A stretch of 64,000 nt of DNA, from the IMG/VR virus record IMGVR_UViG_3300012983_000036, positions 1 through 64,000 of that record. One strand, given 5' to 3'. The translations under genes and the position numbers were made by a program. This document shows positions 1 through 64,000 of this stretch, piece by piece. How positions within the stretch are numbered: the first letter of the stretch is position 1; every line of letters starts with the position of its first letter. A model generated the notes under the pieces. The model was not told the DNA's origin. It ran no database searches and saw nothing but the letters and a program-made list of their open reading frames with translations. The stretch comes from a virus (taxonomy: Duplodnaviria; Caudoviricetes).

Positions 1-86
1 CCCTCGGTTACTGGCGAGGGCGAATCAGTGTTCTTGAAAGATTATTAGAAGAAATTGAAAATGAAGATAAGGGTCTAATGATTTAA
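1..86 (+). CDS. 3' end of hypothetical protein (truncated by window edge)
   Basis: Open frame from position 3 (LGYWRGRISVLERLLEEIENEDKGLMI*) ending TAA at 84-86, followed by a terminator hairpin. Confidence 0.55.
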   Translation, partial: LGYWRGRISVLERLLEEIENEDKGLMI

Positions 87-111
87 TAGCTTACTTTTAA
101 AAGAATATATT

Positions 112-149
112 AAGAACTTAAGTAGAGAGATACTTAAGTTCTTTTTTTT
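112..149 (+). terminator. Rho-independent terminator
   Basis: Inverted repeat agaacttaagta / tacttaagttct followed by a T run. Confidence 0.7.
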
Positions 150-152
150 ATT

Positions 153-161
153 GCTAAATTA
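153..161 (+). promoter_or_regulatory. Putative late-type promoter motif GCTAAATTA
   Basis: Same motif in intergenic gaps at 1202, 8112, 11235, 27531, 47633 (variants 1308, 4745), upstream of ORF starts. Confidence 0.6.
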
Positions 162-194
162 TATTGATAGTTCTTTCAAGGAGGTTAGCTACTT

Positions 195-602
195 ATGAAT
201 TTCTACGAAGCTTTAAATGAATTAGAAACTTTGAATGAATCGAATTTTTCAGGACAAGCTACATATAAAAGCTTTTTAATATATCTTGCAAACTTCTTAG
301 GTTGTAGCAAACCAGCTAATTATGAAGATAATTGGGTATTACATCATCGTGACTGTAAGCACACTAATAATAGTCAATTTGAAAATTTAGTTTTAATGAA
401 TCCAAATCATCATCGCTCTCTACATAGACAATGTTTTTTAGATCCTCGTAAAAATATTTGGAAATATCTTGTAGAAGGTAAAACAAAAACAGGAACTAAA
501 TTTGAATATTGGTTAATCGGAGAAGAAATAGCTGCTCGTATAGATAGAAAAGTAACAGAAGAACCCGTTAATATAATTATAAAAGAAGAAACGTTTGTAT
601 AA
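195..602 (+). CDS. HNH-motif protein with N-terminal leader (MNFYEALNELETLNES)
   Basis: LHHRD..HTNN..ENLVLMNPNHHRSLH matches the HNH pattern; GGAGG RBS. Confidence 0.65.
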   Translation: MNFYEALNELETLNESNFSGQATYKSFLIYLANFLGCSKPANYEDNWVLHHRDCKHTNNSQFENLVLMNPNHHRSLHRQCFLDPRKNIWKYLVEGKTKTGTKFEYWLIGEEIAARIDRKVTEEPVNIIIKEETFV

Positions 603-625
603 AATGTTTTAAGGAGACAAATTTT

Positions 626-1105
626 ATGAATTTATCAGAAGAATTTAAAGAGTATGAAACTCTTTGGGATAATCCTTTACTTGAGTGGCAAATTAAGACA
701 ACAAGTCAACAAACACAGAATACAAATAGTACAACATCTAGTAGACCTTTAAGTAAATATGGACTTCCTAGCTATAAAATTGAATTTTTAAAATTAGCTA
801 AACATCTAAATACAATACATACTGTGTATTTAGAGGATGATAAATATACTGACTGGGGTGTAAATGATCATGCACTCAGACTTTATTTTGTAGATGATAA
901 AATTGACTTTAGACTAGAAATAACAACAACTGAAGTCGAATACAATGGCAATTCTTATAAGCGAGTAGAATCTTGGGATTGGGTATTAGAAGAAATCAAA
1001 CCGTATCCTCATATCATAGATAGGGGACCATTAAAAGATTATGATGAATTATTAGATAAACTTTTACAATACGGTGTAATCGGAAATAAATCTAAATGTA
1101 AATAA
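626..1105 (+). CDS. Hypothetical protein, leader family (MNLSEEFKEYETLWD)
   Basis: ORF with AGGAG RBS, low-complexity T/S/N linker after leader. Confidence 0.7.
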   Translation: MNLSEEFKEYETLWDNPLLEWQIKTTSQQTQNTNSTTSSRPLSKYGLPSYKIEFLKLAKHLNTIHTVYLEDDKYTDWGVNDHALRLYFVDDKIDFRLEITTTEVEYNGNSYKRVESWDWVLEEIKPYPHIIDRGPLKDYDELLDKLLQYGVIGNKSKCK

Positions 1106-1346
1106 AAGATTGATGAGTAGCTATATAGAATAGCTACTTTTTTATTATATATAGAATATTATTAAATTATTAAAATAATAAAACTTAAGCTATAAAGTTA
1201 CGCTAAATTAAATGAATGGAAAATAAGGATGTTCGAGAAGGCTCAATAAATAAAACTTACTGCTTCTGAGAAAAGAAAAACTTTCTTGGAAGCTTTTATT
1301 ATATAAAGCTAAACTAAATAGAATTTATAGAAAGGCTTGATAAGAA

Positions 1347-1919
1347 ATGAATATGAATTTTATAAATGCTATAGCCGCTCTGAGTATGATTAACGAAGGA
1401 CTTGAGGACTATCAAGAAGAATATAAAAAATATATTATAGACCATAAGAATAGAGTAAAACTATTTGCTGACTGGCTTGATGAAAACGTGCCGGAAGTTT
1501 TTGATGAGCTTCCTGATATAGATGCTTTCTATGATATTATAGAAGAACACGATGATTCTAAATTCGGCGAAGAAGAGTTTGAACCTTACGCTCGAAAGTT
1601 TTACGGTCCGCAAGATATTAATGGAAAGCCTCTCAAGTTTGTTCCCGGCTACGAAGAAGCTTGGAGACATCACTGGATGCATAATGAACACCACCCAGAG
1701 TTCTGGCTCGGTGAGGATATGCCTTATATTTATATTTTAGAAATGCTCTGTGACTGGGGTTCCTTTTCTATAGACAAAGGAGACTTCAGAGAACTTTCTA
1801 AATATTATTACGAGCAGGCTAAGGACGACGAAGAAAAAAATCTTTCTGATAACACTAAAGAAATTATAGAAGAAATTCTTTCTAAGATTAATTCTGTTTT
1901 AGAGGAGAGTGAAGAGTAA
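1347..1919 (+). CDS. HD-superfamily-like (DUF5662-type) protein with leader
   Basis: IDHK..HDDSK..AWRHH..NEHHPE..EMLCDW motifs typical of phage HD-like proteins. Confidence 0.6.
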   Translation: MNMNFINAIAALSMINEGLEDYQEEYKKYIIDHKNRVKLFADWLDENVPEVFDELPDIDAFYDIIEEHDDSKFGEEEFEPYARKFYGPQDINGKPLKFVPGYEEAWRHHWMHNEHHPEFWLGEDMPYIYILEMLCDWGSFSIDKGDFRELSKYYYEQAKDDEEKNLSDNTKEIIEEILSKINSVLEESEE

Positions 1920-3469
1920 TGGCTTCTTATAGTTTTACTGTACATAGTAGTAGCTCCCATATTTTTAAACTAGAGACCAGCTCATTAGCTACTAAAGTCA
2001 AGGGCAGTACTCTTGAAGTAACTTTAGGCAGTGATACAAAATTAGTAAATAAAAACTCAAGTGTTCCTTTTAACCAACACTATAAAGTTTTTTTAGTGGC
2101 AAAGTTCACTGTTGGAAGTGACACCCAATTAGTAGGAGCTGAAAAAATAAATAAATATAGCTATGTAAATTCTTCAGGTACAAGAGTCTACACTGATAGT
2201 CTTAGTAGTGCACCTACTTCTAAATTGGTTTATTTATATAAATATAAAGCTCCATACTTGATAGCAGAACTTGACGCTGCCTATGCTCAAAGTGATCCTT
2301 ATCGTGAATGGTCATCTATAGACGCTTCTAAAGAAAAATTTGAAATTCCAATTCCGTCAGGTGCTACCAGCGTTTTACTTTATTTTTATGGTGACTCTGA
2401 TGAATGTTACCGATATTTTCAATATGCTGAAGAATCATCAGCATCCTGGCATCTTTCCGTTCATGAATGTCCTTGTAAAGACCACGTAGCAAAGAATGAA
2501 AGTTCTACTAGTATCTACACTAATATTTCTGCTGGGGCCATCACCTCTATCAAAGACAATGGAGATTTTACAATTACAGTTAAAGGTACAAAACCTTCTG
2601 CTGGTACTAATAATAACGTAACTAGCTCAGTACTTAGTGTTACTTTTTCTGGAAATGGAATAACCTCCAAGACTGATACTTATACCTTAATTAACAGCTC
2701 AAGTGGTGTTTCTGGTGGAGGAAACTTTGAAGTAGATTTTGAGATACCGAATGGAGCCACTCTTGCAGAAGTTTCACTTACAAGTGAGGGTCAGCTCGGT
2801 ATAGGCACTAGTTGTTGGACCAGTGAAAATATAACTTTTGGCTATCCGGCACCCCCTACAAGTTTAACATATAGTACAGCTAAACTTAATAAACCTAGAC
2901 TTAAGGACGATCTAACATGGTCTTGGAGCGGAGCAGCCGTTGGAACCCGAAACGGCCATAATGCTAAAGTAGCTGGCTATAGAGTCATGATTTATAAAAA
3001 TAATAAGAATGGCGGAGGTACTGGCGCGATAGAACTTACTAGTTGCACTGGACATACTAATAATGATTCTAATATCCCATATGTAGAAACTACGAGGAAT
3101 TCTTTAACTTTCAACCCAATTGAAGGAGTCGCAAGTACATCTCCTGCTGTTTTTGAAGCTAAAGATCGTTGTTACTGTAGAGTATATACTTATGCAACAT
3201 GGGGTTCAGCTACTCATTATTCGCAGGAGAGCTTACTAGGAATAGTAGATTCTGAGGGTACTAACCAAGACATTAATTACCTAGTAAATACCGATCCTGA
3301 AAATGGTTTAACAGAATGTATATTACATAACTCTGCAACAATCTGGATTAAGACTGCTAAAGACACTTGGACTGAAGGAGTTCCTTATGTTAAAACCTCA
3401 GATGGCTGGAAAGAAGCTGAAGGCGTCTATATTAAAACTTCTGATACTGAATGGTCAGAAGCACAATAA
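1919..3469 (+). CDS. Ser/Thr-rich beta-sandwich (Ig/FN3-like) protein, probable virion or tail accessory protein
   Basis: S/T-rich; P-x-S-L...LTWSWSGA...VAGYRV FN3-like pattern; C-terminal repeat GVPYVKTSDGWKEAEGVYIKT. Confidence 0.5.
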   Translation: MASYSFTVHSSSSHIFKLETSSLATKVKGSTLEVTLGSDTKLVNKNSSVPFNQHYKVFLVAKFTVGSDTQLVGAEKINKYSYVNSSGTRVYTDSLSSAPTSKLVYLYKYKAPYLIAELDAAYAQSDPYREWSSIDASKEKFEIPIPSGATSVLLYFYGDSDECYRYFQYAEESSASWHLSVHECPCKDHVAKNESSTSIYTNISAGAITSIKDNGDFTITVKGTKPSAGTNNNVTSSVLSVTFSGNGITSKTDTYTLINSSSGVSGGGNFEVDFEIPNGATLAEVSLTSEGQLGIGTSCWTSENITFGYPAPPTSLTYSTAKLNKPRLKDDLTWSWSGAAVGTRNGHNAKVAGYRVMIYKNNKNGGGTGAIELTSCTGHTNNDSNIPYVETTRNSLTFNPIEGVASTSPAVFEAKDRCYCRVYTYATWGSATHYSQESLLGIVDSEGTNQDINYLVNTDPENGLTECILHNSATIWIKTAKDTWTEGVPYVKTSDGWKEAEGVYIKTSDTEWSEAQ

Positions 3470-3486
3470 TTTTTAATAAATTAAAT

Positions 3487-3521
3487 AGCTCCCTGTTTAA
3501 TACAAGGGAGCTTTTCTTTTT
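3487..3521 (+). terminator. Rho-independent terminator
   Basis: agctccct...agggagct stem followed by a T-rich tract. Confidence 0.7.
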
Positions 3522-3529
3522 ATATTTGT

Positions 3530-4250
3530 AATTTCTTCCCAGAACTCGTTTTAAGGACTTTTAATTAGGGGGCCCTACTACTTACCCTCTTAAGCATTAA
3601 AAATTTGATACAGGAGACCGTGGTGAGAGTTACTAATATTTTCCAGCTTGTTTAAAAACGTAATTTTCCTTATTTCGTTTCGTGCGTGTCAAATTTTATA
3701 TTAAAAGTAGGCTTACTATATGGCTAAAAATAAAATGCGATATAGGAGATTCTGGGGAGCTTTATAATAGTCTTTATGTAATTCGTCAAATTTCATTTTT
3801 ATTAAATTAATAAATTATTAAATTAATAGCGCCCCCCTAAAATTAATAAATTATTAATTTATTAAATTATTAATAAAAATTATTAAAAAATTTTTTATAA
3901 AACTGTCAAATACTATAGATCTATACTGTATAATAAATTAGAAGAATTTTAATTATTTATCTTTAGATTTATCTAAAGATAAATAATTAAGCAGGCTTGT
4001 CCTGCTCATATTTTTCTATAGACTGAAAACTGAAATTGCATGAAAAAATCTTGCGTGCATAATAAAATATATTATTTATATATTTATTAATATTAATAAT
4101 AGAGATCTATATAATAATATATTAATATAATCTGTGCTGAGATTATATTAATATATTATTATATAGATCGAGAGGCGCGCACGCGTGCAAATAATTTTTC
4201 GGAAATTTTCAAAAATTTGATTTTTTACATAAGGAGCCCTTAAAACAACC
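3530..4250. other. Long AT-rich non-coding region with repeats and palindromes; candidate replication origin or terminus
   Basis: No ORF; AATTAATAAATTATT-type repeats at 3805-3885; several inverted repeats; lies upstream of the helicase. Confidence 0.4.
4104..4169. repeat. Perfect 30-bp inverted repeat with 6-nt loop
   Basis: gatctatataataatatattaatataatct-gtgctg-agattatattaatatattattatatagatc. Confidence 0.9.
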
Positions 4251-4559
4251 ATGAAATTACCTAATAAATGTAAGACCCCACTTATCCGTTGTCCTCATTG
4301 TATGAGAGAATATCTACCAGGAGAAATCTTTATGCCCGGTTCTTTGATAGGTCAACCTCAAGAAGTAGTCAGAGACGGCTTAGGTAAGATAATTTATGAG
4401 GATTACGGCCCAGCAGCTAATGAACCTGACTTTATAGAACATTACATATGTGATGAATGCGAAAGACCATTCGTTGTAGAGGCATCGGTAGTCTACAGAG
4501 TGAAAGAGGAAGCCCCGGAACTTGATTTTTCTAATAAATATGTCTCACTTTTAGATTAA
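4251..4559 (+). CDS. Zn-ribbon hypothetical protein
   Basis: CPHC...CDEC pairs; AAGGAG upstream. Confidence 0.7.
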   Translation: MKLPNKCKTPLIRCPHCMREYLPGEIFMPGSLIGQPQEVVRDGLGKIIYEDYGPAANEPDFIEHYICDECERPFVVEASVVYRVKEEAPELDFSNKYVSLLD

Positions 4560-4800
4560 TTACACTTTTTAGGCTGAATTTTAGCTAATTTTTACACTTT
4601 TTAGCTAAAATTGGCCTTTTTTCTCATGCGCGCATGCATATGTAAATGAAACTTCCGAAATTAGAAAAGTTACCTGTAACTCCTGAAATTTCGTTTTGTA
4701 ATTTATGAAATTTCAGGATTTTCATTTTACTATTGAAATTATTTGCGAAATTAAATAGAAAACTTAAATTTCAAATAATTTCAAGGAGAAATTATCAAAG

Positions 4801-5514
4801 ATGTTATTTATTAAAGAATTACTTTTAAAAACTGATTTGGTTATAGATAATCAGTATTTAGATGAATATGTAGAATTAATGTTAAATAACTTGGATACTT
4901 CTAAAAAGAAAGATGTTACCCAAGAGCATCATATGATTCCTGTGGCAGCATACCTGCCTAAAGATGTTAGTAAAACTATAAAGTATACTAGAGGCGCTAG
5001 TTCTCGGGATAAAGATGCAGTTAAAATAGCTAATGCAGACCCAAATAATAAGCGAGTACAATTAAACTATGCAGATCATATCAAGGCGCATTTATTACTT
5101 ACTAGATGCGGTAAATCTTATAATTTTATTTTAGAAAATATAAATGCTTGTGTTTTACTGCTTAACCTATTAAATCCGGCTATCGAAAACCAAATAGTTT
5201 CAGACTTAGATACTACCGATAATATTCTTGCGGCATATCTATACGTACAGTCAACTAGACCAAACCCAAAAGATAATCCTAAACAATATCAAGCAATTAA
5301 AAATAACTTTAGCTTAGGTGCCTTGGCAGTACAGCGAAAAGTTAGGTGTAAAGAAACTGGTATTATCTATAATTCTATTAGAGAAGCTGAAATAGCTAAT
5401 AATTTAACTAAAAATAGATTAAATCAAATTTTAACTGGACGTAGAAAACAAATTTCCGGAATGACCTTTGAGTATTATAACGAAACTTCCGGAATTTCGG
5501 AGGTAATTAAATGA
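4801..5514 (+). CDS. Putative HNH-type homing endonuclease with C-terminal NUMOD1-like HTH
   Basis: EHHMIP...N..V.L...DHIKAHLLL (HNH-like); KVRCKETGIIYNSIREA (NUMOD1-like). Confidence 0.6.
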   Translation: MLFIKELLLKTDLVIDNQYLDEYVELMLNNLDTSKKKDVTQEHHMIPVAAYLPKDVSKTIKYTRGASSRDKDAVKIANADPNNKRVQLNYADHIKAHLLLTRCGKSYNFILENINACVLLLNLLNPAIENQIVSDLDTTDNILAAYLYVQSTRPNPKDNPKQYQAIKNNFSLGALAVQRKVRCKETGIIYNSIREAEIANNLTKNRLNQILTGRRKQISGMTFEYYNETSGISEVIK

Positions 5515-7238
5515 TACATATTACAGAAATATCTCCGCCTAAGAAAATATCAGGATTATCTTCTATTTGTGTTACCTTTAACTATAACCAATATATAGTA
5601 GATGCTTTAAAAACTATTCCTACCTATTATTATCACAAGAAGGATAATGTCTGGGAATTTCCTGTTTGTTATTTAAATAGATTATTAGATAATCTTACTT
5701 TCTTAGACGAGATAACCCTAAGTTTATTAAACACACCGGAATCTGGAGAATTTCATTTCGGTCGACAGCTTAATTTAGAACCGCTTTCTGAAACTGAGAA
5801 AGTTTCGTTTAAGATGAAACCGTTTGACCATCAGCTTGAAGCTATTAATTTTGGTTTGGAACATGAGAAGTGGCTATTACTAGATTCTATGGGTCTAGGT
5901 AAAACTAACTCTATTATCTGGTTAGCTGAGACACTAAAGCGAAGAGGAATAATTGATCACTGTTTCATCGTTTGCGGAGTTAATTCTCTTAAACAGAACT
6001 GGAAGAAGGAGATTGCTAAATTTTCGACAGAGTCTGCTATTGTTCTAGGCGAGCATATTACCAGAACCGGCTCTATTAGATATAAGTCGATGGATAAACG
6101 TGCGGCCCAGCTAAAAGACCCTATTGAGGAGTTCTTCGTAATTACTAACTTAGAGAGTTTACGTGACGACCGGATCATAGAAGCTTTTAAGAAGTCTAGT
6201 AACAAGTTTGGCATGATCGCTTTCGATGAAGCGCACAAAGCCGCAACTAAAACTTCACAGCAAGGAACTAACTTACTTAAACTAGATGCACCGTTTAAGA
6301 TCGCCGCAACTGGAACATTAATCACTAACAATCCACTATCTGCATATGTACCACTTTCTTGGACTAATAACGACCAATCAATCTTGACTACCTATAAATC
6401 TCAGTACTGTAACTTTGGCGGTATAAAAGATTCCCAAGTTATTGGGTTTAAGAATCTAGATGTACTTCGTGAGGAAATAGAAAGTTGCTCACTACGAAGG
6501 ACGTTAGATCAAGTGCGTTCAGATATGCCACCTAAGACCGTAACTCTAGAAGTTTTAGAACCTGATGATAGCCAGAGGAAATTCTACGAAGCTATTAAGG
6601 AAGGTGTTAAAGAAGAAGCTGATAAGATTGAACTTAAAGCTACTAACTTACTAGCACTCACAACAAGATTACGCCAAGCGACCGCATGCCCTGGTCTACT
6701 GACAACTCAGAAAGTAGAATCTATTAAAGTTACTAGATGCCTAGAGTATATAGAAGAACTAACTTCTCAAGGAGAGAAAGTTGTAGTTCTGTCAGTCTTT
6801 AAAGAAACTATAAATGACCTTGCTACGAAATTAGGACAATTTCGTTTTAGTATTAATACTGGAGATGTGTCTGATGCAGAGGTTGCTGCTAACGTAGAAA
6901 GATTTCAGTCTGACCCTAGGGAACAAGTCTTTATAGGAACTTGGGGAAAAGTCGGAACCGGCTGGACCCTCAACGCAGCATCTTATCTCATTTGTATAGA
7001 TACTCCTTATACTGCGGCAATGTTTGATCAGGGTACTGATAGAATTTGGCGTGTCAATAATGATCGTCCTGCTTTTATCACTGTACTCATATGTGGCGGT
7101 ACTATAGATGAGAGAGTTCAGCAGATTATAGAAACTAAGAAAGAGTTAGGAGATTACTTAGTAGATGGAAAAGAATCCGACGGATCTATTAATAACAAAC
7201 TCGTTGACGAACTCCGAGCAATTATCCGAGACCTCTAA
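5511..7238 (+). CDS. SNF2-family (DEAH-box) helicase
   Basis: DSMGLGKT (Walker A), FDEAH, ATGT, GWTLNAA, QGTDRIWR motifs. Confidence 0.9.
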   Translation: MIHITEISPPKKISGLSSICVTFNYNQYIVDALKTIPTYYYHKKDNVWEFPVCYLNRLLDNLTFLDEITLSLLNTPESGEFHFGRQLNLEPLSETEKVSFKMKPFDHQLEAINFGLEHEKWLLLDSMGLGKTNSIIWLAETLKRRGIIDHCFIVCGVNSLKQNWKKEIAKFSTESAIVLGEHITRTGSIRYKSMDKRAAQLKDPIEEFFVITNLESLRDDRIIEAFKKSSNKFGMIAFDEAHKAATKTSQQGTNLLKLDAPFKIAATGTLITNNPLSAYVPLSWTNNDQSILTTYKSQYCNFGGIKDSQVIGFKNLDVLREEIESCSLRRTLDQVRSDMPPKTVTLEVLEPDDSQRKFYEAIKEGVKEEADKIELKATNLLALTTRLRQATACPGLLTTQKVESIKVTRCLEYIEELTSQGEKVVVLSVFKETINDLATKLGQFRFSINTGDVSDAEVAANVERFQSDPREQVFIGTWGKVGTGWTLNAASYLICIDTPYTAAMFDQGTDRIWRVNNDRPAFITVLICGGTIDERVQQIIETKKELGDYLVDGKESDGSINNKLVDELRAIIRDL

Positions 7239-7614
7239 TGTTTCTATAAGATACAGTACTATAGAGTACCGCGGTCAGACTATTGAGTTTATTCTAAATC
7301 CGGATGGACATCAAGTATTTGCAAAGTGGAAAGATAAGAAGATTGATTTAGGTCTAGACAACATTTATTATAAAGAAGATATGTGTCGGTTTGTAGACAG
7401 AGAATTAGACTTGATCACAACCTTTCCGAAATCGCCCGAATTACAGGGTGCTCAGATGGAATGGTTTAATAATAATGGTTATCGTGACATACGCTTAAAA
7501 TATAAAGGACGTGTGCTTAAAATATTTTTAATTATAAATAATAATATAAATAAAACTTTTTTAATTTCCGAATCCGAAAAGCTTTTACGAAATTCCGGAT
7601 TATTGGAAGAATAA
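7165..7614 (+). CDS. Hypothetical protein (start uncertain)
   Basis: ORF fills the gap between helicase and next promoter; 5' part overlaps the helicase. Confidence 0.55.
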   Translation: MEKNPTDLLITNSLTNSEQLSETSNVSIRYSTIEYRGQTIEFILNPDGHQVFAKWKDKKIDLGLDNIYYKEDMCRFVDRELDLITTFPKSPELQGAQMEWFNNNGYRDIRLKYKGRVLKIFLIINNNINKTFLISESEKLLRNSGLLEE

Positions 7615-7628
7615 TTTTTAAAAAGGTA

Positions 7629-7657
7629 TTTACAAAGCTACCAGTTTATGGTATAAT
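7629..7657 (+). promoter_or_regulatory. SigA/sigma70-type promoter (early class)
   Basis: TTTACA-17 bp-TATAAT with TGn extension. Confidence 0.75.
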
Positions 7658-7689
7658 ATTATTGAAATTGATTTTTGGAGGTTACTATT

Positions 7690-8100
7690 ATGACTGTTAA
7701 TTTAAATTTTGCTCTTGAGGCTTGGATAAAACAGCTTTGGGTTGAAGCAGAGTCTGAAGAAGATGCTAAGCGTAAGCTTTTGGAAATGACTCTAGATGAG
7801 ATTCTTAATGAAGCTACATGTGTAGTAGCTCACGATATGAAGTTTAACGACATAGAAACTTCTATCATTAGTTACGACCTGGAAGTTAAAGTTACCGACA
7901 TTGAATTTTACCTTGATCCTGAAGAGATGGATGAGTCTGTAATTAAATACTTAAAAGGAATTCTTCCCAAAGAAAGAACCTTCACACTCAACGGCGTAAC
8001 TGACCGTGATGATTTAAATGAATTAATTGGTGATGAGCTTCTGGCCGAGACTAGTTACGAAGCTAAATCATTTAAAATTGAAATCCTAAAAAAGAAATAA
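7690..8100 (+). CDS. Acidic hypothetical protein
   Basis: GGAGG RBS before ATG 7690. Confidence 0.7.
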   Translation: MTVNLNFALEAWIKQLWVEAESEEDAKRKLLEMTLDEILNEATCVVAHDMKFNDIETSIISYDLEVKVTDIEFYLDPEEMDESVIKYLKGILPKERTFTLNGVTDRDDLNELIGDELLAETSYEAKSFKIEILKKK

Positions 8101-8153
8101 AATTTTTAATTGCTAAATTATGTAGCTAAAAATTTTATAGGAGCGTTAATAAA

Positions 8154-9677
8154 ATGATTCAATATATTTATTTTGTAAAGTGTCCTAATTGTGATGACGA
8201 GCCTTTTGATTTTTTTGATGAGGCTAAAGCTCATGCTCTAGGATGCCTTAGCCAAAAACCTATTATAACTCAGACAGAGTTTGACCGAGATGATTATGGT
8301 GTTTGCATCGATGCACGTGACCTTGGAACTGTTTGGTCTTATGATGAAGTTTTAGGTAATGACTGCGGTTCTGAAGAAGCTAATCAGGTTACTACTTTTT
8401 CTAAGTCTGAAACCTTTGATGTTTCAGATGAGGAGTTTAATAAAGAGTTTGAAGATGACGCTGTAGTTATAGAATCTGAGGAGACTATTACCAAAGATTC
8501 TGATCCTGCTCCAGACATCAAAGCTATAGTAGAGATGATGGAAGAAAACGAGGATACAGTAGAATGTACATGGTGCGAAGATTTATTCGATAAAAGTGAG
8601 TGTCGCTATGAGGTTAACCTAGGCTACCTTTGTTCTAGATGTCAAGCAGCTATAATGTCTAGAGGAGAAACTCTTACCTTCAGAGAAAATGACTATTGGG
8701 ATTTCCTTGATGAAGATGCAGAACAAAATACCGATGAAACTCCTAAACTCCTTACTTGGATTTGTGAGTTTGACGGACATGAGATTGGTACAGTAGAAGC
8801 TGCTACTGAAGAAGAAGCTCTTGAAAAAATGATGACCGAATATCCTGAATATCCTTACGGTGAACATGATGGTTGCTTTAGAGTATACTTTGGCGAAGCT
8901 ATTGAAGAACCTAAGTCAATGTTAGAGGAACTTGAAGATGCTGATACTTACAGAGAACGTTTAACTTCTTGTCCTGAGTGTGGTGGAGCAACTACTTTTG
9001 ATACTGAAACAGGTATCTGCATCAACTGCGGCTTTAATACACTTAGCACTTTAACTGAAGATGTCACAGAACCGGCACTTTCAGAAATGGTTCGTGACTC
9101 TATTAAAAAACTAACTACAGATTCTGATAAACTTCCCGATTTAGAACATGCAGCTTCATTTGCTTTTGAAGTAGCTGAGGATATTAGAGAAAAATATAAT
9201 ATAAGCTTTGATAAAGATTTTGAAGCCAGTGATAAATGGTATCGCGAAGTTACAAAGGAAGTTTATAGTCAGCTTATACAACTTCATAAAGAAAACAATG
9301 ATCCTACTTATCGTGACGCCTTTCTCAAAAAAAAGTTTGAGCTATTCTATCCTGAAATCGAAGTAACCATGCAGAGCGCTAAACGTGATGTAGATGATTG
9401 GGATGAATGGACTGAAACTGTTGAGTATACTTATGAAGTAGACAACGGTGATGTAATAGAATGTCTTGCTGATCTTATTCAAGAAGAAGACGTTACTGAT
9501 ATCGAAGGCGGTCTTTATGCTTTAGAGAATTTTCCTGAAGAAGATTATTTAGCATATTTCATACTTAACTTTTATGATTTAACTGAAAAGTATGAACAAG
9601 AACTTTTAAAACATTGGGAAGACGACGCTGCATCAGCGGCACAACAAGCTGCTCATGAGGGTCTCTTCGATGACTAA
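8154..9677 (+). CDS. Large acidic multi-module protein with several Zn ribbons
   Basis: CPNC, CTWC...CSRC, CPEC...CINC; very D/E-rich; GCTAAATTA upstream. Confidence 0.75.
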   Translation: MIQYIYFVKCPNCDDEPFDFFDEAKAHALGCLSQKPIITQTEFDRDDYGVCIDARDLGTVWSYDEVLGNDCGSEEANQVTTFSKSETFDVSDEEFNKEFEDDAVVIESEETITKDSDPAPDIKAIVEMMEENEDTVECTWCEDLFDKSECRYEVNLGYLCSRCQAAIMSRGETLTFRENDYWDFLDEDAEQNTDETPKLLTWICEFDGHEIGTVEAATEEEALEKMMTEYPEYPYGEHDGCFRVYFGEAIEEPKSMLEELEDADTYRERLTSCPECGGATTFDTETGICINCGFNTLSTLTEDVTEPALSEMVRDSIKKLTTDSDKLPDLEHAASFAFEVAEDIREKYNISFDKDFEASDKWYREVTKEVYSQLIQLHKENNDPTYRDAFLKKKFELFYPEIEVTMQSAKRDVDDWDEWTETVEYTYEVDNGDVIECLADLIQEEDVTDIEGGLYALENFPEEDYLAYFILNFYDLTEKYEQELLKHWEDDAASAAQQAAHEGLFDD

Positions 9678-9793
9678 TTAAAAATTGAATACCTAATGCG
9701 TCTCAGGTTAGATATTTCATTTTAATAAAAGCTGGATAAATGAGAGGACTTTTATCCAGCACAAAATATAACTAATAGGAGAGTTAATTTAAA

Positions 9794-10342
9794 ATGAAAA
9801 ACTATCGTAATATTGATACTAATAAGAAAACAGTAGAAGATACAAATAAGGGTAATGTTACATTTACTACCGGTGATTACTCTTATTATTCAAAGATACT
9901 TAAAAAACCTTTTGATACTGTAGCTGCTCTTAAAGAAGCTGAAGCTGCATACTTTGCAGAGCAGAAAGCCAAAGAAGATAAAGCTGCTGTTAAAAAGGCA
10001 GATGCTGAAAAAGTTCAGGATGCTTTTAAAGCACTGAATGCTGCTAGAAAGACTTTTAAAGAAGACAATGCTTCTCTTGATAAGCAGTATCGTGAAGGTC
10101 TTAAGCAGCTTAAGGATAAATATGAAGAATCTAGAAAGGTTATTCTTGCAAAGCTTGAAAATAGTGAAACAGCCTATGCGGCTGCACTTAAAGCTTTTAC
10201 TGACAAGTACCCCGAGGGCTATCATATCACTTTAAAAGATGGTGACTTTGAAACTACTATCGACAATAGAGTTGGTTCTGTAACAGCTGCTAATGTAAAA
10301 CCTTTCTGTGCTTTTGACGAACTTCTTCAGTTACTTTTCTGA
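9794..10342 (+). CDS. Coiled-coil hypothetical protein
   Basis: A/K/E-rich helical segment; AGGAG RBS. Confidence 0.75.
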   Translation: MKNYRNIDTNKKTVEDTNKGNVTFTTGDYSYYSKILKKPFDTVAALKEAEAAYFAEQKAKEDKAAVKKADAEKVQDAFKALNAARKTFKEDNASLDKQYREGLKQLKDKYEESRKVILAKLENSETAYAAALKAFTDKYPEGYHITLKDGDFETTIDNRVGSVTAANVKPFCAFDELLQLLF

Positions 10343-10404
10343 TTTAATTTAAAATAATTACTGAGACAATATTAAAAATTTTAAATTAATATCGTATAAT
10401 AACA

Positions 10405-10495
10405 CATAGGGTTTGAACGACATTTACATATTCATGATAAATCCTCCTTTCATTGAGCTCCGGTTTTCCTCCCGACCGGAGCTTACATTTTATTT
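10405..10495 (+). ncRNA. Candidate anti-RBS small RNA 1 (or structured leader)
   Basis: After CGTATAATA motif; contains antisense image of GAAAGGAGGATTTATCATG; hairpin agctccggt/accggagct with CCTCC in the loop. Confidence 0.45.
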
Positions 10496-10512
10496 ATAAG
10501 GAAAACACAAGT

Positions 10513-10902
10513 ATGACTGACAATGACATGATGTTACAATTAATAGAACGTGCTAAGAATAAGGATTACTCTAAATTTCGATATTTACGAAATTGGAAAG
10601 ATTACCGGTATATCCGGCAAACCAAGAAGACTCTAGAATTAACTATCTCAGCTTTGCAGAAGGCCGCAGACAATACTCTAAAGTCTTACTGCCGTGAAGT
10701 AAGACGTGGTACTTCAGAAATTACTAGACTGGTAGCCTTTACTATTTTAAATAACACTTTAAAGTTCTATAAAGAAGAACTCGATATTATTAATCATATG
10801 ATTTACGAGTATGAAGCTTATCTTCTGTGTGGCAATTATGTAGCGGCTTTCTTTGGAGCTGAGCGAACTGATGCTGAATTGTGGGATCATAGAGAGGAAT
10901 AA
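10513..10902 (+). CDS. Hypothetical protein
   Basis: ATG 10513 in ORF 10453-10902. Confidence 0.65.
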   Translation: MTDNDMMLQLIERAKNKDYSKFRYLRNWKDYRYIRQTKKTLELTISALQKAADNTLKSYCREVRRGTSEITRLVAFTILNNTLKFYKEELDIINHMIYEYEAYLLCGNYVAAFFGAERTDAELWDHREE

Positions 10903-10904
10903 AC

Positions 10905-11129
10905 ATGGAACATACTTTAGTAACATTATTTAACACTTATGCAGAACTAGATAATCCTCCTATCTTAGAGTTGCTTGACATTAATAACAAGCCTGTTGGT
11001 GCACTTTATTTAGATAAACTTAAGTATAGAAACTTTATAATCTCGGATACTGACAGCTCCGAAAAATACTATTTATATATAGACGGTGTGGGAATTTACT
11101 TTTCATTTTACCGGAAATTGAGTCTCTAA
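10905..11129 (+). CDS. Hypothetical protein
   Basis: ORF with GAGGA RBS, coupled to upstream gene. Confidence 0.6.
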   Translation: MEHTLVTLFNTYAELDNPPILELLDINNKPVGALYLDKLKYRNFIISDTDSSEKYYLYIDGVGIYFSFYRKLSL

Positions 11130-11297
11130 TATTGTATAATATTATGTAGAGATTTTTAATTTTGATAAGGATAACAGACTTAAAAATCTGTTATCCTTTT
11201 TAATTTTAGCTCCTCAAAAAAGGTCATTTTATAAGCTAAATTAAATACACCGGGTTGAGGTGTATAGTATATAAATTTAATAGAAAGGTGCGATGTC

Positions 11298-13532
11298 ATG
11301 CAAAGAGTTATTAAGCGTGACGGCCGTGAGGTCGAGTTTGATAAGACTAAAATTATCGAGGCACTCTCGTGTGCTAATAGAGAAATCATGAAATCGAAGC
11401 AGATTGGTCCGAGGAAGATTAATCAGATTGCTTCTATTATAGAAGAGCGTTGTAAGGAATATAAGCGAGCTATTAAAGTAGAAGACATTAATGATATGGT
11501 CGAAGATGAACTAATCTACCGAAATTACAACAATCTTGTCCGAGCCTTTATTCAGTATCGTTACAATAAAGAGCTTATTAGAAAATCAAATACAACTGAT
11601 GAATCAATTCTCAGTTTAATTAATCTAAATAATGAGGAACTCAAACAAGAAAACTCAAATAAGAATCCAGTGATTACATCTACACAGCGTGATTACATGG
11701 CGGGCGAAGTAAGTAAAGATCTTACACGTAGATTACTCCTAGATAGAGATGTTGTTCAGGCTCACGATGTAGGAGTACTTCATTTCCATGATACAGATTA
11801 CTATGCCCAGCGTATTCATAACTGTGATTTAGTCGACCTAGAGGATATGCTCCAGAATGGCACCGTCGTATCCGGAACTCTTATTGAGAAACCTCATAGC
11901 TTTGCTACTGCATGCAATATTGCAACTCAGATAGTTGCTCAGGTTGCTAGCAGCCAGTATGGCGGGCAGAGCATCACTCTCTCTCATCTTGCTCCTTTCG
12001 TAGACATTAGTCGACAGAAGATTAGAGCCGAGGTAGAAGAAGAACAACGTCTAGCATGCAATAAAACTTACAATGTGAACATAACTGAATTCTCAAATTC
12101 GATGAAAGACGCAATTGATGAAATTACTGAAAGACGAGTTAGGTCAGAAGTAAAACGTGGAGTACAGACTATTCAGTATCAGGTTAATACCTTAATGACT
12201 ACAAATGGTCAAGCACCATTTATCACAGTATTTGCTTACTTAGGTGAAGTCAAAGATAACCGCACTAGAAAAGATCTTGCCATGATCATTGAGGAAGTCT
12301 TACTGCAGAGAAGACAGGGTATCAAGAATGAGAAAGGTGTATGGGTAACTCCAGCATTCCCGAAGCTTATCTATGTACTAGAGGAATGCAATGCCCGTAA
12401 AGGATCTGAGTACTTCTACTTAACCGAGTTAGCAGCAAAGTGTACTGCTAAACGTCTAGTTCCTGACTATATTAGTGAAAAGATCATGAAAGAACTTAAG
12501 GAAGGTGGCTGCTTCCCTCCAATGGGTTGTCGTTCATGTCTTAGTCCTTGGTATGATGAAGACGGTAAGCAAAAATGGTATGGCCGCTTTAATAAAGGTG
12601 TTGTTACTGTAAACTTAGTAGATGTAGCTTGCGGCGCAGATGGTGAAAACTATGCTAAGGATCTAGCAAGCTTTTGGAAAAACTTTGATGAAGTACTTGA
12701 GCTTTGTCATAAGGCTCTCCTCTGTCGTTATGAAAGGCTTAAAGGTACTGTTAGTGACGTAGCTCCAATCCTTTGGCAGCATGGAGCAATTGCTCGACTA
12801 AAGAAAGGTGAGACGATCGATAAGTTACTTACAGGAGGCTACTCAACTATTAGCCTAGGTTACGCAGGATTGTGGGAGTGTGTAGTAGAACTTATTGGTA
12901 AGAACTTACTTACTGAAGAAGGTCAGGAACTTGGACTTGAGATCATGAAATATATGAATAAGAAGTGTGACGAGTGGAACCAGGAACTTTACCTAGGCTT
13001 TGGGATTTATGGTACTCCGCTAGAAAGTACTACTTACAAGTTTGCCAAGTGTCTTCAGAAGAGATACGGAATTATTCCCGGAGTTACTGATAAGAGTTAT
13101 ATTACTAATAGTTATCATGTACATGTAGAAGAACCGATTGATCCTTTTGAGAAACTCAGAGTAGAAAGTAAGTTTCAGAGACTTTCATCAGGCGGCGCAA
13201 TCAGTTACATAGAAAGTGCTAACTTGGAAAATAACATTGAAGCTATTCTTACTATCATCGAATATATCTATGATAATATTATGTATGCCGAAATTAATAC
13301 TAAGTCTGACTATTGCCAAGAGTGTGGCTGGGATCATGAAATCCTTATTGACGAAGATGAGTCTGGTAAATTAATCTGGAAATGCCCTAACTGCGGTAAT
13401 ACTGATCAGTCTAAGATGAATGTTGCTAGAAGAACATGCGGTTACATTGGAACTCAGTACTGGAACCAAGGTAGAACCCAAGAGATTAAAGACCGCTATG
13501 TTCACCTAGACTGCCATGAGTGTGGATGCTGA
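11298..13532 (+). CDS. nrdD: Anaerobic ribonucleoside-triphosphate reductase (class III)
   Basis: ATP cone (VIKRDGR..FD..KI), MGCRS, YITNSYH, CxxC..CPNC, RRTCGY glycyl-radical motif. Confidence 0.97.
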   Translation: MQRVIKRDGREVEFDKTKIIEALSCANREIMKSKQIGPRKINQIASIIEERCKEYKRAIKVEDINDMVEDELIYRNYNNLVRAFIQYRYNKELIRKSNTTDESILSLINLNNEELKQENSNKNPVITSTQRDYMAGEVSKDLTRRLLLDRDVVQAHDVGVLHFHDTDYYAQRIHNCDLVDLEDMLQNGTVVSGTLIEKPHSFATACNIATQIVAQVASSQYGGQSITLSHLAPFVDISRQKIRAEVEEEQRLACNKTYNVNITEFSNSMKDAIDEITERRVRSEVKRGVQTIQYQVNTLMTTNGQAPFITVFAYLGEVKDNRTRKDLAMIIEEVLLQRRQGIKNEKGVWVTPAFPKLIYVLEECNARKGSEYFYLTELAAKCTAKRLVPDYISEKIMKELKEGGCFPPMGCRSCLSPWYDEDGKQKWYGRFNKGVVTVNLVDVACGADGENYAKDLASFWKNFDEVLELCHKALLCRYERLKGTVSDVAPILWQHGAIARLKKGETIDKLLTGGYSTISLGYAGLWECVVELIGKNLLTEEGQELGLEIMKYMNKKCDEWNQELYLGFGIYGTPLESTTYKFAKCLQKRYGIIPGVTDKSYITNSYHVHVEEPIDPFEKLRVESKFQRLSSGGAISYIESANLENNIEAILTIIEYIYDNIMYAEINTKSDYCQECGWDHEILIDEDESGKLIWKCPNCGNTDQSKMNVARRTCGYIGTQYWNQGRTQEIKDRYVHLDCHECGC

Positions 13533-14020
13533 TGAGATATAATACTATTAGACAACTTGATATAGCTAACGGACCTGGATGTAGAGTTTCTCTCTTCATC
13601 CAGGGATGCTCCTTCAACTGTCCCGGTTGCTTTAATACTTCAGCTAAAGATTTTGACGGAGGTCAGGAATTTACTGACCAGACTCTTGAAAGTATTTTAG
13701 CTTTAGCAGAACCGCAGCAGATTAGCGGACTGAGTATCCTCGGTGGAGAACCACTACATCCTAAGAATCGCGAAGAAGTTATTCGAATAGCTCGAGAATT
13801 TAAAAAGAAGTATCCAACCAAGAGTGTTTGGCTTTGGACTGGATATCTAATAGAAGATGTATTTGAATTCTTGGTAGATTCTAAAATAGATGTAGTAGTT
13901 GATGGACAGTTCGTAGAGGAACTTAAGGACCTTCGACTTATGTATAGGGGAAGTTCTAATCAGAGAGTTATTGATTTAACAGAAACCCTTCGAACTGGAG
14001 AAATCATATTATATAAATAA
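13532..14020 (+). CDS. nrdG: Anaerobic RNR activating protein (radical SAM)
   Basis: NGPGCRVSLFIQGCSFNCPGCFN (CxxxCxxC), LGGEP, RGSSNQR; TGATG overlap with nrdD. Confidence 0.95.
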   Translation: MRYNTIRQLDIANGPGCRVSLFIQGCSFNCPGCFNTSAKDFDGGQEFTDQTLESILALAEPQQISGLSILGGEPLHPKNREEVIRIAREFKKKYPTKSVWLWTGYLIEDVFEFLVDSKIDVVVDGQFVEELKDLRLMYRGSSNQRVIDLTETLRTGEIILYK

Positions 14021-14024
14021 AATC

Positions 14025-14085
14025 ATAACGTTTATAATTATAGACAAACTGCACGGTTTCGTTTATAATTATAAACGTTATTTTA
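14025..14085 (+). terminator. Long inverted repeat / terminator after nrdG
   Basis: ataacgtttataattata...tataattataaacgttat then T-rich. Confidence 0.6.
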
Positions 14086-14098
14086 TTTATTTTAACTA

Positions 14099-14226
14099 TT
14101 TACAATTTAGGTAATTTATGGTATAATAAATATACATTATATATAATGCTTGTTACCAAGAGCATTATAAAATATTTAAAAATTTTTATAAAAAGGGTTT
14201 ACAAATATGGAAAAATATGTTATAAT
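14099..14226 (+). promoter_or_regulatory. Two tandem SigA-type promoters
   Basis: TTTACA(14099)-17-TATAAT(14122) and TTTACA(14198)-17-TATAAT(14221). Confidence 0.75.
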
Positions 14227-14259
14227 ATATTTGTAAGTTAAACTTAGGAGGAAAACAAA

Positions 14260-14850
14260 ATGAATACAATTAAAGAATTAAAAAACAGAGATGAACTCGT
14301 AAAACATATCGTAGAAGACCTTGATGATTTTGAGGAAGATACTGTAGTTTCTTACGAAGTGTGGGCAATTGGTTACGACCCTGAAGATAATGTAACTGAT
14401 GCCGAAACCTACTTTGCTTCTTTCGATGACCCTGACGAAGCAATTGAATATGCTCAAAAGATTACTTTACCTGACATTATCTGTATGACTCCTGACGATG
14501 ACACTGAGTCTGATTATGACATTTCTTACATATCAGTTGAAGTTGAGACAGTTGTTAAGGAAGATGAAGAGTCTTATAATGTTGGTACTATCTTTAAAAA
14601 TCCTGTCTGGCTTTCAGATGAGGAAGGTCCTGAGTATGATGAGGTTACAGCTATCGTTGAAGTTTCCTCTTCAGATTATGAGCTTCTTGAAGACGGTTCT
14701 ATTAAAATAGATCGTGAACTTTTAGAAGACTATAATAAGAATGATACAATTCAGGTTAGGTACATTGATGAAGATAATCAGCCTGTAATGACCTATAAGA
14801 TTATTTCAAAGACAACTGATAACTCTTTTATCTGTGAGTTTATTTATTAA
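14260..14850 (+). CDS. Highly acidic hypothetical protein
   Basis: AGGAGG RBS; very D/E-rich. Confidence 0.75.
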   Translation: MNTIKELKNRDELVKHIVEDLDDFEEDTVVSYEVWAIGYDPEDNVTDAETYFASFDDPDEAIEYAQKITLPDIICMTPDDDTESDYDISYISVEVETVVKEDEESYNVGTIFKNPVWLSDEEGPEYDEVTAIVEVSSSDYELLEDGSIKIDRELLEDYNKNDTIQVRYIDEDNQPVMTYKIISKTTDNSFICEFIY

Positions 14851-14863
14851 GGAGGATAAAGTA

Positions 14864-15280
14864 ATGGTTAAAGAAATTATTAAAGATGAGAATATTCTTA
14901 AACAAAAGAGTGAACATTTTATTTTTGGAGAAGATGAATACCTTATTCAGGACCTCCTTGATACTGCGAATGAACACAAAGAAAATTGCGCGGGTCTTGC
15001 GAGTATTCAGTTAGGAGTTCCTAAAAGAATTGTTGTGGTAAAACAAGGCACTAAGTACATACCCTTTATAAATCCTATGATAATTCAGAAGAGTCCTAAA
15101 ACTTACATAGCAACTGAAGGTTGTTTAAGTCTTGATGGTACCAGACAGGTTAAGAGGCACTCTTCAATAAAGGTTGTTTGGAGAACTGCTAACGGCCAAA
15201 GAAAAGTTCAGATGTTTAACGGCTTTATAGCAGAAGTACTTCAGCACGAAATCGACCATTGCAATGGTATACTTATTTAA
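14864..15280 (+). CDS. def: Peptide deformylase
   Basis: CAGLASIQ, EGCLS, QHEIDH motifs; AGGAGG RBS before ATG 14864. Confidence 0.92.
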   Translation: MVKEIIKDENILKQKSEHFIFGEDEYLIQDLLDTANEHKENCAGLASIQLGVPKRIVVVKQGTKYIPFINPMIIQKSPKTYIATEGCLSLDGTRQVKRHSSIKVVWRTANGQRKVQMFNGFIAEVLQHEIDHCNGILI

Positions 15281-15308
15281 AAATTTTACAATTTTTTCCA
15301 AAAAACTA

Positions 15309-15337
15309 TTTACAAATTAAATAAAACATGTTATAAT
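15309..15337 (+). promoter_or_regulatory. SigA-type promoter
   Basis: TTTACA-17-TATAAT. Confidence 0.75.
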
Positions 15338-15394
15338 ATACTTGTAAGTTAAACAAAGACGACTTACAAGTATATTACATATATCTGGGAGGAT

Positions 15395-16135
15395 ATGAAA
15401 ATGTTTTATAAAAAAGGTATTGATATTACAAACGACAAACAGATGTTTGAGTTTTTAGCAGGACACTTTACTTATCCTACAATGAACTTTCATAATTATC
15501 TATATTCTATTGCCAACAAAGTAAAACTTTATAATCTTTGTTTATCAGGTGATTGGTGTGTTGCTCTCAGTCTTCTTGAGAATGGTGAATATGAAACTCT
15601 TGAAATTATGATTAACGATTGGGAACTTGCACATCCTGGTTATGAAGTTTATTTCAATGGTCGTAGCGGTGGTTATCTTATTCTTAAAGCTAAAGATTCT
15701 AACGGAAATCTTCTTCCTGATGATATTGTTGAATCTGACAACTATGATGACTATAAAAGTTATTGCAGACATTATTACGGTTCTGTAAAAGCAAATCGTG
15801 ATGACTTGGTTTTCTATACTAACCTTGTTCGTGACTTTGATAAACTCTGTGATGAACTTCGTGATTATTGTGACAGACTTTCTCAGCTTAAGTTTGAAGT
15901 TGTTGAAATGGAAAACGCTGTTGATGACTTTAACGAACGTTATGGTAATGACCTTGAGCTTCTTGGATTTGAACCTCTTCAATGTGATAGTGAAGGTAAG
16001 GTAAATGTTTCTGAAATTAAGACTTTAATTTGTTTGAGTGAAGCTTTCAATCGAATTGTACACAGCAAAGATGGTCCTTACGATATAATACATGATGAAA
16101 ATGGTTATGTTTATTATAGTAAAAGTAATTTGTAA
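15395..16135 (+). CDS. Hypothetical protein
   Basis: ORF with FNGRSGGYL motif, downstream of early promoter. Confidence 0.75.
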   Translation: MKMFYKKGIDITNDKQMFEFLAGHFTYPTMNFHNYLYSIANKVKLYNLCLSGDWCVALSLLENGEYETLEIMINDWELAHPGYEVYFNGRSGGYLILKAKDSNGNLLPDDIVESDNYDDYKSYCRHYYGSVKANRDDLVFYTNLVRDFDKLCDELRDYCDRLSQLKFEVVEMENAVDDFNERYGNDLELLGFEPLQCDSEGKVNVSEIKTLICLSEAFNRIVHSKDGPYDIIHDENGYVYYSKSNL

Positions 16136-16223
16136 ATAAATTGTAAACAAATTAAAAAAGGGGTTTACAAAATTAGCAAAATATGTCATAATATGTATAT
16201 AATAAAATTTGGAGGATTTACAT

Positions 16224-17081
16224 ATGTTACAGGATACCAAAAAAGATCTTACTTTACTTGCGCGCAAACTTACAAAACCGTACGAACAGTACACTATTGA
16301 TGAGCTAGCTGACGCTTATTGTGCAGCAGTGGACTCAGGCAACACGGTTCTAAAGGATATTTACATATCAGCTTTAATACTTAGATTTTGGTATACTATC
16401 GATAAGATGTATGCGTCCAATACAGTAGCTCCTAGCTTGGAGAGAGAAGATTTCTTCGACTGGCTTTACGAAGGTATTGAGTATGCTTGTAAATATAGAG
16501 GCTGGCAAGACCCTAGTAAAAAATTGAATGCTCAGCAGTGTATCAATCAGTGTATTAACACAATTAAACTTCAGAAATACTATGACCTCAGACTTGACAA
16601 GCATAAAGCTGTTAATAATTCTTACAGCTTAGACGCACCTCTTTCAGGTGAGGGTGAAGAAGGTAAGAGTCTTGCTGATGTTCTTGTGTCTGATGTTGAT
16701 ATGGAAGATACAAGCGAATATGACGCAACACTCTTAATTCAAAGTTACATAAATAAAAATAAAATTGTTGAAGCTATCATTCTTGATAACATAGCTTTTA
16801 ACGATACGCAGAAGCATTTCAAGAAAACAATCAAGACTCAGAACTCTGAGGGTGAAGATATAAAGTATGTAGAGCATAGCAGTGAGTTCTGGCCCTATCG
16901 TTTGGTTCAGCTGGTAAGCAAGTTACCTGATACATATAAAAGTTACTTTATGTCTAAGTATAACATTTCTGAAGACAAGCTTAATGCAGTTCTTGAAACT
17001 ATTGATAGAGCTAACAATCAAAAAATCTATCGTTACCTTGACAAGACTCTTAAAGACCTCAGAGCAAACTTTGCATATTAA
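16224..17081 (+). CDS. Divergent sigma70-family RNA polymerase sigma-factor-like protein
   Basis: Region 2-like LILRF...EREDFFDWLYEGIEYACKY and region 3-like YSLDAPLSGEGEEGKSLADVL; own promoter TTTACA(16164)-17-CATAAT. Confidence 0.55.
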   Translation: MLQDTKKDLTLLARKLTKPYEQYTIDELADAYCAAVDSGNTVLKDIYISALILRFWYTIDKMYASNTVAPSLEREDFFDWLYEGIEYACKYRGWQDPSKKLNAQQCINQCINTIKLQKYYDLRLDKHKAVNNSYSLDAPLSGEGEEGKSLADVLVSDVDMEDTSEYDATLLIQSYINKNKIVEAIILDNIAFNDTQKHFKKTIKTQNSEGEDIKYVEHSSEFWPYRLVQLVSKLPDTYKSYFMSKYNISEDKLNAVLETIDRANNQKIYRYLDKTLKDLRANFAY

Positions 17082-17156
17082 AAATTGTGGGAAGCTAAAA
17101 TACTAGCTTCCCTTTATTGTATATTATAATAGTATAATAGTCGGAGGCTTACACAC

Positions 17157-17870
17157 ATGTATTTGGATTTATTTGATGAACTTAAATTAAATAAAAAATT
17201 AATAAAGATAGCAGGTTTTGAAGTCGCTGCTTACTGGGCAGAGTTGCAGAGCATCCTTAAACAAGTAGTAAAGAAACAGACCATGGACGAACATGGTTTC
17301 TTCATTTTGGATAGAGACTTTGTAGAACGTGAAACTACTCTTACACTTAAGAAGCAACTTAAGTGTGATGATAAGCTTATGGAACTTGGAGTAATGCTTA
17401 AGGATCATACTAATCCCAATAGAATTGCGATTGCAGTAAACGGAATGGTTGCGGTGATCACGGACGAAGACACTACAAAACTTAAGAAGACTTCTGCAGT
17501 GAAGAAAGATGAGAAGGCCGCAAAGATCGCCGGCATTAAAGCAACTATGAAGAAAGCTATTCTGGAAACTGATCCTGATATACGTTATGCGTATGAACAG
17601 TGGGTAGATGGCATGGTAGATGCTCAGAACTGTAGATTTACCAAAGCAGTAGTTCAGCTGTTTGAGAAGACTGTTACTGAGTATACTACGGATAAGGATA
17701 CACGGATTAAGATTATCGGCATTGCTACTATAAATAGTTATCGAGATGCCACTTGGGCAATTAACAAACTTGGAGGTTCAAACTTTAGAAACATGTTTAA
17801 TAACGCTTCAACTCTTAAACCGCTAACACAGAAGGTTGGTACGAGCGTTGCCGAAGATGTTACATTTTAA
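17157..17870 (+). CDS. Putative replication initiator / replisome organiser (N-terminal wHTH)
   Basis: NKKLIKIAG..A.YWAEL...GFF.L....VERETTLT...Q......L.ELG resembles phage initiator wHTH domains. Confidence 0.45.
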   Translation: MYLDLFDELKLNKKLIKIAGFEVAAYWAELQSILKQVVKKQTMDEHGFFILDRDFVERETTLTLKKQLKCDDKLMELGVMLKDHTNPNRIAIAVNGMVAVITDEDTTKLKKTSAVKKDEKAAKIAGIKATMKKAILETDPDIRYAYEQWVDGMVDAQNCRFTKAVVQLFEKTVTEYTTDKDTRIKIIGIATINSYRDATWAINKLGGSNFRNMFNNASTLKPLTQKVGTSVAEDVTF

Positions 17871-17885
17871 TTAAGGAGGATTACT

Positions 17886-18949
17886 GTGAGGGTATCAGAC
17901 TCAGACACATGCGTAGCTTACTATTTTAAACGAAGACGACACTGCATTGTAGGACCTATTGAAGCACAGGATCATAGATATGATTTTGAATATATAAAAA
18001 AGTATGTTTTACATTTAATTGATAAAGCAAAGAAGACTAAAACACAAAAGCGTATTAAAGATGAAATTATAAATTGTATGTCTTTTAATGAGCTCATTGC
18101 TATAGTTGATCGTGTGATTGCCCACGGTGATAATACTGAATTTATAGATTATTATAATTAAATCCTGTGTGTTTTGTCAGTTTACAAGGTTGGTAATATA
18201 TGGTATAATATGTTTGTAAGTTAAACAAAGTGGCTTGCAGATTATATTACATATTTCGGAGGATTTAATTATGAGCCTGTGTGAAAAATGTGAAAAACGA
18301 ACTAATGATGTTTTTATTAATGTCTTTGATGAGACTTTATGTGAAGACTGCTGGGATGATTATCTCATGACTGACCGTGGAAAGCTTGAATACTTCATCG
18401 GTATTGCTAAAGGAGATCTTCCTATTTCCGATTACGACGCAGACTTCTTAGGACATGTTGCTACTTGCTGGAATAAGTATAAAGAAGAGCTTAACTATTT
18501 TAAAACAATAATTGAATCAATTGAAACAAAAGCAAAAAATATTGGTTTGTTATAAGGAGGAAATAAATATGTCAACACATTGTGGAATTGCAGTTAGAAC
18601 CGAAAAGGGTTATGAGACAATCAGTTGTCATTGGGATGGCATGCCGAGTCGTATGCTTCCGAAGTTGCAGAACCATTATAATTCAGAAGCTCTCGCTAAT
18701 CTGTTAATAAGCGGTGGAGACGCTTCTTCAATCGGCAGTAAGTTTAAACCTACAGGTAAGTATCATAGCTTCGATAATCCTGAAAAAGATGTTTGTGTAT
18801 TCTATCATCGTGATCGTGGTGAAGACTGGACAGATACAAGACCTGCTATCTACGGTAAAAACTTGGTTCTCGATATGTACTATTTTATGTATATCTGGGA
18901 AAACGGTTGCTGGACCGCTTATGCAGATGGAAAGAAGGTTACAGTATGA
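17886..18949 (+). other. Three hypothetical ORFs (17886-18161, 18271-18555, 18569-18949)
   Basis: RBS-led ORFs; last has the CHWDG.P motif common in phage proteins; promoter TTTACA(18181)-17-TATAAT. Confidence 0.65.
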
Positions 18950-20247
18950 AAACACTTGAGTCTTTTAAAATATTCTACGATGAGATTCTTCAGAGCAACT
19001 CTCGTAAGTATAAGCAGGAGGTTCTGCGAAAGTATAAGGATGATGAAGTAATTAAGAAGTATCTTCAGATTGCTCTCGACCCTTACAGAGTTTATGGTAT
19101 ATCAACTAAGAAGTTGTGCAAGCAGATTCTTTCAGCTTCTTCCTATGTACCAAGGTCTAGAACTGTGTTCGAGTTATTCGATTATCTTGAACAGCATAAT
19201 ACTGGAACCATTGCAGAAATCTTAGAGTGCCAGTGCTTTGTAAACGCAGCAGCGGTTTCTTCGACCGAACTTGCTGAGCTCCTTAAATCACTTATTTGTA
19301 AAGATCTTTCTATCGGGTGTGACGCCAAGACTATCAATAAGGAAATTCCTGACCTTATCCCAACCTTTAATGTTCAGTTGGCGAATAAGTACTTCGACAA
19401 ACCTGAGTATGTGGAAGGTAAGACTTTTGCTCTTACTACTAAAATCGACGGCGGTCGTATTATCGCACTCAAGGAAGATGGCAAGGTATCCTTCTACACA
19501 CGCGCAGGTCAGAAGTATGAAGGTTTAGTAGACCTTGAACAGGAAATGGCAGAGAAGCTTCCTGATGGTCTTTGTCTTGATGGTGAGATTACTCTCCTTG
19601 AGAACGAAGGTATTCCTTCTAAAACAGCTTACAAACAGGCAATGAAGATCACTCGTTCTGATGGTGAGAAACACGGACTTAAGATGATCGTGTTTGATGC
19701 TATGCTTGCTGAAGAGTTCAGAAATCAGAGATGTGATCGTGTATGGGAAGAAAGAAGAAGAGCACTCAATATGATCTTTGGACCGCGTGATCTTACCTAC
19801 TTCGAGTTACTTCCTGTACTTTATCAGGGTGAGGATACTGAAATGATTCTTAAGTATCTTGACGAAGCTATTGCTGACAAGCAGGAAGGTATTATGATTA
19901 ATCTTACTCTCGCTCCTTATGAGTTTAAGAGAACCAACTATCTTCTTAAAGTAAAGAAGATGTCTACTCTGGATCTTGAGATTGTAGGTTTCGAAGAAGG
20001 TACCGGCAGACTTGCAGGAACTCTTGGAGCTATCTTAGTTCGTTACAAGAATGGTAACATCGTTAAGGTAGGATCAGGTTTTTCTGATATACTTAGAACT
20101 GAGATTTGGAACAACCAAGATGAATGGCTTGGTAATATTTGTGAGATCCAGTACTTCGAAGAAACTACTAATGCTGATGGTGGTGAGAGTCTTCGTTTCC
20201 CAGTGTTTAAAGATTATCGACCTGATAAAACAGAAGCTGATTATTAA
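18946..20247 (+). CDS. lig: ATP-dependent DNA ligase
   Basis: TKIDGGR (motif I KxDG), LDGE, FD, EGIM, LLKVK, KVGSGF, LRFPVF. Confidence 0.95.
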   Translation: MKTLESFKIFYDEILQSNSRKYKQEVLRKYKDDEVIKKYLQIALDPYRVYGISTKKLCKQILSASSYVPRSRTVFELFDYLEQHNTGTIAEILECQCFVNAAAVSSTELAELLKSLICKDLSIGCDAKTINKEIPDLIPTFNVQLANKYFDKPEYVEGKTFALTTKIDGGRIIALKEDGKVSFYTRAGQKYEGLVDLEQEMAEKLPDGLCLDGEITLLENEGIPSKTAYKQAMKITRSDGEKHGLKMIVFDAMLAEEFRNQRCDRVWEERRRALNMIFGPRDLTYFELLPVLYQGEDTEMILKYLDEAIADKQEGIMINLTLAPYEFKRTNYLLKVKKMSTLDLEIVGFEEGTGRLAGTLGAILVRYKNGNIVKVGSGFSDILRTEIWNNQDEWLGNICEIQYFEETTNADGGESLRFPVFKDYRPDKTEADY

Positions 20248-20340
20248 ATTAATAAATTATTAAAACCTGTGTATAGAATTACACAGGTTTTTTATTATAT
20301 CTTTGTGTGTTATTTAATGTCAAAAATTGTCAAAAAAGTA

Positions 20341-20369
20341 TTTACAAATTCTACCAGATGTGTTATAAT
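20341..20369 (+). promoter_or_regulatory. SigA-type promoter
   Basis: TTTACA-17-TATAAT after terminator aaaacctgtgta/tacacaggtttt. Confidence 0.75.
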
Positions 20370-20437
20370 ATGGATGTAACAAAGAGAAGAAGTTACAAAG
20401 AGAGAAAGAAAAAATAAAATAAGAGAGGTTACATATT

Positions 20438-21340
20438 ATGAAAACTTATGAAACAATTAAAAATTTGGTAGATGGTTGTGAACTTACCTTAGAGTCTTTC
20501 AATCAAGAATATGATAAAGTAGAAGCTGAAATAGCTGACGTACTTATTAAAAGCGTAAAAAATAAAAAAATCATTTCTACGCACGACTGTGGTGACGGCA
20601 TAGTAACTGAAGCTACTGGTACAACAATAGATAACATTATAATTACTATAGCTTTTCAGAGTGGCATTACCAAACGCTTTTCACTTAATCATATTATTAC
20701 AAACGGTCGCTTTAATAGATTTGCAGACCCTGAAGTTATAGATACTTATAATAAAGTTTATTCTTTACATACTGAATTAACAAAACAGAAAAAAGATTTT
20801 GCTGAGTCTGCCAGACAGCTCCAGAAAGCTGCAATGCAAAAAGCAGAAGCTGAAAAGAAAGCAGCCGAAAGATATGAAGCTCTTAAAACAAAGTCTATAA
20901 GAGACTTTGACGCAATGTCAAAACGTGCACAGGCTTCTTTAACTCAGGATGATGACTTCTACTTTGCTCTTGGTTGGTTAGCCGCACACGTTGGTTCAGT
21001 AACCGCCGCTCTTCCTGATTATCTTGAACCTGCTTTTGTTAGACATTTTGGTACTGATCACAATGCAAGAGTTGTAGACTCTAAAAAGAGAACCTGCAAC
21101 GGTAATTCAATGCAGTGGACATTTGGTTTCAAAGCAACACTTCGTAAGGTTGATAACATTCCATCTTTCTTAAGTCAGTATCTCAGCTCTACTGGAAAAG
21201 CTATTGCTAATACTTCTTTCATTTGGGATTTGGTAGACAACTACGGTTTTAAGTTTAGCAAGACCCAAGACCTTGAACAGATCAAGAGATGTATACCTAA
21301 TCAGTACCTTGTAATTTTCGAAGAAGGCCTCACAGCTTAA
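20438..21340 (+). CDS. Hypothetical protein with central coiled coil
   Basis: 300-aa ORF, GAGG RBS, followed by hairpin aaagtgcacgga/tccgtgcacttt. Confidence 0.75.
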   Translation: MKTYETIKNLVDGCELTLESFNQEYDKVEAEIADVLIKSVKNKKIISTHDCGDGIVTEATGTTIDNIIITIAFQSGITKRFSLNHIITNGRFNRFADPEVIDTYNKVYSLHTELTKQKKDFAESARQLQKAAMQKAEAEKKAAERYEALKTKSIRDFDAMSKRAQASLTQDDDFYFALGWLAAHVGSVTAALPDYLEPAFVRHFGTDHNARVVDSKKRTCNGNSMQWTFGFKATLRKVDNIPSFLSQYLSSTGKAIANTSFIWDLVDNYGFKFSKTQDLEQIKRCIPNQYLVIFEEGLTA

Positions 21341-21454
21341 ATACATAACTAAAAGTGCACGGAAATTTTTGGCAACTCCGTGCACTTTATCTGTTTACTT
21401 TTGAATTAAAATATGATATAATATAAACATAAACTAACAGAGAGGAAGACAATT

Positions 21455-24400
21455 ATGACAAAAGCAGAATTTGAAAATATGACATTAGATGAGGTTCTTG
21501 AATATGCAAATGAAAATGTAAATGACCTTACTACAGAAGATATGTTACTTGAGTTTGCAAAAACTAAAATTGATGATGACAATATCTATATGTCAATACA
21601 CGTTCTCAGAGCTGTTTGGGAAAGTGGTGAAGCCTATAATGATTACTATCTATATGATTACAGTATGGGTACTTGTGAAACCCCAACACCTGTTACTTGT
21701 AAAGAAGACCTTGAAGACTATATAGATTTTGAAGACGAAGATTGAGGAGGCTATATAAAATGGGTAACGTTAATTATAAATATAACATAGGTGACACAGT
21801 ACAGTTTAAGAATAAGTTTCATCCTACTGCTTCTTGCGGACTTACAACACTCGCAGGCAGGATTGTAAAGGTTGTGGATCAGCGATACTATGGTAAACCT
21901 TGTTATAAGTTTGAAGGTCTTGAAGATGATGGTTGGTTTACAGAAGGTTGTGTTACACCTGTTACTTCTAATCCTTATGTTGTTTTTGTAGGTGATACTA
22001 AAGATGACTTGTATCCTTACTTATCCGCCCCTACTAAAAAGACTGCAGTGGAAAAAGCTAAAGAACTTACTGCTAAGTACTGTTGTGTTGAGGCGGCTTA
22101 TATGCCTGAAGATAACGTAGATGTAAATAAGATTGTCTATACAAACTGTGCAAGGAGGAACTAATATGGAAACTAGAAAAAATACTAACAAACTTCTTGA
22201 GCTAATAGAAGACGACATGATCTCTGCTAAAGATGTCGTGACCATGTGTCTTAAGTGGATGTCTGAAGATGATGTCGAAGAGATGTGCAAAGCAAATGAA
22301 GTCTTTCTTGACGAAATTTAACCATACAATAATACTTAATAAATACATATAAATAAACCGACATACTTTGTGCAGTATGTCGGTTTACATTTTTTACCGA
22401 ATGCGATATAATATAAATAGAAAGATAAACAGGAGTTAAAATTTTTGGAGGATTTAATATATGAATGATACATTAAAAGTTACACGCACAAATGAGAAAC
22501 GTGAAACTCTGGGTGCTTGGTGGGGAGTTAATGTTAAAGTGAATTACTATTGGGATAACCATGGTAAACTCATAGACTGGAATGAACACGTAGAAGCTCC
22601 TACTTCTTGGACCGATGCTATGGCAACAATTGAAGTTTATTCTTTTACTGAATGCTTAATCAATAATACTCATGATTTTAGAGTGGTTCGGTTGCACGTA
22701 GATAATAAGTTAGTTCCGGGAGAGCTTGTTAACTGCATAGCTAAGGTTGATGGTAATGGTAAAGTTACTCTTCATTGTAAAGTAGTAGCTGGTTGGGGCT
22801 AAATAAAAAAATAAATTTTTATAAAAACTATTTACAAATTTTGCCGAATGTGATATAATATAAACATAGAATAACTTAGAGAAATGAGGATTTTATTATG
22901 ATGACAACAGAAGAAAAAATTATTATGTTTAAAGAGAAAAGAGAGTTCATTAAAAACTTGAGTAAAGCTTTTGAAGTGCACCCTAACGGTACTACGGTAG
23001 TTTCTGTAGACTATGAAGTTTATAAACGTGATGCTGAAAACGGTAAGATTTATTATAGAGAATATCTTATTGTTACCTTTAATGGCGGTGCAATCTCTAC
23101 TAAAAACGTGAGTGGCAATAGCAATACTGCAAACCTTAGAGCCCTTGGAACTATGGTTGACGGTGGCTATTATGATGAAGTATTGGATTATGAACTTACT
23201 AAGGAAATGAGTGAATATATCGATCTCACAAGAGACGATGCGGTTACACTCGATATGCTTTTAAGTAAACCTATTCAGCATATTTCTGATTTACGTAGAT
23301 GCTTCAACCTTTGCAGAAATGAAGATGACGTAAATAAAGTTCTTGATGCAACACCCACGGCTTTTGGTCAGATTTGTGTTGTCTATCCTGATGACAGTTC
23401 TTTTACTGTTTCTATGGAAGATGATATTGTAGAACACTTTGATTTCTTTATTTAAGTGAGGAGGAAATAGTATGAAATTTTATATTGGTACAGATAATGG
23501 CTCAGGTCAGAAGTTTGATAATAAAGCAGAGTTTCTTACAGCACTCGTACTTATGATCGAAGATTGTGAAGCAAACGGCGGAACTCAGTTTGACGTAACT
23601 GTCGATGCTGATGCAAGTTGCTTTGACCCAGATATAGCAGAAGAAATAGATATTGATGTAACTTATCATGACTGTTCTGCTGATGAACTCAGAGAAATGG
23701 GTGTGCTTGGTGCATCAGATGATGACTTTGCTTTTACTGACACTATTCTAATGAAGCGTGAGCAGTGTGTTCATGGTATGCCGGGTGAGGATGATAGTGA
23801 CTTCTTCTGTAAGTATCTTAATCGCAATGTAACCGGCTGTGACTGTTATAACTGTAACTGTTGGCTTGATGAAGTGAAGGGAGAATAACTATGACTGAGA
23901 TGATTAAAATAAGAATGCTTGCGATGATCGACCGTGAGCTTGAAGATGTTAAAGGTAACATTACTAATAATGAAGTTTGGAAGCAGGGTAGTACTACCGA
24001 AGAGGAAGCACAGATGTTCGACGAGAATATCACTGACCTCGAGGTATACACAGAAATGCTTCTTGAACTCAGAGAGAATGTAGAGAAGGGAGAAGCTTCT
24101 GTATGGTAAACAAAGAAGATAAGTATCCTATCAGAGACGACTGGGAAAAGTATTATAAGTTTCTTGAAGCACTTCGTAGAACCGGCGTGTGCAACATGTG
24201 GGGTGCATCTATTTACTTAGTAGAAGCTTTTAAACTTTCAGAAAAAGAAGCTTCCGACATTCTCTGCAACTGGATCGAGAACTATGATAAGCTGGCTGAG
24301 AAGTATGACTGGTTTAACGACCGGTTGAAAACTGAATGAAAAAAAATTTAAAAATTTTTCAAAAAGCTATTTACAAATATGGTAAATCATGTTATAATAT

Positions 24401-25346
24401 AAATGTAAGTTAGTGAGAGACAACTTATAAAATACATATTATAAAGGATGTTACATATGTTAAAATCAGAAAAAATTATTCTTTCTATTCTTAAAGGTTT
24501 AATCATAATCTTATGCCTTGGTGGTGCCTTTGCAATCTATGGTTCTGTGGGTGCTTGTGAGCAAAATCATATTACTATATTACAATGTCTTGTTCAGTCT
24601 GTACTCTCAGGTCTTGTAATTGCTTTCGCCTTTGTTCTCTTTGGTGTAAGAGAATATCTTAAAGAAAAATGTTTAAATAGAATTGAATCTAAAAAAGAAA
24701 TGGTTAGGAGGTAACTCTAATGTTAGAACAGTTAACAGCTTGGATAGCTGACTTAAAAAAGAAAGCAGAAAATGATGAAGACGGGATATTCTATTTTCCT
24801 AACACTAAACCTTATGCGTTTAACATCGTAGGGGGTTGGAGTGATGGTTTCTCAGAAGGATTTAACGACCTTCTTCATATCAGTAAAAGCAATCCGTCTT
24901 ATGCTATGAGTATTAAAATAGTCTGTAACGAAGCAGACCCTGATGTAAACTTTGATAACCTTGTAGAGCCTTGGGATGTTAATGAAGAGGAACCTGCAGG
25001 CCCTTGTGTTGCTATTGAACTCGAAGATGACCCTGCCCAGCTTGCTGAGTTTATTCTTTGTGAGTGGGAAAGAATTCAAAAAGAGTTCTCAGATCAGGAA
25101 TCAAATCAGTAAAGTTACATATAATATATAGAGGGAGTGATTTAAATGGCATTTGGTGCATACTATGGTCCATTAGAAACTTGGAAGGTTGTTTATAACC
25201 CGCCAGTAGGAACTGACTTAGCTCGAAGCGGTGGATGTGGAGTTGCTTTAATAGAAGCAGACTGTCGTCAGCAGGCTCTGCATAATTTTCAGGAGCAGTA
25301 CAGAGGTCAGTACACTACAGTCGCAAGTTGTACTAAACTTTTCTAA
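21455..25346 (+). other. Cluster of short early hypothetical ORFs, each unit with its own SigA-type promoter (21394, 22384, 22831, 24370)
   Basis: ORFs 21455, 21760, 22166, 22461, 22898, 23472, 23891, 24103, 24448 (two TM segments), 24720, 25146; RBSs present. Confidence 0.7.
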
Positions 25347-25439
25347 GTTCATAAATAAGAGTAGGGAGCAGGGTAATAATCCTGCTCTTGAATTTTTTTT
25401 ATAAAAGTATTAAATTTTAAAAGCTAGTACTGTATAATA

Positions 25440-25650
25440 TAGTACAGGTCATCACCCCCTCCGACCTGTTTGTATATAGGGATAGCAGGTTTTATATTTG
25501 TTTTTTTTTTCATAAAAATTCCTCCCTTTATAATACATTTGTTTTTGTTTGCGTAGACAATTTTGTTTGAAAGTTATAAATGTTTTTACCTCCCTTTTCT
25601 TTCATTTTAACTAAAAATTTTATACCTGCTATCCCTATTAATTTTAATTA
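25440..25650 (+). ncRNA. Candidate anti-RBS small RNA 2
   Basis: After CTGTATAATA; 5' hairpin acaggtc/gacctgt with CCCTCC loop; 15-bp stem 25476-25490/25624-25638 enclosing two further CCTCCC motifs; no + strand ORF. Confidence 0.55.
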
Positions 25651-25689
25651 ATATGTTAAATTACAAATAGTTTTATTGTATTATATAAT

Positions 25690-25833
25690 ATAAAAAGAAA
25701 ATAAAACATCTTTCATTTTCAAGTCCTCCTTTGACAATGATTTTCACCTCCCTCCTTTCTCTCTTGGATGTTTTCTTTCCTCCTATTTTCTTTTTATCTG
25801 AAGCTACGTGTTATGCGTAGCTTCTTCTTTTTT
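25690..25833 (+). ncRNA. Candidate anti-RBS small RNA 3
   Basis: After TTGTATTATA; 14-bp stem 25690-25703/25784-25797, inner stem aaaacatc/gatgtttt, four CCTCC motifs, terminator gaagctacg/cgtagcttc plus T tract. Confidence 0.6.
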
Positions 25834-25907
25834 CTAAAAATTGTTAAACCAAGTAAGTTTGTACTGTATAATATATAGGAAACAAAATAATATAGGAGGT
25901 AATTAAG

Positions 25908-27498
25908 ATGAGTAAGTATGTAAGATATTACAACACCCGACAGGATGCTTATCGTACTCTTGCTACTATGTGGGCAAACTGGATGAAAACTGCTCAGCCT
26001 GCACCTGCAGAGCTTGAAGGCGTTTCTAAGTTCTTTACACACATTGGTAAGAGATTCGGACTTATCAGCGAGTTTAAGAAGCTTGGTATTATTTAAAAAT
26101 TAAAGAGTAAGATAAATTAACCATAAGCAAAAGGCCTATGGTTAATTTTTATATCTAACAAATTTACCAGAATAAATAACTAAATATTGGTAAGATTGAC
26201 TATTTAATTTTATTTTAAAATATGATATAATATTTATATAAAATAATTTAGGAGGAAGCTATGTTAAAAATTGTTTTTGAATACCGTGACCAATATACAA
26301 ATGGTCGCTGGAATCAGCAATGCTGTAGCGTGTCTTCAATAGAAGAATGTAAGAGAATCTACGGCCTTGGTAAAGACTGTGATTATAAGATTATTTCTGT
26401 AGAAAAAATTGAGGAGGATTAACTATGCTTGACAACTTTGATACGATGCTGCAGTGTGAGGATCTCGATATGCTCTTAGACGCAATCGATTTCAATGACC
26501 AGTTTGAAGACCCAAGATATATCTATGAAGAATAAGGAGGTTACATATGAAATACTATCTTTTAGAATCTAGCCACTGGAATGATCAGCTTGAGTTTAAA
26601 TCTGAATTAGACCTAAGCGAAGGACAGTGCTTCAGGATTAAAAAACATGATAGTTCTAGACTTTATCCTACTCGGTTTAAAGTACTGGAAGTTTCGGATA
26701 CACCCAAGTATTCCGGTACGTTAGTAGAGATACTTGAGGTTAATACTGACGTAGAACCATTTTAAATTGAGGAGGTTAAATCATTAATGACTATAAATCT
26801 TACATTAGATGATAAATGTTATACCTATTATTTAGTTGAGAATCTGGATACTTTAAACCAGCTGCTCGAAGATCCTGAAGTCTCTCATGCTGATATGATG
26901 AAAGCTGTTGCAGACATTATACGTCCGGCAGACTACTATTATAGAGCAAAGCCAAGATTCTATGGTTACATACTTAATACTAAAAATAAAGAGGATCTGT
27001 ACATGCTCTGTATGAATGCTATTAGCAAAGCAGAGAGATTTGTTGCTTAATTTGAAATAAGGGAGGAATTAACTAATGTCTATTACACCTATGGAACCTC
27101 AGAAGGCTGTCGCAGTTGAATGTCTTGAAAAACTTAATATCTATAAACCCTATATCCGGAAGTTTAAATCTAAAGCTGGTATCCCATGTTTCTTTGAGAA
27201 CTATGCTGGCTTCTATGCTGACCAGGAAGAGAAACTCTGGAATAAGATTAAAGAAGTAGAACAGCAGTCTGGATGTCTAGTCTATGCTATTACTCATGAG
27301 CTTACTGATATAGGTCAGACCTGGTCTATGCTTTGCGTGCCGAAAGATATAAGTGATGTCGGGAAAGTGCTCTCAGAAAAAGGTGCAACACAGTTCTATG
27401 CCTTTGCTTATGTGTGGAATGAAACTACTCCTTACTTCTCTGAATTCGGTGATGTCGTAATCAGTTTTTCTTTCGGTGGTATAAAAAGACTTTTCTAA
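25908..27498 (+). other. Short hypothetical ORFs (25908, 26261-26422, 26425-26535, 26547, 26787, 27076)
   Basis: All with GGAGG RBS; 26261 (53 aa) and 26425 (36 aa) read manually, absent from the ORF track. Confidence 0.65.
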
Positions 27499-27607
27499 TT
27501 AAACTATTATTTACGCCAATATAATAATATGCTAAATTAACTGTACGAGAAATTGTACAGTTAATTTTTTATATAAATAATATTAATAAGAAAGTAGGTT
27601 AGACCTG

Positions 27608-28048
27608 ATGAAGAAAAGTGAACTTAGAGAAATGATCAGAGACATTCTTAAAGAGGAAATGTCTAAGATGAGCTCTCTTACTGAATCACCTGTTCTAGAT
27701 CGTGCTCCAGTAGAACGTAATTCTGTAAAACCTGTAGAAGCTGGTTCTTATGTAGATGTAGCAACAGACCTTTATAACGATGCTAGTTTTATGGATACAG
27801 TCTATGGCGAAGGTACTGTTTACAGTGATGAAGTGGCAGAGCTTATTGAAGCAGCAGTAGACACTGCTTATCCTAATCTTAATCCTTCTGATCGTCAGAA
27901 AGCTATTACTGAAATTACTGCAGAGTTAGCAAAGCTTACAGATGTATACAGTGATGAGTTCCTTCCTGACTATTCCGGAACAAGCGATGATGCGATCATT
28001 AGACAGATTAAGAAAGACTATTTCGACGAGTACGGAGATCAGTATTAA
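27608..28048 (+). CDS. Acidic protein with leader (MKKSELREMIRDILKEE..LTES)
   Basis: GCTAAATTA at 27531; leader resembles prohead-processed proteins of large phages. Confidence 0.7.
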   Translation: MKKSELREMIRDILKEEMSKMSSLTESPVLDRAPVERNSVKPVEAGSYVDVATDLYNDASFMDTVYGEGTVYSDEVAELIEAAVDTAYPNLNPSDRQKAITEITAELAKLTDVYSDEFLPDYSGTSDDAIIRQIKKDYFDEYGDQY

Positions 28049-28079
28049 TAGTTAGTCTTACATATGAAAGGCATACGAG

Positions 28080-28214
28080 ATGAAACATAAGTATTGGATA
28101 GTGATTCTAGTATGTGGCGTGATCCTACCACTCCTGCATCCTAAGATTCGTTCTAGGATTATAGACGGTATAGGAAAACAACTAACTGGAATTGACTTCA
28201 CTAAGTATAATTAA
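28080..28214 (+). CDS. Small 44-aa membrane protein
   Basis: Manual translation MKHKYWIVILVCGVILPLLHPKIRSRIIDGIGKQLTGIDFTKYN; GAAAGG upstream; terminator follows. Confidence 0.5.
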   Translation: MKHKYWIVILVCGVILPLLHPKIRSRIIDGIGKQLTGIDFTKYN

Positions 28215-28219
28215 CTTTT

Positions 28220-28250
28220 AGGATCCGGCAGAACCGGATCCTTTTTATTT
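28220..28250 (+). terminator. Rho-independent terminator
   Basis: aggatccgg-cagaa-ccggatcct plus T run. Confidence 0.8.
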
Positions 28251-28321
28251 ATTTCTAAAACTAATCTCAGAGATACTGTATAATATAAAGTAATTTTATA
28301 TTCCTGTAAAGGAGACATGTG

Positions 28322-29137
28322 ATGAAACCTATAATTAAGTGGCCGGGTGGGAAGACCCAGCTATTAAATAAGATAAGAGAAAGACTTCCTCAGAAGTTTA
28401 ATACTTACTACGAACCTTTCTGCGGCGGTGCTGCGGTTCTGCTGGATATAAATCCCACTGAAGCAGTACTCAATGACATTAATCCGGAACTTATTAATAT
28501 GTACCTTCAGGTAAAGTATCAACCAGAGAAAGTCATTAAGTTCTTAACTACTTATGATAATCAACATGAAGTCTGGTCAGAACCGAAGGATTACTACTAT
28601 GAAGTACGAAGATACTTTAACGAAGAGCTTGGTACAGATACAGCACAACAAGCCGCACGATTTATCTATCTAAACAAACACTGTTTTAATGGACTGTACA
28701 GAGTCAATAAGAAAGGCGAGTTTAATGTTCCCTTTAACGGAAAGCTTTCTGGTTGGTCAGCGGATCCGGATCATCTACGTGAACTTTCTAGTAGACTTCA
28801 GTCAGTACATATCTCATGCGGTGATTATGTAGACGCAGTAAAGAATGCTGGTAAAGAAGACTTTGTATTCTTCGATAGTCCATATGTGCCAATCACTCCT
28901 ACTTCTTTTACTGACTACACTAAAGAAGGATTCAGTCATGATGATCATGTGCGGCTTTCGAATCTGTTTAAAGAACTAGATAGTCGAGGATGTTACTGTA
29001 TGCTTACTAATCATGACACTCCTCTGATCCGTGAACTATATAAAGACTATAAGATAGAAACAGTATATGTTAGAAGAAGTATTAACCGAAACGGTTCTGG
29101 TCGAACCGGTACTGAAGTTATTATTACTAACTACTAA
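28322..29137 (+). CDS. dam: Dam-family (D12 class) DNA adenine methyltransferase
   Basis: IKWPGGK, YYEPFCGG, NDIN, FNGLYRVNKKGEFNVPF, FDSPY (DPPY variant). Confidence 0.9.
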   Translation: MKPIIKWPGGKTQLLNKIRERLPQKFNTYYEPFCGGAAVLLDINPTEAVLNDINPELINMYLQVKYQPEKVIKFLTTYDNQHEVWSEPKDYYYEVRRYFNEELGTDTAQQAARFIYLNKHCFNGLYRVNKKGEFNVPFNGKLSGWSADPDHLRELSSRLQSVHISCGDYVDAVKNAGKEDFVFFDSPYVPITPTSFTDYTKEGFSHDDHVRLSNLFKELDSRGCYCMLTNHDTPLIRELYKDYKIETVYVRRSINRNGSGRTGTEVIITNY

Positions 29138-29570
29138 GGAGTCAGGATTTATGATCTGTAACAGATGTAATAACATAGTGTGTAAAGCTTACCAAGGTAC
29201 CTGTAGAAAGTATAGGTTACTAAAGCTTATTACTTTTGGACTATATAGAAAAGGATGAGGAGATAGTTATGATGAATAACAAGACTGAACAAGTAACTGA
29301 ATTAGCTAGAGCTATAGGTAACTATAATATCCAAGACGGCCGTAAGTATGCCTTACTTGCTAGTTATCTATATGATGAAGGATACAGAAGAGTACCAGAA
29401 GCTACTAGAACTTTACATGTAGGATCTAGACATATTTGTTCTAACTGTGGTGAACTAGCGTGCATGGAAAACTACTGTTCTAAGTGCGGAGCAAAGGTTA
29501 TTAAGGAGTCTCAGTACGAGAAGTAATGAGAGTATATAATAGTGTAATCTTAAAATAACATATTAAATTT

Positions 29571-29604
29571 AAACTCTACTAATTGTATTATATTAGTAGA
29601 GTTT
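29571..29604 (+). promoter_or_regulatory. Hairpin with TGTATTAT promoter motif in the loop
   Basis: aaactctactaat-tgtattat-attagtagagttt; analogous elements at 32225, 35918, 42837, 49981. Confidence 0.65.
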
Positions 29605-29628
29605 TATTTTTTTATAGGAGATGAAATA

Positions 29629-30132
29629 ATGACAAGAACAAAGTTAAAGGATGAAGTAGCAAATCTCGGTCGCGATCCTAAGGATTACTGCTATGACTTT
29701 AATGCTCAGAATGCGTATAGAATTGAACATACTAAGTTAGGTTCTTATGCTTATATTTTAATTAACGATAAGAAATACGGTAAAGAGGTAAAAGTAGATT
29801 TAGCTGATTTCTATACACTTAGACTTTATAGCTATCGCTGGTCTCGTAGTAACTCAGATCCCAGAATGGATTACCCACATACTAATATTCCAGATAGTGC
29901 CGGAGAAAAAGTCAATCTTCAGCTACATAAACTTATCATGGGAATAGTTCCAGGTAAGGTTATAGATCATAATGACGGTGATCATTATAATGCTAGTAGA
30001 AGTAATCTTAATCACGTAACTATCGCACAGAATAATCAGAATCGACATTATAGTTCTAAATATACAAAAAAGAATAATACTAACATGGTTCGTTATATAC
30101 CTCTGTATTCGTTAGATATTGTAGTAAACTAA
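29629..30132 (+). CDS. HNH endonuclease
   Basis: LHKLIMG...VIDHNDGDHYNASRSNL..VT..QN. Confidence 0.8.
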   Translation: MTRTKLKDEVANLGRDPKDYCYDFNAQNAYRIEHTKLGSYAYILINDKKYGKEVKVDLADFYTLRLYSYRWSRSNSDPRMDYPHTNIPDSAGEKVNLQLHKLIMGIVPGKVIDHNDGDHYNASRSNLNHVTIAQNNQNRHYSSKYTKKNNTNMVRYIPLYSLDIVVN

Positions 30133-30150
30133 AGGTAGGAGGTAATATGT

Positions 30151-33100
30151 ATGCGATGCCAAGTATTAGACTGTGCTAAGAATGACCAGGGTTTCTGTAA
30201 AGATAGTTCCTATGTAGAGATTACCGCAGACGGTAAGTGTGATAGTATGTGTATAGATAACCGCGGTAAGTGGGAACTCTGGGATGGCTGGATTGGTAAC
30301 CATGATAAACGTATAGAAGATGCTACTTGTTCTAAGTGTGGTTACAAGCATCCTACTGTTAGACGTACTTATGGTAGTAAAGAAACACCGCAGGATGTTA
30401 TAAATAAGTTACCTAATTTCTGTCCTAACTGCGGGATTGAATTGCGTAAGCCAGTGATACACTACTCATTTTATTAGGAGATTACTTACATATGAAAAAG
30501 CCAGTAGAATATTTTGATACAGACTTCTTAAAGAACAAGATAGAAATAGGGGATAAGGTTATCCTTGAAGAACCGAAGTATAGAAACTTTGTAATTGGTA
30601 CTGTGGTTACTAAAGCCCCTAAATCCTGTCAGATAGAGTATAAAGATTTTCTAGGAGCTACACAGATAGCTCGTCAGTACTATGGTCAGATAATTAAGTA
30701 TCCTTTATTTAAAGAAGGAAAGTGGATACCGGCAGAGTATGAACAAACCGGTTCTCATGTATTAGGTACTACTATGATAATAAGAAATACACCAACTAAA
30801 TTCCGATGCTCTTTGTGTGGACGAGTCGAAGACCGAGAGGAACCCTATTGTCATTGCGGTGCCAGAATGGATGGTGACTTATAATGTTAATAAGTAAAGA
30901 AAAGTTTATTAACTATCTAAATAGTTTTAAAGAAGCTAAGGAAGAACAGGATCGTTTTCAAGAAGCACTCAGACCTTTCTTTGATTTCCCGGCATGTAAG
31001 TATAGAGATAACCTGATGACTACTTACGAAGAAATCTTAGTAGATGTAAGTGAATGTCATGAGGAAGACGGTATCTTCGGCTGGTGGTTATATGAGAGTG
31101 GACCAGATGATAAGATTATTACGGTAATAGAAAAAGACGGAAGTACCTCTAAGTATGATGTATCCACCCCGGAAGGTTTGTATGAATACTTAGTTACTTA
31201 TTATGGTAAAGCAGAGGAGGATAACTAATGTACTTTATAACTACATTTACTCAATATACTATAGATAGTCGAGGATTTCCGGATATGGGAACCTTACGTA
31301 CAGTTGGATATTACTCCAGTAGAGAACAAGCTTTTAATGTTGTTTTAAATAATCAGTGTGACCTTTGGGAAACTATATACACTTACGCAGTAGTAGAATA
31401 TATAGAACCAGGTCTTTATCCTATCGCTGTTGATCGCTGGTTCTTTAAGTGGAATATAAATACTATGCAGTATGAACCAATCGGAAGATTAGCAGATAAC
31501 TTCGGAAACTATGCTTTCGGATAAGGAGGGTTATAATGAAAATACTTAAAGAGAAACATGTTGAACGAACTGGTAACGAATGTATGATATATAGTTCTGC
31601 AGTATTACTTGAGTTTACTGATACTAACTATCTTGTTATATCCACCGAACAATATTGTGGGGGTTGGACTAATAACGAGATAAACACCAGTACTTGGTCT
31701 TGTAAGAATATAGAAGAAGCTTATTCTAAATATGACCAGGTAGCAAAGAATATATAACGAGGTGACATCTATTATGCTCGAAACAAATAGAATACTAGAA
31801 CTGCTTGAACGTTATGATTCTCTTGCTACTAGAAGTATTAAATGTCTAGATGCGAAGCACTGGCAGATTTCTTTAAATGAACTTAGAGAAGAGAAAGAAA
31901 AGCTTAAACAGGAACTATTAGATTGGAGTGACGTTAATGAACTATAGCAAATTTAATGGTAAACGAATAGAAGATGTAGCAACACTCTTAAATGACATTA
32001 GTTACTATAATAATAACTACTATAAAGATGATGAGGGTAATATCATTTATGCGTGGTCTGATGACGTTGACTATACTGAATATACTAGGGTAGTTATTTC
32101 ACCCGAGGGTAAGAGAGCGTACTCTGTGACCTTTGCTGAAAGCTATACTTCTAATGATGATATTATAGAAGTGTTTAGTGAGTATCTAAACTGAGAATAA
32201 AATTTAATAGAACTTTGTTAAATTTAAACTCTATTGGTTGTATAATAACAGTAGAGTTTATTTTTATATTTATCGGAGATGATGAATATGCTAACCAAAG
32301 ACAGCATTAAAAATCTTAAACAACGCAAATTTATTGCAATGGCTAAGTTATTTATAAGTCGAGGAGTAAGATTATGAAAACTAATTTTGATCATGAGAAC
32401 AACTATGAGACCTGCACTTGCAGTGTTTGCGGATATACTTATACTCATTACTATGATTATGAAAAACAGGTAGATAATGAAGAGAAGCCTTTTGTCAAAT
32501 TCGAAGGCCCTTTGCTACATGTAGTAAGTGGATGCTGGGAGTCAGATAGGATAGAAAAAATTAACCAGTATGCTTGTCCTGTTTGTGGAGTGCTTCAGAT
32601 AGATACAGGTGCGCTTTAAGTTAGGAGTTGTGAAGTATGGCATATAGTCATGGATGTAATGGTTTTTATATAGCTAATAATCAGTGTATGTATAATGGAA
32701 AGAAGATTCCTAATCCGCCGAGGTTTAACAAGAATAGACTTAATCTAACAACTATTAATGATAAGCTTTATTTAAATGGATATGAGTACTTTCCTAAGAA
32801 GCATAAATGGAAAATAACTATTAAGTCTATTTGGCATTTTATATTTTAATATAGTGAATTATCAATGAGGTATAAAATATGAGTACTAATGAAAAAGCTT
32901 ATGACTATTATATAGTAGATGAACTTGGTGGTGTGCACACAGACGGTATAGGTTTTGCTCCGGATGGAACTTTCTGTGGCGAGTGCACTAAGGCTAGTTG
33001 TAAGGACTGTCCGAGTAGAAAGGATTAAACATGGAAGAGTATATTAAACTTGAAGACTTAAATAAATTACTTTTAGAAATGTTTAATGAACCTGGATACA

Positions 33101-34323
33101 TGCACTCAGGAGAAACTTTCTACGCAGGTGTCTGTGCTGTTAATGATGCTGTAAAAGACTTACCTGTTATTTGTTTAGGTTTAGATTTAGCTAAGGAAGT
33201 GTCAAAATGAATAATGACGTACTTAAAGAACTTGCCGATGATTTAAGATATGTGCAGTGTAATTCAAATGACTTTGATACGTACGAAATGCAGGCTTGGT
33301 GGTTATCTGAAGAGGGTGGCTGGTATAAACCTAAAGTTGCTACTTGGAAATCCAGAAAAGACCGTAATGACTTTACTTGGGTCGAATGTTCTAATTGTGG
33401 TTTTCTTATAGAAAATTATAAAGCATTAGAAATAGGTAATGGTTCTAATGGTGAGCTAGGTAAGGTAGTAGGATACAGGTGGCATGCTTGTCCTAAGTGC
33501 ACTGCTAAAATGATATTTAATAAGGAAGGAATTGTTTAAGTATGAAACCTTTAGAAGTTAAGATAACTAATAATATTACAAGACCAGAAACGCTTACTTG
33601 GTGTAGACGGCATTATGTGTATCCAGATGAAAGATATATTACTTGTAAGTCTTTTGGAGAAGCTGATGGTACTAATGGTGGTTGTTGGTGGTGTATGGAG
33701 ATGACACCATATCAATGGCATATGTGTCAAGACGAAACCTACCTTAACGGCCTTTTGGCCCCAACAGCTAGAATCAAATGTAAGAATAGACTTGAAGCAA
33801 TTCAGTTTATAGAAGATCGTAAACAGAAGCATCCTATGGGTAATGAGCGAAAAGCTTTACTCAGCAATTTAGATGATTAAAGGAGGATACTATGTTAGTA
33901 GAATTTCGTAAAGGTTTCTTACTTGAAGGTGAGAGCACTTATACACATAAGAAGTTTCCTTGGAGTAAACCAGTATCAGAGAGACGCAATATTTATTTAT
34001 TCTCCAGTGCTTCAGGTTTTTGTGACGAGTCTGAGGTTGATCAGGAGATAGCTAGACTTACTGCAAAAGCACTTAAAGAGCATAGTGGCTGGGGTGAAGA
34101 TTTCTCTGGCTGGCAGAGAGTCGTTCCTTATGATGAATCTGTAGAGATTGCAAAAGCTAAGGGGTGGGATGTTAGTCATTTACCCACAGGTAGAATATTT
34201 ATAGAATATGTGCATACCTGGAAGATGAATAAAATTCTAGAGCGTCTTACCGGAGAACAGTTCGCTCAGTTCTGTAAAGACCATAATATCTCTGTTAAGG
34301 ATGGTGATTTGAATAATGATTAA
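30151..34323 (+). other. Array of small hypothetical ORFs, several with C-terminal G-x-W...CxxC...CPxCGAxM Zn ribbons
   Basis: Tightly packed RBS-led ORFs (30151, 30492, 30884, 31228, 31536, 31762, 31928, 32374, 32637, 33207, 33542, 33892, plus <60 aa ORFs near 32879 and 33032). Confidence 0.65.
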
Positions 34324-35470
34324 GACATTATTAGTAGGTGGTACTTTTGACCGTGAAGGTGGTAGACCTTCTGGGCTGATTAACAGCATGTTAGATGAGA
34401 TTGTTAAAGATACTAGATTTGATGTTACAGCATTTAATGGTGGCGAGGTAGCTAATCTTCATCAGGTTATTTGGCCTTCTGTAGTAGACTATGATGTAGT
34501 ATTCTGGTTTGCGAATGTGTCTAATGATGAAGTAAAAGTTCGTGATGTTAAGTCACTTAATCCTAAATGTATTCTTATTACTTCTAAGCGTAATGATAAT
34601 GAAAAGTATACATTTGCTGAACTGATTAGTAGGGCCCTTGCTATTAAAGCTAATCTCACTATTGAATTTTCTAAGAAAGAAAATAAGTTTAATATGATGG
34701 TGTTTGATCCACTCGGCAATGTATTCTACGACGGATTAGAAGTAACGAGCATGGTAAATAATATGATGAATCGTATTGATAAACTTACTAAGTTTACTAG
34801 AGTATCTTCTTTCCCAGATACTGATACAGAAGCTCCTGTAGTACCAGAGGAAACAGAGTTTTTCAATTTTGCTCATAGCTGTGCAGACATCTTTCATAAT
34901 CTTATCAGACCAGCAAGAGGCACTGAAAGGTTCTTAGGTAATATGAGTTTCAGATGCCAGAATGGTTTTCCCTCATTCAGAGGTCAGAATGGTATTATTT
35001 ATGTTAGTAGAAGAAATGTAGATAAGTCAGACATTGGTGCAGCAAGTTTTGTTCCCACTTATTTAGATAAAGAATCCAGAACTAGATACTTCGGTGAAGC
35101 AAAACCTTCTGTAGACACTCCAGTACAGCTTAGACTTTATAGATTATTCCCTTGGGCTAACTACATGATTCATGCACATTGTTATGTAGATACTACAGGT
35201 ATCAATGATGCGATAATGATGCGTACTAAAAATCCTGTACCGTGTGGTGCTCTTGAAGAAGTAGAAGAAATTTATAAGCTTCTTCCTAAGCTTATCACTG
35301 ACGCACCTGGTACTGTAACCATGTTTAATAAGAACAATCCAAGACTTCTTGCTATTAACCTAGCAGGACATGGCTGTATTCTTATTGCTAAGGATATTGA
35401 GATCCTCAAAGAACTACAGAATCATAAAGACAACTGTTTTGTACCGAGACCTACTCCAGAGGTTGTTTAA
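34316..35470 (+). CDS. Two-domain protein with C-terminal class II aldolase/adducin-like metal-binding domain
   Basis: GNMSFR, YVSRR.VDK, KPSVDT..Q..LY, IHAH, GHG motifs. Confidence 0.6.
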   Translation: MIKTLLVGGTFDREGGRPSGLINSMLDEIVKDTRFDVTAFNGGEVANLHQVIWPSVVDYDVVFWFANVSNDEVKVRDVKSLNPKCILITSKRNDNEKYTFAELISRALAIKANLTIEFSKKENKFNMMVFDPLGNVFYDGLEVTSMVNNMMNRIDKLTKFTRVSSFPDTDTEAPVVPEETEFFNFAHSCADIFHNLIRPARGTERFLGNMSFRCQNGFPSFRGQNGIIYVSRRNVDKSDIGAASFVPTYLDKESRTRYFGEAKPSVDTPVQLRLYRLFPWANYMIHAHCYVDTTGINDAIMMRTKNPVPCGALEEVEEIYKLLPKLITDAPGTVTMFNKNNPRLLAINLAGHGCILIAKDIEILKELQNHKDNCFVPRPTPEVV

Positions 35471-35496
35471 ATTAAATAGCAAGAAAGGTTTAAATT

Positions 35497-35874
35497 ATGG
35501 AAAGATTAACTAAAACTATTATAACTATCAAGGATGATATTGATATTCAGAGAGCTCTTGATAAGCTTGCCACATATGAAGATGCTGAAGAAAATGGACG
35601 ACTTCTTTTTATTCCAAATAATATTTGGTATATAGCAGCTGATGGTACAGTACACATAGGCGAAGTGGTTTCTATTATTAGTAAACACTTGTTGGTTGAA
35701 GAAGGGCCAGATTATCAGTTTACTTGTAAATTTAAAATAGCTAATGGCTTTGAGGTTGATGGTATTTTGGGTAAAGATGTATTTACAACCAAAGAAGCTG
35801 CAGAAAAAAAGGTGACTGATGATTTATTTGTATATGAATTTGAAACTAATGAGGAAGTAGACGTAATAGAATAA
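35497..35874 (+). CDS. Hypothetical phage protein (ERLT..KLATYED; GKDVFTTKEAAE family)
   Basis: Shares C-terminal motif with 40987, 41363, 42085, 46687. Confidence 0.7.
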   Translation: MERLTKTIITIKDDIDIQRALDKLATYEDAEENGRLLFIPNNIWYIAADGTVHIGEVVSIISKHLLVEEGPDYQFTCKFKIANGFEVDGILGKDVFTTKEAAEKKVTDDLFVYEFETNEEVDVIE

Positions 35875-35976
35875 TGATTGAATTTAATAGGAAGACTTTA
35901 AATAAATTATAGAAAATAACTCTACTGATGCTGTATTATAGATCAGTAGAGTTTATTATTTTTGGAGGCTAGTTTT

Positions 35977-37140
35977 ATGTATAATACTGAAATCGGAAAA
36001 TTTTGTGCGGAACATGATAACTGGGAAGAGCTTCTTCAAGTAGAACCTTACTGTCTTAAGATTAAAAAAGACGGAGACTATATAATCTTTAATTATGACC
36101 AGATAGAGTCTGACTTTAATTTAAAGATAGTACAGGAAGCCCGTGGTATTATATTCAGAACTGGTGTGTGGGAAAACCCTGTTTGTTGGGCTTTTAATAA
36201 GTTCGGAAACTATGGCGAATCTTATGTACCTGAAATAGATTGGAGTACTGCTTTTGTCACTGAAAAAATAGACGGTTCTTTAATTAAGGTGTGGTATGAT
36301 AACAAATGGCATATTTCTACCAATGGCACTATTGATGCTTATAAAGCAACTCTTGGAGACATTAAGTATGAAAGCTTTGGGGAATATTTCAAAGATACCG
36401 TATATGATTATTTTAATACTTTTACTGAATTTCTTCTTGATTTAAATCCTAATCTCACTTATATGTTTGAATTGGTTGGACCTTATAATAGAGTTGTTAT
36501 TCCTTATGATGAGCCTGCTATTTATTTTCTTGGAGCTAGAGATAAGTTTACTGGGGAAGAATTTTTCTGTACTGCCCCTGAAATGAAACGATGTAGTGTA
36601 TCTGAATTTTGTAGACCTAAAGTATTCCCACTTAGAACTTTGGAAGATTGTATCAATGCTGCTGAAAAGTTTAGCTGGACTGAGGAAGGTTTTGTAGTTG
36701 CTGATGCGTGGTTTAATAGAGTAAAGGTAAAGTCTCCTGCTTATGTTATGGCTCATTATGCGCGTAATAATAACGTAATTAATAGAAAGCATCTTATTAG
36801 AGTTATTATTACAAATGAGGTAGAAGAATTTCTTTGCTATGCCTCAGAATATAAAGATGAATTATTTAATCTTAAAGCACAGATGAACTTGTTTATTAAT
36901 ATAGGTAATAAGCTCGCAGCCGCCTGTAGAAGTATAGCTGATAAGTTAGAACGTCCTGATTATGCAAGATTAGTAAAAGCACTGCCTGAAGTTTATCAGG
37001 GACTTATGTTCTGTAACTATGATAAACCTTTTACTATGCAGGACTTTACTCAGAAGTGGGATGAGTCTAAGTGGGATACTTATCTAACTAACTTTGAAAA
37101 GCTTGAACTTGATTCTATTGAAATTGAAAGTGAGGAATAA
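35977..37140 (+). CDS. T4 Rnl1-like RNA ligase
   Basis: EARGIIF, F.KFGNYGE, TEKIDGSLI (motif I), TYMFEL, EGFVV, RVKVKSPAY. Confidence 0.85.
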   Translation: MYNTEIGKFCAEHDNWEELLQVEPYCLKIKKDGDYIIFNYDQIESDFNLKIVQEARGIIFRTGVWENPVCWAFNKFGNYGESYVPEIDWSTAFVTEKIDGSLIKVWYDNKWHISTNGTIDAYKATLGDIKYESFGEYFKDTVYDYFNTFTEFLLDLNPNLTYMFELVGPYNRVVIPYDEPAIYFLGARDKFTGEEFFCTAPEMKRCSVSEFCRPKVFPLRTLEDCINAAEKFSWTEEGFVVADAWFNRVKVKSPAYVMAHYARNNNVINRKHLIRVIITNEVEEFLCYASEYKDELFNLKAQMNLFINIGNKLAAACRSIADKLERPDYARLVKALPEVYQGLMFCNYDKPFTMQDFTQKWDESKWDTYLTNFEKLELDSIEIESEE

Positions 37141-37141
37141 T

Positions 37142-37915
37142 ATGAATGGTTATATGGCTACTGAGTTAGCTTATAAAAACGGTTATAAAAAAGGTATAGA
37201 AGACAGTATGGCGAAAGAATATCGAGAAGCACCTTCTATGGAAAACATGGAGAAACAATTTATAGAAAGAGACAGTGTTGTTTCTGAACTAGATGAGTTA
37301 ATAAAAATCTATGTAGATGATGGTAGCGTACAGTGTCATATAGCAGCAGGAACTGTGATTGATATACGTGATAATATTATACTTGCTCGTAAGCCTGTAA
37401 GAGTTGTCGAGGTGCCAATAGAAGGTATGGGAGAAGTGTCTGATGGCTTCCATACTTTTAATGAACTCTATCATCACAGAGCAGTACTTTTTTCAGTAAT
37501 TTGTAATTCTATGCCAGATAAATCTTGGAAGAGTAAATTACATAGTACTGGTGATATGTTCCCTGGAATGTTTGTAGTCGGTATAAGTACACCAGAAGGC
37601 TATGCAACTTATCATTTTGATATTGAGCCTTACTGGGATTTGTTTAAAGTACAAGAACTTGCTATGGCACCTGAATGGGATGGTCATACCCCTGAAGATG
37701 CCATTAACCGAATTTCTAAATTGCAATTTAATTCAGCTGATAAAATAACAGGTAAATGGAAGCTTGTTCATAAAGGATTATTAGGAAGTGACTATGCCTG
37801 TAGTTTTTGTGGACATTCTGCTTCGGTGGGCAATAACTGTGGTCATTTTGATAACTTAACACCTTATTGTTCAAATTGTGGTTCTTTAATGAAAGGAGAG
37901 TCTGTAAATGATTAG
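37142..37915 (+). CDS. Composite protein: WDGH-motif domain plus C-terminal Zn ribbon
   Basis: SDGFHTFNELYHHR...TYH...APEWDGHT; then GKW..CSFCG..YCSNCGSLM. Confidence 0.65.
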   Translation: MNGYMATELAYKNGYKKGIEDSMAKEYREAPSMENMEKQFIERDSVVSELDELIKIYVDDGSVQCHIAAGTVIDIRDNIILARKPVRVVEVPIEGMGEVSDGFHTFNELYHHRAVLFSVICNSMPDKSWKSKLHSTGDMFPGMFVVGISTPEGYATYHFDIEPYWDLFKVQELAMAPEWDGHTPEDAINRISKLQFNSADKITGKWKLVHKGLLGSDYACSFCGHSASVGNNCGHFDNLTPYCSNCGSLMKGESVND

Positions 37916-40900
37916 TGTTGGTTGTATTGTAGCTATTATACTTGCTTGGAATTTTCTAGGTTTTGTTGCTTTAATGGTTATTCCTTATAGTAAAGATGCT
38001 AATGAAATATGTGAGATTTTCAACCCTAGTGAAATTTATGAAATGTTAGGTGTAAATAAATTTGGCTGTGCTATGGTAACAATATTTTTTAATCTACTTT
38101 GTCCTATATTTGCTATTGGCTATTGGTTTTACTGGTTATGTACAGTTGGGAGGACTCGGTAGTAATGAAAGAATTTGTTGATCGTCAACTTATACTTAAT
38201 CATAAACGCAGAATGAGTGGATTTGATTTCACTGAAGAATTTTGGGATGAAGCTGTTTTGTGTGAAGATATTAAAAATGTTCCTGCAGCAGATGTGCAAG
38301 AAGTAAAACATGGTGAGTGGGTTGTTTGCGGAGACGGTAAATATGTACCTTTTATGTGTACTGCTTGTGGTAAAACTACTTCTTGGTATCATAAACAGGT
38401 AGCAGACTTTTGTCCTAGATGCGGAGCTAAGATGATCAAGGAGGTAACCAATGGCTAAGTTAATAAGAGATTGGGACGATTTGGCTGATTTAGAGTCTGA
38501 GTATTATACTATCAGTGTTGATAGGTATGTAGGTTGTGGCTATATTATTCCTAAAGATGAGTTTTCAGATAGAAGACAACATTATTTAAGCACTCATACT
38601 TTTTATAATAGCAGCTGCAAAGGTTATGAGGACTTATTACAAATATGCGGCTTTGATGTAGTGCTTCAAAGTTGGGATTAATAAGGAAAAGAATCTGATA
38701 AATAAATATCAGATTCTTTTTATTTTGTAATTCCTATTAGAATTATACTGTATTATATTATATCAACGAAAGGTAGAATAATTATGGCAAAATTTGTAGA
38801 TTTAGATTTAATTATAAGTGAAATAGCTAAGGCTCAAGTGGAGTTAGAAACTGACGATGATACAAATTGGCGTATAAATAAACCTATTTATAAAGGTCTT
38901 TGCTGGGCACGAAATATTATAGAAAGCGCTCCAGTAGTTGAATCATCTCAAGTTTTTGACTGTGGCTATTGGGAGGAAGTTCAGGGTAAGGTGTATAGAT
39001 GTTCTAAATGTCATCATGCAGCAACAGTAGATATTAATGATAATTTTGTTAAAACTAAACGTTGTTTAAATTGTGGTGCGATTATGAAGGAGGACGGTTA
39101 AATGCGAATTGTAAATAACTTATTTGCTTTAGACGAAATACCTATTCTTTGGCAGTACCTATATATGGATGAAAATCATTATATTACTGTAGATAATGGT
39201 GTTGCAAAATTAGAAATACGTATGCGAGAGAATTTTTCGTTTCACGCCAAAAATCTTAACTTTCCAGACCTACCAGATTTAGAATATACTGATATGATGG
39301 TAATACCTAATATGCTTGGTATTATAGATCAGCTTAAGAATACTCCTCCTATTGAGTTTCCAGAAGCTTTTAAATCTAGGTGGGATGAAATACGTAATAT
39401 AACTTTATCTGTTATAGGTTTAAACAAAATGCGCCAGAAAGGAAGATAACATGGCTAGATATGTAAATATTGATAATCTTGAATATACTTCCTATATTCT
39501 TGATGGAGGTTTTTCAGAAACCACCTTTATTACAAAAGAGGATCTTGAAAAAGTGTGTGAAGTGTCGGTTAAACCAGTGACTTACGGTAGTTGGAGGTTA
39601 GAGACAGATGAGGAATGCCCAAATCCAATGTTTAAGTTAGTTATTTGCTCTAATTGTAAAGAGTCTTCGAATAGCACTTATAGATTTTGTCCTAACTGTG
39701 GTGCAGACATGAGCGGCCTTAAATCAGCAGAGATTAGAATGCCTAAAGAGCTTTTGGAGTCTTTAAAACATATTAAGCCTCAGCTAGAAACAAAAGTTTG
39801 TGGTAGGTGGATTAAAGCCTCTTGCTCAGAACATGATGGTGATGCTCATTGTTCAGAATGCGGGCATTGGGACTGGTCAGATTGTAATTATTGCTCTAAG
39901 TGTGGTGCTAAAATGTGTATAAGTTATGAAGGTGATTAAAAATGGATACTTGTGGTCAGTGTAAGCATTTTTTAGGTGGCGGTGATTGGAATTTATGTTG
40001 TGATATTTCACATCCTACACCTAAAGAAAAGGAACAGGGCCGTATTTTTGTATTAGGTCATTTATGTTATGCTTGTACAGAAGCTTGCGATGCTTTTGAA
40101 AGGAATGATAAAAATGAATGAGAAGCAGTTTACAGAAACTTATTGCTCTAATTGTGGTACGCAAAGATGCGAGGGAGTAGGATCTCCTTGGTTTGAGGGT
40201 TGTAGATATAGGTGGAATCTTGATGGTATTGATGCTGCAGCTGAGATAGAAAGACTTACTAAACAGGTTATGAATTTAGCCACTCAGCTCGCTTGTTCAA
40301 AAGTACCGACTGCTCATTGGACAGGTAAATTGCCTGCAGATAATGCACATGCAGAAGGTTTTGCACCTTGGTTTACTGAAATAGATAAACAGGCTTATAT
40401 TGAAAGCCAAAATCATATTACACACTGCTCTAACTGTCTAGCTGGATATGATGATCGTTTACTGGCGGGTATTAATTACTGCTATGCTTGTGGTGCGAAA
40501 ATAGAAGCTGAAAAATGAAAAATAAACTGAGGAGTATTTAAAAATGCCAACTTTAATAACAGGATTAATGTATGAAGAGCACGGAGACTGCTCTGAACTT
40601 AAAAGACAAATTCATATTGAAAAACAAGGTTATAAATATATAGCAAAAGCTTTTGAAAACTATGATTTTGTACCTATTAATAAGGGTAGATTTTTTTATA
40701 AGCATTTATTAAAAGATATTGAAGCTTATAAAAAATCGCGTAGTTCTTTCTATGCAGGTTATAAAGCTGACATTATAAAGACGGTCCATATACCTTTTGA
40801 GGATTAAAATATGGATTATAATAAGTGTTGTGATAATTGTCGTTGGTGTCTGAATGCTGGCACACCTGTTGTAGAGCCTTGTTCTTTTTGGGATGAATGT

Positions 40901-43900
40901 CTATCTCACAGTCTGGCTCACTTTGAGCCTACTACTTGGTGTATTTTAAAAACTAGATTGAAGAATTTTTTAAAAGGACTGATAAAATGATTACTTGTAA
41001 GGATTGTCTTTGTTATGAAGCTTGTGGTTATCATATAACAGAGGAGACAGATATGACAGTAGAAGAATGTTCTACAGGATTCAAACATAAAGATCAGTAT
41101 ACTCAGTTACCTGTTTATATAGGTCAGCCTATTTGGCGAGTTATTACTTACTATGGTGGTAAAGTTGAGCTTGTTGAAGGCAAAGTTTCGATGATACAGC
41201 AAAAAGCAGATAGGTCTTGGAAGTTTCGTATGTCTAGAAAAGGTTCTGTTGGTGACTATACTTTAAAAGATATTGGTACTAGAGTTTTTTTAGATAAACT
41301 CCAGGCTGATAAGATTTATGAGGAAACAATACGTGAGGTTGAAGCTTTAAAATCGGAGGTTAATGATGACTGGTTTGATTAAAGAAGAAAGTAAAAGTAA
41401 ATTAATTGAACTTATTTATTCTGCTTATGCCGAGTGTGATTCTCTTATGACTCCTTATATTACCTATCGTGGGGCTGAGGTGATGGCAGAGCATATTTTA
41501 AATAAAAATATTACTTTTGTGCCCTTTAAACCGGGTGATATGCTGTATTATATAGATAGAGAAACAGGTAAGCTTGAAACTGATATTATAAAATATATTA
41601 CTATTACTAAAGAGGGCATAAAACCGATTTTAGTTGATCATAATATTAGGTTTTGGGAAGTCTATACTTTCGGAGTAAATGTGTTCTTATCTAAGATTAA
41701 AGCTGAAAAAGTTTTAAATAAAATGTGAGGTATTAAAAATGACTTTTAAAGAAGAACTTAGTCATAGAGCGAATACTTATTTATCTATGCAGGATATTCA
41801 AAAGCATATGGAATATATTAAAGAACAGCTAAATATTTTTTATAACAAAAGAATATATTATATATCTTTAATTAAACCACATTGTTCAATGGCTATTGGG
41901 AGCACTACTCACAATCATACAACTTTATTTATTCCGGGTAATGTTATACCTGAGATTTATTATCAAAGTTTTATTTCTGAATTTGAAAAACTTGGATTTA
42001 GTACAACTGATTTAGACCTAAAAATTTCTAAACAAGACAATTTTGATAGTTATGAGATTATATTAAAATGGTAAACACAGAAAGGTGATTTATATGACTG
42101 AGCACGAAAAAACGCAACTTTTAGAGACTTTAAATAATTTTCCTGTCTGGCATTCTACACTTAAAGAGACCTGGATGCCTCAAGCTATTGAAAAGCTCGC
42201 TGATTATCTTTTTGAAGAAGGTATGATAGTACCCCCTTGTAAAGTTGGTTCTACGGTATATAGAATACTTGAAAAGGGTCCTAATAACTGGATACTTGGT
42301 GAAGGTGTTATAGTAGAAATTAGACAGCGTATTGGTCAAGCTCTTGAAATTATTGAACAACGTGTTTCACCAGAAGGTCATTGTGAATATTATCCTATAC
42401 CTTTTTATACTTTTGGAAAATCTACTTTTTGCGACAGAAAGCTAGCAGAAGAGGCTATAAAAAAGCTTACTAACGCATCAGGTAAGATTCTATGCCGCGA
42501 GTGTGGGTCTGAGATGTATTTAGATGATAAAGATATTAATTTTAAAGGTAATTATGATAATTACTGGAATTGTAAGAAATGTCAAACCTCTTGTATAGAA
42601 CAAGTAAGATTTTCTCAGCGTTGGAAAGAAATTTGGCATTCAGAAAATAATGATGAAGTAAAGGACTATGAGTTTAAATATAATATTGTAACTAATAAAT
42701 AAACTAGCTTAGATTCTTTGTTTACATTTGCTGAGTGTAAATCAGTTAGTAAAAGAAACGTGTCTTAAAACAAGTTTTAGAGCTCAATAAAGCTATTTAA
42801 AAATTTAAATAAAAATTAATTAATGTGTTAAATATCAATTCTGTTAGTTGTATTATATACTAACAGAATTTTTTATTTTAAAAAGGAGACTTATTATGGG
42901 AATGGATTTTAAATATGCAGGTAGCGCTAGCTATCCAAGATTTGATAGAGAGCTTTGTTCTATTGCAGAAGCTTTAGGTGGTATTAAAACTGAACATTTA
43001 AAAGAACGTGAAAGTACTGAAAATGAGCGTTTTCTTGGTTATTGGTTCGGCTTCTTAAGTTCAGATGATCCTTCTAAGACTAAGTTTGTATTTCCTAAAG
43101 GGACTAATGAAACTTTAGTAAAATGGTTTAATAATATTTATGATTTTTTTACACCTGCTGAAGTTAAAATTATTTGGTCTTTAATTTCAAAGCATCCGGA
43201 AGTAAAAGATCTTTCTAGACAGATTTGGAGTGAATTAGAAGCCTGTAGTCAGTATAATTCTGCTTGGGATCTTAATTAAGAAAGGATTTTAAATAATGAA
43301 ACAAAATCAAATAGCAAATGTTAAAATTAATTTAAATATTTCAAAACACAGCCTTGAAGGTTTGATTGTATTGTTTGACTCCAAGAGTAATTATATGATT
43401 CACCATAACAAAGAAAGAGCACTAGATATGGTTGACTGTATTATTGATCTTATGACTGAAGTTAAAAGAGCTATTGAGCTTGATGATGGTAAAGGAGATT
43501 AAAGGAGGAGAAATCTATATGTCTAAAAGTATAAATTCTATATCTAAGGACACTTTAACTATTTTGTGTGTAAAAACAGATAAGGGATGTTTTATTTCAG
43601 ATTGTACCGCTACTAGTGGATATGATTATAATTATCACAAGCCTAAGATTGAAAAAATGTTTTTTGACGGTAAGACACCTTCAGCAACCTTTTATCCAAA
43701 CTGGTTCTTTATCGAGCAGTACCCAACTATTGTGCAAAAAGAAGTTCCTGGTGGTATGCTAAATAAACGTTATGAGTTAGTTGATAAGTCATTAGAATCT
43801 GATAAAATGCCTAGTATTATCCCTTATGATGAAAATGATAAGTATAACGCTGCTGTCATTGAAAGCTTGTATAGATTTGCTTATGAGGAAGCACCTCCTC

Positions 43901-45431
43901 ATTTAGAGGAGGTTGATTGCGAGCTTCAAGTGGTTTGTGAGATAGATAACTATGTTTTTCCAGCTAAAATGGATTATAAAGCAATAACACGTCGTAATTA
44001 TTCAGATGTGACTTATTCTATTAAAAACATTGATGTTCAGCATCAATTGCTTGATAAGATGATTTTTCCTGCTATACTTCTTTCAGAAAGACCTTGTAAG
44101 CTTTCTTCTAAGCAGATGTATGATTTGACTCGCCAGCATATTTTAGAAAATATTGATAATTCTGTTGCAAAAATTACTTCTAATTATGATTTTTGTTTTG
44201 AAGTAAAAAAGCTTGTTCCTTTAATCGAGCCAGAAACTATTTCTTATCATAATATTTTTGCTAGAACTAAGAAAGAACGAAATAAAATTCATACTACTAT
44301 TAAAAAATATGAAGAGAAACTTATATTTGAAATGACTCATGATCAGTCTAAGTATAATAACTATTCAGTTATTCCTGAACTCTGTGCTAATAGCGAGACG
44401 GAACTGAAGGAAAAGGTTGATACATGGTTAGAAGGTTTGATGGAGACTATTAATAAACCTTTATGTCAGTGCCCCCATTGTCAAGGTTCGGGTTATATAG
44501 ATGAAATAGTAAAATCAGAGTTTAGTTATAATAAATAAAGAGAGAAAGAGAGCATGTAGTTATGGTATATAAAAGTCATCAAATTTGGCGAGATACTTTA
44601 GGCGTTGGTGCAGGTTATCAAACTGTTCCTAGTCATTATAAATTTGGAAAAAAACTTAAAACTTTACGAAATAGTAAGCCAAACATTCCTTATACCCTTG
44701 AAATCGAATGTAATTCATATTGGGGTAATTTTGAGAGAGAATTTCTTGGTTATGCTTTGGGTATTCTCGATGATGTTCAAATGAATATTGATTTTGCAGA
44801 TAAGGAACGTGCGATGTTCTGGAAAGAGGTTTTTAATTCAGATGAAGTAGTATCTTTTGAAGATGCTTTAGATTCTTATGAGCTTTTGCGTGATTATCTA
44901 TTTGAAACTTTTCAAGATGTAGATGACTGGGAGCAGCTTACTTTTTATGAAATTGATTGGGAAGCTATGCACAAGGAAGATCGTAATATTTTAGTAGTTC
45001 AGTTAGCTAAACCTTTGAGTACCTATTGGGAAGAAATTATTATTCCTCGAATGAAACGATTTTTTGAATTAAAGATTTATGAGTATATGGATAAGGATGC
45101 TGAATTAACTGGTATTACTCTTTGCAGTAAAGGTCATAATCCAATAAAAAGTTATTAAAAGGAGGCTATTAAAATGTTTGATTTTTTTAAGAGCTTTAAA
45201 CCTTATTACTGGATGGGGTTAAGAACTATTGGTGGCCGTGATGGCATTCGTTTTTGTATTCAATTTGCTGGTAAGTGCGATTCAAGCTGGAGTGATTTTT
45301 ATGAAGACACTAATAAGCCCTGGAAAAAGTGGTATACAAATCCATTTTTTCAGAATAACTCAGGATATGATGAAAGCTTGGATAGGTACCGTGTTCGTTT
45401 TATTTTTATGTGGCTTATGATACAGTGGTAA
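37908..45431 (+). other. Array of hypothetical ORFs, including membrane protein 37908, Zn-ribbon paralogs 38165/38784/39451/40114, and 354-aa ORF 43519-44538
   Basis: Co-oriented, RBS-led, often translationally coupled ORFs; no confident function. Confidence 0.65.
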
Positions 45432-45521
45432 AAAACTTAGAGATTATTAAGAACTTTCTTAATAATCTCTTTTTTATTTACCGTATAATAAATAGATAAA
45501 ATTTTTGGAGGCTTATAATAC

Positions 45522-45782
45522 ATGAAATATAAAAAGAAACTTGAGGTTGTTGAAGCTGTTCAGTGGTTAGGTAATAACATAGATGACCTAGAGACCTTTG
45601 TTGGGTCTGCATTGCATCATACTACAGAGGAAGATGGCAGAATCGTTGTTTCAGTAACGACTTTTAAAGGACCGGTACGAGTGGATGAGGGCGATTATGT
45701 TGTCCAAGTTCCGGGTACTCAGCATTTTTACCCTTATAGGCCTAGCTTATTTGAAAGTAACTATGAACCTTTGGAGGATTAG
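45522..45782 (+). CDS. Conserved small phage protein (KKxxVVEAVQW...GDYVV...FYP...FExxYE)
   Basis: Motif pattern recognised from a widespread phage family; function not assigned. Confidence 0.7.
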   Translation: MKYKKKLEVVEAVQWLGNNIDDLETFVGSALHHTTEEDGRIVVSVTTFKGPVRVDEGDYVVQVPGTQHFYPYRPSLFESNYEPLED

Positions 45783-45785
45783 AAA

Positions 45786-46208
45786 ATGAGTAGAATGTCT
45801 ATAGATGAATATTATCTTAATATAGCCAAAGCTGTGAGCAAGAGGTCCTCTTGTTTACGTAGACAATATGGTGCCGTTATAGTTAATAATAAAGAAATTG
45901 TAAGCACTGGTTATAATGGAGCTCCCAGGGGTGAAACAAATTGCTGTGACCTTGGTGTATGTCATAGATTAAATGCAGCACATGGTACTGGTGATTATAG
46001 TGAGTGCAGAAGTGTACATGCAGAACAGAATGCTATCATATCAGCAGCTAGATCCGAAATGCTCGGCGCAACTATCTATCTCTACGGTGAAGAAAATGGA
46101 AAAGAAATTGAAGCTATACCTTGTCCTATCTGCGCTCGCATGATAAATAATGCTGGGATTGAGAAAATTGTAACTTCGGAGGGTTGCAGCTATGTTAAAT
46201 CTTTTTAA
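45786..46208 (+). CDS. dCMP deaminase
   Basis: RSSC.RRQYGAVIV, TGYNG, VHAEQNAI, PCPIC. Confidence 0.92.
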   Translation: MSRMSIDEYYLNIAKAVSKRSSCLRRQYGAVIVNNKEIVSTGYNGAPRGETNCCDLGVCHRLNAAHGTGDYSECRSVHAEQNAIISAARSEMLGATIYLYGEENGKEIEAIPCPICARMINNAGIEKIVTSEGCSYVKSF

Positions 46209-47204
46209 AGTTTTATTGAATAAAGCCTCAGTTAAGCCTTTATGTTCTTTGCTTGGCCTTGACCCGAGTATAATAAATCATTTACAGCAAGCTCAGAGAC
46301 CTCATCTTTCTACAAAACAGGCAGGTAAATTATATAATAATCTCTATTTGCCGAAAACATCTTGGATAGCTTGCTGTAAATGTCGTTATCGTCAAGAATA
46401 CGAAACGCGAGAGCTTCGTACAGGATGTTATTTAGGAGATGAAGGTTAATGTTGGAAGTTATTTTATTAATGTTATTTGTTGTATTGCTTTCAGTAGCTA
46501 TTGCCGTTTTTTGTATAGTTTTAGGAACTCTTGAACCTAAGAAAGTTTTTGAAATTACTTATTATACAGAAGACCATAAACGTTTGAATATTTTAGTTAC
46601 TGCTAGGTCGGCAGCTGGAGCAGTTAAACAGTTTTATAAGTTAAAGGGGCGTACTAATAGTATTCATTATATAGAGGAGGAGCAGTGTGATTAAATATGA
46701 ATTTCCTTGCTTTCCAGGAGATCCTGTTTGGTATATAGAACGTTATAATGGTAAGCCTTTGCGTGTAGGTAAGGATATAGTTCAAATGGTTGGTTTTACA
46801 ACTCGTAGTGTTCAAATAAAACTAAGAGACCATAAAGATTTCAATAAAACATTCACTTGGGGCAAAACTGTATTTTCTTCACAAGATGATGCTTTAATAG
46901 CTTTTGCAAAAATGTCAAAATAAAAGGTGTTGATAAACTTGGCTTATAAGCAAGCACAGAATCGTAAAAAGCGTTTACGTAAAACATATAATCAAACTAA
47001 AACTAAATATTGTAGTGGAGTGTGGTATGATGAGGAACGCGGATACTATTATAAATATCATGCTTCTAATACACCGGGTTATACAAAACGGTTAAGAAAA
47101 ATGTCTAATAAAAGAGTACGTAGATTACAAGATCCGGGTAACCATAGTTCTTATAAAAGAGTATATGATTATAAATGGATACTTTTTTAACAGGAGATTG
47201 CTAG

Positions 47205-47597
47205 ATGGCTAAAACAATTTCAAAAAAGACTAGAGAAAAAGTTTATAATAAATATTATGGTCATTGTGCTTATTGTGGAAAAGAAATCCAATATAAAGAT
47301 ATGCAGTTAGACCATCTTATTCCTAAGCAGCGTGAACGTTTTAAAAAATATACAGAAGAAGAAATTGAATGCTTTGAGAACTACATGCCTTCTTGTAGAA
47401 GATGTAATCACTATAAGCGTGCACATTCGTTAGAAACTTTCAGACAGATGATTGAAGAAATACCTGCAAAGCTTTTTAGAGATAATTACATATATAAAGT
47501 TGGTTTAGACTACCATTTAGTGGTTCCTCACGAGCATAAGGTTATATTTTTCTTTGAGCAAGTAGATAAAGCTAAGGCTAAAAAAGATAATTCATAA
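47205..47597 (+). CDS. HNH endonuclease (Zn-binding type)
   Basis: CAYCG...MQLDHLIP...NYMPSCRRCNHYK. Confidence 0.85.
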   Translation: MAKTISKKTREKVYNKYYGHCAYCGKEIQYKDMQLDHLIPKQRERFKKYTEEEIECFENYMPSCRRCNHYKRAHSLETFRQMIEEIPAKLFRDNYIYKVGLDYHLVVPHEHKVIFFFEQVDKAKAKKDNS

Positions 47598-47676
47598 TAT
47601 TTATGAATTATCTTTTTTATTTTAAAATAACTGCTAAATTATTTGATTAAACTTTAAATAATAAGTAGGTGCATAT

Positions 47677-48522
47677 ATGAATTTTATTGAGGCTTTTGAT
47701 AAGCTGGACCAAATAAATTCTGAGAGCTTACTTTTAAGTCAGCAACCATTAGATGAAGGACGTTCAATGCCGTATGCGCTAATTGTAATGCTTAATGACG
47801 AATGGAAGCTCTTTAAAGGCCTTGATACAGAGCTTACTGAGGCCGAGCTAGACGACTTTTTGTTGGATAAGCCTGAATATGCTGATGCAAAAGTAATTCT
47901 TACATCCGAGATACCTGAGTACATAAAAAAGAAGACGACTCTACAGGAACAGGATTTTTCAGATAGAGAATATCTTATTGCTGAGCTGACTAGGCTGGGT
48001 TATAATTATAACTTTGATAAATATTCTAATAGACAGCTATATTGTATTTTAAACAATACATTAAAGAAAATTGATAATGAAAGAACAAAAGCTGAAATGG
48101 CAGCTGCTGAACGTGAGTTAGCTAAAGAAAGATCTCGTGCTAAATGTTCTTTATGCGACTCTCCCTTGACCGATGGAGGTTATTGTCCAGTCTGCGATGA
48201 TGGTGCAACAGATTTAAATGAAGGAAATTTTAATGGTAAACCTTCCAATATTAGCTGGAAAGCTGTACCTAGTACCTCTACAAATCAGTCTGCTGCGTAT
48301 TCGTCTACTCAAAATCAGGCAAGTACTGGTAATATTGTAACTATTGTTTATGATAGAAAAGCTCACAAACTCAGAGCTCGTGCTGATGATGGAGTAAATG
48401 GAGAAGCAAATGTAGCATTCCCAAATAATTTAAGAACTACTGCGGGACAACAGTATGAAGTAGATAAACTTATTTGGAATGGTAAAAATTATCGAGTATC
48501 CGGAAATATAAAACCGGTATAA
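47677..48522 (+). CDS. Multi-module protein with leader (MNFIEAFDKLDQINSES) and Zn ribbon
   Basis: GCTAAATTA at 47633; modules separated by LDEG, LQEQ, LNEG. Confidence 0.75.
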   Translation: MNFIEAFDKLDQINSESLLLSQQPLDEGRSMPYALIVMLNDEWKLFKGLDTELTEAELDDFLLDKPEYADAKVILTSEIPEYIKKKTTLQEQDFSDREYLIAELTRLGYNYNFDKYSNRQLYCILNNTLKKIDNERTKAEMAAAERELAKERSRAKCSLCDSPLTDGGYCPVCDDGATDLNEGNFNGKPSNISWKAVPSTSTNQSAAYSSTQNQASTGNIVTIVYDRKAHKLRARADDGVNGEANVAFPNNLRTTAGQQYEVDKLIWNGKNYRVSGNIKPV

Positions 48523-48554
48523 ATAAAAAATTAAATTTTAAGGAGATTACTAAA

Positions 48555-49010
48555 ATGAGTTATTTTATGAGTGTATTTGAAGACCTTAATGCAATTTATG
48601 ACGAAGGTCTTGAGTCAGAAGTTAAAGAAGAACTTACTGAGGAAGTTATGTCTGAACCTGCTTCTGTTGAAACTGAAGCAAAACCAGCAGAGGAAGCTCT
48701 TACAGAAGATTCTGAAGAAATACCTGCAGATGAAGAGACTGAAGAACCTAGACAGCTTATCTTAGAGTGTGACAAATGTGGAGCTCTTGTTATTAAAGCA
48801 GAAACAGATGTTGCTATAGATGAGGCTACTGATCTTGTTAACGTAGAAGAAACTTGTCAGTATTGTGAAGAAACCGCTGGCTATAAAATTATCGGTATAG
48901 TTGCACCTTTTGAAACTGCTGAAGATGTATCTGAAGAAGCTCCTGAAGAAGCACCTGAAATTGAACAAGAGGCAGATGCTATAGAAGACTTTGAAGTTGT
49001 TGAAGACTGA
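48555..49010 (+). CDS. Acidic Zn-ribbon protein with leader (MSYFMSVFEDLNAIYDE..LTEE..LTED)
   Basis: CDKC...CQYC; E-rich; co-transcribed with 47677. Confidence 0.75.
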   Translation: MSYFMSVFEDLNAIYDEGLESEVKEELTEEVMSEPASVETEAKPAEEALTEDSEEIPADEETEEPRQLILECDKCGALVIKAETDVAIDEATDLVNVEETCQYCEETAGYKIIGIVAPFETAEDVSEEAPEEAPEIEQEADAIEDFEVVED

Positions 49011-49119
49011 TCAATTATTTAAAATTAAATATAGTTAATTTGTAAGAGGTTTGGTATTAATTTATCAAACCTCTTATTGTATATTATAATATAAATTTAT
49101 ATAATGAGGAGTACTTTAT

Positions 49120-51963
49120 ATGTTTAGTGTATATGTTTTAACTAGTACAGATGAAATTAAAAAGGTTGTGTGTAAATCCTGTGCTAAAAGAGGCGAAGTG
49201 CTTTCAGCATGTCCTGAATGCGGAGGAGCTGGAGTACATCGAAAATCTGTTCAGAGGTATAAGGTAAAAGATAGACCTATAGAACTTGTCCAGGTAGACA
49301 GAGATCCTCGTACTGGACTTATTAGATATTGGACTGGCTTAGGTGATTTTTATTATGAAAGTACCTATCCAACTTTAAATCGTTTTGTACCTGAAGTGCC
49401 TTATGGTATACATTTTGTACATGGTAATAAAGATTCAGCACAAGCGGAAGCTGATAGAATTAATGCTTTTTTAGCTAAGCAGGAAAGAGGATAAGCTTTA
49501 TGACCGATAACTTATTTATACATAAGTGTTATGAAGACTGCGAGGTAGGTAAAGCTAAAAGTAAAATCTTATTAGCTGACCATAATTCTGTAGCAGATGC
49601 TGCGTCAGACTTTAGATACTTTATTAATGACTGTCGAAAAACTTGTACTCGATGTCGTGAATGCTCACAGAAATTAGGAGGCTGTAAGAAATAATGCTTA
49701 AAACTTTTAATGACTATATTTTAGATTTAACTGTTACACCACAGACTTTGCTTTTGCCTGAGGATGCTCAAATTGTTGCTTTAAGAGAAGCATCAGATAA
49801 GCTTATTATGACAGCTTTAATTGATGCTAACGAAACTTATGGAAAAATAAGAGCTTTTCAAATTTGTACCTTATCTAATGTAATTTTAGCCAATGAGGTT
49901 ATTTATATAGGCACTTGTGAAACTGAACTTTTAGGCCAAATTTATCTTGTTGAAATAAAATAATTATTAAAAGTGTTAAAAAAGTCGTTATTATAATGTA
50001 TATTATAATAACGACTTTATTTTTAGGGAGGTTAAAAATATGCCTGATATAAGACCTTGTAGCTGTTGTGGAAAAGAAAAAGAAGTTTTTGTAGCTTGTT
50101 CTATGCTTGGTGCTATTTCTTTTGCCTATTGTGCTGATTGTCTTAATGCTGGCGTGGAACCTTACGATACTTTAGTAGATTATATCTCTTTTGCGGGTGC
50201 TTATCCTGAAGATATTCAGCCAGATTGGTTAGATTTTATAAAGCTTAATTTGGAGTTTTATAACAAAACAGAAGAACAATTTAAAAAAGACCTTAGAAAA
50301 GCTGAGGAAGCTTTGTCTCGAGATTTTTGTCAGACAGCCTCACAAACTGAAAACTGGGAAGGAGATTTTTTAATATGAAAACTGTAGACGATGTTATGAT
50401 TTGTCCTCACTGTGGCAGTGACGATTGCTATATGTATAATACTGATGAATGCAATTTTAATGAGGACAGCACTGGTAAATACATTATTGATTGTTCTTGT
50501 AGAACCTGTAATAAGTATTTTAGGCTTTATGCTAATTTTACTTATAATATAACTTCTGCCGGTGCCTATACAGGTTGTGGAAAAGATAGACAATTTAAAC
50601 AAATTTATAATGAGGAGGATTAAATATGTCTTTAGTAACTAATTTAAAAAATATTAATTCTCAAGCAGATTTATTTAATTATATTTGTCAGCTGGAAGAG
50701 GACATTGAAGCTAAAGAAAAAATCATAGATAATCAGATACTTAAAATTGCTGATCTTGCTACTGAAAATGATGCTCTTACTAAAAAAGTTAAAAAGCTTA
50801 CTGCTGCACTTGAAGAAAAAAATATTAATTTAGAGACACAAGAAAATCGATTTATTGATTCTGCTGTTCTTGAGGATAGTGCTTTAGACTCAGCTAGTAG
50901 AACTGCTGATTTTTCAAAAATTTATTAAAGGTAGGAATAAATATGAAAAGTGTTAAAGAAATTAAAGATAAGATTAAAACAGGTTTTGAACATGACGTAT
51001 TTGGTTTTGGAGTAGATGACCTTATTGAAGTACTTCCTTTTGAGGTGGCTAAAGAATACCTTCACGAGAGCTTTCTTAATAAATCAACTGCGGAAGAAGA
51101 GTGGGAAGCGCTTAGACTTAAAACTGATGATGACATAAAGGATAAGATGTTTGATTATCTTTCTTTTGCTTGGGATAAAGCTGATGGTTGCAGAGGTCTT
51201 TCAGCAGATAGAAGTATTCGTCATTTTGCAGCATGGGCTTGGCTTATTGACGATGAGCTTTATAGTAAGATTGAAGATATGTACGAAAATAACTATGCTC
51301 CATATGGTAAACCTATTCTTACTTTTATTGGAGATAAGCTCGGTTACCAGAAAAAGATAGCTTGAGAGGTCTTTTAAAATGTTAGAATTTGGTGATATTA
51401 TATATAGACCTTGTCTCAGTTATGCAGGTAAGAAGAATTTTATAAATAGTCAAATCGTGTTGGATGTAAAAGATTACGGTTCTGGCCCGGTTATTCACAG
51501 TATCGATGCCTTTGGTCAAAAGTGGTCAGATTTTTATGATACTGCTTTAGATTCAATTATTTTTACAGATAAAGAAATTGCTAAGCAGTGTCTAGCTAAA
51601 AAAATTTCAGAGAAAGCTGTTAAAGTAGCTAATTCTACTATTTCATGCCCTCTAAAAGATCTTGATACTGAAAAGCTTTATTCATCACAGGGTTGTTGTT
51701 TTTCTACTATAAATTTTAAGTAAGTTAGAGGTTTATTTATGTCATATTTAGATAATATTATGCGAATCGACTTTGAAACGGGTTGCTATACTTCTAGCGG
51801 TGAATTAGTGACAGGAACTGAAAGAACTATGACGATTCTTTATAATAAAACAGTTATAACTGAAGCTGAGGTTAGAAAGCTTCTTGGTTCTGGTGAATAT
51901 GAATATGATTCTCGTATAATAGTAACTACACCTGTACAAGCTCAAAATTTGAAAGGTAAATGA
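49120..51963 (+). other. Hypothetical ORF cluster
   Basis: ORFs 49120, 49500, 49694, 50040, 50375, 50626, 50943, 51379, 51739 with RBSs. Confidence 0.65.
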
Positions 51964-51967
51964 AAGT

Positions 51968-52717
51968 ATGTATAAACTTTTACAAGGGGACTGCGTTGAA
52001 TTATTAGCAGAAATTCCTGATAATAGCATTGATTTAATTTTGACAGACCCACCTTATATTATAAGTAAAAAAAGTGGTTTTGCTAATTGTAATGAGAACA
52101 CTTCTGCAGAATGTCTAACTAAATTTGGTGGTTATAAAACAGACTTTGGTGATTGGGATAAAGAACCTCTTGAGTTAGAAGTTCTTTTACATATATTTTT
52201 TAAAAAGCTTAAACCTAGCGGTTCTCTTATAATGTTCTATGATTTTTGGAAGATGCAGGAATTAAAAGAAGCTGCAGAGCTTATTGGTTTTAAACAACCT
52301 AGACTTGGTTGTTGGAATAAAACTAATCCAGTACCTATTAATTCAAAACTTAATTACTTATCGAATGGTAAAGAATTTTTTGTATCTTTTGTAAAAAAGT
52401 CTAAGCCTATTTTTAATTCAGAATATGACACAGGTGAGTATTATATACCTGAACAGGAATCATATGATACTTTTTTCTATCCTATTTGCCATGGTAAAGA
52501 GCGTACTATACATCCTACGCAGAAACCGTTAGCGTTAATTAAGGAGCTAGTGCTAAAGCATTCTAATGAAGGTTGCCTCATTTTAGACCCATTTATGGGT
52601 AGTGGTACCACAGGAGTGGCTTGTCTTGAGTCTAATCGAAATTTTATTGGTATAGAACTTGATAATGACTTTTTTATATGTGCAGAGAATAGAATTGGAG
52701 GTTTAAATGGCAGATAA
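51968..52717 (+). CDS. Beta-class N4-C/N6-A DNA methyltransferase
   Basis: LILTDPPY near N-terminus, HPTQKP, LDPFMGSGTTG near C-terminus. Confidence 0.92.
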   Translation: MYKLLQGDCVELLAEIPDNSIDLILTDPPYIISKKSGFANCNENTSAECLTKFGGYKTDFGDWDKEPLELEVLLHIFFKKLKPSGSLIMFYDFWKMQELKEAAELIGFKQPRLGCWNKTNPVPINSKLNYLSNGKEFFVSFVKKSKPIFNSEYDTGEYYIPEQESYDTFFYPICHGKERTIHPTQKPLALIKELVLKHSNEGCLILDPFMGSGTTGVACLESNRNFIGIELDNDFFICAENRIGGLNGR

Positions 52718-53307
52718 GACTTTTAGTATAGAAGTAACTATGGAAGAGCGTTGGATAGACCATTTTTGTTCAATGTTAAAATATATGGAGCATTGTGGAA
52801 ATGTGGGGCATTCTGAAATAGTCTCTTTTTATTCCGACGGAGATGGTGATTTTAGACCCAAATTTGAAATTGGTACTGATTTTAATATTACCAATTCTCG
52901 AGCCAGCCTCGCTCAAAATGTAACCACTTTATATGATGCTGGATAAATTATTTTATGGGTTATCTTAGAAAATTTTCTAAGATAACCTAAATATTTACCG
53001 TATTATATCATGTAATTTATATTTATAAGAGAGGTTATTATAATGATTAAAGCTGAAGAACTAGTTGAGCGTCTTTATCAGCATATTGAAAATTATGAAC
53101 AAGGAAAAACGCAAGATTTTGAAAAAGTTTTTTCAGATTGTAAACTTGCTGCTGATATGATTAAAATTCTAAAGGCTAGTAAACATACTCAAAAGAGACA
53201 GAGACAGCGATTAAGTAAGAAAAATCGAGATAAAACTAAACAAATAGAAGCTCTCACTGCTGAAATAGCAGTACTTCGAAATAAAAATTCAGTAAAGGAG
53301 GCAGATT

Positions 53308-54177
53308 ATGCCAATACATGATGACCTTGGCACAAGAATGAAGTCTTTTTATGAGCAAGTGCCGAAAACCAGACTAGTACGTCGTATGCCTGTTGCTATT
53401 AGAATTGATGGTAAGGCTTTTCATACCTTTACCAGAGGCTTTGCGAAACCTTTTGATGATATTTTAATGCGGTCTATGCAAGAGACTATGAAGTATCTAT
53501 GCGAAAATATTCAGGGTTGTGTTTTAGGCTATGCACAGTCAGATGAAATTACTTTAATTTTAGTAGACTATAAAAAGCTTACTTCTTCTGCCTGGTTTGA
53601 CTATGAAGTTCAGAAAATGTGTAGTATTGCGAGTAGTATGGCTACCATGGCTTTTAATAAAATTTTCACAGATAGAGTAAAGTCTTATGATCTTGCTTGG
53701 AAGTCTGGGATGACACCTCAGAGTGTTGAAATTCAAAAATCCCATAATAATTATATGAATGCTCTTTATAAAGCTATCGAAAAAGGTGCCATGTTTGATG
53801 CTAGAGTTTTTAACATTCCAAAAGAAGAAGTAGCTAATCTTATTTATTGGAGACAGCTTGATGCAACTCGAAATAGTATTCAAATGGTAGGCCAAGCTAA
53901 TTTTTCATACAAAGAACTACAAAATAAGTCTTGTAATGATATTCAAGATATGTTAATGACTCAGAAACATATTAATTGGAATGATTTTCCAGTTGATTGT
54001 AAAAGAGGTAGTTGCTGTATTAAAAAAGCTCAAATAAATACTGCTAATTGTGAATCTCACCCTTCTGGCACAGTAAGAGCTGCAAGAACCTCTTGGGTAA
54101 TTGATACTGATATTCCTATTTTTAAAGAATCCGGAAGGGATTACATAGATAACCTTATTTTTATTGGAGAAGAGTGA
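53308..54177 (+). CDS. thg1: tRNA(His) guanylyltransferase Thg1-like protein
   Basis: RMK..E, IRIDGKAFHTFT, KPFD, YAQSDEITL, FDARV, WRQLDATRNSI. Confidence 0.92.
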   Translation: MPIHDDLGTRMKSFYEQVPKTRLVRRMPVAIRIDGKAFHTFTRGFAKPFDDILMRSMQETMKYLCENIQGCVLGYAQSDEITLILVDYKKLTSSAWFDYEVQKMCSIASSMATMAFNKIFTDRVKSYDLAWKSGMTPQSVEIQKSHNNYMNALYKAIEKGAMFDARVFNIPKEEVANLIYWRQLDATRNSIQMVGQANFSYKELQNKSCNDIQDMLMTQKHINWNDFPVDCKRGSCCIKKAQINTANCESHPSGTVRAARTSWVIDTDIPIFKESGRDYIDNLIFIGEE

Positions 54178-54447
54178 TTTAGCTATATGTGCGAGTATTG
54201 TGGTGAAAATATTGATGGTAGTTGTCCTAACTACAAAATTCATCCTTCTTTTTACTTAGTGGACGAGGGTACTCAAGAGCTTTTAGTACCTAATGGTAAT
54301 AATACTACTATGTATTTACGTGAATATTCCCCCACTCTATGGTCTATCATTTGTGAACTTGCTGACGAGGAAGGTAATGTTGTAGAAACTCCTGTAGACT
54401 TTTGTCCTAAATGTGGACGTAAGCTTATTTAATAGGGAGGTGATATT

Positions 54448-54831
54448 ATGCAACGTAGATTATATCGTGCTAGACGTACAGATAATAATGAGCTAGTATA
54501 TGGTTCACCTATATTTCAGGATAATTATGTATTAATTCGTTTTTGGAATAGTGAAGAATCTATATTTGTAGAATACTTGGTTGACCCAGATTCATTATCT
54601 GAGCATACTGGCATAAAAGATAAAAACGGAGTGCCAGTGTTTGAAAATGACTTTATAAAACTTAATGATGATGTAAAAGAGTTATTTGATTTAAGAGATG
54701 GCTTTGTTACTTATTTAGGCGGTTGTTTTATTATAGCAGGAAATAAAGGTAATTTCTTATGTTCTTTACATGCTCTTTCAGATATGAATTGGGTTTTACG
54801 TGGTGAAGTTATTAATAATAAAGAAAGGTAA
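54448..54831 (+). CDS. YopX-family protein
   Basis: YRA...VDPDSLSEHTGIKDKNG..VFENDFI...EVI. Confidence 0.8.
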   Translation: MQRRLYRARRTDNNELVYGSPIFQDNYVLIRFWNSEESIFVEYLVDPDSLSEHTGIKDKNGVPVFENDFIKLNDDVKELFDLRDGFVTYLGGCFIIAGNKGNFLCSLHALSDMNWVLRGEVINNKER

Positions 54832-54839
54832 TCAATAAC

Positions 54840-55100
54840 ATGAAAAGATTTTTAGGTATTATTTTAGTGCTTATTCTTATTGTAGCACTTTTCACTGGTT
54901 GTAACGTATCAATGGGTTTAGGCTCTTATGAGTATAATAAAGTTCACGTCGACACTTATCACTATTCAGGTTGTTTAGATGTGGACAAGTGGTATGACAA
55001 CTCAACAGGTCTCGAAATAAAGACAGAAGACGGGCAGTCAATGTTTTTTTCTGAAGGGACCTACATATTAATTGAAGATGATTGTCCTTTTTGTGAATAA
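54840..55100 (+). CDS. Small lipoprotein
   Basis: MKR plus hydrophobic stretch plus lipobox FTGC. Confidence 0.75.
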   Translation: MKRFLGIILVLILIVALFTGCNVSMGLGSYEYNKVHVDTYHYSGCLDVDKWYDNSTGLEIKTEDGQSMFFSEGTYILIEDDCPFCE

Positions 55101-55717
55101 TTTTTAAGGTGACATTTAAAGTGACATCCAAAGTGCAAAAATTGCACTTTGGATGTCGTATTATATTTATATAGAATTTTATAGGAGTTTATTATGTTAT
55201 CTTGGAATGTCTGGCTTGAAGATACAGCCAAAAAAACTATCATTGCTTATGATATTTTTAAAGGTGGCTATTGGCAAGAAATTATTGATAAGCTAATGCA
55301 CGAGTCAATTAATAAAGCCGAGTTTGCTGAGAAATTCAAAGCTAAGCTTAAGTACCAATATTGGAGTCGAAGTGAATATGAAATTAGCCTTACTTCTTGG
55401 CCTGCATATGTTGAAGTGACTAGGTTAGAAGACTTAAAAAAATCTGTGGATTTTGAAAAGCAACAGTGGGGTATCCAACCTTATAGAGTTGCTGTGCCAC
55501 TTACAGTAGCTAGAAAAATTGATATTTATGAGCAGCTTCTATTAAATTGGGATCCTTTTATAAATTATGTATGGGAGAATGCTTAATGAGCTTATTTTGG
55601 GGAAGAGATAATAATATAAGTATATATTCTAATTTAAAAGATTTAATAGATATGTTTTTTGCACAAAGACAATTATTTAATAGAGCGCATTCTAATAATG
55701 AAGGAGATTTGGTTAAT

Positions 55718-56032
55718 ATGAAAATTTGGGTAGATGACCAGAGACCTACACCTGAAGGTTATAAAGGTTTTGATTCTACAAATGCAGCACTTAGATTTAT
55801 AGTGTCTAATATTGAAAAAATTTCAGTACTAGACCTTGACCACGATATGGGCTACTCTTTTGGTGGGGATTGCATAGTAATTATGAATGAACTTGAACGT
55901 CTTTCAAGAAGAAATACAGCTTTTGCAGAAAGCGTAGATAAAATAAAATTTAAATTTCATTCAATGAATCCTGTAGGTGTCCAAAACATGAGAAATGTTT
56001 TGATACGAAATAACTGGACTGAGATTTTTTAA
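55718..56032 (+). CDS. Cyclic-phosphate-processing receiver-like domain protein
   Basis: MKIWVDDQRPTP...LDLDHDMG...HSMNPVG..NM; AAGGAG RBS before ATG 55718. Confidence 0.7.
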   Translation: MKIWVDDQRPTPEGYKGFDSTNAALRFIVSNIEKISVLDLDHDMGYSFGGDCIVIMNELERLSRRNTAFAESVDKIKFKFHSMNPVGVQNMRNVLIRNNWTEIF

Positions 56033-56044
56033 GGAGGTTTTTTA

Positions 56045-59000
56045 ATGGATTTAGGTGCATATTTACAAATAGATGATTTAGGTAAGATTGCTGAAGCTAA
56101 CAATATCAAAGTTCCTAGATTAAGAGGTTATCGTTTAACAAAAGACTGTGAACCATATACCCAAAAAGAAATTAAAAAGTTGTTAGAAGCATGTGAAGTT
56201 CGAGCTTGCGAAGAACTTTGTAGAACAAAGCCTTTCTGGGACCCAAAAGGTGATTTAATTGTTCATAATGCAGAAACTGACAAGCTTTGTAACTATTTTC
56301 TTGTAAGCGATGAAGAAGACCCTACTACATATACTGCAGTGCGCTGGGATAAGCTTTCAGAAGACAAAAAAGCTATTCTTTTAGAACAGACTGAAGTTAG
56401 AAAAAATCAGATATTACATCAGTTTAATATGTGGAATAAATATGCAGGTAAAGAGGGTATCTTGTATATTCATGCTCGTATTGGTGGTGCAAATTGGGAA
56501 TATTTTGACGGTCCTGAATTGGCTAAGCAGTCATGGTTTTTAGAGAGGTCTGATGACTGCTTTGACAACACATATTGTGATATTTATGCAAAAATTAATA
56601 TTTAATTAGGTGAATTATTATGATTATTTGTGCAGCTTTAGAAATTCAAGTTGAGGGCTTGCCTTATACTTCAATTCTTCCTTGTTGGCGACATGGAAAG
56701 GGCTATGAAATATTAAGGGACCTTGGATATCAAGCGCAGAAAAAATATAAAGTAGTAGCTGAAGGCTTTATTAATCATAAAGGTGAGTTTCTTAATAGAA
56801 CAGAAGCTTTTAAGCACATAAAAGATTGTGGTCAATGTACAGCTACTCAAAGATATTATTGGGAAGACCATAATCAATCAGAATTGTATTCAGAAGATTT
56901 ATATTAGGAGTGAGATAGATGCCTTTTTATTTTGAATCTGATATACCTAAGCATAAAAAGAAATCTAAGGCAAAAGGACAGCCTAGAGCAAATCATAAAC
57001 ATAAGTATATTGAAGTTGCTTTGCATACTACTTGGCAGGGACCTTATATAAGAAAGCATACTACAGTATCAAAAGCCAAAGTTTGTGAGATTTGTGGTCG
57101 AGTAAAAGAAAATGATTGGTTCGGAGTAAAACTGCAACGAGAAGGTCTTACTGTTGAAGAGCTTATTAAAAACTATCCAAGTTGGTATTTAAATGACCTT
57201 ATGGATAAATTTGCATATAAAAAAGAGGAGAGCTAATTATGACTTTATTTAAAGCATTTTTGATTATTGCAATAACACTATTAGTGCTATTTATGACTCT
57301 TTGGGAATTTTCTAGAGCTTCAAAAGCTAAACCGGATCTTACTCCTAGATATTTTTATAAAGAAAAAAATTTTAATTGGCCAGGTGCTTGGATTACTTTT
57401 ATAGCTTTAAGTATTATTAGTCCTTTTTGCTTCTTAATTAAAAGTTGTGAAGCTATTTATTGTTTTATTATTTGGTTATTTACCTTAGGCAGAGAGCCGA
57501 AAGATGAATCAAGGGAGCCTTAATATGAGTTTAAAAAAGAAAAAATGTGTAGCATATATGACTTGTCAGAATGGTAATGAAGGTTGTTATACACGTGAGC
57601 CTGAAAAGTGTGTTAGATTTTTGCCGGTAAAGGGTACTAATTTAACTAAGTTATCTTATGTTATTGAAACTCCTCCTCATATTGATTGGGAAGCTTGTTC
57701 AGATATGTTTGGTAACTGGGTTGACAGCTTAGGCTGGAAAATGTGTGGTTACTCAGAAAAAGTAGAAAATGAAGAATAATAATTTTTCTAGAGTCACAGT
57801 AAAAGAATGCTCATACTGTGACTATCTTACTTGTCGTAAAAATAAAAAATGTAAGTGGTATAAGCACTATATAAAATCTATAGGAAATACTAAAAGGAAA
57901 AGGTGGACAAAGAATTATGTCGAGTACTGATTTTTCAAAAATAAAAGATTTTTATAATATTGTGCCTGTTTCAGACGGTTTTCATTATTTGTGTAAAGAT
58001 GCTGACGGTAATTATTTTAAACATCATAAAGCCGAAGAAGAAGTTAGAGAACACTTAATTTTTAAAACATCAGAGGCAGCCCAGGATTATATAAATAGAT
58101 ATTTAGATCCTATTGAATATAAACCTGAGATTTTTGGTTATCGAGTTGATTATTTGATTGCCGAAGTGCTTGATTGAGGAGGAAAACTATGAAAGACTTT
58201 TCAGTAGAGTTTTCTACTATCTCGCCAAAACCTGGAGATGTAATAATAGCTAAGTATAAAAATATTAGAGAAGCGAAAGCTGAAAATTTACAACATCAAT
58301 ATAATTGTTTTAGGAAGGCTTTTCCTAATAATACTCTTTTATTTCTGCCTGATTTTATTGAATTAGAAAAAGGTAGCAAAGAATCTTTAATTAATATTGT
58401 AAAAAGAATTAATAGTATTATTGCTGATATGGACAACTATGAAGACGAGGTGGATTAATGGAACGTATTCAAAAAACTTGTAATTCTTGTGGTGGCGTAG
58501 GTCATATAACTTATTACAAAGTTACTTCAGAAGATCCCGATAGTGATAGAGGAATTGCACAAGAGGTTGTAGAAGAATGTTCAGTTTGTGGTGGTAAGGG
58601 TTGGAAAGAATATGCACTTTTTACTATTGAAGAAGCCGAAGCTTTAATAAGATTAGTATTAAAAGATTAATTAGAGGAGTATATATTAGTTATGATGTTT
58701 ACAAGTAATCAAGTTTTGGAACTTAGCGGTTCTTTAGATCAAGTACAGGCAGCCATTGAATTTGCTTTTAATTATTCAGGGTATCAAAAAAGTTTTACTC
58801 GGAAGGACTCACCAGCAAAGTGCACTTATCAAATAACAGATGATGGTCGTTATTGTTTAGGCTGGTCTTATGGGTCCCTTGAAGAAGGCTGGAATGAATT
58901 TCCTTTTGATTTTGATGTAGGTATTATTGCTCTCATAGTTAAACAACATTTAGAAAAGCAAAAGATTTCTTATACTGACTACGATGGTAGCCATGCGAAA

Positions 59001-61615
59001 GGTTTTTTAATGAGAGTTATAGAAGATTCTTTTAGTCTCGAAAAACCTAATATAAAAAGTCCTTTTTGGGGAATTGTTGAGTTTAGTCCATTTACATGCT
59101 TTTATGCAAAATAATTAAAATAGGAGGATCTAATGTTTAAAACTAATGAATCCTGTGATTTTGAACTTTGTACTTATTATAAAACAAATAAATGTGTAGC
59201 ACCTGAGAGTGTTAAACAATCTTGCAAATATTGCAATAGAATGAAAATGGTTTTATATTATATAAATTCAGCTACTAACAGTTTAAACTCTTTACAAGCG
59301 TTATTCAAAGACTAGGAGGTAAGCTTTAATGAGAACACCTGAAGAAGTCATTAAACTTTTAAGGTCTTATGAAGATATTTTTTGTGGTAAATATTTAATG
59401 TTAGAGGCTGCGGATATTATTGAAAAGCTACTAGCCGAAAATCAAATTTTAAAAAGTAAAGAATAGTGGAGATGATTATGAGCTGTCAATTTTATAGTTC
59501 TGATAAAACATGTTTAAAATGTATGAATGCAACTACTAAATGTTCCTGCGAGGGCAAAGAGATTAAATGTAGTTTTTTTCCCAAAATAAGATTGGATGCT
59601 GAAAGCCAAGAGCCTCTATTGATTGAAACACATATTAAAAATCCAATACTATCTGAGCTTGTTCAGGAGTTAAAAGCTAAATATGGCTGTATTATTAGTA
59701 ATGATGGTTATATGATAACCACTAAAAATAAAAATACTTGGTTTTCTCCTAAAGCTATTATATCGCTAATTTGTGAGTTAGATAATCACTTAGATGAACT
59801 TGATTCCGAACGAGAGCTTCTTGATGCCAAATGTAGTATTCAGTCATATAAAAATAAGTATAAAAGTGCATTTGACCAGGTAAAAAGTCTACAGCAGGTA
59901 ATAGAAGATAAGGATATTGAGATCTTAAAGTTAAAAGAAGAATGTAATAGACTTTCTCTTTTAAATAATATTGTCGACTCTGAAAAAGATGCTTGTGTAG
60001 CATTTGCTCAATTGGCTTTAGGGAAAGCTAAGTTAGAGGGAATGCGAGAGCTAGTAGAACAAATTACAACAAAAGCTGACTTAGTACGAGTAAATGCTTT
60101 TGATAGTAAGTGGGCTATTAGTGATGCAGAACTTGACGGTTTTATTAAAGACCTTGCACAAGAAGTCTATAATAGTTAATCAATAAATATTACTGAAATA
60201 AATTAAAAGGATATGACAAATATGTTAGATATTAAAAAACTTGATGATATAGATATTTATGTTTCTAATGAAGCCACTAAGATGCAGAATTTGAAGCAAA
60301 CTGAGTTAAATGCCTACATGAAAGGCTTCAGAGAAGGTGCTGAGATGATGTATAAAAATATTAGAGCAGCACTTTTAAATAAAGCTGAAAAATGATTTAA
60401 TTAGGAGTAATTTTAAAATGTCTTTTAATTATGATAAGTTATCTGAACGTCAAAAAAATTTTTATAAAATATATAATGAGTTTCCATTTTTACTACCACG
60501 AGATTCTAAAGGTAATATACGAACTGACTTTGATTGTACAAATCTCCAGTTAGAAATTCCTCCAGGTTGGTATAAATTGTTTTTGCAGATGTGTCATGAT
60601 ATTAAACTTATTTTAGTTGAAGAAAATTTATTAGATAAATTTTACTTTTTACAGGTAAAAGAAAAATTTAATAAGCTTTGTTGTTATACTCAAAATTCTT
60701 CTGTAAAAATAGATCAAATAATAAGTAAATATGAACATATGGCTCAATATGTTTGTGTTGTATGTGGGCGTCCAGCTACATATGAAACTCATAGCTATAT
60801 TGCTTCTTTTTGTGATTATTGTTGGAAAGATCGAGTTAGACATGATATAGGTGAATGGATTACTTTTAAACCTTATTTCATTATTAACTCTGAAACCGAG
60901 GGAGTACACTGTGATGAAAAACATATCTCTTTCCAAGACGAGTGGAATCGTTATTTAAGTAAGGAGACCTTACTATGACACAGTTTGAAAACTTTATGTC
61001 TTTAAATATTGATCAGCTAACTGATTGGCTTGCACGATATAGTAATTTTGATGATTCACCTTGGATGCAATGGTGGGATAGCACGTATTGTAAAAATTGT
61101 GAAAGTCTAGAGGTTGCTTATGAAGATTTAGGTATGCAGAGTTATTTTGGAAGCCAACGAAAAGCTAAATGTGCTTATTGTGAAGTTCACCAAAACTGCA
61201 AATATTTTCCAAATCTATTAGACATTCCAGATGATAAAGAAATTATTAAAATGTGGTTAAATACTCAATATTTAGACAGGAGGTGATTTTAATGGTTTGT
61301 ATGCGTTGTGGAGCTTCCATGAGTGGTACTACAGGGGGACATTATATTTGTTCTAAATGTGGATTTAGCATTAATGATTTAGTCTATAGACCTTCTACTT
61401 GTGAAATGCCTGTGCCTCAAGCCTTTGGAATAGATAAAGGTTGGATATGCCCCGTATGTGGTCGTGGATTAGCTCCCTGGGTTAGCACTTGTCCTTGTAA
61501 GAATAGTGATTTAACAATTACTTACAGTACAAAGTTAACAAGTAAAGATATTAGTCAAGATTCAAATATCAGAAATCATAACTATTTTAGTTTAGTTAAT
61601 GATCGAGAGGAGTGA
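56045..61615 (+). other. Hypothetical ORF cluster
   Basis: Includes 56620 (EGF..GEFLNR.EA...LYSEDLY family), 57239 (membrane), 58458 (CxxCxGxG Zn finger), 60418 (QVKEKF...CxxCG family). Confidence 0.65.
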
Positions 61616-61621
61616 GCTACA

Positions 61622-61927
61622 ATTAGCGGTGGACATTTTAATTATCAAGACCAATCATTAAAAAATGAAATTTTTGACTATTCAAGTGCTCCTATTAATG
61701 TTTTCAATGACCTTGAGATTAGCGAGCTTGTTTGGGATGTTTTTGAACTAATTCATTATTTTGATTGGTATAAGTCTGGTGACACCTCTGAGACTACTTA
61801 TAATGAAAAACAAAAGTTATTTAAAGACAAATGGTTAAAAGCCTCTAGGGTAGACCGAACCAAAGCTATTATTGATAAGGCTTTAGAACGAACTAAAGCC
61901 GACCTGTATAAAACTTTTTTAGATTAA
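61622..61927 (+). CDS. Unannotated 101-codon ORF starting at ATT (ISGGHFNY...), or start-mutated gene
   Basis: Open frame filling the whole gap before a terminator; GAGGAG upstream; no 5' ATG. Confidence 0.55.
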   Translation: MSGGHFNYQDQSLKNEIFDYSSAPINVFNDLEISELVWDVFELIHYFDWYKSGDTSETTYNEKQKLFKDKWLKASRVDRTKAIIDKALERTKADLYKTFLD

Positions 61928-62057
61928 ACATTAAATAAAAGCTAGAAATTAACTATTTTTAGGTAATTTCTAGCTTTTATCTTTTTAAGTGCAAGAATTA
62001 TAAGAAATAAAATGTATAATAAATAGTAGTATAAATTTATTTTGGAGTTGATTTAAA

Positions 62058-62874
62058 GTGAATAATGAAGAGCGTATTATAAGACTTAGAACATCTAGAG
62101 ATAATTTAATTTTACTATCTGAGGACTTAATTTCGCGAGCAAATAAAAACTTTAAGGAGTCTTCTGCTATAAATGCTCCAGATTTAGATTTTATTTCTTC
62201 AGTAGTAGGGGCTATTCGAGAACTAACTGAGATAATTAACTCAGAAACGAGGTCGAAAGTATGATAAAAGATTTTATTAACCAGTTACAACAATTAGTTA
62301 AGCATTCTATTGAGCTTGCAATAGAAAAACGTTGGTTAAAGCTTATTGATAAAGAATGTAATAAGTATAACAAGCTTTCTAAAGAACTGGAGGCACAAAA
62401 TATTTTAGTCAATCTTTTAATAGACCAATATAAATTAATATATAAGAAAGATTTGAGGAATCCTAAATGAGTAATATATCTAGATATTCTGAATTATTGA
62501 AATTAGTGCAAGAAAACCCTACCTTACCTGTAGTTCCTTTGGTTGATAGTGAAATTGTTTTTGATGATGGTTATTGTCGTTGGCTAGGGCAGTTCGGAGA
62601 TAGCTATTCTGGAGAATATACAGCTTATAAAGACCGATATTATACAGATCGAGATAGCTTCAAAGAACGTTATTATGATGATAACTGTGATGAGCTTTGT
62701 GAAAAATTTAATTATTCACCTTGTATTTGCTTGGAAAATGCCTTTAACACTTATACAGCTGAGCAGATTGAACTAAATAAGAAAAATGAACAGAAACTTG
62801 AAGCTTATTTAGATAAGGTAGCAGAAGAATATTTTATTAAAGCTATTATAGTCAATATAGACTGTCTTTCTTAA
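62058..62874 (+). other. Three hypothetical ORFs (62058, 62261, 62467)
   Basis: Coupled ORFs after ATGTATAATA motif. Confidence 0.6.
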
Positions 62875-62884
62875 GGAGTTTAAT

Positions 62885-63703
62885 ATGGGAAAAATTTTTT
62901 ATATTAGTGATTTACATATTAGTCATAAAAATTGTATCAGTTTTGACAATAGACCTTTCACGTCAATTAAAGATATGGATGAAGCCATTATTAAAAATTG
63001 GAATAACACTGTTACAGATGAGGACACTGTATATATTTTGGGGGATATGTTTTGGTGTAATACACAGAAAGCTATCGAAATACTTAAAAGCTTAAAAGGC
63101 ACTAAAATACTGATAAAAGGAAATCATGATGATTGTCGTGATGCTGAATTTCGTAGCTATTTTAAGTACATAAAAGATATGGATGAGGTCTATGATAATG
63201 GACGAAAAGTAATTTTGTGTCACTATCCGATTCCTTGTTTTAAAAATCATTTTTATGGCTGGTTCCATCTATGTGGACATACTCATATCAGTTTTGAACA
63301 TAATATGATGGAAAATGATAAATTTGAAATAAAGGCTTTATATGATAGACCTTGTAATATGTATAATGTAGGTTGTATGCACCCTTGGATGAACTATACA
63401 CCTAGAACGCTCAGTGAGATTATTTCAGGTTACGAACAATATTTAGCTAGCACAAAATCAGAGGAGCAAGTTGAAGCAGGCGGTTTACGCCCTTGCCCTT
63501 ATTGTGGTGGCTCTGATATTAGGTATTCTATAAAATCAACAACTTTACAATTTAAAAAAGCATATCATGCATCGATGTACTGTTGGGACTGTAATTCATA
63601 TGGTCCAAGAGTTTTATATAAGAGCGATGAGCATAGATATGACGTAGAACATAATGAAAATCTTAGAAAACAAGCAGAAAGCTTATGGAATAGGAGAGAC
63701 TAA
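62885..63703 (+). CDS. Calcineurin-like metallophosphoesterase fused to Lar-like Zn ribbon
   Basis: SDLH, LGD, KGNHD, HYP, GHTH, NVG; C-terminal LRPCPYCG...CWDC...WNRR. Confidence 0.85.
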   Translation: MGKIFYISDLHISHKNCISFDNRPFTSIKDMDEAIIKNWNNTVTDEDTVYILGDMFWCNTQKAIEILKSLKGTKILIKGNHDDCRDAEFRSYFKYIKDMDEVYDNGRKVILCHYPIPCFKNHFYGWFHLCGHTHISFEHNMMENDKFEIKALYDRPCNMYNVGCMHPWMNYTPRTLSEIISGYEQYLASTKSEEQVEAGGLRPCPYCGGSDIRYSIKSTTLQFKKAYHASMYCWDCNSYGPRVLYKSDEHRYDVEHNENLRKQAESLWNRRD

Positions 63704-63704
63704 T

Positions 63705-64000
63705 ATGAGTGAACAAGAAAAAATCTTTTTATATGCGGCCCGAGATACGGTTACTGGCAAGCTAGTTTCAGATATTACAAATCCCAGAAGAAAGTATTGG
63801 GATAAAAAAGGTAATGCTGAGAACGCTATTAATTATTATAATAAATCTGCTGTTGGCTTAGACCCTAATTTAATTTTCAATAGGAATAAGGGTAAACATA
63901 ATCTGCTTGAATTAGTTACTTTTGAATTAGTAGAGATTAATAAAATAGAAAATGATACAAAAAGTATAGAAACCCTAGAAATAAAAAATCAGTTTCCAGT
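63705..64000 (+). CDS. Hypothetical protein (truncated by window edge)
   Basis: AGGAG RBS, ATG 63705, frame open to the end. Confidence 0.6.
   Translation, partial: MSEQEKIFLYAARDTVTGKLVSDITNPRRKYWDKKGNAENAINYYNKSAVGLDPNLIFNRNKGKHNLLELVTFELVEINKIENDTKSIETLEIKNQFP

Follow-up and report, generated by a model that had tools for sequence, protein, structure and literature searches.

A conserved structured RNA with exposed anti-Shine-Dalgarno motifs upstream of the ORF 10513 family in a clade of large gut phages

We describe a real, conserved and uncatalogued structured phage RNA that probably controls translation. It was found in the window (the whole stretch of 64,000 nucleotides analyzed here), which is part of a single 100,895-bp virus contig with ∼33% G+C and with genes lying essentially all on the + strand. 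The element spans positions 10360–10512 and comprises a promoter, a 5′ hairpin, the CU-rich stretch UCCUCCUUUC, a second, GC-rich hairpin whose loop carries UCCUCC, and a tail rich in U. Seventeen distinct lineages carry it, all of them from gut metagenomes. A preliminary description of this locus had listed CGTATAATA, CATATTCATGATAAATCCTCCTTTC, a 9-bp stem, its loop and a T-rich tail, and all of these are present where it had placed them. Its proposal of a + strand RNA unit with a promoter also holds, as the promoter is conserved and G.U pairs fix the strand.

The locus was recovered from metagenomes by means of the flanking proteins, the gene 16224 protein, DNA patterns and an ORF 10513 profile. 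Since homologues of gene 16224 sit on contigs of up to 220 kb, the 101-kb contig is probably a fragment, less than half of a ∼220-kb jumbo-phage genome; contigs of the clade reach ∼220 kb. In 17 of 17 versions the element is flanked by an ORF 9794 homologue on one side and an ORF 10513 homologue on the other, and the downstream order in relatives is element, ORF 10513, a ∼74-aa ORF and nrdD/nrdG. Public phage records searched with the DNA and with both flanking proteins contained nothing similar, and the ORF 10513 profile run against viral contigs gave no lineages beyond those already recovered. Two loose patterns were searched in metagenome and viral contigs and returned mostly chance matches: TATCGTAT...GGTT..TCCTCC yielded L107 as the sole true new lineage, and ACTGAGACA...ATCGTAT yielded no true new one. 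The pattern matches in L189, L192 and L344 were rejected as not being the element. The sequence occurs in runs from the guts of cattle and other animals. Parts of the stretch are present in 20 runs, one of them RNA; the contigs of the RNA run are a relative's, none lies over 10313–11322, and they are uninformative on expression (note that all 20 runs are contigs, so that transcript ends are unreadable from them).

The promoter was located at 10372–10401 (+ strand), with a -35-like TTAAAA at 10372–10377, a 17-nt spacer and TATAAT at 10395–10400, and scored 10/12 in a consensus scan. Promoter-like matches show no enrichment here (13 matches vs. 11.6 expected, the region being AT-rich), so the scan alone is insufficient, and the promoter was called because of its conservation. 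The -10 region reads ATCGTAT(A/T)(A/T)TA in 14 of the 17 lineages and ATTGTAT(A/T)ATA in the other three; the spacer is variable in sequence but constant in length across lineages. The CGTATAATA at 10393–10401 is a member of the recurring YGTATWATA motif class of this phage, of which ∼19 intergenic copies on the + strand are typically found 30–45 nt before a start codon. Further upstream lies the box ACTGAGACA (10360–10368, + strand), which occurs once on the + strand of the genome. Sixteen of the 17 lineages have it in identical or nearly identical form, and L430 lacks it. This box may be a regulator site: at ∼28 nt upstream of the -10 hexamer and ∼39–47 nt before the predicted transcript start, it is too far upstream for a -35 element.

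Two other arrangements of promoters and hairpins were observed in the window. At 29584, 32239, 35932 and 42849, copies of TGTAT(A/T)ATA are located in the loops of 12-bp inverted repeats and are followed by T-runs (e.g., 35918–35953); judged from sequence, each of these sites resembles a terminator and a promoter fused in compact form. A second promoter motif, TGTATAATA, is present at 11133. A 12-bp hairpin with a U-tail (11167–11198) follows ∼25 nt on, and a ∼100-nt leader then runs to nrdD (11298), so that here again a promoter stands before a terminator.

A short transcript of ∼85–90 nt is predicted at 10407–10497 (+ strand), its start placed from the -10 hexamer and its end from a terminator-like site. 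Folding of the RNA from 10403 to 10500 gives -23.4 kcal/mol (z = -3.98), a value that not one of 200 shuffles matched. In minimum-energy folds the 5′-terminal hairpin P1 (10409–10444, + strand) forms by pairing of GGGUUUG (10409–10415) with UAAAUCC (10438–10444). A 5′ hairpin occupies the place of P1 in every lineage; in most relatives it is UAAGAU...AUCUUA, which leaves the following CU-rich stretch free. This stretch, motif 1 (UCCUCCUUUC, 10442–10451, + strand), reads UCCUCCUUU in 14 of 17 lineages and is replaced by CU-rich variants in the other three. The CCUCCUUUC within motif 1 is the complement of GAAAGGAGGA, and we take it to match the 16S rRNA 3′ tail of Bacillota. In most lineages motif 1 is either unpaired or located in the 8-nt loop UUUCCUCC; in five of them it forms that loop on top of a small hairpin, ACAAG/UUUGU.

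The second hairpin, P2 (10454–10485, + strand), was identified by a hairpin scan and by folding and contains 12 pairs including A-U and G.U. Its core is made of nine uninterrupted Watson-Crick pairs (10456–10464/10475–10483) closed by the loop TTTCCTCCCG at 10465–10474, which displays UCCUCC at 10467–10472; this loop motif is unpaired in every fold. Together with the U-rich tail CAUUUUAUUUAU (CATTTTATTTAT; 10486–10497, + strand), P2 constitutes an intrinsic-terminator-like site, in which a GC stem-loop (10454–10485) leads directly into the U-tract CATTTTATTT. Across the 17 lineages, T accounts for 4–8 of the 10 bases that follow the stem, and 16 lineages have a U-rich tail. The strongest tails are those of L187, L320 and L429 (canonical UUUUAUUUU immediately behind the stem); L181 has the weakest (GCUUUCUACC), and that of L431 is weak as well. 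The weak Shine-Dalgarno (SD) sequence AAGGA (10498–10502) and the start codon of ORF 10513 (10513–10515) complete the arrangement (10498–10515, + strand). Two further candidate features were considered and rejected. Pseudoknots of the loop, either with a 5′ AGGR or with the SD, keep only 4 bp across lineages, and a leader peptide (an ATG reading CCU-CCU as Pro-Pro) is found in ∼5 lineages only, without an SD, and is absent elsewhere.

The P2 stem is always paired and keeps 10–14 pairs across ∼11 different stem sequences, and UCCUCC is invariant in its loop in 17 of 17 lineages. Covariation was tested on 12 lineages aligned to a covariance model. Seven of the 12 P2 pairs have changed on both sides, and the covariation score is 0.40 vs. 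0.20 in shuffles; none of 500 shuffles reached 0.40 and slid partners gave at most 0.15. More than 13 G.U cells in P2 would become C.A mismatches on the opposite strand, and we conclude that the RNA is on the + strand, where the promoter and the U-rich tail also lie. A conserved CU-rich motif exposed while the stem covaries, as used to recognize anti-SD sRNAs, was found for the P2 loop, and motif 1 is exposed in most lineages. The + strand of the 100,895-bp genome contains 18 copies of CCTCC and 80 of GGAGG; two of the 18 CCTCC copies are in this unit and seven in 25458–25779. That the CCUCC design is no product of chance, as had been suggested earlier, is better argued from conservation than from these counts: two motifs are under selection in 17 lineages, one of them in the loop of a covarying hairpin. 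The element is thus more than chance.

The minus strand deserves consideration as well, because the reverse complement of CATATTCATGATAAATCCTCCTTTC (10427–10451) is GAAAGGAGGATTTATC ATG AAT ATG TAA and offers, in the window, a flawless GAAAGGAGG that is separated by a 7-nt spacer from an ATG. It could carry a strong RBS with a 3-codon mini-ORF (MNM), or else a relic RBS or an r-protein-leader-like hairpin with a GGAGG loop. A sub-threshold Rfam match to the L31-Coriobacteria leader (RF03128) points in the same direction, with 26.5 bits vs. a cut-off of 33, on a strand without a downstream gene. However, the ATG is missing in most relatives, which bears out the earlier view that the 3-codon reading is not a gene, and the mini-ORF exists only in the window's own lineage. 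The neighboring genes are all on the + strand, and a functional minus strand would turn the G.U pairs of P2 into mismatches and leave the conserved promoter and U-tail on the other strand. A role of the minus strand is hardly credible.

It is also conceivable that the site is an ordinary junction between the terminator of the ORF 9794 operon and the promoter of the next unit, in which the CU-rich bases do nothing by themselves. Promoters and terminators are often closely packed in this phage, no terminator-like site other than P2 follows ORF 9794, and apart from its loop P2 is like ∼20 other terminator-like hairpins per genome. At a simple junction of this kind, however, the promoter would not be expected to precede the terminator as it does here, nor would six loop bases and a 9–11-nt CU stretch be expected to stay invariant while stems and flanks turned over completely. 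This genome has 19 terminator-like hairpins and a 96-kb relative has 23, and among all of these only P2 has a C-rich loop; we consider a mere junction very unlikely. The covariance model finds one copy per genome (E 1e-6 to 1e-11, next best >1).

The unit had been called unlinked. On the contrary, in each of the 17 lineages a member of the ORF 10513 family follows it directly, and it was never seen away from that gene. The gap from P2 to the start codon is 27–40 nt across lineages (27 in the window), and since it is so short, no separate promoter fits between P2 and ORF 10513. The gene must therefore be transcribed through the element, which is also an operon leader, and by the usual comparative criterion the strict linkage without an intervening promoter marks it as a cis-regulatory leader. 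The possibility of a cis leader for ORF 10513, mentioned earlier as an alternative, is hence at least half right.

ORF 10513 (10513–10902, + strand) encodes 129 aa, has 204 homologues and is the gene always found behind the element. Its predicted structure is a three-helix long hairpin (pLDDT 86). Neither Pfam nor PHROG contains a match to ORF 10513, a search of the protein atlas was unproductive, and a Foldseek search against the PDB returned generic helical hairpins only (E 0.24 or worse). The second gene of the unit is ORF 10905 (10905–11129, + strand; 74 aa), after which comes the terminator-like hairpin at 11167–11198. An ORF of 73–76 aa follows ORF 10513 in all relatives with enough sequence.

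We next consider whether the element could be purely a cis leader. P2 would then serve as an attenuator and as the terminator of the upstream operon, and motif 1 or the loop would mask the SD of ORF 10513 and keep the level of a dose-sensitive protein low, with no role in trans. The 17/17 linkage without an intervening promoter speaks for this, as does the absence of co-evolution with trans targets in a six-lineage comparison (see below). The predicted folds also agree with it in part. The minimum-energy fold of the window pairs UCCUU (10445–10449) with AAGGA across P2, and the SD is paired in 9 of 12 lineage folds, six times with motif 1 across P2 (including the window) and three times with the tail; this score covers the first 12 lineages. 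Yet any SD complements an anti-SD, so that such pairing is expected and not diagnostic, and it comes without covariation and without a conserved alternative structure. No alternative anti-terminator fold is conserved either, and no SD pairing is predicted in L010, L011 and L107.

The SD itself provides a further argument. As noted in the preliminary description, the RBS of ORF 10513 lacks GGAGG and has the weak AAGGA instead; the orthologues use AAGGA, AAAGG, AGGA or GAGG, and GGAGG in none of 17. In itself a weak SD is unremarkable, as ∼70% of the phage genes are without a full GGAGG. An AAGGA or AAAGG does not need an invariant CCUCC core, though, and because the core is invariant while the SD is never GGAGG, we conclude that the motifs are not tuned to the adjacent SD. 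Displaying a motif in an 8-nt hairpin loop is what one expects of a contact surface rather than of a mask over an SD. A leader acting only in cis is accordingly possible but, in our judgment, on the unlikely side; if it were true, the element would be an ordinary control element on that gene. The untuned CCUCC, the placement of the motifs in loops, the three lineages without SD pairing and the presence in this clade of stand-alone CCUCC-rich RNAs are the reasons to look beyond it.

Possible trans targets were examined by counting contiguous matches; ViennaRNA duplexfold against all start regions gave only long bulged duplexes. The partial complement GGAGGATTTA occurs exactly three times on the + strand (16211, 18258 and 22447), each time before a start codon, and these copies lie at the RBSs of genes 16224, 18271 and 22461, as had been reported. 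Many SDs have a complementarity of 8–10 nt to the RNA. Motif 1 has matches of at least 8 nt at 11 of the 32 GGAGG sites in the first 40 kb and of at least 9 nt at 7 of the 32, and matches of at least 8 nt are found at about one third of the GGAGG sites in any lineage. In a 6 × 6 matrix of RNAs against SD sets from six lineages, cognate pairs matched no better than swapped ones. For this genome, sites of at least 9 nt numbered 7 with its own RNA and 4–6 with foreign RNAs; for the 96-kb relative, they numbered 2 with its own RNA and 4 with the RNA of this genome.

The orthologues of genes 16224 and 18271 in the 96-kb relative read GGAGGAAAT(A/T), and the RNA flank changes from UAAAU to UGUUU. 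An apparent covariation between this genome and the 96-kb relative at 16224/18271 (AUUUA to AAAUA) was considered and rejected in view of L184, L181 and the cross matrix. In L184 the 16224/18271 orthologues keep GGAGGAAATA and GGAGGATTTA although the RNA flank is GUAU, and in L181 there is no extended match at these orthologues. Switching off of early genes, proposed earlier as a possible role, is therefore not supported: swapped RNAs give as many long matches as cognate ones, and the L184 and L181 orthologues ignore the RNA flank. The conserved feature is a generic anti-SD core. Such an anti-SD would also bind the phage's own GGAGG sites, which leaves specificity unexplained, and the strict linkage to one gene and the absent target specificity call for caution with any reading in trans. 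The product of gene 16224 (16224–17081) is extremely conserved and has 1,222 homologues, the best 120 of the 1,222 showing 71–78% identity; one homologue is named "RNA polymerase subunit F" by one source, and the product has no Pfam family match.

The reading that we consider best, tentatively and with slightly less than even confidence, is that of an intrinsically terminated RNA whose exposed anti-SD motifs pair with RBSs, with read-through feeding ORF 10513. Transcription would begin at the promoter of the phage class (-10 at 10395–10400), with a start near 10407. The RNA would fold into P1 as a stabilizing 5′ hairpin, the CU-rich anti-SD copy UCCUCCUUUC, P2 with a second UCCUCC, and the U-rich tract. 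P2 and the U-tract would act as an intrinsic terminator, judging by their sequence, so that many transcripts would end near 10490 and give an RNA of ∼85–90 nt; both the ends and the efficiency of termination are taken here as we infer them. The two exposed motifs would pair with GGAGG-type RBSs and block docking of the 30S subunit, as in LhrC, RsaE/RoxS and the cuckoo loops, pairing being the presumed mode of action. Read-through past P2 appears to be the only visible source of ORF 10513/10905 mRNA, and on read-through transcripts the motifs could pair in cis with the weak SD AAGGA. If this role proves true, the large gut phages of this whole uncultured clade regulate translation by means of RNAs made as copies of the docking sequence of the ribosome, one such RNA being part of the leader of a conserved gene. 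The design, in which a terminator loop carries one of the two CU motifs, is simple and testable.

The combination of an invariant loop with a stem that covaries freely is also the classic signature of a protein operator. The element could thus mimic the 16S rRNA 3′ tail for a phage or host protein, possibly the product of ORF 10513 or ORF 10905, that binds the UCCUCC loops and sets termination or translation of its own operon, in the way that ribosomal-protein leaders mimic rRNA sites. The five lineages with two hairpins sharing the 8-nt loop UUUCCUCC would fit such an operator, the tight linkage to one gene family fits autoregulation, and ORF 10513 is predicted to be a long helical hairpin. 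Against this, ORF 10513 has no RNA-binding domain or fold match, the neighboring proteins have no known RNA-binding fold, and the second hairpin is missing in the window's own lineage. The signature would equally fit contacts between RNA loops, of the kind seen in cuckoo RNAs and LhrC. We regard a protein operator as unlikely.

No Rfam family matched the 64-kb window at the gathering score. With E up to 10 on 10340–10530, RsaE, LhrC/rli and ar14 were not found, and only sub-threshold noise was returned. The element belongs in kind with the CU- or C-rich anti-SD RNAs and to no named family. With 17 lineages and ∼11 stem versions, the comparative support for this new RNA family is strong, and the family is ready for a curated model.

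In RsaE/RoxS, the 3′ domain of S. aureus RNAIII and IsrR, C-rich unpaired motifs pair with G-rich SDs and block initiation (summary: PMC4132741). These RNAs differ from the phage element in having UCCC or CCCC seeds with gene-specific flanks, and Rfam gave no sign of homology; in the phage element the motif is a full anti-SD and its flanks are without target co-evolution. In the LhrC sRNAs of Listeria monocytogenes a CU-rich motif recurs in the loop of a 5′ hairpin, in the unpaired segment that separates two hairpins, and in the loop of the terminator; the motif binds the target SD, and all three copies can bind the SD region (PMC4132741). The low-GC Gram-positive setting, the redundant CU-rich motif and the layout are alike in the phage element (PMC4132741). 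The LhrC motif is CUCCC/UCCC, however, vs. UCCUCC(UUU) in the phage element, and the LhrC genes are stand-alone, multicopy and stress-induced, whereas the phage element shares its promoter with a downstream ORF and its targets are only putative.

The cuckoo RNAs of Alphaproteobacteria (CcsR1-4/RSs0680a-d, alpha-r14 and NfeR1) have an anti-SD-like loop motif, CCUCCUCCC, and modular hairpins, as the phage element has (PMC4615179). In them only the loop motif CCUCCUCCC is conserved and the stems covary, mostly by compensatory changes, and their neighborhood is preserved beside one gene family, which is again similar (PMC4615179). They belong to another phylum, are chromosomal and multi-copy, contain 2–4 equal modules, and produced no ar14 match at E up to 10; the phage element, in contrast, is single-copy, is a leader ahead of its gene, and has a P2 that doubles as terminator. 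SD-sequestering 5′ leaders and attenuators share with it the order of promoter, anti-SD, hairpin, SD and start codon, and SD pairing is predicted in most lineages. Unlike these leaders, the phage element revealed no conserved alternative fold or sensing element, and its motif exceeds in strength the SD that it would cover and has a second copy in a loop.

The preliminary description had also placed the element in one family with units at 25.4–25.8 kb. The common design was confirmed, and homology was not: because the covariance model finds a single copy and nothing at 25.4–25.8 kb, the units there are not homologues of the 10.4-kb element. Two promoter-to-terminator RNAs rich in unpaired CCUCC, e.g., UUCACCUCCCUCCUUUCU, are located at 25431–25660 and 25677–25836. 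The 25.7-kb RNA has several unpaired (CA)CCUCC(UUU) stretches and a strong terminator, followed by a separate promoter for gene 25908. Near 25719–25732 it contains a small hairpin, CAAG-UCCUCC-UUUG, a design in common with the 10.4-kb element. Among the relatives, L179:11240-11520 and L181:19170-19500 contain a counterpart, which has three CCUCC motifs and a long-range stem of 15 bp.

A broader proposal is that the clade uses a set of RNAs, namely the leader and the RNAs at 25.4–25.8 kb, that mimic the 16S rRNA 3′ tail (CCUCCUUU or CACCUCCUUU). They might soak up SDs as a timed brake on translation, or be decoys or operators for a factor that recognizes the anti-SD tail. We offer this as speculation and think it quite unlikely. 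If RNAs with anti-SD loops did share a function, they would represent a general way for phages to time or redirect protein synthesis.

Hairpins of similar appearance were also met outside the clade. In the unrelated 230-kb IMG/VR contig L344, a perfect hairpin with a AUUCCUCC loop and a T-run adjoins CCTCCTTTC (L344:12690-12760). This CCTCCTTTC serves a minus-strand gene as its RBS; an RBS on the opposite strand can therefore also give rise to this motif pair, and pattern searches need caution. The 96-kb relative G001 (IMG/VR UViG_3300018878_000130) contains a lone minus-strand gene at 75420–75995, preceded by the RBS AAAAGGAGGATTTTATTATG, in an otherwise + strand genome.

Follow-up and report, generated by a model that had tools for sequence, protein, structure and literature searches.

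C-rich, G-poor small RNAs that occlude Shine-Dalgarno (SD) sites are an established mode of regulation in low-GC Gram-positive bacteria. RNAIII is a long multi-hairpin RNA whose C-rich loops bind the SD regions of several targets, and it also encodes hld. RNAs can also titrate proteins, as CsrB and RsmZ soak up CsrA. The regulatory RNAs described in virulent phages are few and come mostly from Gram-negative models. In LhrC, a loop, a linker and the terminator region hold between them three redundant UCCC sites, any of which can bind the SD region of lapB (PMC4132741). The csRNAs combine an anti-SD and an anti-AUG in an unpaired stretch, with 53 of 61 members retaining the anti-AUG (PMC3091779). 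On the protein side, the KH domain of Era reads GAUCA plus CCUCC, recognizing GAUCACCUCC, with both adenines being stressed (PMC10582724). The locus described here contains a predicted RNA with selected, exposed CCUCC motifs, and by analogy it is best read as a phage-borne variant of the C-rich anti-SD sRNAs of low-GC Gram-positives.

Phage record and parts of the locus

The window, i.e., the whole 64,000-nt stretch of DNA that was analysed, covers the first 64 kb of an IMG/VR virus record of 100,895 bp. With its completeness judged to be about 45%, the record implies a jumbo phage of about 220 kb. The GC content is about 33%, and all sizeable ORFs lie on the + strand. The phage encodes a helicase, NrdD, a DNA ligase and an RNA ligase. 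The helicase is nearest (about 35% identity) to those of phages of Bacillus, Clostridium and Streptococcus, and the nearest cellular homologues of NrdD (63-67%) are from gut Clostridia MAGs, which makes a Bacillota host in the animal gut probable. The carrier of the RNA is probably an uncultured, virulent-looking jumbo phage with gut Clostridia as its host. A DNA comparison with GenBank phages gave no match. In the 100.9-kb record, 164 + strand genes were called; the SD is GGAGG in 56 of them (34%) and GGAGG, GGAG or GAGG in 133, and the flanks of the phage SDs are U-rich at -2 to -4. Directly downstream of the locus follow six small genes (25908-27498) that all have a perfect GGAGG; no other run of this motif in the record is as dense.

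The locus lies in a gap, with a 66-aa gene (25146-25346) on its left and a 62-aa gene (25908-26096) on its right; neither Pfam nor PHROG searches with the neighbouring proteins gave a match. Its left boundary is the intrinsic terminator of the 66-aa gene (25364-25399, + strand), an 11-bp stem with a T run; a hairpin at this position is also kept in relatives. The predicted promoter P1 (25410-25438, +) consists of TTAAAT (25410-15), a 17-nt spacer and TG-TATAAT (25433-38) within the motif CTGTATAATA. It lies in the first copy of a 48-nt promoter-like repeat (TTAAAY, 17 nt, TG-TAT(A/T)AT) found at 25394, 25640 and 25828. Each of the three copies contains a YGTATWATA motif (25431, 25677 and 25865), a motif counted 26 times against 5.9 expected, with 21 occurrences on the gene strand.

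Downstream of P1, the element HP1 (25444-25469, +) is predicted to form a 7-bp hairpin (ACAGGUC/GACCUGU) with the 12-nt loop AUCACCCCCUCC (ATCACCCCCTCC in the DNA), which holds site 1 (CCTCC at 25458). The unit A domain (25476-25638, +), recognized as an inverted repeat and by RNAalifold, is closed by stem S2 (25476-90/25624-38), which has 15 perfect base pairs and can be extended to 24 nt at 88%; sites 2 and 3 lie in the interior, as does a conserved tract, UUUUGUUUGA. In the predicted fold, site 2 (25521-25525, +) is an unpaired CCUCC within AAUUCCUCCCUUU, and site 3 (CCUCC at 25589) is exposed in the 20-nt loop UUUUUACCUCCCUUUUCUUU of an inner hairpin (25572-25612, +).

The putative promoter P2 (25656-25684, +), composed of TTAAAT (25656-61), 17 nt and TATTAT (25679-84) within TTGTATTATA, lies in the second repeat copy. 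It precedes the unit B domain (25690-25797, +), where inverted repeats and the fold give a 14-bp AU-rich closing stem (25690-703/25784-97) that runs into an 8-bp inner stem. The interior of unit B is pyrimidine-rich and G-poor and contains sites 4-7 at 25725, 25747, 25751 and 25779; site 4 is a UCCUCC hexaloop, and sites 5 and 6 read UUCACCUCCCUCCUUUCU. The non-coding unit ends in an intrinsic terminator (25800-25835) with an 11-bp stem (hairpin 25800-25824) and a T run that is present on the + strand only. The right boundary is the predicted promoter P3 of the 62-aa gene (25844-25872, +; TTAAAC, 17 nt, TATAAT), located in the third repeat copy.

All of the stems, motifs and coordinates listed in an initial annotation of the window were present in the sequence. 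The annotation had placed the seven CCTCC motifs outside the stems that it noted, and all seven were unpaired in the minimum free energy (MFE) fold, with an unpaired probability of 0.97. Compared with dinucleotide shuffles, the folds had z-scores of -5.5 for unit A and -7.3 for unit B.

The terminators on both sides, P1 and P2 upstream and the separate P3, which are kept in relatives, predict that the RNA forms its own transcription unit. We infer transcription of the + strand from the conserved upstream promoter motif, the terminator U tracts found only on the + strand, and the orientation of all genes; the promoter motif and the terminators have this direction in every lineage. P3 separates the RNA from the 62-aa gene, so that the RNA is not just a leader of this gene; a cis-acting leader or attenuator of the downstream gene is contradicted by the terminator at 25800-25835 together with P3 at 25844-25872. 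A search of the 64 kb against Rfam gave no match at gathering score, and only noise was found at E-values up to 10 in 25300-25950; the families that did not match include RNAIII, RsaE, LhrC/rli, csRNA, 6C and 6S.

Conservation of the stems and of the CCUCC motif

Scans of IMG/VR recovered no relatives of the locus. The 16-mer CACCTCCCTCCTTTCT gave 10 matches, all of them unrelated chance ones, and the S2 arms gave zero; the unit-B arms gave 33 chance matches, which included no family member and of which only one contained CCTCC; the flanking proteins led only to very distant, non-syntenic loci. Relatives were found in metagenome assemblies (ENA, Logan, JGI and NCBI) through both flanking proteins, and their contigs (L numbers below) were fetched. 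They represent about eight distinct lineages, with the flanking protein being 56-85% identical. All relatives carrying both flanking genes have a non-coding gap of 336-595 nt between them, in which the same layout recurs: a promoter is followed by a 5' hairpin whose loop is C/U-rich, then by a long stem that closes an interior containing CCUCC and UUUUGUUUGA, by a second module closed by AAAGAAAAUAA and UAUUUUCUUU, and by a U-tailed GC-rich terminator. At the place of P1, all lineages have TGTATAATATA or CGTATWATA. The HP1 stem differs in sequence yet remains paired (ACAAGACAU/AUGUCUUGU, GCGGUCA/UGACUGC and GUGCAAG/CUUGCGC), and its loop is C/U-rich throughout, often with (A/U)UCAC followed by pyrimidines. 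The terminator likewise retains its pairing through sequence changes, with a GC-rich hairpin that is different in each lineage and a U tract. In L044 the 5' hairpin is missing and the second module is reduced to a miniature.

The initial annotation described units A and B as two tandem RNAs with their own promoters. This holds for the window and for L018/L019, where P2 is clear, and fails in the other lineages, where it is degenerate or absent. Because the second promoter is weak or absent there, A and B probably form one transcript in most lineages, yet they are separable modules. Unit B as a separate RNA has a counterpart in L020 and L041, in which the second module stands alone directly behind its own promoter. 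The seven sites of the window are not a conserved number; each RNA has between one and seven.

Covariation was analysed with a plain MAFFT alignment of 12 unit-A domains, which was not fitted to any structure, followed by RNAalifold. The resulting consensus was exactly the long closing stem S2, with 13 pairs, 11 of which showed compensatory changes (both sides altered and the pair kept). Standard pairs occupied 92.3% of the S2 alignment cells, versus 38-55% when the 3' arm was slid by 1-3 columns, and neither the pairing nor the covariation score of S2 was reached by any of 500 column shuffles. The arm sequences include GGGAUAGCAGG, GAGGUAGCAGG, AAGGGCAGCGGG, GGAGCAGCAGG, GGAGAGUGGCCGGAGAU, GGUGCUGCGGG and GAGCGGUGCGGA, each with its own complement. 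Unit B gave no consensus pairs by MAFFT and RNAalifold, as its interior is too divergent and its closing arms are near-invariant across all lineages; the arms therefore carry no covariation information either way.

The whole 100,895-bp record contains 18 + strand CCTCC motifs, of which seven lie within 25458-25783 (325 nt), two in a second non-coding unit (10443/10468) and nine inside ORFs; the clustering at the locus far exceeds what chance would give. CCTCC was also the most enriched 5-mer of the RNA in ten non-redundant lineages, with 33 occurrences against 0.24 expected from the flanking DNA (135-fold); it was present in 10/10 lineages, and TCACC in 8/10. The bases following CCUCC are mostly U/C-rich, and there is at least one (U)UCA-CCUCC-UU site per genome. 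Several sites extend to the 16S rRNA 3' tail sequence UCACCUCCUUUCU; the longest match, 13 nt, is in L045. In partition-function folds, the mean unpaired probability was 0.93 for motif bases, compared with 0.44 for other bases and 0.48 for other C residues.

Individual sites were gained and lost between lineages. The orthologue of site 2 is kept in L018, L026, L034, L022, L042 and L023 and reads CUUCC in L028. For site 3, the outer stem bases of the hairpin are changed in L018, L026 and L034, and the motif is within a shorter stem in L028, L022 and L023. The variants at orthologous sites are pyrimidine transitions (CUUCC, CCUCU and CUCCC), which still pair with GGAGG or GGGAG. Selection on the exposed CCUCC is well supported by these comparisons.

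An additional, unlinked unit of the same design was found at 10391-10495, where a 5' UAGGGAUU is paired to AAUCCUCC and followed by a GC hairpin with a UUCCUCC loop and a U tract. This unit could be a cis-acting leader. It is kept in five relatives, showing that this phage clade uses the motif more than once.

The comparisons across relatives give good support to the view that the locus is a conserved, structured, non-coding RNA unit, with the + strand assigned as described above. This agrees with the initial annotation, which had named the loss of CCTCC loops or stems in relatives as evidence against such a unit and covariation across related phages as a check; the covarying stems and the exposed, 16S-tail-like CCUCC motifs were both conserved.

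Candidate functions of the RNA

We propose that the RNA is a trans-acting base-pairing RNA that occludes SD sites, as the C-rich loops of RNAIII, RsaE, LhrC and the csRNAs do, a reading in which we place about even confidence. The gap at 25.44-25.84 kb would give a stand-alone non-coding + strand RNA of about 390 nt from P1, and P2 would give a shorter 145-nt form in the window phage. Its two modules would each be clamped by a long stem, with G-poor, pyrimidine-rich segments and small loops between. Up to seven copies of CCUCC could thus be held single-stranded and pair in trans with the SDs of mRNAs (GGAGG or GGGAG). Such pairing would hide the SD from the 30S subunit and possibly create RNase substrates. 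Candidate targets would be genes of the phage itself that are led by GGAGG, or those host mRNAs whose SDs are long and canonical.

The target search covered the phage's own genes in the 100.9-kb record, about 45% of the phage genome. Against the 164 phage start regions, the longest uninterrupted complementarity of the RNA was 12 nt, no better than the 11-14 nt of reversed, sense and shuffled controls. The two best start-region matches were not kept in relatives; the 12-nt match to a 140-aa gene at 27076, for example, was not kept in L018 or L022. Only 2 of the 164 phage SDs read GGAGGTGA and 4 read AAAGGAGG, so the phage genes seen do not mirror the conserved UCA...UUU by which the sites are extended. 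Since only the generic core matches and its flanks are unmirrored, the RNA looks like a generic anti-SD or 16S-tail copy and not like a regulator tuned to a single phage message. Several of these results count against SD occlusion, namely the short complementarity to phage targets, the rarity of phage SDs that mirror the UCA 5' of CCUCC, and the variable number of sites. In addition, a generic anti-SD would also affect the phage's own messages, 56 of 164 of which have GGAGG, the HP1 loops often contain CCCCC, which pairs poorly with GGAGG, and the folding energy is similar on both strands (summed over ten lineages, -700 kcal/mol on the + strand and -663 on the minus strand).

The likeness to the 16S tail suggests another possibility, which we consider unlikely: that the RNA is a multi-copy mimic of the 16S 3' tail. 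As a global SD sponge for the shut-off of host translation, it would bind the long canonical SDs of the host (AAAGGAGGUGA) better than the shorter, U-flanked SDs of the phage; as a decoy, it would absorb a host factor or a defence nuclease aimed at the 16S tail.

A protein decoy or sponge in a broader sense, in which the exposed 16S-tail-like motifs titrate a reader of the tail or of CU-rich single strands, is the main alternative, though likewise unlikely. Candidate partners would be the assembly GTPase Era, a 16S 3'-end nuclease or toxin, cold-shock proteins, and Rho. Such a decoy would be consistent with the UCACC/CACCU that adjoins CCUCC in 8/10 lineages, with the UCA-CCUCC-UU site found in each genome, and with the HP1 loops, which read AUCACC.., AUCACUUCC or AUCACCUUCC and have AUCAC in three lineages. 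The UCA part would pair with only 2/164 phage SDs, no specific mRNA target was found among the 164 phage start regions, redundant sites that are all exposed (1-7 per RNA) are typical of sponges, and Era recognizes GAUCACCUCC (PMC10582724). However, this exact decamer is absent from the RNA, most sites have UUCA and not AUCA, and many have no UCA at all. The C-to-U variants suit wobble pairing at least equally well, and a phage would have no evident gain from blocked ribosome assembly. Moreover, no candidate protein partner is encoded beside the RNA, the neighbours being without Pfam or PHROG matches.

It is improbable that the RNA is a local regulator that masks the GGAGG of the six downstream small genes, either in cis by read-through or in trans. 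The run of + strand GGAGG motifs in these genes (25895, 26251, 26413, 26536, 26771 and 27062) starts directly after the RNA, and 25776-94 is complementary to the start region of the 62-aa gene over 19 nt at 84%, but this extended pairing is not kept in L018 or L020, and the strong terminator and P3 separate the RNA from the operon. Six GGAGG genes in a row are only mildly unusual when 34% of the genes use GGAGG. The RNA adjoins the 62-aa gene in every relative having both; this synteny is partly forced, however, because the relatives were fetched through the flanking proteins.

A functional minus strand is very improbable. The GGAGG motifs on that strand would then be ribosome-binding sites of tiny genes (29 aa, ATG at 25513; 11 aa, 25716 and 25452), possibly a type I toxin with the + RNA as its antitoxin, or the minus strand would be a GGA-loop-rich RNA acting as a CsrA-type sponge. 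In the window, GGGAGG-N7-ATG (the 29-aa frame) and AAGGAGG-N8-ATG (11 aa) are well formed, in L034-L036 a gene caller reported a minus-strand ORF of 41 aa at this place, and the similar folding energy of the two strands is compatible with either. However, L022-L024, L026 and L034 have lost these ATGs, and in L018 only 5 codons of the 29-aa frame are left. A conserved ORF, frame or peptide was sought on both strands in ten lineages and none was found; the longest minus-strand ORF varies from 6 to 41 aa with no common frame or peptide, and the peptides are not hydrophobic. Weak peptide similarities are equal in all six frames, as nucleotide conservation alone predicts. Because the start codons are lost, the ORF length is variable and the six-frame similarity is equal, the mini-ORF and type I toxin-antitoxin readings were rejected, in line with the initial annotation, which had not taken the mini-ORFs as the product. 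The minus strand also has no promoter or U-tailed terminator at this locus, all genes of the record are on the + strand, and S2 has 15 G-U cells on the + strand, compared with 7 that would be G-U on the minus strand. The description of two sites as full antisense images of initiation regions was rejected as well: the complement of the ATG is missing in the same relatives (L022-L024, L026 and L034), and the images have no sense counterpart among the 164 start regions of the 100.9 kb.

A DNA-level element (a replication origin, or a packaging or recombination site) with inverted repeats acting as DNA would fit the AT-richness of the gap, its long inverted repeats and its repeated 48-mers, but is also highly improbable, as the arms covary, with no protein-binding sequence being preserved, and tolerate G-T pairs, copies of the 48-mer occur genome-wide as promoters, the conserved pentamer is strand-specific and outside the repeats, and the unit is bounded by oriented terminators.

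Comparison with known systems

The only strongly selected single-stranded sequence of this RNA is the mRNA-docking motif of the ribosome, in up to seven copies. If the RNA pairs with SDs, as we prefer to read it, phages would have in it an RNA-based way of reprogramming translation, whose aim is comparable to that of T4 RegB and whose means are different, and it would provide a compact natural scaffold for multi-site silencing of ribosome-binding sites in Gram-positives. If it were a decoy for a reader of the 16S tail, it would represent a host-phage conflict of a new kind at the ribosome. Either version of the tail mimic, if true, would be a phage strategy so far undescribed.

The architecture had been annotated as lacking any precedent. 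This does not hold for its logic, which RNAIII, RsaE, LhrC and the csRNAs use in bacteria (PMC4132741, PMC3091779). Like the phage RNA, LhrC1-5 of Listeria monocytogenes are G-poor and have several CU-rich sites that are redundant, spread over a loop, a single-stranded linker and the neighbourhood of the terminator; any of these sites is able to pair with a G-rich SD region, and several messages may be held by one RNA. However, LhrC is chromosomal and about 110 nt long with three UCCC sites, whereas the phage RNA is about 390 nt long, carries CCUCC in full up to seven times, is clamped by two long stems, includes 16S-tail-length matches, and shows no sequence or Rfam similarity to LhrC. The RNAIII and Rsa/RoxS class of Staphylococcus aureus shares the design of a long multi-hairpin RNA with C-rich loops directed against SDs. 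Compared with RNAIII, the phage RNA has no homology and no embedded ORF, uses the exact anti-SD pentamer rather than UCCC, and occurs in a phage context.

The streptococcal csRNAs present an unpaired anti-SD with an anti-start codon, as do two sites in the window, but they are about 90-150 nt long with one such region and keep the anti-AUG, which is not conserved in the phage RNA. The 16S rRNA 3' tail itself is matched by sites that read UCACCUCCUUUCU, with up to 13 nt identical (L045), and by HP1 loops with AUCAC and pyrimidines, although the phage RNA never has the full GAUCACCUCC and is without an equivalent of helix 45. By its predicted function, the phage RNA thus belongs with the C-rich anti-SD sRNAs, and no Rfam family accommodates its sequence and structure. 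As far as its sequence and predicted folds indicate, it differs from the bacterial analogues in its carriage by a jumbo phage, its two clamping stems, a full pentamer with 16S-length extensions, and its up to seven sites.

A third anti-SD unit and a putative promoter class

Besides units A and B of the predicted anti-SD RNA, a third anti-SD unit was found at positions 10391-10495 of the window. It consists of a putative CGTATAATA promoter followed by a 5' UAGGGUUU, a GC-rich hairpin whose loop contains UUUCCUCCCG, and a U-rich tail. The 5' UAGGGUUU can pair with AAAUCCUCC. A weak ribosome-binding site, belonging to a 129-aa gene (10513-10902), lies about 15 nt 3' of the unit, and the same layout is kept in the relatives L050-L054. 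The unit could be an attenuating leader or an 85-nt RNA of its own.

YGTATWATA, the motif of a putative promoter class, occurs 26 times across the window, against 5.9 copies expected, with 21 copies on the + strand. In all three copies around units A and B (predicted promoters at 25410-25438, 25656-25684 and 25844-25872), TTAAAY is located exactly 17 nt 5' of YGTATWATA, and relatives also keep TGTTAAAT at this position. The class may be read by host sigma-A or by a phage factor.

Shine-Dalgarno sites of the phage genes

Directly 3' of the predicted anti-SD RNA, six successive small genes (25895-27066; starts at 25908, 26261, 26425, 26547, 26787 and 27076) all carry a perfect GGAGG as ribosome-binding site, the densest such run across the 100.9-kb record. 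Among the 164 start regions called in the whole record, most of the phage's Shine-Dalgarno sites read (U/A)AGGAGG(U/A), and positions -2 to -4 are rich in U. Long canonical forms are scarce: four sites have AAAGGAGG and two have GGAGGTGA.

Gene calls at the locus in relatives

In three relatives (L034:2445-2570, and likewise in L035 and L036), the public gene annotation has a minus-strand ORF of 41 aa within the non-coding RNA. This ORF is not conserved in other relatives and probably represents a spurious call. The upstream 66-aa protein has a homologue in L032 (2001-2195, on a contig with 46% GC) and L033 in a different gene context, where both the RNA and the 62-aa gene are absent; there is accordingly no fixed link between the 66-aa protein and the anti-SD RNA.

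The nrdD region and the host

Upstream of nrdD, positions 11133-11205 hold a putative TGTATAATA promoter, then a short stem-loop (GGATAACAGA...TCTGTTATCC) and a run of T. This element, which contains no CCTCC, may be a further small RNA or leader. The phage NrdD itself (11298-13532) shares 63-67% identity with its homologues in many MAGs of gut Clostridia (Oscillospiraceae, Acutalibacteraceae and Lachnospiraceae). This similarity is the strongest clue available as to the host and its habitat.
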